The notes under the pieces: generated by a model
The model's input: only the letters and a program-made list of their open reading frames with translations
The model's database searches: none
What the model was told of the DNA's origin: nothing
Assembly (NCBI GenBank): GCA_964016885.1
Contig: OZ024740.1
Span: 345,092,001 to 345,156,000 of the forward strand
Source of the DNA: Eledone cirrhosa
Taxonomy: Eukaryota
DNA length: 64,000 bases
Reading direction: 5' to 3'
Program-made: the position numbers and the translations under genes
Shown here: positions 1 through 64,000 of the stretch, piece after piece
How positions within the stretch are numbered: position 1 is the first letter of the stretch
Layout: every line of letters begins with the position of its first letter

Positions 1-28
1 TTTCACTAGCTCCGACAGTTAGCAATAT

Positions 29-75
29 ACTGCATTGAAGAAGGGTAATCACCCAGAAACATTAGTGTCTGCTGT
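29..75 (+). ncRNA. Hammerhead-ribozyme-like motif (type I, U3 variant) near the 3' end of an element that runs into a (TA)n tract at 222
   Basis: gca-TTGAAGA(35-41)-a-GGGT aatc ACCC-a-GAAAC(56-60)-a ttag t-GTC(67-69)-tgc. Stems I, II and III all pair. C3 is T. Confidence 0.55.
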
Positions 76-219
76 TCTGTTTACATGCCAATACAAGAGC
101 AAGAATGGTACTGTCATGGCTTAAAAAGAGACCATTTGCATAATTGTAAACTAATCGATTATTATTATTAGTATTCGAAAACCTCAGATTACATTTATTG
201 TATTCTGCGATATAGAGCG

Positions 220-1030
<811 letters not shown>

Positions 1031-1034
<4 letters not shown>

Positions 1035-2145
1035 ATAAGTTATCGAGAATCGCATTTCGGCCCACGAAATGACGAAAAACAACCTCCGAGATGTGCGGCA
1101 AGTGCTCAATGATTCAGAAGAACCAGAGCTATAACAAACGTTAAAGGCCAAACACACTGAGACGATGCTTAAACAATCATTCGCATAGCCAAAAAAACGA
1201 TCAAGTAATTCGGGTATTGAAAATTTACCCGGACCCCTGGAAGTTTGGTAAAATCCAGTATATGGGTTTCTGCGGCTCCTAAATCTAGTACTGTCCGCTT
1301 ACATATATACTGTCAGGCTTCTGGTAAGATGATTGAACAAGGAAGCCACTTTCTCAACAGGTTTTAGTTCAATGTTAATACAAGGACTGACTATTGATGA
1401 CCCCACGTGGGGATCGGCAAGGGAGGCAACCCCTATATCTGGCGAATGAATTCAGTTGTGTATATTCTTGCAAGAATGCAAAAACATCACAAATCGAATA
1501 GAGTTCTCAACAGAAGGGTTAAAATTAACATAAGCTATTCATCAGTCAATAGAATCAACTAAAAAATCAACAAAATTAACTGGTCAATAGCTAGAGTCTG
1601 GAGAATAATACAAACATAAATTATCGAGATTCGCATTTCGGCCCACGAAATAACGAAAAACAACCTCCGAGATGTGCGGCAAGTGCTCAATGATTCAGAA
1701 GAACCAGAGCTATAAAAAATGTTAATGGCCAAACACACTGAGACGATGGTTAAACAATCATTCGCATAGCCAAAAAAACGATCAAGTAATTCGGGTATTG
1801 AAAATTTACCCGGACCCCTGGAAGGTTGGTAAAATCCAGTATATGGGTTTCTGCGGCTCCTAAATCAAGTACCGTCCGCTTACATATATAATATCAGGCT
1901 TCTGGTAAGATGATTGAACAAGGAAGCCACTTTCTCAACATGTTTTAGTTCAATGTTAATACAAGGACTGGCTATTGCTGACCCCACGTGGGGATCGGCA
2001 AGGGAGGCAACCCCTATATCTGGCGAATGAATTCAGGTGTGTATATTCTTGCAAGAATGCAAAAACATCACAAATCGAATAGAGTTCTCAACAGAAGGGT
2101 TAACATTAACATAAGCTATTCATCAGTCAATAGAATCAACTAAAA
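1031..2145 (-). mobile_element. Non-coding insert in (TA)n: about 1.9 tandem copies of a 581-bp unit (retrozyme/PLE pLTR-like)
   Basis: Unit 1031-1611 is repeated at 1612-2145 with scattered substitutions and is flanked by TA tracts on both sides. Strand is inferred from partial hammerhead motifs. Confidence 0.75.
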
Positions 2146-2167
2146 TATATATATATTATAAAATATA

Positions 2168-2233
<66 letters not shown>

Positions 2234-2234
<1 letters not shown>

Positions 2235-3140
2235 GAGATGTGTCAAAAAAGTTCCAGGACTGATGTCACAAAAGATTTATTTCAAACCCAAACTTCACAC
2301 TAAGAGTGTTCTCCTTCAAATAATCCCCCTGGTGTCTAATGCACTTTTCCATTCTTTTCTGCCAGGCTTGCACACACTCCTGGAGGGACTCTTCCGGGAT
2401 CCTCCGCAGTTCCGTCGTCACGGCCTTTTTGTTGTCGTCCACGTCTTCAAAACGGGTCCCCTCCGTGTCGTACTCGAAGATCCATCACCGGTGATGACTG
2501 TCCCTAGCAAGTCTGGTTCCGTTTCAAGACGCTCGAGGATGTCCTGGCACACTGACATGCGTCGACACTTCTGGTCATCGTTCAGCAGTTTTGGCACCGT
2601 CTTCACGCAGATTTTCCGCATGTCCAAATCTTCAGTAAGAATCTTCCAGACGCTGTCCCGATTCATGCCCAGCTCATTTGCCATCAGTCGAACAGTCAGG
2701 CGACGATCGCTACGCACCATCTGCCTGACGCGCTCAACGTTGACCTCAGTCCTGGTTGTTGAGGGCCTTCCGCTCCTAGGGTCATTTTCCACGTCCTCGC
2801 GTCCTTCTTTAAACCTCTTGCACCACCCAAAGACACGTGAGCGTGACATCGTCTCACCTCCATACACTTGCTGCAGCAATCCCAGTGCTTGCGACGGAGT
2901 TTTCCCCAATCGTCCCAGAAACTTCAAGTTTCTTCGTTGCTCTGTGCTCATTGCTTGACGACCTGAAACAGAAGACATGCATATAAAATTATGAAGAAAA
3001 GAGTTTGATCGCAGTAGAGAGCTAAGATTACAGTTACATACTCCAGGGGGATTACTTTGAAGGAGAAAACTCTTAGTGTGAAGTTTGGGTTTGAAATAAA
3101 TCTTTTGTGACATCAGTCCTGGAACTTTTTTGACACACCT

Positions 3141-3142
<2 letters not shown>
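2234..3142 (-). mobile_element. Mariner (Tc1/mariner) transposon, internally deleted, about 105-bp TIRs
   Basis: TIRs gtgtcaaaaaagttccaggactgatgtc...ccccctgg at both ends in TA context. Transposase starts at ATG 2951 (MSTEQRRNLKF..., DPRSGRPST, VPKLL, VITGD), then jumps to a C-terminal frame (GTRFEDVDD...WQKRMEKCI). The rest of the catalytic core is missing. Confidence 0.93.
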
Positions 3143-3172
<30 letters not shown>

Positions 3173-3202
3173 AAATATGTATGTAAATATCGTAGTCCAC
3201 CT

Positions 3203-3366
3203 GGTTGTGGTGGGTCTGGTAACTTTGTTAGAACACAATGTGTCATTGTAGGTATCGTTGCAGTTAAATTCGGCAGTGTGACCGGTAGTTTTTGTGGTAG
3301 TTGAACACCGCCTATGGTAGCCTCGAAGAAAATCCGTCCGGGTTACAGAGTCATTTACGTATAAAT
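3203..3366 (-). other. Possible coding exon (unidentified)
   Basis: Acceptor ttttcaatttttattgttcaaacag, open frame DLYVNDSVTRTDFLRGYHRRCS...CSNKVTRPTTT, weak donor CAG|GTGGAC. No homology recognised. Confidence 0.25.
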
Positions 3367-4749
3367 CTGTTTGAACAATAAAAATTGAAAACATGTACAT
3401 ATATATAGTATATCGGAGTCATGGCTGCTGTTTCTAATATGCCGTCTGGCAGATTTTGGCTGGCAATGGGCAAGGCTTTAGGCCACTATCTTCGAACTGA
3501 GGTGCAATCAATCACCACGGAGCTGTGATCTGATGTATTGAGTACTGGAATTAAGCTGAATTTAAAACCAGGGAAACCAAGAGTGCGGTAAGAGACCTCA
3601 CCACTGGTGAACATTTCGTTTACCTACACCACAAATTTTCACTTTCAAGGTTCACGTTGTGCTATCTTATGCTGTTGTCAAAACCATATCACGAAATATC
3701 AGTTATCTACCATTTTTTTCGGTAATTCACACTCACTTCGTTTTCTTTGGAATACCAGATTATAATCTTTCTTTCTTTCTGTCTGCCTGTCGCTCTCAAT
3801 ATTTCTGCCATATCTTTATCAGAACTTTGTCAGTTATGGGTCGTAACCTTTCAGCAGATGTTACTTCAGATAAGCCATAATGCTGGACATACATATCCCT
3901 CACATTCAATGTACTACTCTCCGAAATGATGTATTGATACAGTCATGAGGTGGGGGGGTTTCTGACCCCTAGAGATACACATGATAATAAAAAAGAGACA
4001 TCAATTTGATTGATAGACCTTAAAGAAACGTGAAGTGCTGAGTCTCAATTATTATTCATATAGTGTTGGATTGATACTATCAGTAGACTGCTAGACATGA
4101 TGATTTGCGTTATTTGGTTGCGTCCCTTCAACATCAATCGCTATTTATTGCATGGTGTGTTTCAATGTTGGGGTAATGACGTAATGCAATATCACTAGAC
4201 ATTTTAGTTCGACTTACCAATATATACTGATGTAGACTATATTACAGACCTATATTCATAAATACATATAACGGGCTTCTGCAACGTTTGTTCAAGAAAT
4301 TCTCAAAAACGGTATTAGTATATCTAAGGTCATGGTAAATAACACATGCCCATGTTTATATACGTAGTAGTTATATACGTAGCATGCTATTTATTTCATA
4401 ATGTACACACACAAACACACACAAACGCTCATACACACACACTCTCTCTCTCTCTCATACACACATACACACATACATACACACATACATACACACACAT
4501 GCACACACACATACACACACGCACACATATATATTTATATATATACATTATTTTACTTTTACTCGTATCTTCTGGTGGAGTTATAGGATCGATCTTTTTT
4601 TAAACCTAGATGAATCTTAAGACAGCCGATATATTCCAGAGAGGGAGGCAGTGTGTGCGTGTGTGATTGACAGGAGTAACAAAGGGATGGAGAGAAAGAA
4701 TCTACCCCACTAATGGACACATGCATCATTTTATCCGATGCGAAATAAT

Positions 4750-4916
4750 CTTTTCTACTCTTGGTACAAGGCCAGCAATTACCCACTGGTACTTTATTTT
4801 ATCGACCCCGTAAGGATGAAAGGCAAAGTTAACCTCGGCGGGATTTGAACTCAGAATGGCAAGGGCCGTAACTCTATACGTCAAAGCATGGCGTCCGACC
4901 CTCTACCGATACTGCC
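4750..4916 (-). mobile_element. tRNA-derived SINE with 15-bp target-site duplication
   Basis: Reverse complement shows an A-box-like ggcagtatcgg, B-box gagttcaaatcc and core gcctttcatccttacggggtcgataaa. TSD ccgatgcgaaataat at 4735-4749 and 4915-4929. Confidence 0.9.
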
Positions 4917-5030
4917 GATGCGAAATAATGAAAGGTAAAATTGACCACTATAGAAATAGCTTCTACGGGACTGGAACTGTTTCATTCGGAAGAAATAGTT
5001 CTAGTCCTGTAGAAGCCATTTCTACAGGAT

Positions 5031-5193
5031 GATGACATCAGTGTTGAATCCCTCTCCCAAGGCTCTCAAAATGTCATCAAATTGATACAGTAACTGCGTT
5101 AACCAATCCCTTCCATAACGCAATCCATGTTGGTTGGAGTTCAACAGGTTGTTGCTTTCGAGAAAGTGAGTTATTCGCGATCTCACCACCCTC
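5031..5193 (-). mobile_element. LINE reverse transcriptase fragment (CR1/Crack-like)
   Basis: Translates as RVVRSRITHFLESNNLLNSNQHGLRYGRDWLTQLL...DILRALGEGFNTDVI (QHGFR-type motif). Confidence 0.7.
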
Positions 5194-5440
5194 TCAAAGC
5201 CAGAATGTTATTGCCTCTATACCTAGGTTGTGTGGGATATTGGAATATGGATTGATGACATCAAAGGTTACTAGTAGGGTATGTTCATTATTAAGTGTTG
5301 TTGGGAGGTGGTTGAGCATGTCAAGCTCGTCCATTATGAAGATTTGTTTGTGTTTTAGGAAAGGTTTAAGCAGAATATCTAGGATGTTGCTTAGGCGGTG
5401 TGTTTCACATGGATTCCAAAGTGCCCTAAACTCAATATCC
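5194..5440 (-). mobile_element. Penelope-like element RT fragment (inverted relative to the adjacent endonuclease part)
   Basis: LSNILDILLKPFL...LLVTFDVINPYSNIPHNLG resembles the PLE RT motif LVTxDVxSLYTNIP. Confidence 0.8.
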
Positions 5441-6600
5441 AGGAACTCAGACACCCCAAACCCAGGAATGAACCGCAACAGAAAGCTCTACCATACATCT
5501 CCACACACAACCCCTCAACAATGAGGCATTCGATACCATCCCCCAGAACATTCTTTTACTAAAAGAGACCCAAGAATGAACAAAATCCTCAAAACACACA
5601 TCACAAAGTGCAAAAGACAACCTAAATCCATAAAAAAACATCCTCACACAAGCCAAAATCCATCCAGCCCTCACAATGAACCCTACAGTAAAAAAAATGC
5701 GGAAAGCTCAACTGTGGTTGGTATGTGCATAAATCTAGTAGAAGGTTCAACATTCCATTTTAAACAAGGAGAACATTTTACAGTTAAATAAAACTTTACA
5801 TGTGCATCTGAAAGCCTAATCTATGTTTTTACCTGCTCAGGTTGTCGAGAGCACTACATAGTACAGTAAAAAAAAACAGCCTCCGACAACGTCCATAGAT
5901 CACAAATCAAAATACAGGAATACAAAAATACAGGAATACAGATTGCTTTTAGTGAACATATCACCAATTGTACATCTAACCAACATTCAAACTTTAAAAT
6001 TTCCACCATTTACAAATTCATAGACAACGCTGCTTTGATCCATCGTACAAACAAGGAATCGTACTTCATTAACAAATTCCAACCTCTACTTAATGGACTA
6101 AACTTCGGACTAAACTAAATCTGGAACAAACAATGAACCAAAGCCCATTTCACATTTTCTCTAAAGAGTTTCATCCCTTACATCCTACCTAATCCTTTTT
6201 CTTATATAAATGAATTACCTCCTCTCCTTTCTCTCTCCCCTACCTGAGCACCCTGCATATTAACTCTCTAAAAAGGGAAATTATATCAAACCCCAGACTA
6301 CCAATTTGCCTCTATTATGGACCAACCAAGCGCTCTTGCAATTATAACACATTTTGAAAAGCTTCTCCTCAAGAACTATGCCTGTAAATAATATTATTCT
6401 TTCTTTCCCATTACCTTATCATGTTCCACATCACCCCTTTCTTTCTTATTTCTTTTTACTTCATAATATTCTTTCTTTCCCATTTCCTTAACATGTTCAA
6501 AATCACATTATTTTCTCTCCAACATTTTATACCAATACAAATTCCTCCCTCTGATAATGAATAAAATGCTGAAACCGGTAATAGACAATTTTTAAATATA
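5441..6600 (+). mobile_element. Penelope-like element 3' part: GIY-YIG endonuclease remnant, 3' UTR and decayed hammerhead
   Basis: NFTCASESLIYVFTCSGCREHYI (about 5790-5860), KESYFINKFQPLLNGLN (about 6050-6100), and ctgataa...gaaaccggta at 6551-6580. Confidence 0.75.
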
Positions 6601-6785
6601 TGAATAAATAAATAAATAAATAAATAAATGCCATTGTTAATTAATAAATAAATTAACTAATACCTTAACACTTCACAGAAAGTAAAATATTTTGTTTTAA
6701 ACATTTTCGAACCCAGAAAAAAAGAGAAAAATATAAAAGGAAAACAAATATTTTTCTTCCTAATAATAGTCTTTTTCTCTCTCTT

Positions 6786-6838
<53 letters not shown>

Positions 6839-6932
6839 TAAAATAACAGATTAAAGTTTAAGCAAAGAATCGCTGCTTTCACCCATAACGGGATCTTCTG
6901 AAACTCATTTTAGTCTTCAAATTTATTATTAT

Positions 6933-6960
<28 letters not shown>

Positions 6961-6969
<9 letters not shown>

Positions 6970-7500
6970 TAAAAAAATAATGAATAAAACAAAGAAACAG
7001 TTCCTTATAATAAACAAAAAAAGTTCATTATTTAACGATCGTTTCTAGGACATATATGTGTTAGAATTGGCATGCATATTCAAAAGATCTATGTACAAAA
7101 TTATACAAACTATCAAGGAGATTATACATACCATCACATATATATGCTGTCTTCAGAAATAATGATTATTTCTGAAGACAGCATATATATGTGATGGTAT
7201 GTATATTCTCCTTGATAGTTTGTATAATTTTGTACATAGATCTTTTGAATATGCATGCCAATTCTAACACATATATGTCCTAGAAACGATCGTTAAATAA
7301 TGAACTTTTTTTGTTTAATATAAGGAACTGTTTTTTTTGTTTTATTCATTATTCTTTTAATATTTTATCTTGACACTGTATTGCGTTTATCTTTCACCGA
7401 AAGTGATTTTTGAATGCATCTCTTCTTTCCATGATATCCGGATTACATTGAGTTCTTCATACGGATTGGACACTACCGTAAACTTTTGGTAGATTTATCT
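6961..7500. mobile_element. Head-to-head inverted insert in (TA)n with two hammerhead copies
   Basis: 6961-7163 is the reverse complement of 7165-7368 (1-nt spacer). The right arm continues to 7500. TA/CA tracts on both sides. Confidence 0.85.
7165..7301 (+). ncRNA. Type I hammerhead ribozyme with minimal palindromic stem III (mirror copy at 7027-7163, minus strand)
   Basis: attattt-CTGAAGA(7172-7178)-long stem II (catatatatgtg/cacatatatg, imperfect base)-GAAAC(7283-7287)-gatc-GTT-aaataat. Stem I is 7 bp. Confidence 0.7.
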
Positions 7501-7560
<60 letters not shown>

Positions 7561-7595
7561 CAACTCGTGTGGTCCTTTTCCACATTTTATAATTC

Positions 7596-7648
<53 letters not shown>

Positions 7649-7669
7649 GGGATAACAGATTATTGTTAT

Positions 7670-7736
<67 letters not shown>

Positions 7737-8160
7737 GTGTATACATATTATATGTCTGCATTTTTATGTATCACTTTCACCTTCCGAATATGTCATCGCC
7801 ACCTCGTTGTCATTTACTATGTATAAATATTCTATTCCAATATCTTGTCCCATTGATATGTTTAAACAAATGTTAACTATTTGTTTTTCTCACCCACGCG
7901 GTCAGACACTCAAACATATATATAGATCTATATATACATATACATTCATTTTGCCCTCCTTTTACTACCATCCTGACTGTGCATTCAGTAAATCTCCAAA
8001 CCAGTTTCTGGTCTCATACTGATTGTACCACAATATATCTACATATATATATATATGTATGTGTGTGTGTGTGTGTGTGTGAAAGGTAAACTGAAATAAC
8101 ACAAACGGTACAGTATATGGAAAGAATATATATATATATATATATACTTATATATATATA

Positions 8161-8211
<51 letters not shown>

Positions 8212-8870
8212 GTATATATTTACATCCATACACATATACATTCATATAAACACTCACACACATGTGAATATATATATATATGTTTGTGTGTGTGCTTGTG
8301 TGTGTGTATGTAATGTGTGTATGTGATGTGATATATAGTTGATTTTTTTCTTTTTACTTTCTGTAATATAAATAGACGACGAACCTTATGTACTTGGTGA
8401 ACCTTGCTTTATATGCAAAGAGTTTACAAACGTGAACATAGACGACGTGTAAAATACGAAGTATCTTTCATCAAATATATACAGGAGTGTCTCTTAAGTC
8501 TCTTTTTTCAAATGATTGGTTATACATTTTGCTGACTTGCCTTCTAGCATTTCCTTTTCAATGAAATCCTTATTTGTACTGACAGAGGTATTGCAGTTAA
8601 AGTATGTATGTATATAGCAGTTTTAGTTTTTTAATATAATTTTTTTATTGGCAGTTAAGAATGGTGATGAATGACACGAATCCGTAAAGCTTCGCTTGAA
8701 ATGTCGTGTTGTGTTTGAGATAAGTTCTATAATGCTCTGGTTTCAAATCCTGCCAGAGAGAATTTTGACTTCCAATACGTGTCTGCTTAAATATTGGATT
8801 TGGTTTCAATTGAATATACGTTTTCCTAACAAACTGTAACATTCAACGATTGTGTGTTCACATAATATAA

Positions 8871-9044
8871 TTGTTTCTACTTTAGGCACAAGGCCAGTAA
8901 TTACCCAGTGTATTACTGATTCTTTATTTTATCGACCCCATAAGGGTGAAAGGCAAAGTTAACCTCAGCGGGATTTGAACTCAGAATGGCAAGGGCCGTA
9001 ACTCTATGCGTCAAAGCACGGCGTCCGACCCTCTACCGATACTG
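8871..9044 (-). mobile_element. tRNA-derived SINE (same family as 4750-4916)
   Basis: Near-identical head, B-box and core. Confidence 0.9.
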
Positions 9045-9386
9045 ATATGTGCGTCTTTTACACATCTGTGGTGTGTCTTGGCTTAATATGTAGTGTTTGA
9101 CTCTGTATAGATTTATTTGCTATTTCCATCCACACGAATGACCACATAACGCCACACTAAAAGACACACGCATGTTTAGTCGCTAGCAAGGTGTATATGA
9201 GTTTATGCGTGCGTGTTGAATAATCGCCGGTATACACCTCACCTTGCTATGGGGATTTATGTTCCTAACAGCAGCATGCCAATCTGTTGAATATATCTTA
9301 AATCACAGAAGACTTGTACTTCTCCTAAAAATTAAGAAAACCCGTAACATAGAGTCTTAATACGAAGGTTATGTGTGACGTTGAAG

Positions 9387-9436
<50 letters not shown>

Positions 9437-10131
9437 ACACGAGGGAGAGGTAGGTTGGGAGAGAGATAAAATCGATCCCAATAATTTATTGTTAATTATT
9501 TGTGTGGTTGCACGCCTACACACACATATACACATATATACACACTCACACAAACTAATATGTATACATACCAAAATGCATACGTTCTATATCAGGTGAA
9601 ATAGAGTCAGAGATGAATAGAAAATACAAGAGAGTAAAGAAAGGAACTGTGTAATCTATAGATATTTAGAATGACAGACAGAAACCAAGATAGGCTTTAA
9701 TCTTTATAACTTAACATTGAATTAAACATCGGATTATGAGCTAAGTTAATAATTGGTCATTATAGATTATTGGAAATGTAGGAGATTTTTTTCTATAGTA
9801 AATATTCGAGTTTTACTTTTGCGAGTGCCTCTATGTACTTAAAGGAAGATTACGAAATGTAATTCAAGACCCACCTGATTTTCGCTTGCTAATCCTGTAA
9901 GGTTTCGAAGCATTCCTTCTGGAATGAAATTTGTCAGACGTGTCTAATTACCTCTTCCATATAAGTAACATGAATTGTATAGCATCTCTTGGCTTTTAAC
10001 GCTTTCCAATATCTTACGCTCTTTACTCTTATAACGTCTCTTTCTCCCTAACGCACATATATAACCACATCTACTTTCACACGCACACACGCACACACGC
10101 ATACACACACACACACGCATACACACATCTA

Positions 10132-10168
<37 letters not shown>

Positions 10169-10527
10169 TGTATATATATATATATAGTAGAAGTTTGTGT
10201 GTGTGTGTGAATACATACATACACATATATATATATACAAGAGGTAGAAACTAAATGATTATCGTTGTTGTACATGTGAATTCTAAAACATTATGATATG
10301 TAATACGAGATAAATGAACTTTGAAAGAATAAAAGAATACGGAAAACTGCTTTGTGTCTTTGATTATTTGTGCGTAAGTGTATGTGGGGGATGTAATATA
10401 TTAGTTGGAAGACTGCGGTCATTTAGGGGTACCACCTTTTCTATGTTTTAAGATATATTTCTTACATTATTCTTTTACTAAATCTCTATCGTGTTATTCC
10501 TGTCTTTCTTTCTCTCTGTATGTATAG

Positions 10528-10611
<84 letters not shown>

Positions 10612-11103
10612 GTGTGTTTGTGTGTTTGTGTGTGTCAGTGTTTGTATGCATAAGGGGTCGGTGTCTGTGTGTGTAGTCCATGCATCTATATGTGCAAGTA
10701 AATATGGCTCCAAATACATCAGGAATGCAGCTTCAAGCAGAAATGTACGGAGGATGGCATTATATAATAGGCTAACAAATTTTGTGTATCTGGTTTATGT
10801 AATCATTGTAATAATTTCATTTAATTGTATATGATAACGTGCCCTAAAGACTGCGTGATTTGACCGTCTGGATAGGGAAGAAAGATATTTGCAGAATCTC
10901 TCACTACTTTGAAAATCCCGAAATTGTGTAACCGTGTAAGAGACTGTAAATAAATCGCTTCATACTTCGCCCATTCTGTAGAAAGCAAAAATCTGTCTTA
11001 TATATTTATATATAAGAAAACTGTCGAGTGCTTCGAATCTGTTATAAATATATTTGTTGAACTACCAACAAATTAAATATCCCTTTGCCTCTATATATAT
11101 ATA

Positions 11104-11161
<58 letters not shown>

Positions 11162-11337
11162 TATGTGCGTGTATGTCGTTTGCTTGCGCCCGTGCGTGTT
11201 AATGTATGTCTATATACGTTTTATTCATTTATCCTCGCTGTCAAAATCTATCTTTTCAACTGCATCCTTTTTAAATTCTACGCAGCTCTTTCTCTCTCAC
11301 CATCTCTCTCACTCTCTCTCTTTCTCTCTCTCTCTCA

Positions 11338-11368
<31 letters not shown>

Positions 11369-12259
11369 TCTCTCGCCATCTTTCTCGCCCTCTTTCTCTC
11401 TCTCTATTTCTTCCCCTATCAATTCATATACAACTAACTACTTATCCTTTCTCCCCCAGCGGACAACAGGTGCAATGTAGCTCACAGTTATTCCGGAGAA
11501 ATTTCATCGAGACATTCTTCAGTCGTTCCTTGCCAGTTCAATGATTTGGTGTGAATTAAAGTAGTGCGGATGAGGTTGTTTGGCGTTTTGCATACAAGAT
11601 CCCACTTAGAAATGGTTAAATATTTGAATTTATTATTTAGAAATGTAAATTATACTTGACAATGAATCAACCTGCCTGAAAGAGCAGACAAATCTCACCC
11701 CCTCAAATCCATAAAATATGAAAGCAGTTTGTATATAGTTTCGTAGTATTTTATCTGATTGCTTGCAGTCGGTTAAAATTACAATGTTGTCAACATTGCG
11801 TTCCATTCCTTTTTAGAGTTTGAGCTCATCAAACATTTTTGGAACATTTTTAACAAATGAAGTGGGTTTTGACCTTGCCTTCACGCTAGAAACATCAGGC
11901 ATGGGTATGTTTTCCTGGCTTGATAGGACAATCAACTGAGACGACAGATAAGAGAATATATATATGAATAAGGAAAGGAAATTACTATGTGTGTCATTCG
12001 ATCGTACTTCATGAAATAGGTTCTTACTTTCTGTACATGTCGACCGAAAGAAATTTCATCATGACGAAATGTTTCCCACAAAATGCATCAAGATAGGCTG
12101 TAGGATTTCTCTTCTTAACTTGCTTTTCACTATTTAATTTCATCCAAATATAGTTTATGTCTTGAAATTCTGAAGAGCTGACAGATGATATTTTACACTA
12201 AACATGAATGCGAAACATTACCGATGCCGTATATATATATATCAACTAGAAATAGATTG

Positions 12260-12350
<91 letters not shown>

Positions 12351-12506
12351 GGTGTTAAAGTTTGCTTGAAGCGTTGTGAAATGTGTAAAATATGTAGTTT
12401 AGAAAGTTTTCATTTTCGTTTCTCTCAATTTTCACTTTTCTCCTATTTCTCACTCACTTCCTACCTCGAGATTTCCCATCTGCATTGTTGTGGCTTTCTA
12501 AACTAC

Positions 12507-12537
<31 letters not shown>

Positions 12538-12540
<3 letters not shown>

Positions 12541-13068
12541 ATCAAGGTTTAGCAAATAAGAAAAAGTTTCAAAATAAATTTTTAAAAATTAACTGTACTC
12601 ACTATGGTTACCTTTACCGAATCGGTTTCGAGTCTCAAAAACAAACGGATAGTCCTTACGGCCATCCATTGCAAAGATAAACTCTCGTCAGAAGGATCTT
12701 TTCACTCGGAGAATATAAAATTCCTGAGTTCAAATTACGAACTGGCGCTATTCAAAATTGTTCCCGAGATGAGAATAAATGATGTGGAATCAATTCTGTC
12801 CAGTGCCGTGCGTAAAGATACAAGCAAAGGCAGGGAGGTCAGTCTACTACCACTATAACTAGCAGAAGTCAGAACGACCAGATTTTTTCTCGACCAAGAG
12901 GAGATTAATAATAAAGTATATATCCCTACGCGCAAAGCGGCTAGGGACACATTTATTGTCCAAATATATGACAATGTGGTTCAATGGCAGGTTAATAAAT
13001 TAACGAGCCAGAACATATATAATCTAGGTTTAGCAAATAAGAAAAAGTTTCAAAATAAATTTAAAAAA
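12538..13068 (-). mobile_element. Non-coding hammerhead insert in (TA)n: 481-bp unit plus about 50-bp terminal direct repeat
   Basis: atc(a/t)aggtttagcaaataagaaaaagtttcaaaataaattt at 12541 and 13022. TA tracts on both sides. Confidence 0.85.
12611..12695 (-). ncRNA. Canonical type I hammerhead ribozyme
   Basis: Minus strand: cctt-CTGACGA-GAGT...ACTC-GAAA-CCG att CGG-TA-aagg. All three stems pair. Predicted cleavage GUA| between 12615 and 12614. Confidence 0.88.
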
Positions 13069-13162
<94 letters not shown>

Positions 13163-13280
13163 AACATCATAAACAATCACAGGGAATAATTTGTAAAGTG
13201 TGTAAGCAGACACAGCTAGGTAGGTAACTCATTAAAGTTTAACTAGAACTTCAAATATAGATACCTTTTAAAATGATTAA

Positions 13281-13371
13281 TCTCCTTTGTATATATTTGT
13301 TTAAATACAAAATATATTTCACCATTAATCGGTAAATCACAGTAGTAAAATCGGATGATCACCAAAGGAGA
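13281..13371 (-). ncRNA. Hammerhead ribozyme, G3-C8 core variant (copy 1)
   Basis: Minus strand: tctcctttg-GTGATCA-t cc...gg t-GAAA-tatatt...aatata-TA-caaaggaga. Confidence 0.75.
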
Positions 13372-13822
13372 AGATCCAACTATCTGTGTTTACACAGCAA
13401 ATGCAAATCTGTGAATGACTCGTACCACGTGTTGCATTTAAAAAAAAAATACACACATCACACAGCGTCATCCCAGTAGCGTGAATAGGATTATCGACAG
13501 CTAGACATAGCAGCCGAGTCCATTCAACCGAGTTAGCTCTACAATTAAGGGGCCGTATATATATCCAAAATTAAATTAAGGGTGTCATGTCTGAGAGACA
13601 TGCGCCATATCCACTGCAGAATAAGCTCAAAGATTCCAATGAATAGATCCGAGCATTTTATATCAACTAGAAATAGATTGACATATATATATATATATAA
13701 AATAAACATATGAAACAATCACAGGGAATAATGTGTAAAGTGTGTAAGCACACACAGCTAGGGAGGTACCTAATTGAAGTTTAACTAGAACTTCAAATAT
13801 AGATACCTTTTAAAATGATTAA

Positions 13823-13915
13823 TCTCCTTTGTATATATTGGTTTAAATAAAAAATATATTTCACCATTAATAGGTAAATCACAGTAGTAAAATTCCGGAT
13901 GATCACCAAAGGAGA
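13823..13915 (-). ncRNA. Hammerhead ribozyme, G3-C8 core variant (copy 2)
   Basis: Same core and stems I/III as copy 1. Confidence 0.75.
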
Positions 13916-14421
13916 AGATCCAACTATCTGTGTTTACACAGCAAATGCAAATCTGTGAATGACTCGTACCACGTGTTGCATTTTTTAAACAAAGGAGATT
14001 AATCATTTTAAAAGGTGTCTATATTTGAAGTTCTAGTTAAACTTTAATTAGTTACCTACCTAGCCAAATTATTCCCTGTGATTATTTCATATGTTTATTT
14101 TATATATATATATATGTCAATCTATTTCTAGTTGATATAAAATGCTCGGATCTATTCATTGGAATCTTTGAGCTTATTCTCCAGTGGATATGGCGCATGT
14201 CTCTCACACGTGACACCCTTAATTTAAATTTGGATATATATACGGCCCCTTAATTGTAGAGCTAACTCAGTTGAATGGACTCGGCTGCTATTTCTAGCTG
14301 TCAATAATTCACGCCACTGGGATGACGCTGTGCGATGTGTGTATTTTATTTTTAAATGCAACACGTGGTACGAGTCATTCACAGATATGCATTTGCTGTG
14401 TAAACACAGATAGTTGGATCT

Positions 14422-14514
14422 TCTCCTTTGGTGATCATCCGTGATTTTACTACTGTGATTTACTGATTAATGGTGAAATATATTTTTTATTTAAACCAAT
14501 ATATACAAAGGAGA
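14422..14514 (+). ncRNA. Hammerhead ribozyme, G3-C8 core variant (copy 3)
   Basis: Stem I 14422-14430/14506-14514 (9 bp), GTGATCA 14431-14437, GAAA 14475-14478, 7-bp stem III, AUA triplet ending at 14505. Confidence 0.78.
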
Positions 14515-14776
14515 TTAATTATTTTAAAAGGTATCTATATTTGAAGTTCTAGTTAAACTTTAATGAGTTACCTACCTAGCTGTGTGTGCTTACACACTTT
14601 ACAAATTATTCCCTGTGATTGTTTCATATGTTTATTTTATATATATATATATATATATATCAATATATTTTGAGTTGATATAAAATGCTCGGATCTATTC
14701 ATTGGAATCTTTGAGCTTATTCTGCAATGGATATGGCGCATGTCTCTCAGACATGACACCCGTAATTTAATTTTGG

Positions 14777-14853
<77 letters not shown>

Positions 14854-14886
14854 CGTTTGGGTGTTTGTGTGTGTGTGTGTTTCTGC

Positions 14887-14943
<57 letters not shown>

Positions 14944-15155
14944 GGTGGGTGTGTGTGTCTGATGGTAGCTAAGATACTTCCATAGGCGGTATGCCGGTTG
15001 AGCACTCTGTGCTCTTACAGAGCAGAGTATGATATAATAGAAAACGAAAAATAAAAAAAATCAGTGATGCATCTGAACTCAATTTATTGTGAGTTACAAT
15101 TGTTTCGCCAGCGGACAGCTCCAGATGTGATCACTGTGTGGATCTGCAAATTCTC

Positions 15156-15198
<43 letters not shown>

Positions 15199-15499
15199 GG
15201 AATATTTGCTATAAGAACAAAATTCCAGGCCTTCATGATTTGTGTTTCAGCATTTTTTCTTTCATTTATTTAGATTTGGCAAACTGTGATGTTGCTGTAA
15301 TTCAAATAGATACATTGTTACGTAATGTGACGCTTAAAATCTCTATGAAAATTGTGTTAACTTTTCAAATGTTAGCGGAATAACCACCCGCATCTTAATT
15401 TTACAAGCAGACTATCCCATTGATCGAGAACAACCAGTAAACACCTCATCGGAACTGATAGAGGTCCAACACACAAACACTTACACGTGTATGTACATA

Positions 15500-15623
<124 letters not shown>

Positions 15624-16077
15624 TGTGTGTGTGTGTGTGTTTGTGTGTGTGTATGTGAGTGTGTGTGTGTATGTGTGTGTGTGCGTGAACCGTCAGAAAC
15701 ATAGCAGTAGCAATTTCTTAATTAGTCGTAAAAGACGAGTAGAAGTTAAATGGGAATTTAATGTCGCAGTAATGCCTCCATCTCAGATAGTAGGGAATTA
15801 AATAATACGTATGGCATTGAAGAAGGAACCATATCCTAGATTCAATTCTTTAACCATTCTCTCACAAAAATCATTGATTTACAACCCCATTATAAGTCCT
15901 CAAATTTTTAAGAGATGTGTCTGATGTTAATAGTGCATTAATCTCATCAGCAGCAGATAAGTCTCATAATCAAATATAAGAGGAGCTGATGGGACTGTAT
16001 GTGATATTCATGACTTTTCTGATATAATTTTCCAGGTAAGAGGTGGTGAATTTCTCCAGGATAATTAAGATAGGCAA

Positions 16078-16131
<54 letters not shown>

Positions 16132-17916
16132 TCACTCTCATCCCCCCACTCTCTCTCTCTCTATCTCTCTCTCATCCCTCCCCTCTCTTTCTAGATTCTA
16201 CGACAGCTCCAAACAAAACAGATCAATATGTTTCGCTGAATTGAAATCAGTATGTTTGCGTTATATATCGACATATACAGAAGCAATATAATAAAACTGA
16301 CTTAGCTGATATTTCAACGTTGCGATAGAGGAAAGTGCAAAATAATAAGTCTCTATTCTCTACTGACTACTTTAATTTATTCTAAAACCCAATCTAAAAT
16401 TGTATTAAACTACTCATACAAATACTACAATCCATATTACTCATTTTAGCTCGATTTCAACGCTGAAGTAACTAACCTGAAAGCAAAAATAGCTCAGCAT
16501 AAACTACACTTATACATAGACAGTATTTAAGGTGTACCTTATCAAATGTTTTATTCGTTTGTTTTGTGTCTGATTTGAAGAAAATTGTATTGCTATTTCT
16601 AGGAAGAAAAGCATGTATGTCTATGTACCTTCATTGCATCTCTATGCTCTGGTGTTCCTAAAGACTTCTCGTTCATATCCCACACATTAAAAGTATGTGC
16701 AAGTGAAGTAATTTATAGAACGACCATTTAAAATTCTTATATTTTATCATCTCAGAGCATACTACAACTGTGGAATTATTTCCTGATCTAATTAGTTTAA
16801 AATCTAACTTGTCCTAATGATGCCTGATCATAAAGCTGAATGTTCATTGTTTAAAAGTGAAATCCGAAAATCTCACCATATGTCGTATCTCTACTGAAGC
16901 GAACATAGAAATTCATTTGCAATCCGTCAAGTTGTTTTCGGCTTACGTACCACCCATCATCACGAAAGAAGAGATAACTGCATTTTCAGAAATAGGATGG
17001 AGGATTAGGATGAAGTATTGATTTCTTACGTAACCTGAAATTATCTCAGATAAATTTCAGCTACAGTACCAGAACATGCCTTAATTAATAGCACCTGTAT
17101 AAGCTATATCATATGTGTAGGTGGAGTTAAACAGCTCTGCAATTAACAAAAAAAAATGGAAACATGTAGGGTTAGTTCTATAGAAGGTTGATTATTTCAG
17201 AGTTATTGATTACACAGATGGACACAAGGTTATATATTTAAAGGGCAGGAGTTTAAGAGCGTGTAACTTTAATCCCTTTGTAAAATAATCTATTATTACT
17301 GAAGTAAATGCACTTCTATCGTTGAATTGAAACCTATTCATGCAATATGTATCGCAAAGTACATCCCTTACATTTTTTAATTATATCTAGAAAATTATTG
17401 ATTTCTTCCTTAGATAGGAGATTAATACTGTTGTATCTTAGTTTCAGGTCAACTCAAATCAAACTACTTTAGGATCAAATTCTTTTAAGCTGTGACCGAA
17501 CCGTTCTTACTTTTCAGGCATAGTGTAAACAGGACTAATATATCCCGTGTATCCTTACGTTGTTTTTAAACTCTAGAGTATAATGTCAAGGATATTTGCA
17601 ATGAGACGGATTAGGGAATGCAGTATATCGAATTAAACTAATATGTAACCGGTTTAAATATTAGAAAAGTTATAATGAATTCAATAGTGCTGATTCACAC
17701 AAAACTGAACGATGAAAAAAAAATACTATGTGTATTAAATCTTTTTTCTGTATTGTTTCAATTCACACACTGTTTTGCTAAGCCAAACTCCTTAGTAACA
17801 GACTATATACGCAGTGTCACTGATCCAGTATTATCTTGATTTCAAGATCGATCAATGTAAGATTTTAATATGTTGACCAGAGAATGTTGACCAGCAAACA
17901 CACACACAAACACATA

Positions 17917-18225
<309 letters not shown>

Positions 18226-18259
18226 CATATATACATACATACACACACACACACACATA

Positions 18260-19315
18260 ACAGCTTGGCATATGAGCACCTTGAAACGGTGAACTATATA
18301 CATAATTGACTGACATTTCTGCATCCCAGATTGAAGATCACATGAACACCACCTGGACGGATATATGCAGGCTTACAAAACACCCCAACAAATATAAAAA
18401 CAACCTCACCACCAGAAACAGCAGACTACCAACGTTTCCCCGCCTCATTAAAACCCACAAAACCAGTGTTAACCTACAGATTAGACCAATTGTTTCGAGT
18501 ATAGAAGGACGCCTCTATAAAATCTCCTGGTTCCTCTCCCAGACCCTCCAGTTTATGCTTGCTACTTTTCCTGGTCACGTCAGCATCTCCGACGAATTCA
18601 TACAAAGACTACATCAACTACAACCTAACTCAACAGATATGCCTTTAACCTCGACGTTGTCTCCCTCTCACGACAGTACCCGCTCATCCGGCGGTCAACC
18701 TAGTGACTGAGTGCATCGTTTCAAACAACATATACTGCATTGACTTCACAACACAAAACATACAACAGCTTCTACCCATCATCGTAGAAAATACGTATTT
18801 CACTTTCTACCACCACACATACAAACAAACAACAGGCCTACCCATGGGGTTCATTCTTTCAGGCCTTCTAGCAATAGACCTATATGAATCAACTGGAAGG
18901 TCGAGCACTCAACACCTGCCGCTCTTCACCCGATATATAGATGATATACTCTTCCTCATATCAGCCTGTAAAAAGGCCGACAATTATATCCACGGCATTT
19001 TCAAACACAGTTAACAACATATGATTTACCACAGAACAACCATATTTCAGCGAAAGCAGAACCACAGGTATCCGCAAAGAAGGACTGGACATACAGTTAG
19101 CACACTCCGGCCCTTCACTACATGGATACCTGTCTCAAATGCAATCCAGATACAACAAAAATCAATACTCGCTGACTAACTACTCTATCCGCGATACAGA
19201 TATATGCCAGCGGACACATGTGGTATAGCGGATTGAATACAATAAACGTAAAGAGTCCTACATAGGTAGCATGACTCGAGCATTCCACACTCGCATCAAA
19301 GTACACCTCAACACA
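18260..19315 (+). mobile_element. Decayed Penelope-like element (RT plus GIY-YIG)
   Basis: LIKTHK...IRPIVSS, YKQTTGLPMG, RYIDDILF, then HVV*RIEYNKRKESYIGSMTRAFHTRIKVHL. Frameshifts and stops. Confidence 0.88.
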
Positions 19316-19460
19316 CGCGCATCCTCATATATATATGTGTGCGTGTATGTATGTATATACATTCTAGTGTACGTATGTATACATATATGATTGTACGTAT
19401 ACTTACATATATTTAAGTATCAACCGTACTATGAGTGAGAAATATAATTTCATTTTTTCC

Positions 19461-19491
<31 letters not shown>

Positions 19492-19717
19492 ATATTAATA
19501 AATGGAAACTATATTTATAAAACCATAATTATTTTATTATATATATTTCAAGGGCAACCAAAGCAAATTTTGGTGCGCTTTCATCAGATAAAATACAAAT
19601 TTGTTTTATAAATATATATTGACATACCCGCATAAAGACAACCTTTTGCGTGCGTGCAACTGCATGTAGTTGTCTTTGTATCCTTTAAACCAACCCCAGT
19701 CATATACGCAACAATAC

Positions 19718-19749
19718 AACCCTAACCCTACCTCTAACCCTAACCCTAA
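19718..19749 (+). repeat. Short (CCCTAA)n telomere-like tract
   Basis: aaccctaaccctacctctaaccctaaccctaa. Confidence 0.7.
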
Positions 19750-20909
19750 TATTTCGTATACTCTTCTTTCTTTTTTGTTGGGGGGGGGGGGGGGGTCCAG
19801 TATACATTATATTTAAGAATATGCAGCGAGAATTTTATTTACACTTTATAAACTTTAATTCCAGAGGAACATTTAGTGTTTTATACGAAATATCTTGACA
19901 AGAAAACATACACATGTAATACATATATTTATATCTATATATCAATATCAGTACACATACATATCTATATATATATATATATACATGCATACAAAAATAT
20001 ACATATATATATACAAATATTGTGCTCTTATATAAATATATAGTTATGTATATAGATATATAGACGGAACGACGAAATACGTATACATAAATAATATGTA
20101 CGTGTACATATATATACGCATATCACATGGTTATGTATATAGATGCGTACGTGTGCCAATGCTTTTGTGTCCGTGTGTATATGTGTGGGTGTGTATGCAT
20201 TACTCTCCTATACTTTCAAAACGATAAAAGAAATGAAAAAAATGTACATAACAATCTTATTTCAGCTGCGTTAAAACTCGTTATAAACAAAGTCCGAGAC
20301 ATAAAACCCGAAAGAACATAGTCGTTTAGAATGTACATAAAAGTTTATAAAAGTACTTGTACCAAAACAAGAAAACAAAAACATGTGTACGTAGAACATA
20401 TTCATACACCAGCAGTTGCTGTTGACGTTTCTGAATAAAACCGGCGCAGAAGATGTAGCTCTTCAACGATTTTACTTGTTTTTTCCTTCTTTCATTATTG
20501 AGATGGTAAGAGCATACACCGGGGTTTTATTCTATAATTATTGAGATGGTATGAGTTTAGACGGAATTTTATTTTCTAGCCCAGTGACTTGAGGAAGTAT
20601 GTGTGTGTATATTTTTCTTTAACGCACCTCTGTATTTGTGTAATCAGGCATTCTCCCCCTTATGCTGCAGCTTGAAAACTAGAAAAAAAATATACATATT
20701 ATTTTAAAAAACATAGAATATTCATTTGTTTATTTTTATTTTTTCATTCCCCCTTTTATTACTCATGATGTTATTATTGTTTTTGTGTTCTGTTCAAGAA
20801 ATTTTACTACAAGAAAGAAATCGAACGCTTTAAATTAAGTCAACCAGAAATGTTTTTATGCAATTACTAATATTATTCTTATTATCATTGTTTTTGTTGT
20901 TGTTGTTAA

Positions 20910-20951
20910 TATTATTATTATTTTGTTTATTATTATTATTATTATTATTAT

Positions 20952-21006
<55 letters not shown>
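20910..21006. repeat. Compound (ATT)n/(AGT)n microsatellite
   Basis: Direct reading. Confidence 0.95.
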
Positions 21007-21007
<1 letters not shown>

Positions 21008-22299
21008 TTATTTTTAGTATTATTACTTTGAAGAATGCATTTCGTTGATTCAAGTCATTTAATTTATTTTATATATTTTTATCATTGAGTCCTATGAGAG
21101 AAAGACATGTTTAATGCTAAAATTACCTTTCATTGTCTTTTATCTCTCTCTTCCTCACTCATATCCCCCCTCTCTCTCTCCCTCTCATTCTCTCTCTCTT
21201 TCCCTTTCCCTCACTATCTGTTCATATCTCTGTCTCTATGTATACGTCAATTCATCTTTCTGTCCCAACCTGCCTCAGTCTCATCCAAACACCCTGTCTC
21301 ACAGACACATACATACATCAGCCCGCCACACATAGCTACTCACATGCCAGTACAAACACATACATGGATTCATCCAAACACAGATTCCAACGTACCTTCA
21401 TATTCAGTTACGCTCCCCAAAGAATTTCAGCATGGATGCACTTTACGAGGACAATAATTCTTCAGTTATTTGTTCTTCTTTTTCTTTGATCTCTATTTCT
21501 TTGTAAATGTATGTGTGTGTGTTTTTGTGTGCGTACGTGTGTATTTAATTCTACGTGCGTTGGTATTTTTAAAACTTAACCTAGGTAGATTGGCACACAA
21601 ATAGATATTACAAAGCTTAATTGAGAGCCAAGTAAACCTGAAACCAATATCATAGAATTCACGACATTCACAGACAAAACAGCCACCCAACAACAACGTC
21701 AACAACAACAATAACCCCACGAATAACGCCTCCATCAAAAATAGTTCAATAACAACATAAACAGCAATAAAAACAACTGGTGTTTTGCATCAGTTTTACT
21801 ACAGAAACGTTAACGTTTAAGCTTATAGGATTAAAACAAAATAATCAAAAATTAGACGGGTGCAGCGCATTTCCGTTTTGAGTTGGAAAGGTAGCTAGGG
21901 TAATTGTCAAAATTGTATAATGAGTGTTTAGCATGCGTGGAAAACTATTTGTACGACAAACAGCTAGCTAAGCGAGCGGCAGAAGCTCTGACTATTATCA
22001 CTTTACATGTCTATCTATCGGTTGAGAGATATGTCAATTTATATTCATGTATTTAGATTTACTTATGAATTTATCTTCGGACATGCAGAACGATAAAAAC
22101 CGCAATACGAAATTGATAGATAGATTACCAAATAGGTAGATAGACAGACAGGGAGATTGAATAGATAGACCGACAGGGAGATACGTGGATACATTGAAAG
22201 AACAAAGTCATCATCATTAAGTGGCTCTATGTTTGATAAGTATTAAAGAAAATATGGAAGAAAATATTTGAATTGATGACACATTTAGTAAACAATTAG

Positions 22300-22640
22300 A
22301 ATATTTGAAGAAGGGAGGTAGGTGTAAAATCCCAAATCGCTATCTTCAATTCCGGATTCGCATCAGCCCTTACCTATGCTCATGAATATTGAGTAATGAC
22401 CGACAGAATACGACCGCGAATACAAGCGGCCGAAATTGGCTTCCCCAGAAGCGTCTTTAGAGTAACGTTCGTTACTCGATAGAGTTCGTAGCTTGGAGAT
22501 CAGAGAATCGCTTCAGGTAGAGCTTCTACTTCTCCGAATTGAGAAGTCAAATCTATGAGACTACGTCATTTGGTTAGATTTCTCATGAAAGAATCGCTGG
22601 ACATATTTTACGGGCAAAACCAACTGACTGGAGACCCAGG
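22300..22640 (+). mobile_element. RTE-clade LINE 3' fragment
   Basis: LTYAHEY*VMTDRIRPRIQAAEIGF...DRVRSLEIRESLQVELLLLRIEKS resembles RTE (Rex3/Expander-type) C-termini. Confidence 0.8.
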
Positions 22641-24098
22641 GATAGATGAAGTATACTATAACGAAGTTCACTTTAAAATATATATCAACAGATACGTATG
22701 TTTCGTTACATATGGTTCGAGATATTCATCGATGTGATAGACCTGAATCCAACATCGATCAGCTCATCAAACGTGAAGACGCAACAGTGCCAAAATATGA
22801 TAGGCATGGAATAAGATCACATGCATCAAAATACACTATGAATCGGATCATACACAACATGTAACTATGTGAAGTGCTGGAAAGCAATGGCTTTCAAATA
22901 TATTTCACTAATGAAATTTAGAATCAGAAGCTCAGGAAACAGAGCATTTCCACAAATATTCGCTTCCTGAAATTATCAAAACTCAGCGAATATGCCACCA
23001 GCGCTATCGCTAAGGTCATACATAGAGAAGTTTACGATATGCACCTAACCTACACACGACCTTACAGGCGTAGATTCATATTCACAAGGTAAACCTATGC
23101 GGAATAAAATAATTACACATTTGCCAACCGTCCCATTTATAAGACAGCGCAGTAAATACGACGAATACTATATTGACCATAAGATTCGTTCCTGCACGTC
23201 CACATAGAATTAGCTCAAACTACTCATCGTTCTCGTAGCACAACATTAAATGCAGTAACAAGAACGAGAGTTTAACTATTGGACACATAACGTGAAGTAG
23301 GGAGTTAGCCGATGAAAGAAGTACGTAATGTTAGTCAGACGGCAAAAACCAACTATCCATAAAAGACTGGAAATGAATAAATTCATTAGGCTAATTTACA
23401 AAGGTTACTACACAAAAAATCGGAAAAACAGCACATATTCCCTCCTACATTTAGATGATATTTGATTATTTAATGCTTACTTATTTCTATAACTTGGTTC
23501 TTACGGTTAAAGTACAACATTCTTTAAAATATTGTGATTTCATAATATACAGTCTTATTTATTCCATATTACATATAAACCACTAGTTATAGATTTATTT
23601 ATTATTTTTTTACACAATTTTTTCTTTTTGTTAATAAGGGCTATACGGTAAACTTATCTCTAGAATTGTCACCGCTCTCTTTGTTATAGGTCAGCGACAA
23701 ACAAACATAAGACAGATTTTCATGATGAGTGGAATAATATACGCAGTTTGCTTTACACTTTTTAGCATTTTTTCCTTATCGTTTTACCCTTTTATTATAG
23801 TTTATTTATTTTTTAAGTATTTTTTTGTCAAGGGTACGCTTCTTTTAATATGCACGGCCTATTAATATAACTCATGCAGCTAATGTCATCATACATTGCT
23901 TAAAAGAGCTCGGTGTTCTCTGATAACATCTTATACGATGTTCAAACAACATGGCGAAAAGTAACTTAATAGTGTAGACTGCAGAGTTTTACTCTAGTCA
24001 ATGAGAATTTAATGACTGGCGGAAGGTGAATAGATAAGGCTAAGGTTACATGAATTAGCGTCCCTTCTAACACATGTAGACATACATATTTGTGCATA

Positions 24099-24169
<71 letters not shown>

Positions 24170-24175
24170 TATATG

Positions 24176-24209
<34 letters not shown>

Positions 24210-24210
24210 C

Positions 24211-24290
<80 letters not shown>

Positions 24291-25643
24291 TACCCCACCA
24301 CACAAATATCTCTCTCTCTCTATATATATATATATATGTGTGTGTGTTTGTGTGTGATCATGTGTGAGGGTATGCAATTATAAGTATATGCTTGTATACA
24401 CACACATACACACATACACACACACACGCACGTATATATATATATATATACGCTCATGTAAAACTCATATAAAGCACAAGAATTCCTACCAGAGACATAG
24501 AATTTGTTGGCCTTGATAAGGTGATATAGTAAAAGAAATATAACTCCTGATCTGGTGTTTGATAGAAGCACCACTATGGAGCTCATTGGTTGGTGGCACG
24601 TGAGTTTCAGCTATAGATGTTTGGCCTTCGATTGTAGTAAGTTCGTATTTTGCAGCTTTCGTATTTTTCAGATTCGGTGTATTAATTAATCCCACACCAC
24701 ATAAATGTTCATTTGTAATTATCAACACTTTCACTTGTAATAGAATTATTATCTACAAGGCATATTTTGGAATAGAGACTCTTTACATAGGCGGAGAAAT
24801 TATATTTGTTTGATAAAGTTTAACGAAACTAGGAAAGAAAATGTTTGTAATTTAAATGAATGTAAAATGAAATATTGCAAGGAATATATTTAAAAATAGA
24901 ACACTTCGTTTGCACATAGAGACGCACATATTTATAGAAATATTATTTTCATTTTATTTAATCTTTTTTCATTATATTTGTTTTATTATACTTCTCTTCT
25001 TTCACACAAATACTTCCGTTTCTTTCATGCTTTTCAAGCGAAGTCTTCAAGCTTGCCAGGATGACAGCCATTCGATTGTTGTGGTTAGAATTTATATTCA
25101 TTGCTACCTTCTGAATAGGAAAATATTTAGAAAAATGACAGAACAAATTTAAGAATCACATACATTGTAGCGTGTAACGAATCGTCTTAATTTAATAGGA
25201 TAAATGAAGAGAAATGACACAAATTTACTCTATCTACAGCAGACAACCAATAGTATAATTCGTAAAGTTAAACTTTTGATGAATCGAAATCGTAACCAAA
25301 TTTTATTCAGAGTGCAACTATTTTTTCTGCATTTATAACGTAATTGCAGTCAATATCAATAAAATGGCGACAGATTTCATCTTAGGTAAATTAGAAGGTG
25401 GCAGTTGAATTTAGGATTTCATGGTGATTATTATGAAGCAGTTTTCCTTTAAATTACTCATTGACGCCAGATATTAATTCTTAGGAAAAGGATTATTTGA
25501 AGCTGACCACTCTGAAAAGGATAGAGGTTGTTACACAGGATCTATCAAAAATGCAAAATAAAATGTATAAATTAAATTTGTGTGTGCTCTCACACACACA
25601 CACACACACACACATACACACACACACACGCACACACACACAT

Positions 25644-25696
<53 letters not shown>

Positions 25697-25700
<4 letters not shown>

Positions 25701-25833
25701 AAAATGTTTGACCCCGACGGCAGAGCTCAAGCCGTTTCGACGGCTATTTCTGGTTCAGAAATAGCCGTCGAAACGGCTTGAGCTCTGCCGTCGGGGTCAA
25801 ACATTTTCCTATTACCCACTGTACTAGCCTAAA
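25697..25833. mobile_element. Family A fold-back insert beside (TA)n
   Basis: Perfect 56-bp arms (25697-25752 / 25756-25811) with a 3-nt loop, then tail ttacccactgtactagcc. Confidence 0.85.
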
Positions 25834-28800
25834 ATCATTGTTTTCCTCTTAACACCAGACCTGCGAAACCCTAAAAACCCAAATGGGGAGTAACATCAAA
25901 AAGAGAACTCCAAAATGGGGACATTTTACATAATGAAAGCCATTTTCACAAAAACGGGGAGAAATGAGCCAAACCAGGGAGACATCCTCTTCGGACGGAG
26001 AGAGTTGACATGTTGTGAAACACGGCGTAGAGATTGAATGGTCAGAATGTCAACACATTCCAACCCAAATCAATACTTATGAGCGCCTGTTTCTTATCAA
26101 TAATCCGGCAGTCTGACCCGCAAGGCAGAACACAGGTAGAGAATTAAATACCGTAAAATCGATCGTTAGCAGCCCGTCTGAAGAAGGAACTCCATGTGGC
26201 GGGCTGATTGTTGCAGCGAATGTCGCTGTCTAATGTCCGCGGAAATTCTTAACAGATTTTTCCGCGTGTCGCAGCCCAAACACCACCTCACTCCAGGTAT
26301 AGAGCCCCAACCGTCTCCCCTTCCCCCGCCCGTTCTTTCGTCTTCTCGTAGTCCTTGATTTTTCCCTCTTTTTCCTCTCATATATGGCAATTATAGCCTA
26401 TCTACTTTCCTAATAAATAAGATATTTCCTTCTTTACCATTTCCCCCTCTTTTCTTTGCCTGTTTGTATTTCTTTTTTTCTTTTATCTTTTTCTTTCATA
26501 TTTCCATCTGTATTTGTAATGTTATTCAAACAAATGCGAATTGAAATAGTTTCATAATAAAAAAAAATATAATAAGCTACTCGTGAACTGAGAAGCCCGC
26601 TAGACTTTTAGTACGCGATTCAACATAATGGACTGTACAAAAGCCTTAATGCAGTGGAGGAATTCATGAATCTCACAAAATCTACTCATCCTACTCATCT
26701 TATATTTCTTGTACTGGGTATAAGTAAGAAATCAATAGATATTTCCAAATATGCATTGAACTAGAGACCTTTATTTGCAAATACAATCTTCCAAATACGA
26801 ATTGAATATAAGTAACAGTTTAATCAGTGAATCTGGTTTGATGCCAGGTATCATCTGTCATGTATTTCGCTCAGTATCGTGTCCAGTTCCTGGAACACAA
26901 TAAACTTGATTCTATGCCAAATAGTTTCATTTGAACTTGCATTTTGAAACCTTACATGAAGTAGTTGGAAAAATGACAAACAAACATTGTAGGATTAAAC
27001 ATTGTCATTGGCGCTGCGAATCTAACTGTCTATTCACTATGAACTCTTCACAGCAGAAGTTTAGAAAATTATGATGTTAGAAGTGGGCACACGGTACGAT
27101 TTCAATTCTTGAAGCTAATAAACCGATAGTGATAATTTAAAATATCATTTAGTAAACACCTGATTGGTACAAATATTATTCGACCCTAGAACTATGAGTG
27201 ATTACGTTGGCTTCGCTGAGATTGAAACTTTGTTTGTAAATGTATGTAACTAAACGATTAATCCTAACGAATGCACAAACCACAATTCATTGGAGCGGGT
27301 ATTGTCGGTTGTATTTTATTGATACCTCGAAAAATCGAGATGCAAAGTCGACTACTATGTGCCAAATATACAGTATGCAGTTATATGCAACAAAAGATAG
27401 TATTCTATTTACTCCAGGATTGAGTTATTTTTTTTTTATTTGGATGTTTAGTGGTGTACATTAGATATTGTACTTAGTTCCAGTTTCATGTAGTAAAACT
27501 GATAAGATGAAAACTTTTTGAATAGTGGAACTCTGGTCCACCACAAGTCGGCATTGATGCTACTGTTATTGTTTATTTAAATTACATCAGTCCTGATCAA
27601 GCGTATCTCGATAATAATTTCGTCTATATTTTGACAGATGGGATCCTATATTTTGTGGCTATCAAGTGATTGCATATCACTTGACTTCAATTTCTATCGT
27701 GTTGATCGACGACTGAAGCTCTTATATTAGTACGTATGGCATATTATATATGATACTCTCAGGTGTTATCTTATCTAATTCTGACAAAAAATAAAATGAG
27801 TCATTAAAATATAGCGTGTTGCGCAATTACAAGACAACAGTTTTGTAGTGAATGTGTACCTTATATCTATAAGGTTGGCTTCAACTCAAGAACTAATTAT
27901 TTTTCCATAGAATCTATTTATAACGAATAGTCATGGTGAACATGAACTTTGAATATTTCCTGTACATCATATTTGTACGAGTATGTGCGAAATAAATAAA
28001 TAACTTTGCAATTGATGATGGTGATTTTATTGTTGATAAAGTTATTACTAAATAACCATTTCATATCTCCTAGGTTTGCTTCACTAAATACAATAACTAT
28101 AAGCTTGTGTTTGTGGTGTGGAAATAATGGGTTCATTGTGAACATAACCTTCAACTTTACGTATGGAGCATGAAGATTTGTTGATATAGAATTGAGTATT
28201 ATTATGGTTCGATGCTATTATATAAGGGAATATTTACATATATATGGATAGTAGAAAGCTCCCATTGCAGTAATGGGTTTTCTGAAGTGTACCACGAAAA
28301 TATTTTATATACCACGGCAAGACTGATAATGTTTGTTTGGCCAACAACAGACAAAAGGCAAATTGGGCCATGGTGAGAATTGAACAGTCACTAAACAAAA
28401 CAAAGCATATTATCCATTTTGTAATTCAGCGGCTTTACGTTTGTCTACAGAAAAATATGAAAAATGACACAAAACAAACACACAATAACATGAAAGCGCG
28501 CGAGTAAAAGTTCTCTAAGTTTACCAGAAATTTTAAATAAATAATTTACATCCATTTAACTGTACATCCATTTTAACAAACAATATATCAATTCTACTGA
28601 CGCCATTAGGTACATTGACCAACTGCCTCGATAGTTATAACAATATTGTTTAACAACCTTCATTCACCAACAAACACAGGCCCCATAAACTTACACAAGT
28701 GTATATATATATGTATTCATGTATACTGCATATATCTGTATATATATTTGTGAGTGATACTAATAGATAAGTATATTCACTGGCTTGGTACTTCTTACTA

Positions 28801-29424
28801 AGATCCTTGTCTACAGTAAACAACCAGACAATGCCATGTAAATATACGCAAAAAACACGAATTAAATAAGCAGATGCTTCATAATGCTGAATACACACAA
28901 AAACACAGCCACACAAATAAACACACAATTATATATACATATTTATATTTGCGTTTGTGTGTCTGTACGGTTGTGTGTGTATACATGCATTCACACACAC
29001 ACATGCACACACACATATATATATATGTGTGTATATATGTATATATATATGTATATATGTATGTATATACTCCATATATACTCAAATATATAATTATGTG
29101 TATAAGTATAGTAAGGCGCGTAATTTAGATGTGAGTTCTATTTGCTGAAGGGTGGGGCGGTTTGTCTTTGAGTAAGACACTTTATTTCAGGCAGCCGTAA
29201 TTTACTCTGGTACAAAAGGTGAGTTGCATCGTCACTAGTGACAAATTGTGTAGGCATTTGCCTTTCCTCACGACAACAATGTTATCATTGAGACCGGGGT
29301 TTGTCTTCCGACGAAATATCTTGACTGTTTTGTAGGGGAACTTTTTTGTGCATGCCCATTGGCACTCATAATGTAAGTGTGGTAAGACCGGGGAGCCGGA
29401 ACAGCTTTTCATAGTGATCGGGAT

Positions 29425-29489
<65 letters not shown>

Positions 29490-29537
29490 GCGTGTGCGTG
29501 TGTGTGTGCGTGTGTGTGTGTGCGTGTGTGTTTCTGT

Positions 29538-29690
29538 AAAATTCTGTAGTCTAGTACTAGCTGTTAAAACGGCAAGAGCTCTGCTGTTGCGGCCTGATTC
29601 TTTATAAAATAACCTTACTCTACTACCCCAAGTGTCGCGTAATCTGTTGAATAATGGCCTATCCAATTTCTAATTTAAACCATCCTCATG
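29538..29690 (+). mobile_element. Old, diverged, non-inverted family A copy
   Basis: ctagctgttaaaacggcaagagctctgctgttgcggcctgattc...actctactacccc aligns with the family A consensus. Confidence 0.6.
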
Positions 29691-30049
29691 TATATATAAA
29701 TGTGTGTGTGTGTGTCGTTTGTACGCTACTAGTAACATGTAACCCAGTACAAGCTGTTGCATGGGCGACTAAACCGCAAGCCTACTAAGATTGTTTGGTG
29801 AGAAGTGAGATTTGGACACTCTGCGGGATAAAAATAACGTAACAAAGGGCAGAGGAACTTATGAGTCAACGGCCATCAAATAATCATGTACATGCCTTTA
29901 TAAATATATATATATTTTGTGTATGTATCTTTTGTTAATACATATTGATATTTATTTGTAGAAATAATGGCTTAGGAACATTTACGAACAGTCCTGGATC
30001 GCAGGTGCCCCAGTACGCCACAAGATGAGCCCGGTCGTCCACCTACTAC

Positions 30050-30890
30050 TGTTATCAATCAAAAGGGAAACAAAATACATCCCATGAAACTAGCATGCTC
30101 GAAGTTTCGAACTTTAATAGATGACAACTTCAGACAACGACCCGAAAGACAAGCCGCCTTAATTGCTTATAAGTTGAAAAGATACTCACTTGGTATAGTT
30201 GCTCTCTCAGAAGCTCGTTTTCATGGTGATGGCCAGCTGAATGAAGAAGAATTCGGCTATGCTTTCGTTTGGATAAGAGTCGCAGATGAACAAAGTGGGG
30301 AATCAGAGGCTGTATTGCTCGTTAAGAATTATCTCATTTCATCTTTCGAACACTACCCATGTTGTTTATCAGATCGTATCATGTATTGTCATTTTTATCT
30401 AAAACCGCGGCGTTATAAGTATATATGCTCCCACCATGCCAGATACTGAATAATCAGTAGATCATTTCTACAATGAAGGTTGGACATGCTGTGAAAAACA
30501 TTTCTCCTTCTGACGAACTTCTAATCATGGGTGATTTTAATTCAAGAGTGGGATCTGATTTTGATTTTGTGACGTGGCCTGCTTTAGGTAAACATGTTTT
30601 CGGAAGATGCAACAGAAATGGTGTTTCGCATCTCACCTTTTGTACTGAACATCATCTCATCATAACTAATACCTTTTTTCTGCTGAGAAATAAGTTTTAA
30701 AAAGCATGGATGTAACCACAGTCTATTTGGCACTTAATTGATTTTAGATATCAGGGAGTTTTAAAGAGACATGTTAAAGTACATCAAGTTCAGGCACCAC
30801 AATCCTCACCAATATTTACCTGTGATTTGTGCGGTCGACATTTTGCTTCCAGAACTGGTCTAAAAAGCAACATAAGACACCATCCAATGA
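30050..30890 (+). mobile_element. RTE-clade LINE remnant (APE endonuclease joined to C-terminal zinc finger)
   Basis: LKRYSLGIVALSEARFHGDGQL, LLIMGDFNSRVG, LIITNTFF, then FTCDLCGRHFASRTGL. Confidence 0.85.
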
Positions 30891-32249
30891 TTGTTACATT
30901 CATAACTAGTGACTTGTGGTGGATGAGCAAATGGCCCTAATTCCAGCCCACCTATATTTATTCAAGCTAGTGTTAGAGCTAATGCTGATATGTTGGTAAA
31001 AAGGACAGAAGAAAAGCGTAGTAATTTTATTGGTCTAGTCGGCGATTGCAAGTCTTGATCTCCATGTCTGTTTGGGGTTGGTAGAGGAAACCTGTGAAAA
31101 ACCGGTTGGTGGTTGTAATATTGGGGTTCGAAGCATCTTGTAAGTGCTTCTCTCACGACATTTGGTTTGAATTGTAAACCTTACATTTATTTTCTGTTAC
31201 TTGGATAGTGCAACTTTTCAATGTATCAACATCTGTCTCAATATCCTTCCTTTCTGCTATGAAGGTCATTAGCATGTTTATCTACTCCTTATTATGAATA
31301 CATTGAGTATACGTGTTTTATTGTGGTTGTGGCCGGAGTTGTGTTTCTGTCTGATGTTGTTGTTATTGTAGTTGTTAGATTTGGGTAATTTACTTTTCTC
31401 GATATTGTTTGTGATCATGGTAGAGTTGATGTTAATGAGGATTTTGCTTTTTGCTTAGTTATGCTTTTAGTAATTATGTAATAGGTGCGTGTTTCGTTTA
31501 GAAAAGGAGATTGTTTTTCCCTTTTCTTAAGATTTTACTTTTATTTTGGGGTCACCGACTCCTTACCGTAAGATTAGGTTACGGGTGTGAGGTAATGGTG
31601 TGCTAGCAAGTGTGTCTGTTCCGATTTCCAAGAAGCGGATATGGAGGGATGTACGTCAGGTATATTCTGGTTTGTTTTTTTGGACGTGAGTTCTAGTAAT
31701 TTTGTTGCTGTTGCTGATAATAGTGTTGCTACTCTTAAAACTGTTGCTCATTCGTCAGCATATCTTGTTGTCTTTGTGATTGATAACACTAAGGCTACTG
31801 CTATCACAGCTGCTGTTTCAATTGTAGGTTTTATTGTTACCGCAGCTATTGTCACTGCTGTTGTTGGTGATGATACTGCTATTAGTGTGTTTGTTGTTGG
31901 GGCCATGGTTTAGATAGCAACAGGATTTTCTGTTCTCCTGTCAGCTAATCTTACTAGACGGCTGATAATTGAATCCTTGCCTGACACCCACTATGACATC
32001 CACCATGACAGGCAACCCCAGCCTGTTCGATAGGATAATGAGTTATGGAATTCTAATCAATTTCTCCGGTGTGTTGCAGAGAAAGATCTCTAGAGTTCTT
32101 CCAGATCAATTTTCCCACCGAGTTCACTTTATGTTCAGAAAATATCGCTTTCCTCCAGAACAGTTCAGTTTAAGATCCAGCGGATATCCAACGTGGCTGG
32201 GTCACTAAATATCACAAGCCTGGCCTTTCCTCTCACCAGATTTGTGAGG

Positions 32250-32850
32250 ATGAGAAGAATTTGTCAAATCGTCAGGCGACCACGGAAACCTATTTCAGTT
32301 TTAAAGAAATCTTCTACGCTTCCGAACAGACCATTTGTCCTTTATTAGACAATATATCATTTACACCCCTTTCCACTTGGTGGGATGGTGTTTCCGGACG
32401 AAAGTTCATTACGGACACACAGCAAGATAATATTGTTTTCGTTAAAGCACACATACATGATATAGTTGACAGTCATAGTAATTTGTTAAAATGCTAAAAT
32501 TTCGATGTGAAAACCGCCAAGAAGTAGTATAAATATGAAGCAAATACGGTACATGACAGTGAACTGACCACAATTATCTCGGATAAACCCATTAAAACTG
32601 CTTTAATAATCAAGGCCTAGAATAAAGCACACCCACACTGATGAATATTGTAAACATTTCTGATAAAACTATTGCCTGGAAAACTGTCAAAATACAAGCA
32701 TCTTGAAACTGAAATTTACGAGATATGGATTATGAAGTTAAGAACAGTGTCAATAACAATTAGAACACTATATGTTAATATAGCAAACATTGTGAACGCC
32801 AATCATGGAAGCCATACCAGGGATGACAATGCTACACACTGTCGACATTT
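32250..32850 (+). mobile_element. Restriction-like-endonuclease LINE 3' remnant (R4/Dong-like)
   Basis: KLSKYKHLETEIYEIWIMKLRTVSITI resembles KYKDLEIEI..W..K...VPI. Confidence 0.55.
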
Positions 32851-33999
32851 ATGCAAAGTAAAGCCTACTACCTGCATAAGGTACAACTTATTAAATAGCA
32901 AAATCTAAATAAAATAATTTCCAAATACAGGAGGCTCTCTATAAATTAAGCACCTAATATAGTAAAACAACACATCTCACACACCATATTTTCTACAAGA
33001 TGTGTATTCAATACCGTAACATAAATCCCATTAAACATACATCTAACCAAAGACCACAATTACATAAAAACAAGCTCTATAACGAAACAAAACTGATTCA
33101 ATGAACTTTCAGGAGAGGTCTATACTCTTCCACTCTCACAAAAATCAAAACACACAATACTGCTTATACCAGGAAAAAGAAACTGGACCAGCTGATAATA
33201 GCCATCCTTCAGTAAATTGTTTTATTTATTCTAATTCCCAATTAATACAAATATTTACATTTTTCTGCTATAAAAAAACAAACTATTTACACTACTCCTT
33301 AATTAAAAAAGAAAAAAGGCGAATGGAATGAGTTACACATGACATGATTGTTCTATATTTACAATGGATTTCACCCATGGGTGAAATCCATTGTAAATAT
33401 AGAACAATCCCTATTGAACAAGACTCAAAATAAAACGATTTAAAATAAAATATCATTCTAAACTTATGTTCAAGGATAAATATTATAATTACTACGATCA
33501 GTTTTCTTGTACACCGGTGCATCTAACAACCTGAAATTCTGAACAACTGCATGTAAGATGGATCCAACTTAAAACCAAATATTTTTTTTATTTAACCCCT
33601 TCCCTGGCTGTGACGAGCAGGAACAACTTTCATTACAGAAGATGAACGGGGTGCATTATCTTTGTTTTCGTCTGTGAAGATATTCTTTAAATATCCCTTG
33701 CGATACAATGAGAAGATGAAGATATCCTTGTATGAATGCTATTGAGATGCATATAGCTGAATCTATAGTTTCAGTTCTGGGTTGAGCAACTGACATTTAA
33801 GCGGACGTAAGTTCGTGACCCTAAAAATACTTTCATATGTATTACAATTTATATTGATTACAATCTTATATCATATCTACACAAACGATACAATTTCTTT
33901 ATTCTACATGTTTTACGTTTTTTTTGTTTGTTTTTTTTAATCTAATATTTGAATTTCAGTTTATATGACTAACTGAACGTTCAACAATCTCATACTGAT

Positions 34000-34700
34000 T
34001 ACGCTCAAAAACAGATCATGTTTGGCATCAAAACATATGAAAGGGATAAGACTGTGACCGATACATCATTTTCAATATACTCATCTTCATCTTTCACATA
34101 AACAAATCTAAATGATTCACTCACATCTATGCTGCTGTTGATAGAAACAATGTCCCATGTTCAAACTCTGAGTGACATTTACCTGCTGCTGCATCATATT
34201 TCATGTTACCATGAAAATGTGCATTACTGAATTGCTCAGCATGCGAATTTTCTCGCTACCGCATTTGCTATTGCTCCTTTTTTTTTAATAGTCTCATGTT
34301 TCCTAATATTGATTTAGAGTTGCATCCACTTGATGTAAATAAATAAAGGCCCAGTCATGTCCAGCAGTTAGAAAATCTAGTATGCTCTTCTAACAAATTA
34401 GTAAACTCCGAAATATTCCAAACATTAAAATAACTTATTGAGGCTCCTGCACTCTCATTTACTAACATTATCCAGCTTCAGATCATCCACGAAAAGTAGA
34501 TGATTGATCTTCACGTTTCCATTTGATAGTAAATATCCGTATTTGTAAGACCATTGATAGTGGAATCATGGCAATAAGAAAGAGCAATGGTTAGAATGAA
34601 TATTCTTCTTCTAATATTGACCCCACCTAGTTGTTTATTTCATGCATATATGTTTATCGTACATAAAAATACGCTAGACTGGAGAATCCAGTTTTGCCAT
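34000..34700 (-). mobile_element. LINE RT remnant (R4/Dong-like)
   Basis: INHLLFVDDLKL at about 34473-34509. Confidence 0.65.
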
Positions 34701-34754
34701 AGGAATAAAAAAAGGGTCAGACTCTCCTGGTCTTTCTATTTATTGCATCCAGTA

Positions 34755-35540
34755 TTGGCAGTATCGGTAGAGGGTCTGACGCCATTCTTTGCAGCATAGA
34801 GTTACGTCCCTTTACAGTATGAGTTCAAATGCCGCCACGGTTAACTTTCCCTTTCATCCTTACGGGGTCGATAAAATTAAGTACCAGTAATGCACTGGGT
34901 AATAGCTGATTTTGTGCCAAAAGTAGAAACAATTATTAAGAGCGTCGTACCATAGTGTTGCGGCCTTTTACGTTCTGAGTTTAAATCCCGCAGAGGTTAG
35001 TTTTGCCTGTCATCCTTATGGGGGTCGGTCGATAAAATAAAGCACCAGTACTGCACACGGGACGATTTAATAGACTTTCCCCTCCCCTAAAATTGTTGGC
35101 CTTGTGCCTAAATCAGAAACCATTATTGGTGGATTGGCAGTATCGGTAGAGGGTCGGACGCCATGCTTTGAAGCATAGAGTTATGGCCCTTTACGATCTG
35201 AGTTCAAAACCCACCGAGGTTAATTTTACCTTTCATCCTTATGGGTCGATTAAATAAAGTACCAGTAATGCACTGGAACAATTGCTGGCCTTGTGCTAAA
35301 AGTAGAAACAATTATTATTGTTATTATTATTATTTTGGCAGTATTGGTAGAGCGTCAAACAGCATGCTTTCCAGCATTGAGTTACGTCCGTTTATGGCCT
35401 GAGTTGAAATCCCGCCGAGGTTAACTTTTTCTTTCATCCTTACGGGATCGATAAAGTAAAGCACAAGTAACGTACTGGGGTCGATTTAATCAACTTCCTC
35501 CACCCACAAAAAATCATTACCTATACAAGAAATCATTATT
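34755..35540 (+). mobile_element. Four head-to-tail tRNA-SINE copies
   Basis: Heads ttggcagtat(c/t)ggtagag at about 34756, 35135 and 35335, plus a 5'-reduced copy at about 34938. Each has a B-box and the tttcatcctta..gtcgat core. Confidence 0.88.
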
Positions 35541-35619
35541 ATTTAATTTTTATCATCATCATCATACATATTTCTTTGCACAGTGATAATAATATTACCA
35601 CTGGATCATTTAATTGATT

Positions 35620-37620
35620 CCCTATCATTTTATGTAACCTTAGATAGTACTTTCCGCAGGATATTTGCTGCCCTCAAGTGTTGTCGTAATGCTGCGGTTA
35701 AGTCCAATACTATCAAGGTTTTTTTCTGGAGAATTTTTGTCACCGACCCAAATGCTCAAGTTACAATTGGTGCCAGTCAAGATTTCATTCCCTCGACATC
35801 TATTTTCAATTTTGCAAATTTTACTAACTTCTCGTTTTCTTTACCATTGATGTACTGGTCTCCTGGGCAAGCTACATTTATGAACAAACACCTCATTTTA
35901 TTACGTTTCTCCTCTAAATTTATAGGAGAAACGACCTTGTATTTTCAAGAACTCTGTCTGGATTGTAAAGTCCCACAAGAGTTTCACAGTTTGATTTTCT
36001 AGGACCTTCTCTGGTTTGTGTTGATTCCATATCTCAATAGTTTAAAAAAATATTCCTTGCATAAAGACAAATGGAGGTTATCATGACACATTTTATTTTC
36101 CCTTTGCGCAAGCATACCACAGGCATTCACGATGAGTGTCACACTCTCCAATTTGTTCCCACATAATCTTAGATTCTTAGTCTGCAGCCTCTGTTTGTAA
36201 TTTTCTTTACTTTCAATTGTTTCAATGCATAGAACTCTGCTTTTTGCATCATATCTTAAACTTTCTCTTTTACTAATGACCAAACATGACCCTAAGAACC
36301 TGCATTCGTTAGCCACGCCATCTTTCACACTTACAATTTCTCCATTTCTTATGTTACATGGTGTACATAGCCTGATGACATTTGCCTTTGGGTTCAATGC
36401 ATCATTGTTAAGCATTTCCTTACGTGTCAGCCTATCCAACTTCTCTATATCTTCTTTGGCACAATTCAAAATAGCCGCACTGTATCTAATAACTAGTACA
36501 TCCAAGTCATTGATAACGGTAATGAAGTTCAACCAATTCAATTTCGTTTTCAGTAGCAATCATAAACTATTTATATAGACTTCCATCACTTTTCCATTCA
36601 TCTTCTCTTTTAGAACTTTGTCAGGCTCCAAACTTCCCATATATATGTACCCACTATCCTCAGGGTAAAAAGATCGACTCTCCAGTTAACTCATTCCCTC
36701 CATTACTTACATACCTACCTTTTTTCGTAGTCCGGGTGTCTTCCTTTTCGATATCAAACTCCATCCCTATGTTTCTGCAACACTAGTGGACAGTTTTGAT
36801 CAGTGAGTCAACCTGATATTTATTTCTGCCAAAGAGATTCAGGTCATCAAGATGATTGACCTTAGGTCTTATGTTTTCCATCTGATATCCCATAGCTGTG
36901 TCCCGTAAGACCACTGATAGTGGATACATGACAATTACAAAGAGCAATAGTGAGAACAAATCTCCTTCTGATATTACTCCACCTAGTTGCTTATTTCCTG
37001 CATGCCGGTTTGCCTTCCACACAAGTACGACAGTCTGTATTATATTAAAAATACACTTTGCTATTCCAAACATTCTCACATATTTCAGTACCCATGAATG
37101 TTGGACCATGTCAAAGGTTTTCTTAAAGTGTATCTAAACCATGCATACATTCTCTAGACGTCTTTGCAAGTTACTCAACATCAAGATGCTTTTTATTTCC
37201 CTGGGTATTTTCCCTACACTTCTTCTGCTCAGTAGTTAGCAATTCATTCTGAAGCAAGTCATCATACACTTCTGCAGCAAAGATAACATTCACCAGCTTC
37301 CAATTTAAATTCATACAAGCAATTGTTATGTAATTTTTAACTAAGTAACCTTTCCTTTTATCCTTCTTTATAAAAGTGGTCTTTCCTTCAGGCTTCCATC
37401 TTCTTGTACTACACAATGATTTATGTACATCGCTATCCTTAACTGAACACATTTATATCTTTTCACAGAGAATCCTTAGATCCCAAGCGATCCAGGAGAT
37501 TTCCAGTTAGGCATTTTCCTAACTTGCTCTTGAACGTCTGCCTTCAAAATTCCTTCCCATCAATATTGTCACTCGTTAGATAACACGCTCAACTTCATGT
37601 ATTTATCTCGCATCTAGTAC
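35620..37620 (-). mobile_element. Decayed R4/Dong-like LINE (RT plus RLE)
   Basis: KNYITIACMN..WKL, EGDLFSLLLFVIVMYPLS, KVNHLDDLNLFG, FINVACPGD. Many stops. Confidence 0.82.
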
Positions 37621-38229
37621 ACTTTCCTTCGTGTTTGGATTGTCAGCTATGAAATTGACACTAGTCTGATGAGGAGTGTAAGTGGAAACTCAGCAGCACT
37701 AAATACAAGAGTTGTTAAGGGGCGGATTAACTAATTAGATTTTACGGACATCTACTGTTGGTTAAATAACCTGGGCAGCCGGCATGTATTAGTGACGCAA
37801 ATAGATCACTGTGTTACGGTGACTTGTCTCCTATAGGAAAGTTGTGAACAGAGTTAAGTTCTAAGCAGGCTTAGAATATGATTTTATTGGAATGTTATGT
37901 TAGTAGGGATCCATCGGAAAAAAGTATACATAAAACGGATGCACGCAAGAATTGTGAATGGAAAGAGGGATGAGAGAAATTTCTTCTTGAAGCATGGTTG
38001 TTCAGGTTAAACAAATCAGAGCCAAGAACCTGTTGTCCGAAATAGAATTAGTAGTGATTCGTCGCATAGCCCATGCAGAAGCAGGTGCCGAGGCTTTGAA
38101 TTATGAAGTGAACAAAGAAGATATGGAAGAGTTGCGGACTCGGTTGAGGGATCTGAAGTACTTGTTACTATAGAAAACATCATTGGAATTAAGGAAATAT
38201 GTACGGGGTACAATGTCATTTCATCCAGC

Positions 38230-39700
38230 CGAACCGGAGATGAAACTCTAGAAGTTAGATATTGATAATATAAATGGTGATTTCAGGGTGTTGATTGAAC
38301 CGGAAAGGGATTTATTATCAAGGTTAAGATATATCTATCAGGGTAACTTAAAATCGGTGATGACGTCCATAGAAAAGATATTGGCTGGGGTTATAGAGAA
38401 AACAGATATACAAACATCTCGAAGAGGCGAATCTCATCATCAAACAAAAAAGTATCATAGAATATCTAGGAGAACAAAGAACAAGTTGTTAATTGATAAC
38501 GCAATTCTAGGGAATTACAAGTGAACGAAAATGAATTCGGCCATGGTTTTCATAATCTACAAGAAAGCCTAAAGTATGATCCCCCACTCTTGGTTAAACG
38601 AAGTGCTCAATATTGTGGGTGTAGCTGTTCAGCAGCATGAAGCAATGGTGAACGTAATAGTTGTCTGGTTATGATGTTTTAGGAGAGGTTCGCATCAGAC
38701 GAGGTACTTTCCAAGGGGACACATTAGCACCTTTGTTCCTTTTCATATTATACTAATTCCGCTTAATCTTGTTCTTAGAGAAATAAGTTGTGGATATTAC
38801 ACATCAAATCGACCCATGTTTGCAAACCATCTATTGGAGGATTTAAAGTTGTATGGCTGTAATGAAAGAGAACTTCATTCACTTGTCCACACAATATTTT
38901 ATTAGATGAAGTTTGATTTAGACAATTGCAAAATATTTTCAATGTAAAGGGCAAATTGGTTGCGATCGTTGATATTGAAATGATTGGTGCTGAAATAATT
39001 GAGAAAAAAGGTTAAAAATACTGGGGAATGTTGCAGGATGCAGGAATTAGAACATTAACTGACGAACAACTATACATAGAGGTTCGGACGAAATATTCTG
39101 TAACACAAAGCCAAGGTAAAAAAGTATTCAACAAAGCATTTAGAAAGAAGCAAGAACAGTTATGGAAAGAAAGGTCACTACATGACAAATTTCACGCTGC
39201 CATTCAAGATAATGCTGATCCTACGCCTTGGATTTGACTTAGGTTACGCTTGGCATGATGGTTAGCAAAGTGATTCCATTGGGAGTTGTGCAACATGAAA
39301 CGCAATGTCAATGGAACTGCTCTTGAATCCTGCATTTTAGGTGAGTGAATAGAGTGTTTGGGGGACGTCTATATCAAGGTCCTAAACAAAGTCCAACACA
39401 ACCACTTTATAAAAACAAACAACGACCCAAAATGGATTCTAATTGATATTACAATCACTCAAAACCATAATATAGCTGAAAATGAAATGGAAAAGATCAA
39501 TAGATATGCAGACTTTGTAGTCGCTACAGGAATTGAGCACCATATAAAGGCAGAGGTCGGCTGATCATCATTTGAGCGCTATGTACGATTCCTAAACTGC
39601 TTACGTTTTTCATCAAAAGACATGGGTTCACTGACTTCATAGGCAAATTTCTAAAATCACTGTACCGCCAGAATCTTGCGCAATATATTGAGCCTCTGAG
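38230..39700 (+). mobile_element. Second decayed R4/Dong-like LINE
   Basis: LLIDNAIL, RGTFQGDTLAPLF, NHLLEDLKLYG, ILIDITITQNHNIAENEMEKINRY. Confidence 0.78.
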
Positions 39701-42206
39701 AGCAGGGACTGATATGAGATCAATTAACGCTTCTCCCAGCAGGCAATTACTAGAAAAGGCTTATGCAAAAGAATCTCTATATTATCAATTATTATTTTCA
39801 TTATTTTTATTTTTTTCGAAAAGTTCCTTAGGATAAATCAAAGCAACAGCTGAACGTAAACCACACCTGCCAACAACAACAACATCACTAATCATCCCAT
39901 ATGCAGCAACTCGAGTATTGCTTTAATGGCAGGTGAAACTGCCAGGAGTAGCAGCAAGAACAGCTACATCAGTAATGGCAACAACAGTAGTTCTATTCTG
40001 ACGGTTAGCTCCTTTGATGTAGTTGCAAAACCTTTTTACTATGTACCGCAGGAAAATAAACATACGCAAAAGCAAGAAGCTGGAGAAATCATCCAAACAA
40101 AGGATGCTACTAGATCTCTTCGAGGAAATACAACGATATCTGTCTGTTACAATCCGACGTTTAAAAATGACATATCACGTGAAAATTGAAAGAAATTTGA
40201 AGGACACTTCTATGAATGGAGCCGAACAAGTGAGACGTGATAAAGAATGTCAGGCTCATAACATTTTTCTCAAAAGTGTTTGCAAAGATGTTGGTGCTTT
40301 TCATTGGTAGTTTAGTCGGAGATCTGATGCATCGTTTGGTTTATCTAAAGTAGATCCAAGTGTTTTGGGGCACTGGCAATTTTTTATTAATCTAAAGCGT
40401 TTGACAAATCGACAATCACTACCTGGAAACTGTCCTAAAAGCAGGTGTCTCCAACACATCTTTCAGAATCTATATAACAACGTCTAACAGCGACATCTAC
40501 TCAGTAGCCAACGAAACAGCCACGTATCCTTGCATATACAACAGTCGGTCTATCAGGAATGTCCCCACTGGAAGCCTCTACAGGGAAGAAGAAGAATAGA
40601 CATCTTAAAAGATATCCCGCTTCAAGTTAGTTGCAGGAAAACCATGTCTTCGAATGAAAATGATGTTATCGTCTGACACTTCAGATATAGAGTCAGTCAA
40701 ACCATACTGGAAAATAAGAGTAGGCTGGATACTGGAGCTTACATTAAACGCGTATGTTAGTGGGCTTGCAATTCACCAGGCAGCAATGGAGGCACACTCT
40801 AGGCAGCAGAAATTTCTACTGTTGCACCATCGGTCTGGTTTGGAGCCATGTTTGGACTGGTCTTTCAGGTAAAAACGCACTGGGAGGAGGTTATAAAAAA
40901 GAAAGGCAATCTACCTAACGATTGAGCAGAGAGAAAGCTGTCTCTCAATGATCGGGTGGTGGTGACAAACACCTATATCACTTTTGTGTTATACTACATA
41001 ACAGAACACGCCAAATACCTGATTAAAATGAAACACTTACCTTTCAACATTTGTGTGGAAGGGACATGTTCTGATGGTCAAAGAATATATCTACTGCCAA
41101 TAACCACTCTATGGGGTTCTTGAGATATCATTTCTAATTATGCACATACACGCAATAAGGCTTACAAACCTGCGGATTTACCCCAAGTAACACAACGACG
41201 ATGACAACGAAAGCGAATCTCAACCAATATAAGTTTCTTTTTTGTGTCATAAGTTTCTTCATCTGGTCTTCTTGATCAAGCTACCGCCTTGTGCCAAGCA
41301 CATACTACAGTAACTAGCGTGGAATCTAGAGTACTCACGTGCGCTCACAACAACGTGTCAAGCTGAGCAACGTGATAGGCAGCCAGATTATAGAGGAGGT
41401 TAGTAGATCGACAATGTCTTCAGATCCGGCTATCAGCCGGGTCTATAGTGAAGATTGAACCACCACTTTCTTTGTGAAGGGTTACAATCTAATTTCTTTC
41501 TGCCTTGGCGTTATGCTGAAGGTAGCTGTAAAGTGAACTCGACCAAACGGTTTGCTGACTGGAATCTTACTGTCGAGTCAAACTCTCATCATATTCTACT
41601 TGAAGAAGAACTGGATGATATAGAAGCAAATGCTGTATTCTAGTGTGTTTTATGAACAATGGGTAAGAAGGAGAAGATTGATTAGTCTAATTGGACCTAT
41701 TGTACTTATGCTTTACTAACAAAGAGGAAAGAAAACGGCAACGTTCAATGCCCGTAAAGTGATAGAGTAACCCAGGCTTTAGTGTGGAATTCTCCCTAGG
41801 AATATCCTAATATTGGGATCTGGGAAGCGGTCAGAGTTAACTCATCAATTGGGAATTGGTCCTAGTTGACATCATTATTGTGTTCTATTATCAAGTGTAT
41901 ATATTTAAAAATTCATATTATTGTTATACCTACTGTTCTAAGTTCATTGATACTCGCGTTCCTTTACTCCATGAAAACACTACTATGTGTTGTTTTTTCC
42001 TTGGGTTGTTCACAATATCTTAGGCCCTTGTGACCCGTAAAAGAAATTATCATTATAATTGTGATGTTAATGATCATGAAAAGGGTGATGAATGAGATTT
42101 ATTATTAACATAAAACAAAGAAAACCGAAATTAAACATATATCATGTGATACTATATTTTTCTTCTTTCTTTTATTTTATTCATATGCTTTTCATTGCTC
42201 TCTTTA

Positions 42207-42282
<76 letters not shown>

Positions 42283-42745
42283 TTATATTTATGTATATAT
42301 ATATATACGGTTTCAGTTCTTTTCCAATATTTTCATTTTACTAAAGTCTGTTTAAACATGAGGCTGTCTGTCAAATATTATCTCTCAACCATTTAAATAT
42401 TTTTAATGAACTTAGAATGAATATCTCCTTTACGTTGATCTCAGAAACATTCTTCGTGGCAAAGTTTTACTTCGACATGGAAGCCTTTACATTTTCGTAA
42501 AAGATATTTTTTTATATTTTTTCCACCTTTATCAGTATTTTCACACTTCCTCCCCCCGTCCCTTTCTGTCATACAAATACACATATATCTACATTTTCAA
42601 TCACTCATCCTTCAATTTCCTCTGTATTTCTCGCCCCGCCCCCAAACACACACGCACACAAACACGCACACACAAATATATATATATATGCAAAATTTGT
42701 ACATGCATTCAAACATATATTACAGAATGTATTTTTATATTTAGT

Positions 42746-42795
<50 letters not shown>

Positions 42796-42924
42796 TATAT
42801 ATACATTAATAATTACATACGCGTATATATGTAAGTATTACAATATTTCATATATTTGATTTATTTACAAGCACACAGACATACATACAAACCCACACAC
42901 TCAAGCACGGATATATATGAATTT

Positions 42925-44780
<1,856 letters not shown>

Positions 44781-44995
44781 GTTTATACATATTGTATATC
44801 GATGATAGATTTTTCTGTCTGTTTTCAGTATGAATGGTATCGATGCCCACATGATATTCTATGCAATGAGCATTGTACTTTTTTCACATTAACCTGATGT
44901 AAATCTGTCATGTACTTTCTTTTTATTATGCTTCATTTTATATGTGTATGTATGAATGCATGTATGTAGCTTAGTATACATTGTCATATATACAT

Positions 44996-45011
44996 ATGTA
45001 TGATATGTATG

Positions 45012-45098
<87 letters not shown>

Positions 45099-45176
45099 AC
45101 GTATTTATATATATATATATACATATATATATGTATGTGTATATATATATAATGTATGTGTATATATATATATATG

Positions 45177-45220
<44 letters not shown>

Positions 45221-45230
45221 TGTATGTGTG

Positions 45231-45264
<34 letters not shown>

Positions 45265-45324
45265 CATATATATACGATATATATATATATACATATATAT
45301 AAATATAAATATATACACACACAC

Positions 45325-45381
<57 letters not shown>
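44996..45381. repeat. Interrupted (TA)n microsatellite
   Basis: Direct reading. Confidence 0.95.
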
Positions 45382-45383
<2 letters not shown>

Positions 45384-45918
45384 TATGCATATATTTGTTT
45401 ATTTTAAATACTCTGCTTCTTCACCACGCATACACTCAAAATACTCAAAATGAAATGATATCACGGCGTATTCTGGTAACGTTTACAAATTGTCTTTTTA
45501 TCATTTCATATACTACTGCTTTTCTTCTTTGTATTTTTTAAATATATTACCATATTCAATAAAGAATTATGTACTATTGGAAGTGTCATATCTTGTCACA
45601 ACCAATATGATGTATTTGTTAGGGCGTTATTTCATCTTTCTTTCTATTTTGCTGTAGCTGTATTGGTTGTAATGGAAGAAGTTGTTGTTTTAGTTGATGT
45701 TGTTGCTGATGTTGTTGCTGTTGTTGTTGATGATGGTGATGATTATAATGGGGATGTGTAAAGCTGTCATTGTTACTCATCACGTGATGTCACCATGCTT
45801 CTCCTGTAAGTTCGGCGCGCGGGTGGTTATGTGAGAATGTTGTTGTGAATCCGTGTGCTGCCAAGGAACGTGGGTGTAACCCTGTTGTAATGTACGGTCC
45901 CTCTGGAGTTGCTAAACG

Positions 45919-45991
45919 TCATGGATTCAGGAGTTGCAAGGAGTTGGAATCATATCTCCATGCATAAAATGGCCGTCTGGATTGAGGGTAA
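45919..45991 (-). other. Possible terminal coding exon (unidentified)
   Basis: Strong acceptor ctttacttttctttatatttcatag. Frames xTLNPDGHFMHGDMIPTPCNS* or YPQSRRPFYAWRYDSNSLQLLNP*, followed by CAA-rich UTR-like sequence. Confidence 0.35.
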
Positions 45992-46547
45992 CTATGAAAT
46001 ATAAAGAAAAGTAAAGAATCAGTAAATAATATTTTCTGGAGTAAATATTTGAAAAAAACGTTGAATATATATTGAAAAGAACATAATTATTTATTAAGCA
46101 AAATCTCGCATAGGAGTATGGAATTATATATTTATATTTTATCTTTCCATCATTAACGTCAATTTACATCGCACATAGCTATAGGAGATAGGTTTCGACT
46201 AGAGAGAAAAGATTTAAAGAAACTGTCATCGGAATAATAATAGATGAAATAAAAGTACGTATGGGACTAAAAATATTTCAAAGAGAAATTAAATAAGTTA
46301 GAGAAATTAAATAAGGTAGAATGAACAAAGAGAACGAAAGAAAACTTAGCTTAAAGGTAAAGAGAATAAGAAGGAATTACGGAAGATAACTATCTGGTGA
46401 AAAAAGGTGTTAGAAATAGTTTCAGAATTCAGCCAGCTTGAATTCACCCCATGGTTTGAGATGATGACAGATATATAAACATAGAAAATCTCAGCCTTCT
46501 TTGCAACTCTTTAACCAAATATGTAATATATACTGCACTTGTATATG

Positions 46548-46586
<39 letters not shown>

Positions 46587-46755
46587 GTGTGCTTGTGTGT
46601 GTATGTTTGTACGTATGTATGTGTGTATATATGCGTATTTGTGTGTGTTTGTATATATAAAGTGAGTTGGCCACGTTAAAATCTTAACCGCCAGATAAAT
46701 ACCAACGGTAGGTAGCTATATAGGCCAAATTTACCCACATATTAGAAGTTACATC

Positions 46756-50851
<4,096 letters not shown>

Positions 50852-51589
50852 CGTGTGTGTGTGTATGTGTTGTGTTGTTTGTACATGATTCCGCTTTTGC
50901 AGTTCAGAAACCTCTTCGTTCTCTAGCAAGTACCTTATATACTAATGCTAGTCAAATGCTGTCTGTAACAAAGTCATGCCTGAAATTACTTCAGAAGATT
51001 TTGGAACATTTAGCGCCCTTATTCTGTCAACATCAATTATACGTTGAACTTCACCCCCCCCCCCCCCCCCTAATCGGCAACCATCATTACACTATATGAA
51101 ATGAACTCTTTTATTTGTTTTTGCTTTTGTTTATTTTTTTCGCAAAATCTCCAAGGTGTTTCTGTACTTCATGTTTAAGTTATCTAAACTGAAACTATCA
51201 CTGGAAATATTATATAGTGATTTCATTGCTATTGTTTCTTTAATGACATGTAGTATATTGGCTGAAATATTAGCGTCAATGGATATGTAAATCATACTTG
51301 CTCATTATATCTAAATATATACAAATATAGCATGAAGTTAGAGAACTACATATATAATATGCTGTTCCTTTAGCTGGCATTGCTAACTTTAAATTGCTTC
51401 TATAAACATTTAAAATGACACAACAGGTAACATTGTTATATGTTCACAATTAACCCCTCTATAAAAACATAGTCTATTTACCGTCTGTTTGTTGAACATC
51501 ATTGAAGAATAATTCATGTTATAATGATTTTATAATGGTAGGTATTTAAACAATATTTTAAATAGCAATCAAAATGTTTTATTACTGGC

Positions 51590-51851
51590 ACGAGTGTTCC
51601 AGGTGATATTATCAACGGAACAGCCTGCTCATGAAATTAATGCGCAAGTGGCTTAGCGTTCCATACATGCGTACACTTAACGTCGTTCTTAGGGAGATTC
51701 AGTGTGACACAGAATGTGACAAGGGTGGCGATTCAAATTGCCAGCTGAGATGATTGGAGCAAAGTGAAATAAATTGTCTTGCTCAAGGATACCTAGCTCC
51801 ACCGTAAGATTTTGAGCCGAACACCCTAATCACAAACCCATGCGCCTTCAC
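51590..51851 (-). mobile_element. Second SINE family remnant
   Basis: Reverse complement begins gtgaaggcgcatgg and contains ccttgagcaagacaatttatttcac. A related fragment is at about 29164-29190. Confidence 0.6.
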
Positions 51852-54765
51852 AATCAAAATATTTTAAACATTTATTAAAATAATATTTGATTATCTTCAG
51901 TGCGTTTAAATATACCCCAAATAAATACTTCCATTGAAAAGACCTAGTCACTATAAACAATACCTCTCATAAAATCCCTATATGCCACGAACCCCAAGTT
52001 CCTCATCTGAATCAATCAGTTAACCAATGTTTTCAATAATTCTCTGTAGTCATGTTTTCCTTATTGACTTCCTAAAAAAATTAATAATCACATCTTAATT
52101 GGATTTTGCTACTTGTTACACAATTTGTGTCTTGTACATAATATATCAATCACAAAGCTATTTTGATAACATGTAAATGCATTGATTAATTTTTATGAAG
52201 CCTGCTCACAACATCAATGAATCGATTGGCCAAATGTGTAACATTTTGTTTTCAGGTAGATTATATTGTTGTCTTCTATTAATACCAGATCAACCCTGAT
52301 CAAGCAGATCTATGACAAAATCATTCCATTATTCTCGATTTTTTTTTCTGGTGGGGGAGGGGTGTTCTTATATCACGAACTGTCCTATAAATCTCACTGT
52401 CTCTATTTCTAGAACATTTCTCTGCAACTTCTAGAAGTCCGAATGATCTTTTTCAAGGTCTCTTATTACTTCATGTTGTTTCAGCGTCCTTCATACATTT
52501 GGCAAAACCCTTAAAATAATACATACAATCTCGACCGAGGTATGAATTTGAATTCAAGGAAATAATCTACGTTTCCTCTACACCTAACCTCCGTGCGATT
52601 ACCGAAGAATTGGGCCCATATTTCACCGATATTATTGTAGTACTGACAAAATATGTCCAGTTAAGCACTAGAGGGATCTATTCGACTGACTCTAACTCCT
52701 GCCTCCCCTTTTTTGTTAAATTTAAAATCAATATAAGTATGACGTTATAGTTATTGAATGTTATTATACTGTATATATGATTGAACTAATAATTCGTATA
52801 TTTTCATTTTGCCATTAATAAAATCATTTTTATATTCCTATATTTCCTTCAATGGAATGAAATTTATTCACATATGATATAAGAAGGAAATCTTCAAAAA
52901 CTTCGAAATTTCTTTTCGCAATATTTCATTATATTTGACTAGCAAAATGCTTGACCGTTTCCGATTTCCAAAATATGCATAATGCTTACCGTTGTATATA
53001 CGTATAAGGCTTCCATTGAGAGGTTCGTCTGACGTTTGCCATGTGGTAAAGCTATACATCTTTCCTTGGGCTGTGCTTATATAGTTTGTTTTGATATCTT
53101 GTTTACATATTCTCTTTACCCAACCCTTTTCTCTTAGATTTATATTCAATAAAAAAAATGGTAAACGTGTGTTGTTAGATGTATTCATTTACAAAAAAGC
53201 AACAGTGTCAGATTTAGCGAGGTATGTTTGGTTGATCTAATCTATTAGAGACTGAGTCGGAGTCTCTATTTGATTATTAGGTAGGAATAGTTCTAACATT
53301 CTGGAAAAAGTTTCTTACATCAAATAATTACATTTTATCTCGCCTATTAACGAGAATCTTCAGTTTATTTAAAATTTGAATCTGTATATGCAATATATTG
53401 AACTGATCCAGTGTAACAGTACTTATAATAACGAGACTTGAAAGATGAAAGCAGAGTCGATCTTAACAGAATTTGAACATCAAAACTGAGATACCAAACA
53501 CTTTGAGACAGATCCATGAATAATTCCTTTTAATGTGAAGAAGCTATTTCCCAACAGCATTTGCGTAGTTTTCACACTGGAATAGGCATAATTAAAACGG
53601 TGTATTTCTGTCTTCAAGTTGACCAAGGATTCTTTCTGTTTCAGTTATTTAAATCACAATTATTATTGCGAACTTGAACGCATGACACGAAGCTATTATA
53701 TAATCTACATATTTTGTTAATTCTCATTGAGTAATGCTAGAAATCAATATAAAATCCTATGCATTATCACAGTCTTTTAAGCCGGGGGGATTGCAAAGAC
53801 GTGATTAACCAAGTGACATTCCTCCGAACAATCCTGAAATTAATTGCTTTGCAGCTCATGTGGCTCAAATGTTGATAACGTTGAAGAGTTAAATATTCCT
53901 CGTAAATAGTCAGGAAATGTTATAATTGTAGTAAAGTCACCAAGCAAAACAACGCCTCAAATCGTATTAACAGTGTTTTCATACTTAATCCTTGCCTATT
54001 AACCTTCATCAATGCAAGCCATTCAGAGCATTCTTTCGTTTTATCTTATCAAATATATCACGATTACGGAAAACTTCCTATAATAGAAAGTTCTAGAGGA
54101 ATGCAGTTTGGGTTGCCATTTCCATTTAAAATTAGAGCCGCTTCACTTGTATAACATGTACCTTTGGGAAACTTCATTTATGTCGCACTTCTCTATTGCT
54201 TCTTATCTACAACTTTATGATGTTATGCTATATCTTAAATATAGTTTCGCTTTCGTTGTTGTTATCGTTGTGCGTCAGTCTTAGTTTGTTACTGATTAAA
54301 AAGACATATGGACAGAGGTACAATTAATAAGAACTGCATTATCTAATGTATTATTCCTTTCTCCGGATGGTAGGTGGTGATTTGAAGGATATAGACTGTG
54401 GTCACATTGTGGCACCGCTTTTAAGGGTTATGTAGGTTTATATCGACATCATTACTTGAATGATACATATTTTATCGATTTTGACAGCCCAGTATATGAA
54501 ACGATCGAACCAAGTACCACAAATCATTTTGTTCGGCTATATAACCATCATTCTTTCCATCATCCAATGTAAATATAACAAAGGAAACCCACCAATTTTT
54601 AAAATACTGATAAGGGTTAATATCTTTCGCATATGCAATAGCAAGACATGTCTACACAACACCCAACTGCGAAAATTTGGGGAAAATGAAAAAGTGAAAT
54701 ATTTTTACAGAGTTAGTTTTTCAAACGGTATATAAGTTAAATAACTAAAGTTCTACATTGCATAC

Positions 54766-54852
54766 CTTCTCTGGATTTTTGGTGTTAGAGATAATCGTTC
54801 AGGGCGGGGTGATGCGGATGGGGCCAAACGCCAGGCAGACAGCCGCAATCTC
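54766..54852 (-). other. Possible 87-bp exon (unidentified)
   Basis: Acceptor ctgtttatctttgtag, donor AAG|GTATGC, GC-rich island. Frames GDCGCLPGVWPHPHHPALNDYL* or open RLRLSAWRLAPSASPRPERLSLTPKIQR. Confidence 0.4.
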
Positions 54853-55252
54853 CTACAAAGATAAACAGGACTCTAGTAAGAGAACAGAAAGAAACCTCTA
54901 GAGATTGATGCAGTGTCTGTTCCTCAAGTAATAAGCTACTTTACGATACTACTCATAATATTTCCCATACATAAATGCATTGAAGGTGTTATTTCATATG
55001 CAGGAAACAGGCTGTGAAAATGTCATCACAGATTTTTACTATGATGGTTGGAGAACTGAGGTGCTGTAGTTGTCGTGGGTATGGCAAGTATGCAGGGTTG
55101 TGAAATTGTAAGTTGAATCGAATAAAATATAAATATTTGCTGAGAATAATCACAGAAGCAAAAGTAATGTAATATTAATAATAATTGTATTATATATATA
55201 TATATATATAAATATATATATATAAATATATATATATAAATATATATATATA

Positions 55253-55320
<68 letters not shown>

Positions 55321-55323
<3 letters not shown>

Positions 55324-56118
55324 TATTAATCATGAGTTCAAATCTCAGGTAGTCCTTTACAATGAAATAGCTCAAAGAAAGAAGTATTTCTGAGCCCCGT
55401 GTAATACAAGTTAATATGAATTAATATATTTGATAAACACAAATACCAACATATCCATGTTTGTATTGTAAATGACTAAGTATTTTTCAATCTAGCTAAC
55501 TTAGTCATTTACAATACAAACATGGATATGTTGGTATTTGTGTTTATCAAATATATTAATTTATATTAACTTGTATTACACGGCTCAGAAATACTTCTTT
55601 CTTTGAGCTATTTCATTGTAAAGTACTACCTGAGATTTGAACTCATTATTAATAATATCACTGCTCCTTACGTAGAGCTAAATTTAACCCCATATAAACG
55701 GCTGTTATTTCTAGCAGCACGAGTATGCGGTAGCTAGACACTGGATAACCATGTGTAAAAAACCATTTGCGTTAAACAGTCTTTTTAAATATTTTGAAGT
55801 GAAACATACCAATTTTTCTGGTGCTTGCTGAGGAGATAGAAATGCGGTATTCTTTCACTTTCATTTTTCGAAACTTATTTGGATTTTAAGGTTTAAACCA
55901 GTCTAAGGAACAGGTTTGATTTTGAAATTTAAATGTGTCCAAGCACCACGGCCATTTGCCAATATACTTTGTTTTTATTGATTTATTATTTTAAATCGAG
56001 ACAGGCTAACTGTATTATTATAATTAGTATTTTTCAATCTAGCTAACTTAGTCATTTACAATACAAACATGGATATGTTGGTATTTGTGTTTATCAAATA
56101 TATTAATTTATATTAACT

Positions 56119-56123
<5 letters not shown>
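55321..56123. mobile_element. Inverted plus tandem insert of a 547-bp hammerhead unit in (TA)n
   Basis: 55321-55480 is the reverse complement of about 55500-55658. Unit 55481-56027 restarts at 56028 for about 95 bp. TA tracts on both sides. Confidence 0.9.
55819..55948 (+). ncRNA. Canonical type I hammerhead ribozyme with long stem III
   Basis: tggtgcttg-CTGAGGA(55828-55834)-ga..gaaatg/catttttc-GAAAC(55870-55874)-long hairpin-GTC(55937-55939)-caagcacca. Stem I is 9 bp. Confidence 0.88.
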
Positions 56124-56176
<53 letters not shown>

Positions 56177-56363
56177 ATCATGTTTAGAAGAGCAAATGGG
56201 AAAATCTGTGATCGATTTGTGTAGTAGAGTAGTATGTCACAGGTGGTACAACGAGGATGACTTTATCACTTCTATGGAGTGTGAATGATTACACGACATG
56301 CAAAATGACTCCGAGATGTTAATGTATCACTCAGACAGTGCCAAGACGTATAGTAACACAAAC

Positions 56364-56642
<279 letters not shown>

Positions 56643-56866
56643 GTGCATTGCTGACTATACGTTCAGACGTATTGTCAGCAATGCATATTTATGTTGATCT
56701 ACACATCAAGATAAATCAACCCGCTCCATTTTCAGTTACATGCAATTGGTGCTAATATTGTTCCCAACAACAATCTCTTTACCCATCTCCTATCTTTACA
56801 CGTCTTCTTCAACATCTAACTTCCGACAAAAAATATATATTAACCACATTAAACTACTACGTAACA

Positions 56867-56973
<107 letters not shown>

Positions 56974-57477
56974 CTCTCTTACACCGTTCTTCTATAAAAT
57001 TCTATAACTCTTTCCTTTCAAAACAGAAGCAGAAAACACGGATTAACTATGTATTATATATTTTTAATTGGTTTCCGTTTAAAAATCATCCCTGTATTTC
57101 TGATTAAATTTTGAGAAGAAATAAGCAAACAAACAAATAAATTAATTAATTACTGTGGAAGGAGAAGAGTGATATAATAAAAGTGTTTATTGAGAGTATG
57201 GCATCGAACAAATGTGTGTTTGAAACAAAGAAAAAAATATCTACCACAGACTCACATGCATGTACAGACAAGCAGATTCTGTAACAGTAAAACATACAGA
57301 CATACACAAACACGCACCCATATTTGCGCTCACACACGCACAAAAACACACACACACAGACACACACACACACACACATATATATATAAATATATATATA
57401 TGTCATATAAATACATGTCTGTGTTTTGTGTGTCATTATCTATTTATCTATCTATCCCTCTCTATATGTGTGTGTGC

Positions 57478-57522
<45 letters not shown>

Positions 57523-57778
57523 ACTCTTGTCCCTCTCTAACACCCTCGCTCTCTCTTTCAATCTCTCTCTATATATGAGATGGATAAGTACTATAGGAAA
57601 GCATAGAAACAGCACTACACAATCACATATACGTACACATACTCCCATAATCTCCGTCAAACATAATATAATTGACGAATACATATATATATGTGTGCAT
57701 GTGAGTTGTTTGTGTGGGTGAGAATGTATTTCTATAGGTTTATGTTTGTCTTATTGTAGAGAGCGGGAGGAACACATA

Positions 57779-58092
<314 letters not shown>

Positions 58093-58495
58093 TATATATA
58101 TATATATATATATATGCGCATATACAATATAATGTTTCTGAATATGTATATATATAAATATTTACATATATATAGATATGTATATATGTATGTATGCATA
58201 TATATATATACATATATATATATATATGTATGTATGTATGCATGTGAGTATTGCATATATGTAAGTGTATGTATGCAAGTACACATACATGTATACAAGT
58301 TGCATGTGCATTTCCTCGAAACCACATATAACGGTACAATCATATATGTTTGGTTTTGTGTAAGCAATTAAATTCTGTGAGAATAGAATTAATGTCACAA
58401 TGTAAAATTACAAAAAAATTACAATTATTCATGTATGTGTGTGTGTGTTAGCGAATGTGTATATTCGCATTCGTGAATATCTCTCAACTCATATA

Positions 58496-58541
<46 letters not shown>

Positions 58542-58658
58542 TTGAGAGATATTCACGAATTCACGAATCCGAATATACACATTCGCTATATATATGTATA
58601 TGTATATACACACATATATATATATCTCAACTCACATATTTATATATATATGTATATG

Positions 58659-58871
<213 letters not shown>

Positions 58872-59282
58872 GCATATGTGTGTGTGTGGGTGTGTGTATT
58901 GTGTATGTATGGATGAGTGTGAGAGCACATGCAATAAATCCGCCATATTTTTTATGCTCGCGCATCATCATGAATATGTTATAAAAATATATGTATTTAT
59001 AAATATATGTATTTTCCCATCCTCTTTTATGACTCATCACACGTCTCGTAAAAAAGATGATCCACCAGTCAACCAGAACATAAGTTGCCTTTAGGATTCA
59101 TGTCCCAGTCAGTATTTAAAAATATACAAAGAAATCGGGGAGAAAAAATATTAACAGATAAGCTACTGTTAAACCTAGTATGTATGCATGTATGTATGTT
59201 TGTAGATACGTATGTATGTATATATGTACGTATCTATGAATGTATGTTTGTATCTAAGTATGTGTGTATGTATGTATATTTG

Positions 59283-59316
<34 letters not shown>

Positions 59317-59330
59317 TGTATGTATGTATG

Positions 59331-59424
<94 letters not shown>

Positions 59425-59427
<3 letters not shown>

Positions 59428-59631
59428 CGAAGGAAATGTGGTAAGGAACCAGGTTGACCATAACGCACCAAAGTACTCAATACTTAGGGTAGTAGAGTGG
59501 GTAATAGGAACAAGTAAGTCCCCGACGGCTGAGCTCAAGCCGTTTCGACGGCTAATTCTGTACTACGACGAATTGAGTACAGAATTAGCCGTCGAAACGG
59601 CTTGAGCTCAGCCGTCGGGGTCTTACTTGTT

Positions 59632-59635
<4 letters not shown>
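59425..59635. mobile_element. Family A fold-back insert in (TA)n
   Basis: Long arm minus-sense. Centre gacggctaattctgtact-11 nt-agtacagaattagccgtc. Confidence 0.88.
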
Positions 59636-59670
<35 letters not shown>

Positions 59671-59697
59671 ATAAATTAACGGAGGCATAGGCCGTCG

Positions 59698-59780
<83 letters not shown>

Positions 59781-60190
59781 AAAGGGACCAGTTAAATAAC
59801 ACACAATAATATATATATATATATTATTTTGTGTTATTTAACTCGCTTCTTGTGCTGTTCATGTTGATATTGCTGTTGCTCCTGTCACTGTTTGTTCTTT
59901 ATCAAGGAATTTCCTGTCCTCTACATAAAGCTGCAGCACACACAAGGATATGTGAACCCTTTTCAAATATATTCGTTTACTTGTTTTTGATAGTTTTAAT
60001 TATTTTGTACCAAGGCTTGTAATAAAAACATAACAAATAAATTTGGATTCTATGAAGTGATTGATTATACGTTGGCGGTTTCGATGTTTAGTTTAAAGAG
60101 AAAATGGAGGTTAGAAGTATAAAGGAAGAGAGTGAGAGAGAAAGCTAGATAGATATATAGATAGAGACAGAGAGAGAATGAGAGATAGAG

Positions 60191-60263
<73 letters not shown>

Positions 60264-61506
60264 AAGATGATCAGTTAGACAAATAAAGGAATAGATTGCA
60301 GTGGGTTGGATTAAATAGCGAGCAGACAGACAGATGGGGAACATATAAGGGCAGAGATAAATGAAAAGCGTAAAAAAAATGTTTTATATGTAAATAAGAT
60401 GAGGTTTCAGACACAAGAGAAAAGAGAGAATAAGGAAGAATAACGAGATGATGCCAGATATAGGTAAGGAGGTAGAAAGAAGAGAGCGTTTGAGAAAGAG
60501 ACACTTTTAGAAATAGAAACAAGAGAGGTAGAGAAATGGTGGGAGAATCATGAGGATTTTTGTGACAATATTAGATGTCGAATCATATAGGATTTAAGTA
60601 ATATATAAAGCATTTCTCTCTTTGTCCACTCACACATTTTCGTTCACATACTCACTTTTCTGGGCATTTTTCACTCCCTTTTTTGTCCCTCTTCTCCCCC
60701 TCTCTCTGGCTCAGATTTGTGCGTATGTATGTGTGTGTGTGTGTGTGTGTATATGTGTCTCTGTAAACTCTCCAATGTCTAAAACTTCGTGTTCTCCCTC
60801 CGTTTCTCTTGTCCCCCCCCCTTCTCTATCTCTTTCATTCATTATCTTCTTTCCCTAAGAAACCTCCTATAAAAATACATTTTTTTCTAAATCAAAGTTG
60901 TTCTAAGTGAGAAACTGAATACTGAATTGTTGTTCCTTCAAACACAGCTCGCAATTTTTCATTCATATATATTTTCCCCTTAGCTGTGACCTGTCTTTTT
61001 CTCTTCCCTTGCTGCTATCCTCTTTCTATCTCCGCTTTCTCTCTCCTTCCCCCTCTTACTTTCACTCACCCCCTCTGCTAGTCACCTTCTCTCAGCTAGC
61101 TTCTTCCTCCACCTTTCACTCTCTGCTACTCACCCTCTCTCTCACATCCTCCATAGTCCCACACCGTACGAGATTCTTTCCTCGCTCACATCCGCACGGC
61201 CAAGATGTGTCTTTGCCTTCTCGTCAATATTCGCAAGTTCTTATGTTCAAAATGAATTATTAACTTGATTTTCAAATCTTTTCCTCTCTTTACGTTGCCT
61301 CACCATTCGTGTTTATTTACCTGTCTCTCTTTCTCCACCCAACTCTTTTTATCCCAATAACTTAATTTAGTTATTGTATCGCCCTAGCTTGAGGTATATG
61401 GTCTGTAATGCGAAGAAATACCTATGATGGTTAATAGACGACTGATGACGTATATTTCTAATTCTTCATTTATTATATATATATATATTTATATATTTAT
61501 ATATAA

Positions 61507-61640
<134 letters not shown>

Positions 61641-62659
61641 CAGGGAGTGAGAAAGATAGGGAAAGAAGAACATTATCAAATGCATTCTAATTTGTCCATA
61701 AAGAAGGTAAATCTTCCCGAAAGTGGTTATTAAAATATTTAAGGTGAATTTAGTGCAATGATTATTGCATATGTGATTGAAATTGATGGATATGAAAACC
61801 AAGGTTATTTATGCCATACAAAACAAAAGTGTTAAATATGTCATATTGAGATCTATCTATATATGCATGCGTAGGTGCCTATGTTTGCACATACTCGGTT
61901 ATGCTTAACATGCACGTATATATATATATACATTAAAACGGCGGTGGGATTTGCTTATAGCTATCAAAATTTAATTTACTCGTTTTTCTATGAGCATATT
62001 ACTAAAATATTACTGAAATATTGCTCAAGTTAATACCCTCATTACATTTACGATGTATGCATCTGTATCATTTCTATACATGCTCGTTTCGTATTGTTAC
62101 TGTTAAATTGATTTCGGCTCAGTTATGCCTGTGATTATATGTAGGCTTGTCAGCCGATAATATTGTGGTCCATTGTTTCATTATGTTGTTTATACAGTCT
62201 GTACTTAATATTTTCATTATTTCAATAATGAATAATTACAAATCCCAATTTTGTAATTATTTGCAGCATGATTATTGTTCTCTTTAGAAATGTGCTTCTA
62301 CATTTATCTCATATAGTAGGGCTATATTTGAAGGCACGGCAGAATCTGATTGGGAGAATCAAAATGATTTCTGGTATTTAGTTGAATCCCATTACCTTCT
62401 CTGTTAAAATCCCACTGGGGCTGATTTAGTCTTTTATTGTTACGGTTTCGATGAAACAAATTCCTGAATTATACAGAAAGTGATTAAATAAAATATCATC
62501 GCTCACCTGAAAGATGAAATGATCTTTACCCATCTTAGGAATACTTACAATTATCTCTTAGAGTTACTATGAATAGTAGAATATGTCAAATTGGCAGCAT
62601 TGGAATAGCATTTGGACTGAATGTTTTGCAGTGTGAATTCTGGCTCTCTGCACCACCGA

Positions 62660-62880
62660 CGCCAGCCTGATACTTCATATTAACGACAGCCCTTAGGAAG
62701 CGATGATCGAAGTGGCCGAAATTCTTGGATGGATCTACTTTGATCAGAGCCCCTTTGAATCCAAATGTATTGCTGGTCAGAACAATGATGTATTATGTGA
62801 GGTGGATTTCGTGATTAAATCTGCCAGGTATCGCTGACTGCCCATGTCGTCAACTAAACCACAGAGGATAAGCATGATCC
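62660..62880 (-). mobile_element. Tx1/L1-clade LINE RT remnant
   Basis: AIPGRFNHEIHLT*YII and GALIKVDPSKNFGHFDHRFLR resemble AIPGR..DN....and D..KAFDRVDH. Confidence 0.65.
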
Positions 62881-64000
62881 TCTTAAGGAGTATTTTTATT
62901 AAGTCTGTTGAGCATTGGTATGGGTCTGGAGTTGTTTATTTTGTTCCCTTTATCCTTGTTATTGTTATTGAGGCACATAACTTGCTAGTTATATATAAAC
63001 ACATATTTACATTTACGAATCAACGTACAATTTCCATATATTTGTAATTTGAGTTGTTTATACACCTGTCCATATCCATGTGTGTATATTTCTACATTAT
63101 ATATATATGATTAAAAGTAAACGTAAATTTACCGAAATAATCTCCGAAATACAATGAAATATTTGCCAACTAGCTAATATTTTTATAGACTATTTAATTT
63201 CCTTTTTCAATACTCAATAATCGAAAAAAATGTGATGGTTTATATATCTGTCGATATCATCTGAATAATGAAAACATATTTCAACGTTCATCTATCCACG
63301 TCTCCAGTAAATTACTATAAAATATGTAGTAAATATCTCATTCAAAATATCTCTTAATTTTACGCAGGTACAAAGAATATTTTACATGAATATTTTTTAT
63401 TGTAACTATACATCCATCAATCCACCCATCGATCCATTCGTACATACATACATATATACATATATACATATATACATAGATACATGCATAGTTGCATGCA
63501 TGCCTAAATACATACATACACATACATACATATATGCATGCATACATACATACATACATACATACATACATACATACATACATACATACATACATACATA
63601 CATACGTGCATACATCCTGATTACTACTTCTTTTCAGAAGAGTGCCATCTCTTCATTGAACATTGCACGCAGGTGCATTTTCAGACCCGCCTTAATTTTG
63701 CAGATACGTTCACAGCTGTGACATTGAACTGTCTGTTTCCTGGAAATGCCAGCTGGGGTGTGTCTTCATGCATTTTACCATATCTGGTCAGTCTCCGAAT
63801 TAACTTGAAAATTGAGCCACGCTCACTGCATATATATAGTGGAGTGTTTGGCGGTAGAACCATCTCACAGCGTGATTTCTCCTTGGCTCATGTGATTTCA
63901 TATCGTTAACAAAACCAGCTCTTGTTAGAAGAAATCGGCTGCATACATTGCACCCCGATTCCTATTGGATTTTCGCATGCAATTGAGTCCCGCTTACGAA

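Follow-up and report, generated by a model that had tools for sequence, protein, structure and literature searches.

We conclude that three motifs in a genomic stretch of Eledone cirrhosa are type I hammerheads with a swapped G3-C8 pair and that, judging from their sequences, they probably encode a selected self-cleaving ribozyme carried by a Penelope-type non-autonomous retroelement. The window, by which we mean the whole stretch of DNA analyzed, spans 64,000 nt (assembly GCA_964016885.1, OZ024740.1:345,092,001-345,156,000, forward strand). Observed directly are the anatomy of the motifs, the copy numbers of their family, a three-state covariation of positions 3 and 8, an arrangement in partial tandems and inverted arms, and 3' ends at fixed positions in (TA)n. 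The notable part is the switching of the 3-8 pair among three states within one family; this is neither a new ribozyme class nor a new kind of element. On the evidence of covariation, the G3-C8 form known from laboratory mutants likely works in nature.

The three hammerheads sit in one head-to-head insertion of a 543-nt noncoding repeat within (TA)n. Its parts, in window positions, are as follows.

13069..13157, unstranded: left (TA)n target tract
13127..13983, minus strand: minus arm, ~1.6 units, with two whole hammerheads ~542 nt apart
13281..13371, minus strand: type I hammerhead copy 1, core 13356-13362, predicted cut between 13290 and 13289
13823..13915, minus strand: type I hammerhead copy 2, core 13900-13906, predicted cut between 13832 and 13831
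13990..14785, plus strand: plus arm, ~1.5 units, holding copy 3
14243..14785, plus strand: whole 543-nt repeat unit
14422..14514, plus strand: type I hammerhead copy 3, from sequence anatomy and the type I descriptor
14422-14430 / 14506-14514, plus strand: copy 3 stem I, 9 bp
14431..14437, plus strand: copy 3 core GTGATCA, read as G3-U4-G5-A6-U7-C8-A9 with the swapped 3-8 pair, from sequence and family covariation
14438..14474, plus strand: copy 3 stem II (U.U, C-G, C-G, R-U) with a long variable loop
14459-14465, plus strand: loop II blocking strand, predicted to pair with 14471-14477
14465-14471, plus strand: GAUUAAU, candidate pseudoknot partner, complementary to the tail AUUAAUC at 14514-14520, past stem I
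14475..14505, plus strand: copy 3 G12-A13-A14-A15.1, stem III, and AUA triplet together
14475-14478, plus strand: copy 3 GAAA, that is, G12-A13-A14-A15.1
14478-14484 / 14498-14504, plus strand: copy 3 stem III, 7 bp
14503-14505, plus strand: copy 3 AUA triplet, predicted cut between 14505 and 14506
14777..14802, unstranded: right (TA)n target tract

The first base of the plus arm is the one that follows the predicted cut (13990 matches 14506); the arm is short of ~20 nt near 14064 and ends in (TA)n at the family's commonest 3' end. The minus arm, whose 3' end enters (TA)n at 13069-13157, is joined to it head to head, and the two are ~95% alike. Within the unit at 14243..14785, there is no reading frame longer than 80 codons from stop to stop, and the longest ATG frame has 40 codons. 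A remnant of ~25 nt of the same family lies at 12237-12261 (minus strand) and ends at the second common 3' end in a TA run. Window positions 12534-13070 hold a different short element, also inserted in (TA)n, whose ends carry a direct repeat of 56 nt, 481 nt apart; the type I descriptor finds no hammerhead in it, and its end sequence also flanks a GIY-YIG-like fragment at locus L110. Very AT-rich simple repeats (GC down to 6%) occupy 42000-52000 and are a source of spurious long ORFs and miRNA-family hits.

The initial annotation, made from the letters of this DNA, had described a 9-bp stem I, GTGATCA, a U-U base of stem II, GAAA, a 7-bp stem III, and an AUA triplet, and each of these parts is in place. 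In copy 3, stem II opens with U10.1.U11.1 at 14438/14474, followed by C-G, C-G, and G.U. Where the literal consensus calls for C3 and G8, the window has G3 and C8 instead, and Rfam gave no hammerhead family match for either the whole window or 13200-14640. The annotation had also noted that the core and stems I and III are identical in three copies whose loops differ. Copies 1-3 indeed agree at every position of the core, of stem I, of stem III (7 bp), and of the stem II base, and the 6 columns that differ all lie elsewhere; the minor alleles U7 and TTTTAC are common to all three. The identity is real, but the copies are parts of one insertion and are ~95% alike over hundreds of bases, so their agreement alone is weak evidence of conservation.

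The GTGATCA heptamer by itself is not above chance in the 64-kb window (7 matches versus 10.2 expected). A type I descriptor in which any Watson-Crick 3-8 pair was allowed, with hits counted at a score of at least 13, returned four hits in the 64 kb, namely, copies 1-3 (scores 19-20) and one canonical hammerhead (score 13). Unlike the heptamer, the whole motif is above chance in the window. The canonical hammerhead, at 19540-19600 on the minus strand, is of type I, with a CUGAUGA core (19581-19587), a short palindromic stem III, and an AUA triplet, and it resembles those of Penelope end repeats at locus L176.

Thousands of copies of the 543-nt family occur in the 3.0-Gb genome (2764 candidates; 1583 exact 15-mer matches). 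One looser genome-wide pattern gave 2294 family copies, comprising 1573 with U3-A8, 435 with G3-C8, 172 with C3-G8, and 114 others kept as one undivided class; a Watson-Crick 3-8 pair is present in 2180 (95%). The commonest core of the family has U3-A8; swapped copies usually read GUGACCA or GUGAACA, with GUGAUCA as a minor allele. Among 414 copies with the exact stem I of the window, 340 have G-C (a figure obtained by subtraction, the listed matches being counted by hand), 32 C-G, 6 U-A, and none A-U, and 36 are mismatched; the C-G and U-A copies with this stem I are the same element along its whole length.

Thus, in the genome-wide alignment that the initial annotation had proposed as a check, positions 3 and 8 move together among three Watson-Crick pairs and not independently. 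Its remark that CUGANGA searches overlook such variants is borne out, as 2008 of the 2294 copies (88%) have U3-A8 or G3-C8 and would be missed, which shows the reach of these searches. Its suggestion of a functional variant ribozyme in an animal repeat gains support from the covariation; its emphasis on GUGAUCA does not carry over to the family, which is mostly U3-A8. A chance look-alike multiplied by recent duplication could explain why the heptamer is not overrepresented, why the three window copies are one event, and why Rfam has no match. Yet canonical CUGANGA copies of the same element exist (the 172 found by one pattern), the 3-8 covariation tests described next speak against it, and the C3-G8 and U3-A8 branches effectively refute it, so that we give it a negligible probability.

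Selection of copies by ribozyme sequence was avoided in a sample anchored on a motif ~115 nt upstream of the hammerhead. It included 93 of the first 100 matches listed (one of the seven left out was a duplicate) plus one unlisted neighbor; four were dropped because the element ends before the hammerhead, and 90 copies were aligned. At 3-8, these have U-A in 68 copies, C-G in 9, G-C in 7, other combinations in 5, and a gap in 1, giving a Watson-Crick pair in 84 of 89. The hammerhead pattern of U4, G5, A6, A9, G12, A13, A14, and A15.1-U16.1, with a free N7 and H17, is found in this sample. N7 takes four states (58 A, 17 C, 13 U, and 1 G), and position 17, where any base but G is expected, is A in 86 of the 90. 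A variant common to at least four copies is seen in 1 of 10 invariant-core columns (U4C, in 4 copies) versus 137 of 217 columns outside the ribozyme (Fisher p 0.001, the columns not being independent).

Of 37,460 column pairs, 3-8 alone combines three Watson-Crick types with pairing of at least 90%; a control in which 23 non-Watson-Crick letter codes were applied over the three-state columns gave 2 hits in total. We take this three-state covariation, a property of the aligned copies, to point to selection on an active hammerhead fold. Two-state covariation is seen in 12 pairs, only one of them in a stem; it arises often from kinship alone and is therefore cheap, so two-sided changes in stem I lend only modest support. 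In a structure count over 55 rows (54 of the 90 plus copy 3), 95.8% of positions expected to pair do so, with 36 two-sided cells, a level reached in 0 of 500 shuffles, which leave kinship in. The type I plan of three stems around the core, with stem I open, is seen here: stems I and III are 94-98% paired in these rows, and the three pairs of stem II are 96% paired, mostly invariant, with almost no two-sided change. The covariation in the stems for which the initial annotation had called is thus found, modestly, in stem I and hardly at all in stem II, which is down to 2 bp in the GUGAACA branch. The stem II base that it had called weak, U10.1.U11.1, is kept in 86 of the 90 copies and is a natural feature already published in PMC3088659; this and the other papers are cited here for what the available portions of their texts describe.

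The history of the pair was followed in a tree built from 214 copies after positions 3, 7, and 8 had been masked. In it, the 190 Watson-Crick rows need 4 changes and the 24 non-Watson-Crick rows, which are scattered tips, need 21; mismatches therefore look like private decay and the paired states like amplified branches. A careful tree of 64 of the 214 rows also needs 4 changes; its starred branches split C3-G8 into at least two groups, and G3-C8 can be attributed to one or two origins (1-2 changes). These trees, which have open forks and no outgroup, require at least three switches of the 3-8 pair. By median nearest-neighbor distance, G3-C8 is the least diverged class (0.037, versus 0.046 for U-A and 0.071 for C-G, in class samples drawn differently).

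The family hammerhead could be real and its G3-C8 branch nearly dead, having spread for other reasons, with cleavage irrelevant to that branch. The initial annotation held that the compensatory swap restores activity; C3G/G8C rescue is documented in PMC11167929, PMC9901934, and PMC8495972, but in two of these papers it is only partial, and in the available text of PMC11167929 cleavage is not needed in vitro. By sequence, moreover, A6-C7-C8-A9 of a swapped core can pair with the 3' strand of stem II (core-pairing misfolds are predicted), stem II of one G3-C8 branch has only those 2 bp, and a single origin is possible. Against a nearly dead branch, two transversions were needed and landed on a Watson-Crick pair, and this least diverged class has reached 435 copies. 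The exact core and stem III strings are kept in several of its sub-branches despite a changing loop II, and when all pairwise changes were scanned, G:C was the only double change in the CUGA turn that gave rescue (PMC9901934). We consider a nearly dead branch unlikely and favor a selected ribozyme.

How readily such a ribozyme would fold is a separate matter. In a nearest-neighbor model, which ignores core and tertiary contacts, the hammerhead fold is less stable than the best fold by a median of 6.0 kcal/mol in 53 G3-C8 copies, where stem II has a probability near 0, and by 6.1 and 7.7 kcal/mol in the U-A and C-G classes, respectively (120 copies across the three classes). Since the penalty is similar in all three pair classes, it is not specific to the G3-C8 swap. 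Stems I and III are predicted to form and stem II is not (the window copies were also folded). In the predicted competing hairpin, the loop II strand pairs with UGGUGA and would hide G12-A13. An ACCGA/UUGGU hairpin, with a long insert after A9, was considered as the catalytic stem II and ruled out, as it is broken in ACGGA branches and removed by a recurring U3-A8 deletion; for the same two reasons, the blocking hairpin is not essential. At loci L211, L219, and L238, a U3-A8 sub-branch has a 14-nt loop II deletion in common, with the blocking strand gone and GAUUAAU kept, and this sub-branch is a natural control for the idea of an off switch. Loop II GAUUAAU and tail AUUAAUC may form a pseudoknot of the kind described in PMC3088659. 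Frequent variants give G.U only, and no change is compensatory; GAUUAUU or GAUUAAC, found in one C3-G8 branch, partly breaks the complementarity. As a circle, the 543-nt unit is predicted to be self-paired (z of -5.0 versus 40 shuffles, partly from the TA run).

The ends of the insertions were surveyed in 189 de-duplicated arm segments from 130 loci. Many of the 3' ends fall at two sites, with 67 and 34 in the respective 15-nt bins, and 44 lie in an internal TA run, a grouping that resembles the two priming sites described in PMC11167929. The 5' ends are scattered. Some arms are longer than 820 nt and include two complete junctions, which means that the RNA copied there was uncut or religated. 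We also asked whether 5' ends mark the cut, as they might if cleavage occurred in vivo; this was not upheld, as 3 of the 189 arms start within 1 nt of it, with ~1 expected (P of 0.09). Because only these 3 do so, the start of the plus arm at the predicted cut was dropped as evidence.

These templates bear on a different reading, in which the conserved fold serves a helper reverse transcriptase as a binding site or a priming signal and is hammerhead-like in form with no cutting needed. Such a signal would accommodate the whole junctions in copied templates, the 5' ends that do not gather at the cut, and the prediction of stems I and III without stem II. It gives no reason, however, for Watson-Crick covariation at exactly 3-8 or for a free N7, leaves the fixed G5, A6, A9, G12, A13, A14, and H17 unaccounted for, and must contend with priming ends located 140-280 nt downstream. 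We regard it as quite improbable compared with a ribozyme selected for cleavage.

With its partial-tandem and inverted layout, fixed internal 3' ends, and AT-rich targets, the repeat has the features of a non-autonomous Penelope-like element, and as in retrozymes, there are tandem units, in short arrays, each with a type I hammerhead and no ORF. We infer a Penelope-like link from these features. The genome contains an abundant 821-amino-acid Penelope-type ORF whose end repeats hold canonical hammerheads with the same AUA triplet. The Atlas clusters nearest to this ORF carry HTH_animal, GIY-YIG, and RVT_1 in a share of their members; Pfam gave no significant family for either ORF searched. Loci L161-L180 represent this abundant young family, with many near-identical 821-amino-acid frames and 56,966 first-look candidates. 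As a candidate autonomous partner, this one family was compared with the 543-nt unit, and the two have no common sequence beyond TA-rich matches. At other loci, neighboring RT or GIY-YIG pieces show no recurring junction with the element. At one locus (L011:2142-3326 / L141:2142-4048), the element is joined without spacer to residues ~305 to 821 of a 5'-cut ORF of this Penelope-type family, 82% identical to P0001 (over 321-821). This fusion is a possible template-switch chimera; a later deletion fits too. Loci L197 and L198, 0.9 Mb apart, are identical over at least 180 nt and have the same flanking RT fragment, probably as a result of segmental duplication.

We propose that tandem transcripts would be cut after AUA into 543-nt units, possibly circularized as in retrozymes, and that a Penelope reverse transcriptase/GIY-YIG protein would copy these units in trans into (TA)n. 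Amplification would have been confined to source copies with a Watson-Crick 3-8 pair, the pair having switched at least three times. With less confidence, we suggest that cutting may be slow or assisted, because G12-A13 would be buried by the predicted loop II hairpin and laboratory mutants with the swap are less active. Templates exceeding one unit would then persist, uncut or religated, and the insertions show that such templates were copied. A slow or protein-assisted ribozyme would fit both these templates and the lizard Penelope-like element (PLE) of PMC11167929, in which cleavage needed protein, C3G/G8C rescued it partly, and cleavage was not required for insertion in vitro. A fuller version, which we offer as a tentative conjecture, is that the scaffold passed in turn through three active 3-8 forms, including the first natural G3-C8 (A3-U8 was not seen), and that slow cores and the blocking hairpin tune cleavage down and so spare uncut or circular multiunit RNA for Penelope copying.

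Several of these features have precedents. Perreault et al. (2011; PMC3088659) describe the U10.1.U11.1 base of stem II, 2-bp stems II, loop pseudoknots, and U3-A8 covariation, and natural U3-A8 is also published in PMC4209133. In the available texts of PMC11167929, PMC9901934, PMC8495972, and PMC3884650, G3-C8 appears only as an engineered change, and the searched text of PMC3088659, PMC6765202, PMC6155905, and PMC10085705 contains no natural G3-C8. A natural G3-C8 was likewise not found in the literature searched, which comprised running text and text-searchable supplements; nor did this search find an octopus hammerhead paper.

Besides the variants of Perreault et al., three published systems come nearest to this family. 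The type I hammerheads in Penelope-like pseudo-LTRs (Cervera and de la Peña 2014; PMC4209133) share the topology, the dispersed truncated copies, opposite-strand pairs 100-700 bp apart, and natural 3-8 covariation, including the U3-A8 Cercyon of Schistosoma mansoni. The family described here differs, as far as the available text of that paper goes, in its G3-C8 pair, in having three pair types in one family, and in lacking an ORF; its stem III is 7-11 bp, as in fungal and protist PLEs, and not minimal, and its stem II opens with U.U, not G-C. Animal non-LTR retrozymes (Cervera and de la Peña 2020, PMC7229834; Li et al. 2026, 10.64898/2026.07.22.740005) are similarly noncoding, with one type I hammerhead per repeat and inferred use of PLE machinery, and the predicted self-paired circular unit is a further likeness. 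The unit here is 543 nt versus ~170-400 nt there, has a noncanonical core, occurs as partial tandems and inverted arms instead of long arrays, and is known from genomic sequence. The engineered C3G/G8C hammerheads (Frangieh 2024, PMC11167929; Roberts 2023, PMC9901934; PMC8495972) carry the identical swap, once in a PLE hammerhead, whereas the swap found here is natural and present in hundreds of copies beside U3-A8 and C3-G8 relatives on the same scaffold.

The 3-8 tertiary pair has so far rested on crystal structures, laboratory rescue, and natural U3-A8; the natural G-C state, missing until now, is supplied by the three-state covariation of this one lineage. The family also provides near-isogenic forms with which to ask why hammerheads almost always have C3-G8 and whether a slow ribozyme suits Penelope-type elements, given that cleavage was dispensable in vitro in PMC11167929.

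Contig counts from three sequencing runs, presumed to be RNA, were 0, 1, and 0, and a fourth run, of unspecified kind, yielded 2630 contigs that carry the tandem joint and G>T at 14431; these counts have no bearing on expression. Two further hammerhead families, at L142 (minus strand, ~2858 of the reverse complement) and L176 (plus strand, ~6736), have canonical cores and also have a U.U opening of stem II, followed by C-G/C-G or C-G/G-C, so this U10.1.U11.1 base recurs in the genome.

Follow-up and report, generated by a model that had tools for sequence, protein, structure and literature searches.

Breakpoints at the predicted cut site of an unusual hammerhead ribozyme in a two-armed, non-coding repeat family of Eledone cirrhosa

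Can the ends of genomic repeats record that the RNA from which they were copied had cut itself? The question is raised by a locus within a 64,000-nt window of the Eledone cirrhosa genome (3.0 Gb; assembly GCA_964016885.1, contig OZ024740.1, positions 345,092,001 to 345,156,000 of the forward strand, the window being the whole stretch that was analysed). There, positions 13141-14785 consist of two arms of one 542-544-nt repeat unit arranged head to head. A preliminary description held that the plus arm begins at the predicted cleavage site of a hammerhead ribozyme carried by the unit, and saw in this the trace of a reverse-transcribed RNA with a ribozyme-made 5' end. The features of the locus are given below, in window coordinates; the unit itself is numbered from the predicted cut, +1 being u1.

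13069..13157, no strand: (AT)n microsatellite into which the minus arm runs at its 3' end; likely target and primer
13141..13983, minus strand: minus arm of about 1.55 units (from u~393 to u544, a complete unit, then u1-149)
13281..13371, minus strand: type I hammerhead copy, core G3-U-G-A-U7-C8-A at 13362-13356, predicted cut between 13290 and 13289
13823..13915, minus strand: type I hammerhead copy, core 13906-13900, predicted cut between 13832 and 13831
13984..13989, plus strand: six junction bases of disputed origin (loop-III remnant with a 10-nt deletion, slipped minus-arm end, or insertion)
13990..14785, plus strand: plus arm, from +1 through one full unit to u276
14422..14514, plus strand: type I hammerhead copy, helix I formed by 14422-14430 with 14506-14514, core 14431-14437
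14475-14478 and 14503-14505, plus strand: motifs GAAA and AUA of the preceding hammerhead, predicted cut between 14505 and 14506
14777..14802, no strand: (AT)n microsatellite, then (TG)n, at the 3' end of the plus arm

On the plus strand the unit's +1 sequence begins at 13990 and at 14506; on the minus strand it begins at 13831 and at 13289. Homology of the plus arm to the upstream unit ends between 13989 and 13990, which is indeed the position of the predicted cut of a type I hammerhead. From there the arm, which carries a 21-nt deletion at u76-96, extends to u276, one of two fixed 3' ends of the family; the minus arm enters (AT)n at the unit's own TA run, u133-149. All three ribozyme copies at the locus are intact and were read through. 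The plus arm crosses the second, intact ribozyme between 14505 and 14506, as the preliminary description had it, and the minus arm passes two predicted cut sites uninterrupted. The three copies also have in common variants found in at most 2% of family copies, and these point to one source sequence; on the choice between a circle and a linear multimer, the two informative partial variant sharings at the locus conflict.

Units of the family are 542-546 nt long, each with one type I hammerhead, and arms in the sample hold at most 2.4 of them. The locus has no ORF of at least 168 aa among the longest 140 of the 319 ORFs listed, so the unit is taken to be non-coding, and no terminal direct repeats were seen in the decompositions of sampled loci. 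Exact matches to the +1 motif number 440, 447 and 1,066 arms in three subfamilies, amounting to about two thousand family copies. Next to the minus arm, between (AT)n runs at 12540-13070, lies another unit, unrelated to the first, which is about 480 nt long and bears a terminal direct repeat of 50 nt. By eye it contains a putative canonical C3-G8 type I hammerhead on the minus strand (core 12691-12685), which is absent from the lowest-energy fold, and a 70-80% similar copy of this unit adjoins another member of the family (L028). Elsewhere the window holds about 8 kb of degenerate (AT)n (42911-50843) and, at 2421-3227 on the minus strand, an ORF with Mos1/mariner-type HTH domains, a transposase fragment.

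The position of the predicted cut depends on the register of a ribozyme whose core is unusual. The covariation set was drawn from 244 pattern-matched copies by requiring at least 7 of the 9 helix I pairs, which left 225. Positions 3 and 8 form a Watson-Crick pair in 213 of these (U-A in 115, G-C in 91, C-G in 7) and mismatch in 12, where 103 pairs would be expected under independence; the 3-8 states mark lineages, so the figure stands for few compensatory events, not 213. The literal C3-G8 core is present in only 7 of the 225 copies and G-C or U-A in 206, while position 7 varies freely and the remaining core letters were fixed by the search pattern. Helix I, with 9 pairs of which pairs 4 and 6 covary T-A/C-G, is open-ended, flanks the cut and was present in three of three folds. 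Helix III has 7-9 pairs, the first three imposed by the pattern and pairs 4-9 kept or changed to G-U. Helix II is weak, consisting of a short CC/GG pairing beside the core without G10.1-C11.1, and the folds disagree on it. Rfam at gathering score gave no match in the window. All told, the predicted register is well supported by the pairing pattern, and so, therefore, is the predicted cut after AUA. A scrambled hammerhead of Type-SGC was considered and rejected, since the blocks follow the usual order of a type I hammerhead and the register is fixed by the covariation at 3-8; CTGATGA, the sole literal motif searched for under that reading, is not present in 13141-14785.

What the joint at this one locus records is less clear than its position suggests. 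The homology break at 13990 agrees with a plus arm that starts at +1, but the arm may instead begin at 13984. Nor is the ambiguity confined to 1 nt, as had been thought: A13989 fits either arm, and all six bases of 13984-13989 are disputed as well. Both full copies at the locus have a run of three As where the original parse needs a six-A run in the minus arm, and at the seven multi-copy loci examined, among them this one, copies differ in the length of this run by at most 1 base and in no case by 3. The minus arm therefore most likely ends at 13983, and the six bases need another origin. Together with the next four bases (13984-13993) they match exactly the part of loop III that lies 16 to 7 nt upstream of the cut. 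The match is to a loop-III variant private to the locus, carried by the hammerhead copy at 13281..13371 (positions 13290-13320) and found in only 2 of about 170 copies tallied.

A deletion has close to an even chance of being the origin of these bases. The plus arm would then start not at the cut but at 13984, in loop III, 16 nt before it, and a 10-nt deletion between 5-nt direct repeats would have taken the rest of helix III, a course of events to which we give slightly less than an even chance. It accounts for 13984-13993 without a mismatch, by way of a variant that is present at the locus, and it has company in short deletions ending at +1 at other loci (L114, L115); the original parse, for its part, requires a three-A run to have grown to six, a change unseen among the seven multi-copy loci, though these are a small sample. 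Yet the deletion requires the variant of the 13290 copy, as the other two local copies give only a 2-nt repeat, and it could itself be a template jump from a cut end. A slipped end of the minus arm is a less probable source of the six bases, and an insertion is improbable. That the joint records a cleaved RNA end is possible, not established, and we judge it less likely than not because of the alternative parse and because the partner arm reads through two cut sites. Contigs X1-X3, from one sample, do not span the joint, a result that bears neither on expression nor on a possible misassembly. There is very little chance that the inversion was made at the DNA level, by fold-back or by a template switch in an existing array, with a joint that involved no RNA intermediate. 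The arms do make a long palindrome, and one rare variant is common to the mirror-image pieces 14506-14785 and 13141-13289, but such sharing can have come later, through gene conversion, neither arm mirrors the other, and the arrangement is family-wide, with fixed TA-primed ends at 173 on one side and 276 on the other.

This family-wide arrangement was examined in a sample of 129 loci, found by motif on the two largest contigs. Head-to-head arms, with one copy inverted and 5'-truncated, are present in 84 of the 129. Unit positions 173 and 276 are the two fixed points at which arms pass into TA repeats, with a different one for each arm of a locus: both 3' ends fall at u173 or u276 in 49 loci, and 47 of these have one of each (P=4e-12). 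A Penelope-like enzyme has been described that uses two internal start sites with extension on both target strands (PMC11167929), and inverted truncated copies and a (TA)n bias are described for Penelope-like elements (PMC8557442). The two-site layout matches such an insertion, with two internal start sites and both target strands extended, and from it we infer a Penelope-like enzyme as the mobiliser of the unit. A linked autonomous element was not found in the 48 of 319 flank ORFs scanned, which gave one GIY-YIG match, unlinked, and no match to a solved structure. This match is a 5'-truncated ORF with a C-terminal GIY-YIG domain (Penelope-like) at L533:1764-2783, which lies on the same TA tract as a subfamily 3 arm; over 9.9 kb this region has no sequence in common with the unit. 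Divergence between arms is 0.045 at the same locus and 0.074 between different loci, and the partner arm is the nearest one in only 12/34.

The preliminary description had proposed that the breakpoints of all copies be mapped onto the unit, a spike at the cleavage site being expected if cut RNA is copied and a uniform spread if it is not. The map shows something of each: ends are found all along the 544-nt unit, but they are not uniform, and there is an excess at +1. Unbiased 5' ends came from 170 arms followed upstream from two anchors (the first 100 matches listed per anchor), with duplicates merged, the plus arm of this locus excluded and 9 ends corrected by hand. Among 100 arms anchored at +1 to +26, 99 continue upstream past the cut, the sole exception being the plus arm of this locus. 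Read-through of intact ribozymes is thus the rule, and the suggestion of a multimer or a circle as template holds. Upstream of +1, 138 ends fell within 33,126 nt, a mean break rate of 0.42% per nt, and against this background the lone match at +1 in this locus, already acknowledged as a single observation, is weak by itself. The rate rises to 0.78% per nt in u1-17 (12 ends, 93 arms, P=0.045) and 0.71% in u458-476, the 5' strand of helix I, and is 0.12% in u528-544, a value that is partly an alignment artefact of TA matches. Peaks at u458-476 and u504, to which many loci contribute, likely reflect cDNA refolding or stalling.

The excess at +1 was counted genome-wide with targeted patterns, each bearing a non-reference base two positions before the anchor, and the matches were classified by eye. 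Junctions at +1 number 9 in 19 matches in the G3-C8 subfamily, including this locus, 8 in 15 matches in the second subfamily, and 19 events in 41 matches in subfamily 3, where duplicates were merged and two ambiguous TA-flank cases dropped. A second pattern added L110 and L117, with two small deletions, among 8 matches; the segmental duplicates L370/L371 and L447-450 were each counted once. Without this locus, arms at +1 come to 8/~454, 8/447 and 19/1,062, or 1.8% in each subfamily, the ~454 for the G3-C8 subfamily being an estimate (440 measured). For all three subfamilies this makes 35 of ~1,963 arms, where 13.5 (~0.7%) would be expected (P=8e-7 against the mean rate), and the excess is still significant at a count of 30 (P=7e-5). 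The G3-C8 subfamily alone, with 8/~454, gives P=0.015, and is not significant (5/454, P=0.2) when three long-microhomology junctions are removed.

Control anchors just upstream yielded 1 junction in 12 matches at -7 and 3-4 in 33 at -8, or ~0.3%, compared with which +1 shows a five-fold excess (Fisher P=4e-5) on control denominators that were estimated from motif ratios, not measured. At +4 in the G3-C8 subfamily there are 3-4 junctions in 9 matches. At +3/+4 in subfamily 3 there are 15 in the 30 of 31 matches examined, five of them partners of +1 arms, a rate not far below that at +1. At +23 there are 6-7 in 32 matches, and at +8 in subfamily 3 the count reaches 32 in 48, the +7/+8 peak being higher per pattern than that at +1. 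Ten junctions in 15 matches fall at -41 (u504), a non-cleavage position inside helix II, and with the rate of this hot spot as the null the excess at +1 is not significant (P=0.16). Two further control patterns were swamped by other subfamilies and dropped as controls, their loci revealing subfamily 3. The +8 control in subfamilies 1 and 2 was contaminated (100 of 206 matches listed, of which 30, plus 8 chosen loci, were examined), and no figure beyond "high" among the matches listed is given for that rate. A single master copy behind the recurring junctions was also considered and rejected, as eight loci with the same +1/+4 joint lack a common private variant and differ at polymorphic sites, which indicates independent events.

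The shape of the peak is informative as well as its height. Apparent ends at +1 and -1 stand in the ratio 23:12, compared with 19:40 at control anchors (P=0.002), and 23:12 is the ratio predicted from chance matching of one A. Both arms end within ~15 nt downstream of the cut in 50 loci (18 + 32), as against 22 loci in the next window downstream and 3 in u496-510, the helix II hot spot. Positions farther upstream are reached by fewer arms, but this shortfall appears too small to explain 50 versus 3. Three loci in subfamilies 1 and 2 have both arms reaching +1 or beyond, L117 being a blunt +1/+1 palindrome, and in one list of joint stops near the cut eight loci have an arm end at +1/+2 (two pairs of them probably duplicates) and two pass the cut. 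Where an inversion lies at +1, the partner arm ends at u1-16 in 12/30, compared with 12/93 sampled arms (P<0.01, the test having been run with 11/30). Most joint-stopping ends lie at the palindrome u8-15, which is also the base of helix I, so trimmed run-off products and stalling predict the same there.

Several junctions depart from these types. Four (L162, L174, L420, L476) contain tandem re-copies of the u8-15 palindrome, which we take to resemble the templated insertions of polymerase-theta end joining. Three same-strand jumps, two of them deletions and one a 14-nt duplication, end exactly at +1 (L044, L354, L369) and are possibly template jumps from the cut end. At L343 the two arms stop alike at u544, which lies 3' of the unit's body on its side of the cut, and are followed by the same flank in both orientations, an arrangement that may be a larger duplication.

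We lean toward regarding the unit as a Penelope-mobilised retrozyme for which uncut or circular RNA is the usual template and cut RNA an occasional one. Self-cleavage of its tandem transcripts would be partial, and circles may form from some monomers, as has been shown for other retrozymes (PMC7229834). The (TA)n target would be nicked on both strands by a Penelope-like enzyme, with priming at u173 and u276. Where the template is a circle or an uncut multimer, the cDNAs would cross the ribozyme and halt at structure or randomly, whereas on cut RNA both would run off at +1. The cDNA ends would be joined end to end by short microhomology, sometimes with templated repeats (L162), and run-off ends would be joined either blunt or once trimmed back to the palindrome at +8 to +15. 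The ribozyme-made 5' end once proposed for this locus is supported in part at the level of the family, by an excess with a sharp edge at +1 in three subfamilies, the G3-C8 subfamily included; +1 is one of several peaks, and the joint at the locus itself is only possibly a cleaved end.

Because the other peaks, at +7/+8 and inside helix II, are as high or higher, RNA-structure stalling remains a real rival, though we judge it rather unlikely. All peaks, +1 among them, would then mark places where the reverse transcriptase, at work on uncut templates, stalled at structure in the RNA or the cDNA; microhomology would have set the joint, and +1 would be no more than the place where helix I ends and the ribozyme core begins. 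The peaks at u7-9 (helix I base and palindrome), u504 (helix II) and u458-476 (the other helix I strand) cannot be cleavage, the rate at +1 is not above that at u504, and two +1 junctions (L041, L047) use the 9-nt self-complementarity of helix I. Against copying from cut RNA, unprocessed RNA is described as the main in vitro substrate of a Penelope-like enzyme, with no RNA-seq reads ending at its cut (PMC11167929). But stalling at helix III would allow the unpaired A17 to be copied, favouring -1, and it is +1 that is favoured; -7/-8, inside helix III, have the lowest rate measured. The u504 hot spot has only 3 joint-stopping loci compared with the 50 near the cut, and the other 8-nt palindrome, u17-24, has no perfect joint among the 22 loci of the next window downstream. 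Simple truncations to flank, moreover, also stop at +1 (L248, L250, L443; L373 less clear). A fuller proposal stands at about an even chance: that in vivo self-cleavage by natural hammerheads with G3-C8 and U3-A8 cores has left its record in the genome, that cut linear and uncut or circular RNA are both copied by a Penelope-like enzyme from two fixed start sites, one per DNA strand, and that an insertion whose two arms both end within +1 to +15 holds the 5' part of the cut monomer in full.

The role of the hammerhead in Penelope-like transposition has been described as unclear (PMC8557442), and in a single in vitro Penelope-like system cleavage was described as dispensable (PMC11167929). A breakpoint edge at the cut, equally frequent in three subfamilies, would speak, at the level of sequence, for cut RNA as a genuine though minor template in vivo. 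It would likewise be a sign that the G3-C8 core, found described in open-access text only as a partly active laboratory mutant, works in nature. Should insertions of the kind just named hold the whole 5' part of the cut monomer, breakpoint maps can be used to assay the ribozyme activity of retrozymes. The family offers, besides, three natural states of one catalytic pair for comparison. What is new here is the three-state covariation at 3-8 together with the edge at +1; the open-access literature searched yielded neither a natural G3-C8 family nor a comparable breakpoint map. C3G/G8C is described as giving a partial recovery of cleavage in vitro (PMC11167929), and U3-A8 is a known natural hammerhead variant (PMC3088659, PMC4209133). 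In natural U3-A8 hammerheads, as described by Perreault et al. 2011 (PMC3088659) and for Schistosoma PLEs (PMC4209133), the 3-8 core pair likewise covaries, whereas the present family combines three Watson-Crick states and has an abundant subfamily marked by G3-C8.

Among mobile elements, the closest likeness in form is to the metazoan non-LTR retrozymes (Cervera and de la Pena 2020, PMC7229834; Li, Clavereau, Pollet 2026, 10.64898/2026.07.22.740005), which are described as short, non-coding, AT-rich units with one type I hammerhead per unit and tandem copies, and for which Penelope-like mobilisation from linear and circular RNA has been proposed. The present family differs in that its core is G3-C8 or U3-A8 in most copies, so descriptors requiring CUGANGA would miss it, which suggests that animal retrozymes are undercounted by such searches. 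It differs also in its long helix III (8-9 bp), by which it is predicted to fold as a monomer, and in that most of its loci are two-armed inversions; genomic breakpoints mapped onto the cut site were not found in the accessible text of these two reports. With Penelope-like elements (Craig et al. 2021, PMC8557442; Frangieh et al. 2024, PMC11167929; Cervera and de la Pena 2014, PMC4209133) it has in common, as far as they are described there, the inverted 5'-truncated copy, the (TA)n target bias, two internal reverse transcription start sites with both target strands extended, and a hammerhead in the repeat. In contrast to them the unit has no ORF, and its start sites are ~100 nt apart, not 30-40. 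No sign of cut RNA as template is reported in PMC11167929, whereas here a minority of copies end at the cut. A precedent for a ribozyme cut that sets the genomic 5' junction, with joining by chance microhomology, is the HDV-like ribozyme of the R2 retrotransposon, as described by Eickbush et al. 2013 (PMC3774820); in R2 the cut defines full-length elements, while in the present family it marks ~2% of arms and most read through.

Follow-up and report, generated by a model that had tools for sequence, protein, structure and literature searches.

Two hammerhead-repeat units in the window

The window, by which we mean the whole 64-kb stretch of Eledone cirrhosa DNA that was analysed, contains two insertions of hammerhead repeats, one near 14 kb (542-bp family) and one near 55 kb (547-bp family). 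The units of both insertions carry two bulged hairpins, here termed H1 and H3, a predicted long stem-loop (SL) with a conserved 16-mer at its tip, and a type I hammerhead, arranged as follows:

13154..14776: complete insertion of the 542-bp family into (TA)n, with two arms, the right one terminating at the putative H3 start site
13284..13654 (−): inverted copy of the 542-bp unit, with H1 at 13654, 16-mer at 13500-13515 and hammerhead core at 13362
14135..14139 (+): putative start site 1, an AU-rich junction situated 4 nt 5' of H1, at which further copies of the 542-bp family pass into (TA)n
14144..14173 (+): H1, bulged GCUC/GAGC hairpin of the 542-bp family (fold -7.9 kcal/mol, z -2.4; family table)
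14236..14242 (+): putative start site 2, a TA run ending 2 nt before H3, where ten copies end
14245..14262 (+): H3, second start hairpin of the 542-bp family, with GTAGAGC as its 3' arm
14266..14320 (+): predicted SL, tipped by the 16-mer (14283-14298)
14422..14514 (+): type I hammerhead; G3-C8 core 14431-14437, GAAA at 14475, predicted cut after 14505
55322..56123: complete insertion of the 547-bp family, with two arms, the left one terminating at the H3 site and the right one at the H1 site
55574..55576 (+): putative start site 1 of the 547-bp family, UAU 6 nt before H1
55583..55608 (+): H1, bulged hairpin of the 547-bp family
55656..55658 (+): putative start site 2 of the 547-bp family, UAU 4 nt before H3
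55663..55678 (+): H3, bulged hairpin of the 547-bp family; stem and bulge as in autonomous Hydra-type elements
55687..55733 (+): predicted SL, tipped by the 16-mer (55700-55715) (fold -17 kcal/mol, z -2.8; pair counts below)
55820..55947 (+): type I hammerhead; C3-G8 core 55828-55834, GAAA at 55870, predicted cut after 55939

A sequence-only reading of the window had proposed that the two units share a block of motifs upstream of the ribozyme, and the pieces of this block were all located in both units: the hairpins at 14144-14173 and 55583-55608, GTAGAGCTAA at 14256 and 55672, and a CGGCTG(C/T)TATTTCTAGC box at 14282 and 55699, the spacers between the latter two being 16 and 17 nt. CACTGG is present at 14315 and 55739, but the longer CACTGG(G)AT(G/A)AC box of that reading is not conserved across families, and the separation of about 105-125 nt that it gave between block and hammerhead applies to the 14-kb unit (105 nt) but not to the 55-kb unit (78 nt from block end to core). 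The similarity of the block exceeds that of shuffled controls (local alignment score 88 versus 46 ± 6, with none of 1000 shuffles as high), and the remainder of the two units is, as had been remarked, barely alignable, with 125 of 1000 shuffles reaching its local alignment score. The view that the two families are distant homologues was borne out by 44% identity over 335 aligned columns and by the placement of 26 families in one alignment. The 16-mer has three matches in the window as compared to 0.04 expected, the 13.5-kb copy carrying one mismatch, and across the 3.0-Gb genome the two-box pattern yielded 325 exact matches and its control none.

No match to twister, pistol, hatchet, HDV or hairpin ribozymes, or to any other Rfam family, was obtained in the window at the gathering score, in agreement with the earlier reading, which had recognised none of the first four. 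Rfam models gave no match to E 10 in 14110-14560, seven sub-threshold and unrelated matches in 55560-55970, none of which falls on the hairpins of the block, and no hammerhead match for these long-stemmed ribozymes. The 14-kb hammerhead has a U-U at the base of stem II, while that at 55 kb uses GAAAC at 55870, is predicted to cleave after GUC at 55939 and has long stems II and III. The pairing of GUAG-AGCU with GGCU-G-YUAU suggested previously proved unsupported, as GAGC already pairs with the adjacent upstream GCUC, and a pairing of UAGC with a downstream GCUA(G) is feasible only in 55-kb-type families, where it competes with the tip hairpin. Another tandem repeat of ~580 bp, 96% alike over 541 bp, lies beside a (TA)n array at 1027-2148 of the window.

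A superfamily of non-coding retrozymes and its hammerheads

Both units were assigned to one superfamily of ~25 families of non-coding hammerhead repeats (retrozymes) inserted in (TA)n. Looser genome patterns returned 525, 1157 and 320 matches, and the 99 copies that were read formed 32 clusters, representing ~25 real families. Units are short non-coding repeats of ~450-550 nt, both tandem and inverted; family consensuses are 54% alike on average and copies are 94-98% alike to their own family. The units lack an ORF, no reverse transcriptase frame continues from the block in the superfamily loci read, and the window units encode neither reverse transcriptase nor endonuclease and are thus non-autonomous. 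Judged by their sequences, these elements work like non-LTR retrozymes, the testable marks of which they display, and are not themselves Hydra elements.

To avoid circularity, the genome was also searched with the two hairpin arms only, leaving the 16-mer unused, which gave 836 matches (control, 7). A version of the motif was found 14-24 nt after the second hairpin in all 30 of the 836 loci that were read, and within two mismatches in 25 of these 30. Both hairpins are kept across many protein-free families. A metagenome scan returned two matches, both inside unrelated prokaryote-like coding DNA, which we take as chance. Contigs from three runs of a single sample revealed variation between copies and nothing further. 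A short tandem repeat with a reversed octamer-like box, similar to an element upstream of U6 genes, was observed beside a decayed superfamily member (L065:1270-1370).

A complete type I hammerhead was detected with our own descriptor in 16 of the 32 clusters, one of which (K20) was spurious and was dropped from the hammerhead table, most misses being single or truncated copies. Stem I is 7-10 bp long and has many different sequences. The 3-8 pair is C-G in 11 cases, U-A in three and G-C in one, the latter being the 14-kb family; C3-G8 versus G3-C8 is therefore natural covariation, as had been suggested from the two window units, and U3-A8 represents a third state of the pair. The literature describes U3-A8 in hammerheads of Penelope-like elements (PLEs; PMC4209133) and partial rescue of cleavage in vitro by the C3G/G8C exchange (PMC11167929). 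Core positions 3-6 read C-A-G-A instead of C-U-G-A, with stems intact, at L175, L176, L185, L191 (family K6) and L190, and other families have C at core position 4.

Most insertion ends lie just before the hairpins

Within (TA)n, copies take the form of partial tandems that have inverted, 5'-truncated arms and an optional tail between two fixed ends. With family K21 dropped from the count owing to a microsatellite in its reference, of 90 tail ends of non-autonomous copies 76 fall in the 10 nt preceding H1 (29) or H3 (47) and 14 lie elsewhere; the former are mostly at UAU, typically 2-6 nt 5' of the hairpin, despite many other TAT sites per unit. The 5' arm of H3, GCYC, was not asked for in the search and was present in 69 of 86 copies versus a background of 7%, the pair being kept behind a 2-nt bulge in 59 of these 69. 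H1 is built like H3, as a bulged GCUC/GAGC hairpin, and no H1/H3 covariation was seen here because the lower stems are almost invariant in this genome. In the 14-kb family the arm of H3 reads GCCC, with one C-A mismatch, and the window copy does not fold alone, yet this H3 is still used as an end. The earlier proposal that the block is a selected, structured cis element is in keeping with its behaviour, and its first half appears to mark the sites at which reverse transcription starts. In the literature searched we found no description of these hairpins or of the SL, and the 15-mer, in either orientation, did not occur in the paper text searched.

Autonomous Hydra-type partners

A protein search identified G, a young autonomous family whose 784-786-aa frames lie in tandem, as well as a further family, G2. 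At G000:C1:91474599-91485819 (L135, L136), four near-identical full-length copies of G follow one another with a period of ~3543 bp and carry a U3-A8 hammerhead. Motifs in the G frame were read by eye: a single ORF with a C-terminal endonuclease, DKT, a CxCX5C linker, no CCHH, RWR in place of RWK, and (TA)n as target. G2 by eye also carries Hydra-clade marks, and WFNPP is present as in Hydra proteins. On the strength of these motifs, compared by eye with section 11 of PMC8557442, G and G2 are classed as Hydra-clade PLEs; Pfam gave no match for G. In the window, G and its subfamilies are represented at 17937-18225, 25591-25832, 57874-58226 and 59295-59660 by solo ends in (TA)n, most of them fold-back; both fixed ends and the 3' half of the hammerhead are present in each.

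In G insertions, ends cluster immediately 5' of hairpins that lie at +25 and +103 from the cut, with 42 of 79 ends at +13 to +25 and 26 of 79 at +96 to +105. For G2, 8 and 29 of 38 ends precede two GCUC/GAGC hairpins, a ratio that is biased by the choice of loci with a query reaching site 2; the second of these hairpins, which is followed by the ORF, is identical to H3 in stem and bulge. Of the six Hydra consensuses published in the supplement of PMC8557442, four, representing coral, sea cucumber and copepod, also show the hairpin when read by eye, namely Hydra-2_Amil, Hydra-1_Ajap (twice, at the very start), Hydra-2_Ajap and Hydra-1_Crog (twice). The upper stems of these published hairpins differ, and there is one compensatory change in the lower stem, Hydra-1_Crog having one hairpin with a compensatory pair and one with a mismatch. 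It was not visible by eye in the supplement's Hydra-1_Amil or Hydra-1_Obim, one of which is incomplete and one without a pLTR, and the words 'hairpin' and 'stem-loop' do not occur in the main text of that paper.

The SL is confined to the non-autonomous units among the elements compared: it was found in none of 16 loci of G, its model matched neither G nor G2, and no autonomous element with an SL was present among G, G2 or three odd loci, the narrow pattern for which gave one match. The absence of the SL from the autonomous partners implies that the enzyme cannot strictly need it.

Two-armed insertions use one arm per hairpin

Among two-armed insertions for which both ends could be assigned, the combination of one H1 end and one H3 end is seen in 21 of 22 non-autonomous insertions, eight of nine G insertions and five of five G2 insertions (34 of 36 in all), while independent choice of H1 and H3 would give about half; ten of 46 rows were dropped from this table as one end was unassigned, and locus L185 is present twice. 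The 55-kb insertion of the window is itself such an H1 plus H3 case. As described in PMC11167929, the Anolis PLE has two internal start sites, extends both strands, is predicted to form a dimer and needs ~55-60 nt of RNA 3' of the start. In 12 families the 15-mer ends 52-56 nt from the H3 start. The pattern of one arm per hairpin fits the behaviour of the Anolis PLE, by analogy.

The long stem-loop and the conserved 16-mer

The 16-mer, GGCUGYUAUUUCUAGC, forms the tip of a long, irregular predicted stem-loop that begins a few bases after H3, and what had been described as a variable spacer pairs with sequence 3' of the 16-mer. In 55-kb-type families 88% of cells are paired, six pairs are changed on both sides and one of 500 shuffles reaches the score, in 14-kb-type families 83.5% are paired, four pairs are changed on both sides and none of 500 shuffles does so, and in a third subgroup the covariation score is not above shuffles (81 of 500), these structures having been drawn by hand from the same sequences, and the families being related, such that both controls are inflated. 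Single copies of the SL fold with z from -1.3 to -3.7. RNAalifold over all 28 families recovered only H3 and not the SL, and a covariance model built from 55-kb-type families recovers those families and weak, tip-only matches and misses the 14-kb block of the window.

The 16-mer is also abundant outside the superfamily, with 7473 exact genome matches, and among the first 30 of these loci ten belong to the superfamily, five to an LTR-flanked element, one to another repeat and 14 to an old repeat or to no assigned repeat. Several of these carriers were characterised in passing. An element of ~2 kb (L035, L036, L041, L050, L051), which has direct repeats of 300-340 bp and in which no long frame was noticed, carries the 16-mer ~770 nt inside the 5' repeat, without the stem below it, and a short element in (TA)n (L037:1200-1520) carries three motif copies in both orientations. 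The old repeat, of ~230 nt, ends in an (AAC)n tail and lacks an evident tRNA head (L031, L038, L039, L045, L052, L059, L060; window 17426-17598); on the strand presumed to be sense, the motif takes the form of a hairpin with a GAAA tetraloop, and the repeat was matched to no named SINE. Published central domains of SINEs (Meta, MESC and others) gave no match in the searchable supplement parts of PMC4824008 and PMC4758252.

One alternative accepts H1 and H3 as start signals and regards the 16-mer as acting at the DNA level, as a transcription-factor site or an internal promoter from which the tandem units are transcribed, the stem then reflecting general retrozyme folding. In its favour, the 16-mer has many exact matches and is shared with unrelated repeats in either orientation, and a strand-specific RNA signal poorly explains the 16-mer in such repeats, as the old repeat carries it in opposite orientation; furthermore, its position 96-136 nt before the hammerhead core is a good place for a promoter. 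The core of the 16-mer resembles a MEF2 site, one family variant being a full match, and an snRNA-type promoter is present in newt satellite 2. One of five distinct U6 upstream regions has a match to the 16-mer with two mismatches at -62, but the 16-mer is absent from the other four and from all seven distinct U2 upstream regions, and it was rejected as an snRNA promoter element (PSE). Moreover, changes at and around the tip mostly preserve G-U or Watson-Crick pairs, and do so on the sense strand only; compared with flank-swapped controls, the tip folds better on the sense strand (0 of 10000) and barely so on the antisense strand (P ~0.05). There is also no such site in the G unit or at the G2 end. 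We therefore regard the DNA-element explanation as unlikely, though it is the strongest of the rivals. Regarding the snRNA genes themselves, those of U6 (L091-L100, L234-L247) have in common an octamer-like box (ATGCWAAT) near -78 and a TATA box near -30, those of U2 share other upstream boxes, and each kind lies in tandem arrays of ~30 or more copies.

A second alternative, which we rate as improbable, is that the SL half was captured from the old abundant repeat and kept only for folding, its exact letters being no signal. The block profile matches that repeat over 23 nt (E 1.2e-6), in an orientation that the (AAC)n tail suggests is opposite to that of the retrozymes, and ~14 of the first 30 loci with the 16-mer are the old repeat or unassigned; as the 16-mer is shared with it, capture is possible. 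The sequence-only reading had named a captured SINE fragment with no covariation as the outcome that would speak against a functional block, and this came true in part, in that the 16-mer is found in the repeat, but the stem beneath it covaries. The families differ by ~46% on average, yet among 28 distinct loci found without using the motif, seven of the 16 positions are the same in 27 or more, with positions 6 and 12 swapping C and T. Folding alone would allow compensatory changes in the tip, but such changes are rare there.

It has further to be considered whether the second half of the block is the 3' end of a retained spliceosomal intron, with a branch point in GCTRA, a U-rich tract and UAG. 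Penelope elements often retain introns, and the spacing from GCTRA to TAG fits a branch point, while the exchange at positions 6 and 12 is between pyrimidines. PLE introns beside hammerheads are, in addition, known (PMC4209133). Against this, none of 159 alignment starts falls between +8 and +55 and no copies begin at AG, GAGCT also follows H1 and is thereby explained as a hairpin arm, and no donor site is common to the families, which makes the intron very improbable. A pile-up of alignment starts at +172 was dismissed as a cross-family alignment artefact at the hammerhead. Finally, a relic second hammerhead, or an antisense arm pairing with the hammerhead of the autonomous element's mRNA, was suggested by a resemblance by eye of the reverse strand to stem II of family G, but is the least credible reading, given that a profile search of both strands of G reached E 2.2 or worse and that the conserved GAAA and stem III are missing.

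Proposed mechanism

The reading that we prefer, and consider reasonably probable on the sequences at hand, is that the two bulged hairpins just 3' of the insertion ends are start signals for a Hydra-clade PLE reverse transcriptase, and that the adjacent predicted SL is recognised by a protein on which the parasite RNA depends. The sequences show tandem units in (TA)n that contain a type I hammerhead and no ORF; these hammerheads would cut monomers that, like those of other animal retrozymes, may become circular. The ends of copies occupy AU-rich sites (mostly UAU) no more than 10 nt 5' of H1 or H3, and in autonomous elements the same hairpins lie at the same offsets. We envisage that the enzyme binds H1 and H3 and cuts (TA)n, that the 3' end of the DNA pairs with UAU, and that copying proceeds away from the hairpin. 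In two-armed insertions H1 is used for one arm and H3 for the other, and two subunits may prime both DNA strands on one RNA. These steps, from the position of the ends to the two-armed insertions, are jointly viewed as highly probable. The last step is the least certain: a protein, either a host factor or a second contact of the enzyme, may read the SL tip as RNA, and such a contact would let a non-coding RNA be used in trans; we judge the chances of this to be evenly balanced.

Hydra-clade Penelope enzymes are close kin of telomerase. More speculatively, and with somewhat less than even confidence, we propose that Hydra-clade enzymes are dimeric on one RNA with two GCUC/GAGC hairpins, from coral to echinoderm, one subunit per hairpin and each priming one (TA)n strand, and that retrozymes hijack them via both hairpins together with a parasite-only SL of invariant tip that recruits the machinery in trans. 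If true, a dimer with one subunit per hairpin explains both the tail and the back-to-back arms.

Significance and comparison with known systems

The block bears on the questions of how PLEs choose internal start sites, why their insertions have tails together with inverted arms, and by what means animal retrozymes are mobilised. It offers a candidate signal of 16-30 nt common to parasite and helper, and the same genome holds a young, intact helper ORF and a strict rule of one arm per hairpin, as a result of which these questions can be tested by a simple priming assay. The parasite-only SL is, in addition, a candidate way for a non-coding RNA to overcome the preference of the helper for its own RNA.

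With the animal non-LTR retrozymes (PMC7229834; Li et al. 2026, bioRxiv 10.64898/2026.07.22.740005) the window units share tandem non-coding units with one type I hammerhead each, and in these sources such retrozymes are proposed to be moved by PLEs. The window units differ from them in their length of 450-550 nt and their long stems II and III, and also in having defined insertion ends, start hairpins and an SL, for which no description was found in the accessible parts of these two sources. With the Hydra clade of PLEs with C-terminal endonuclease (EN+), as set out by Craig et al. 2021 (PMC8557442), they share (TA)n targeting, a canonical hammerhead, inverted 5'-truncated arms and an optional tail, and its published consensuses carry the same bulged hairpin; in contrast to the Hydra clade, the window units encode no protein, have a tail of 61-101 nt versus 30-40 nt, and possess the SL in addition. 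The Poseidon element PAc of Anolis, as described by Frangieh et al. 2024 (PMC11167929), resembles the window units in having two internal start sites that define a tail, in requiring RNA 3' of the start, in the extension of both strands and in its predicted dimer. PAc belongs to a different clade, and the start inferred here is placed at a UAU able to pair with (TA)n, on the 5' side of a GCUC/GAGC hairpin.
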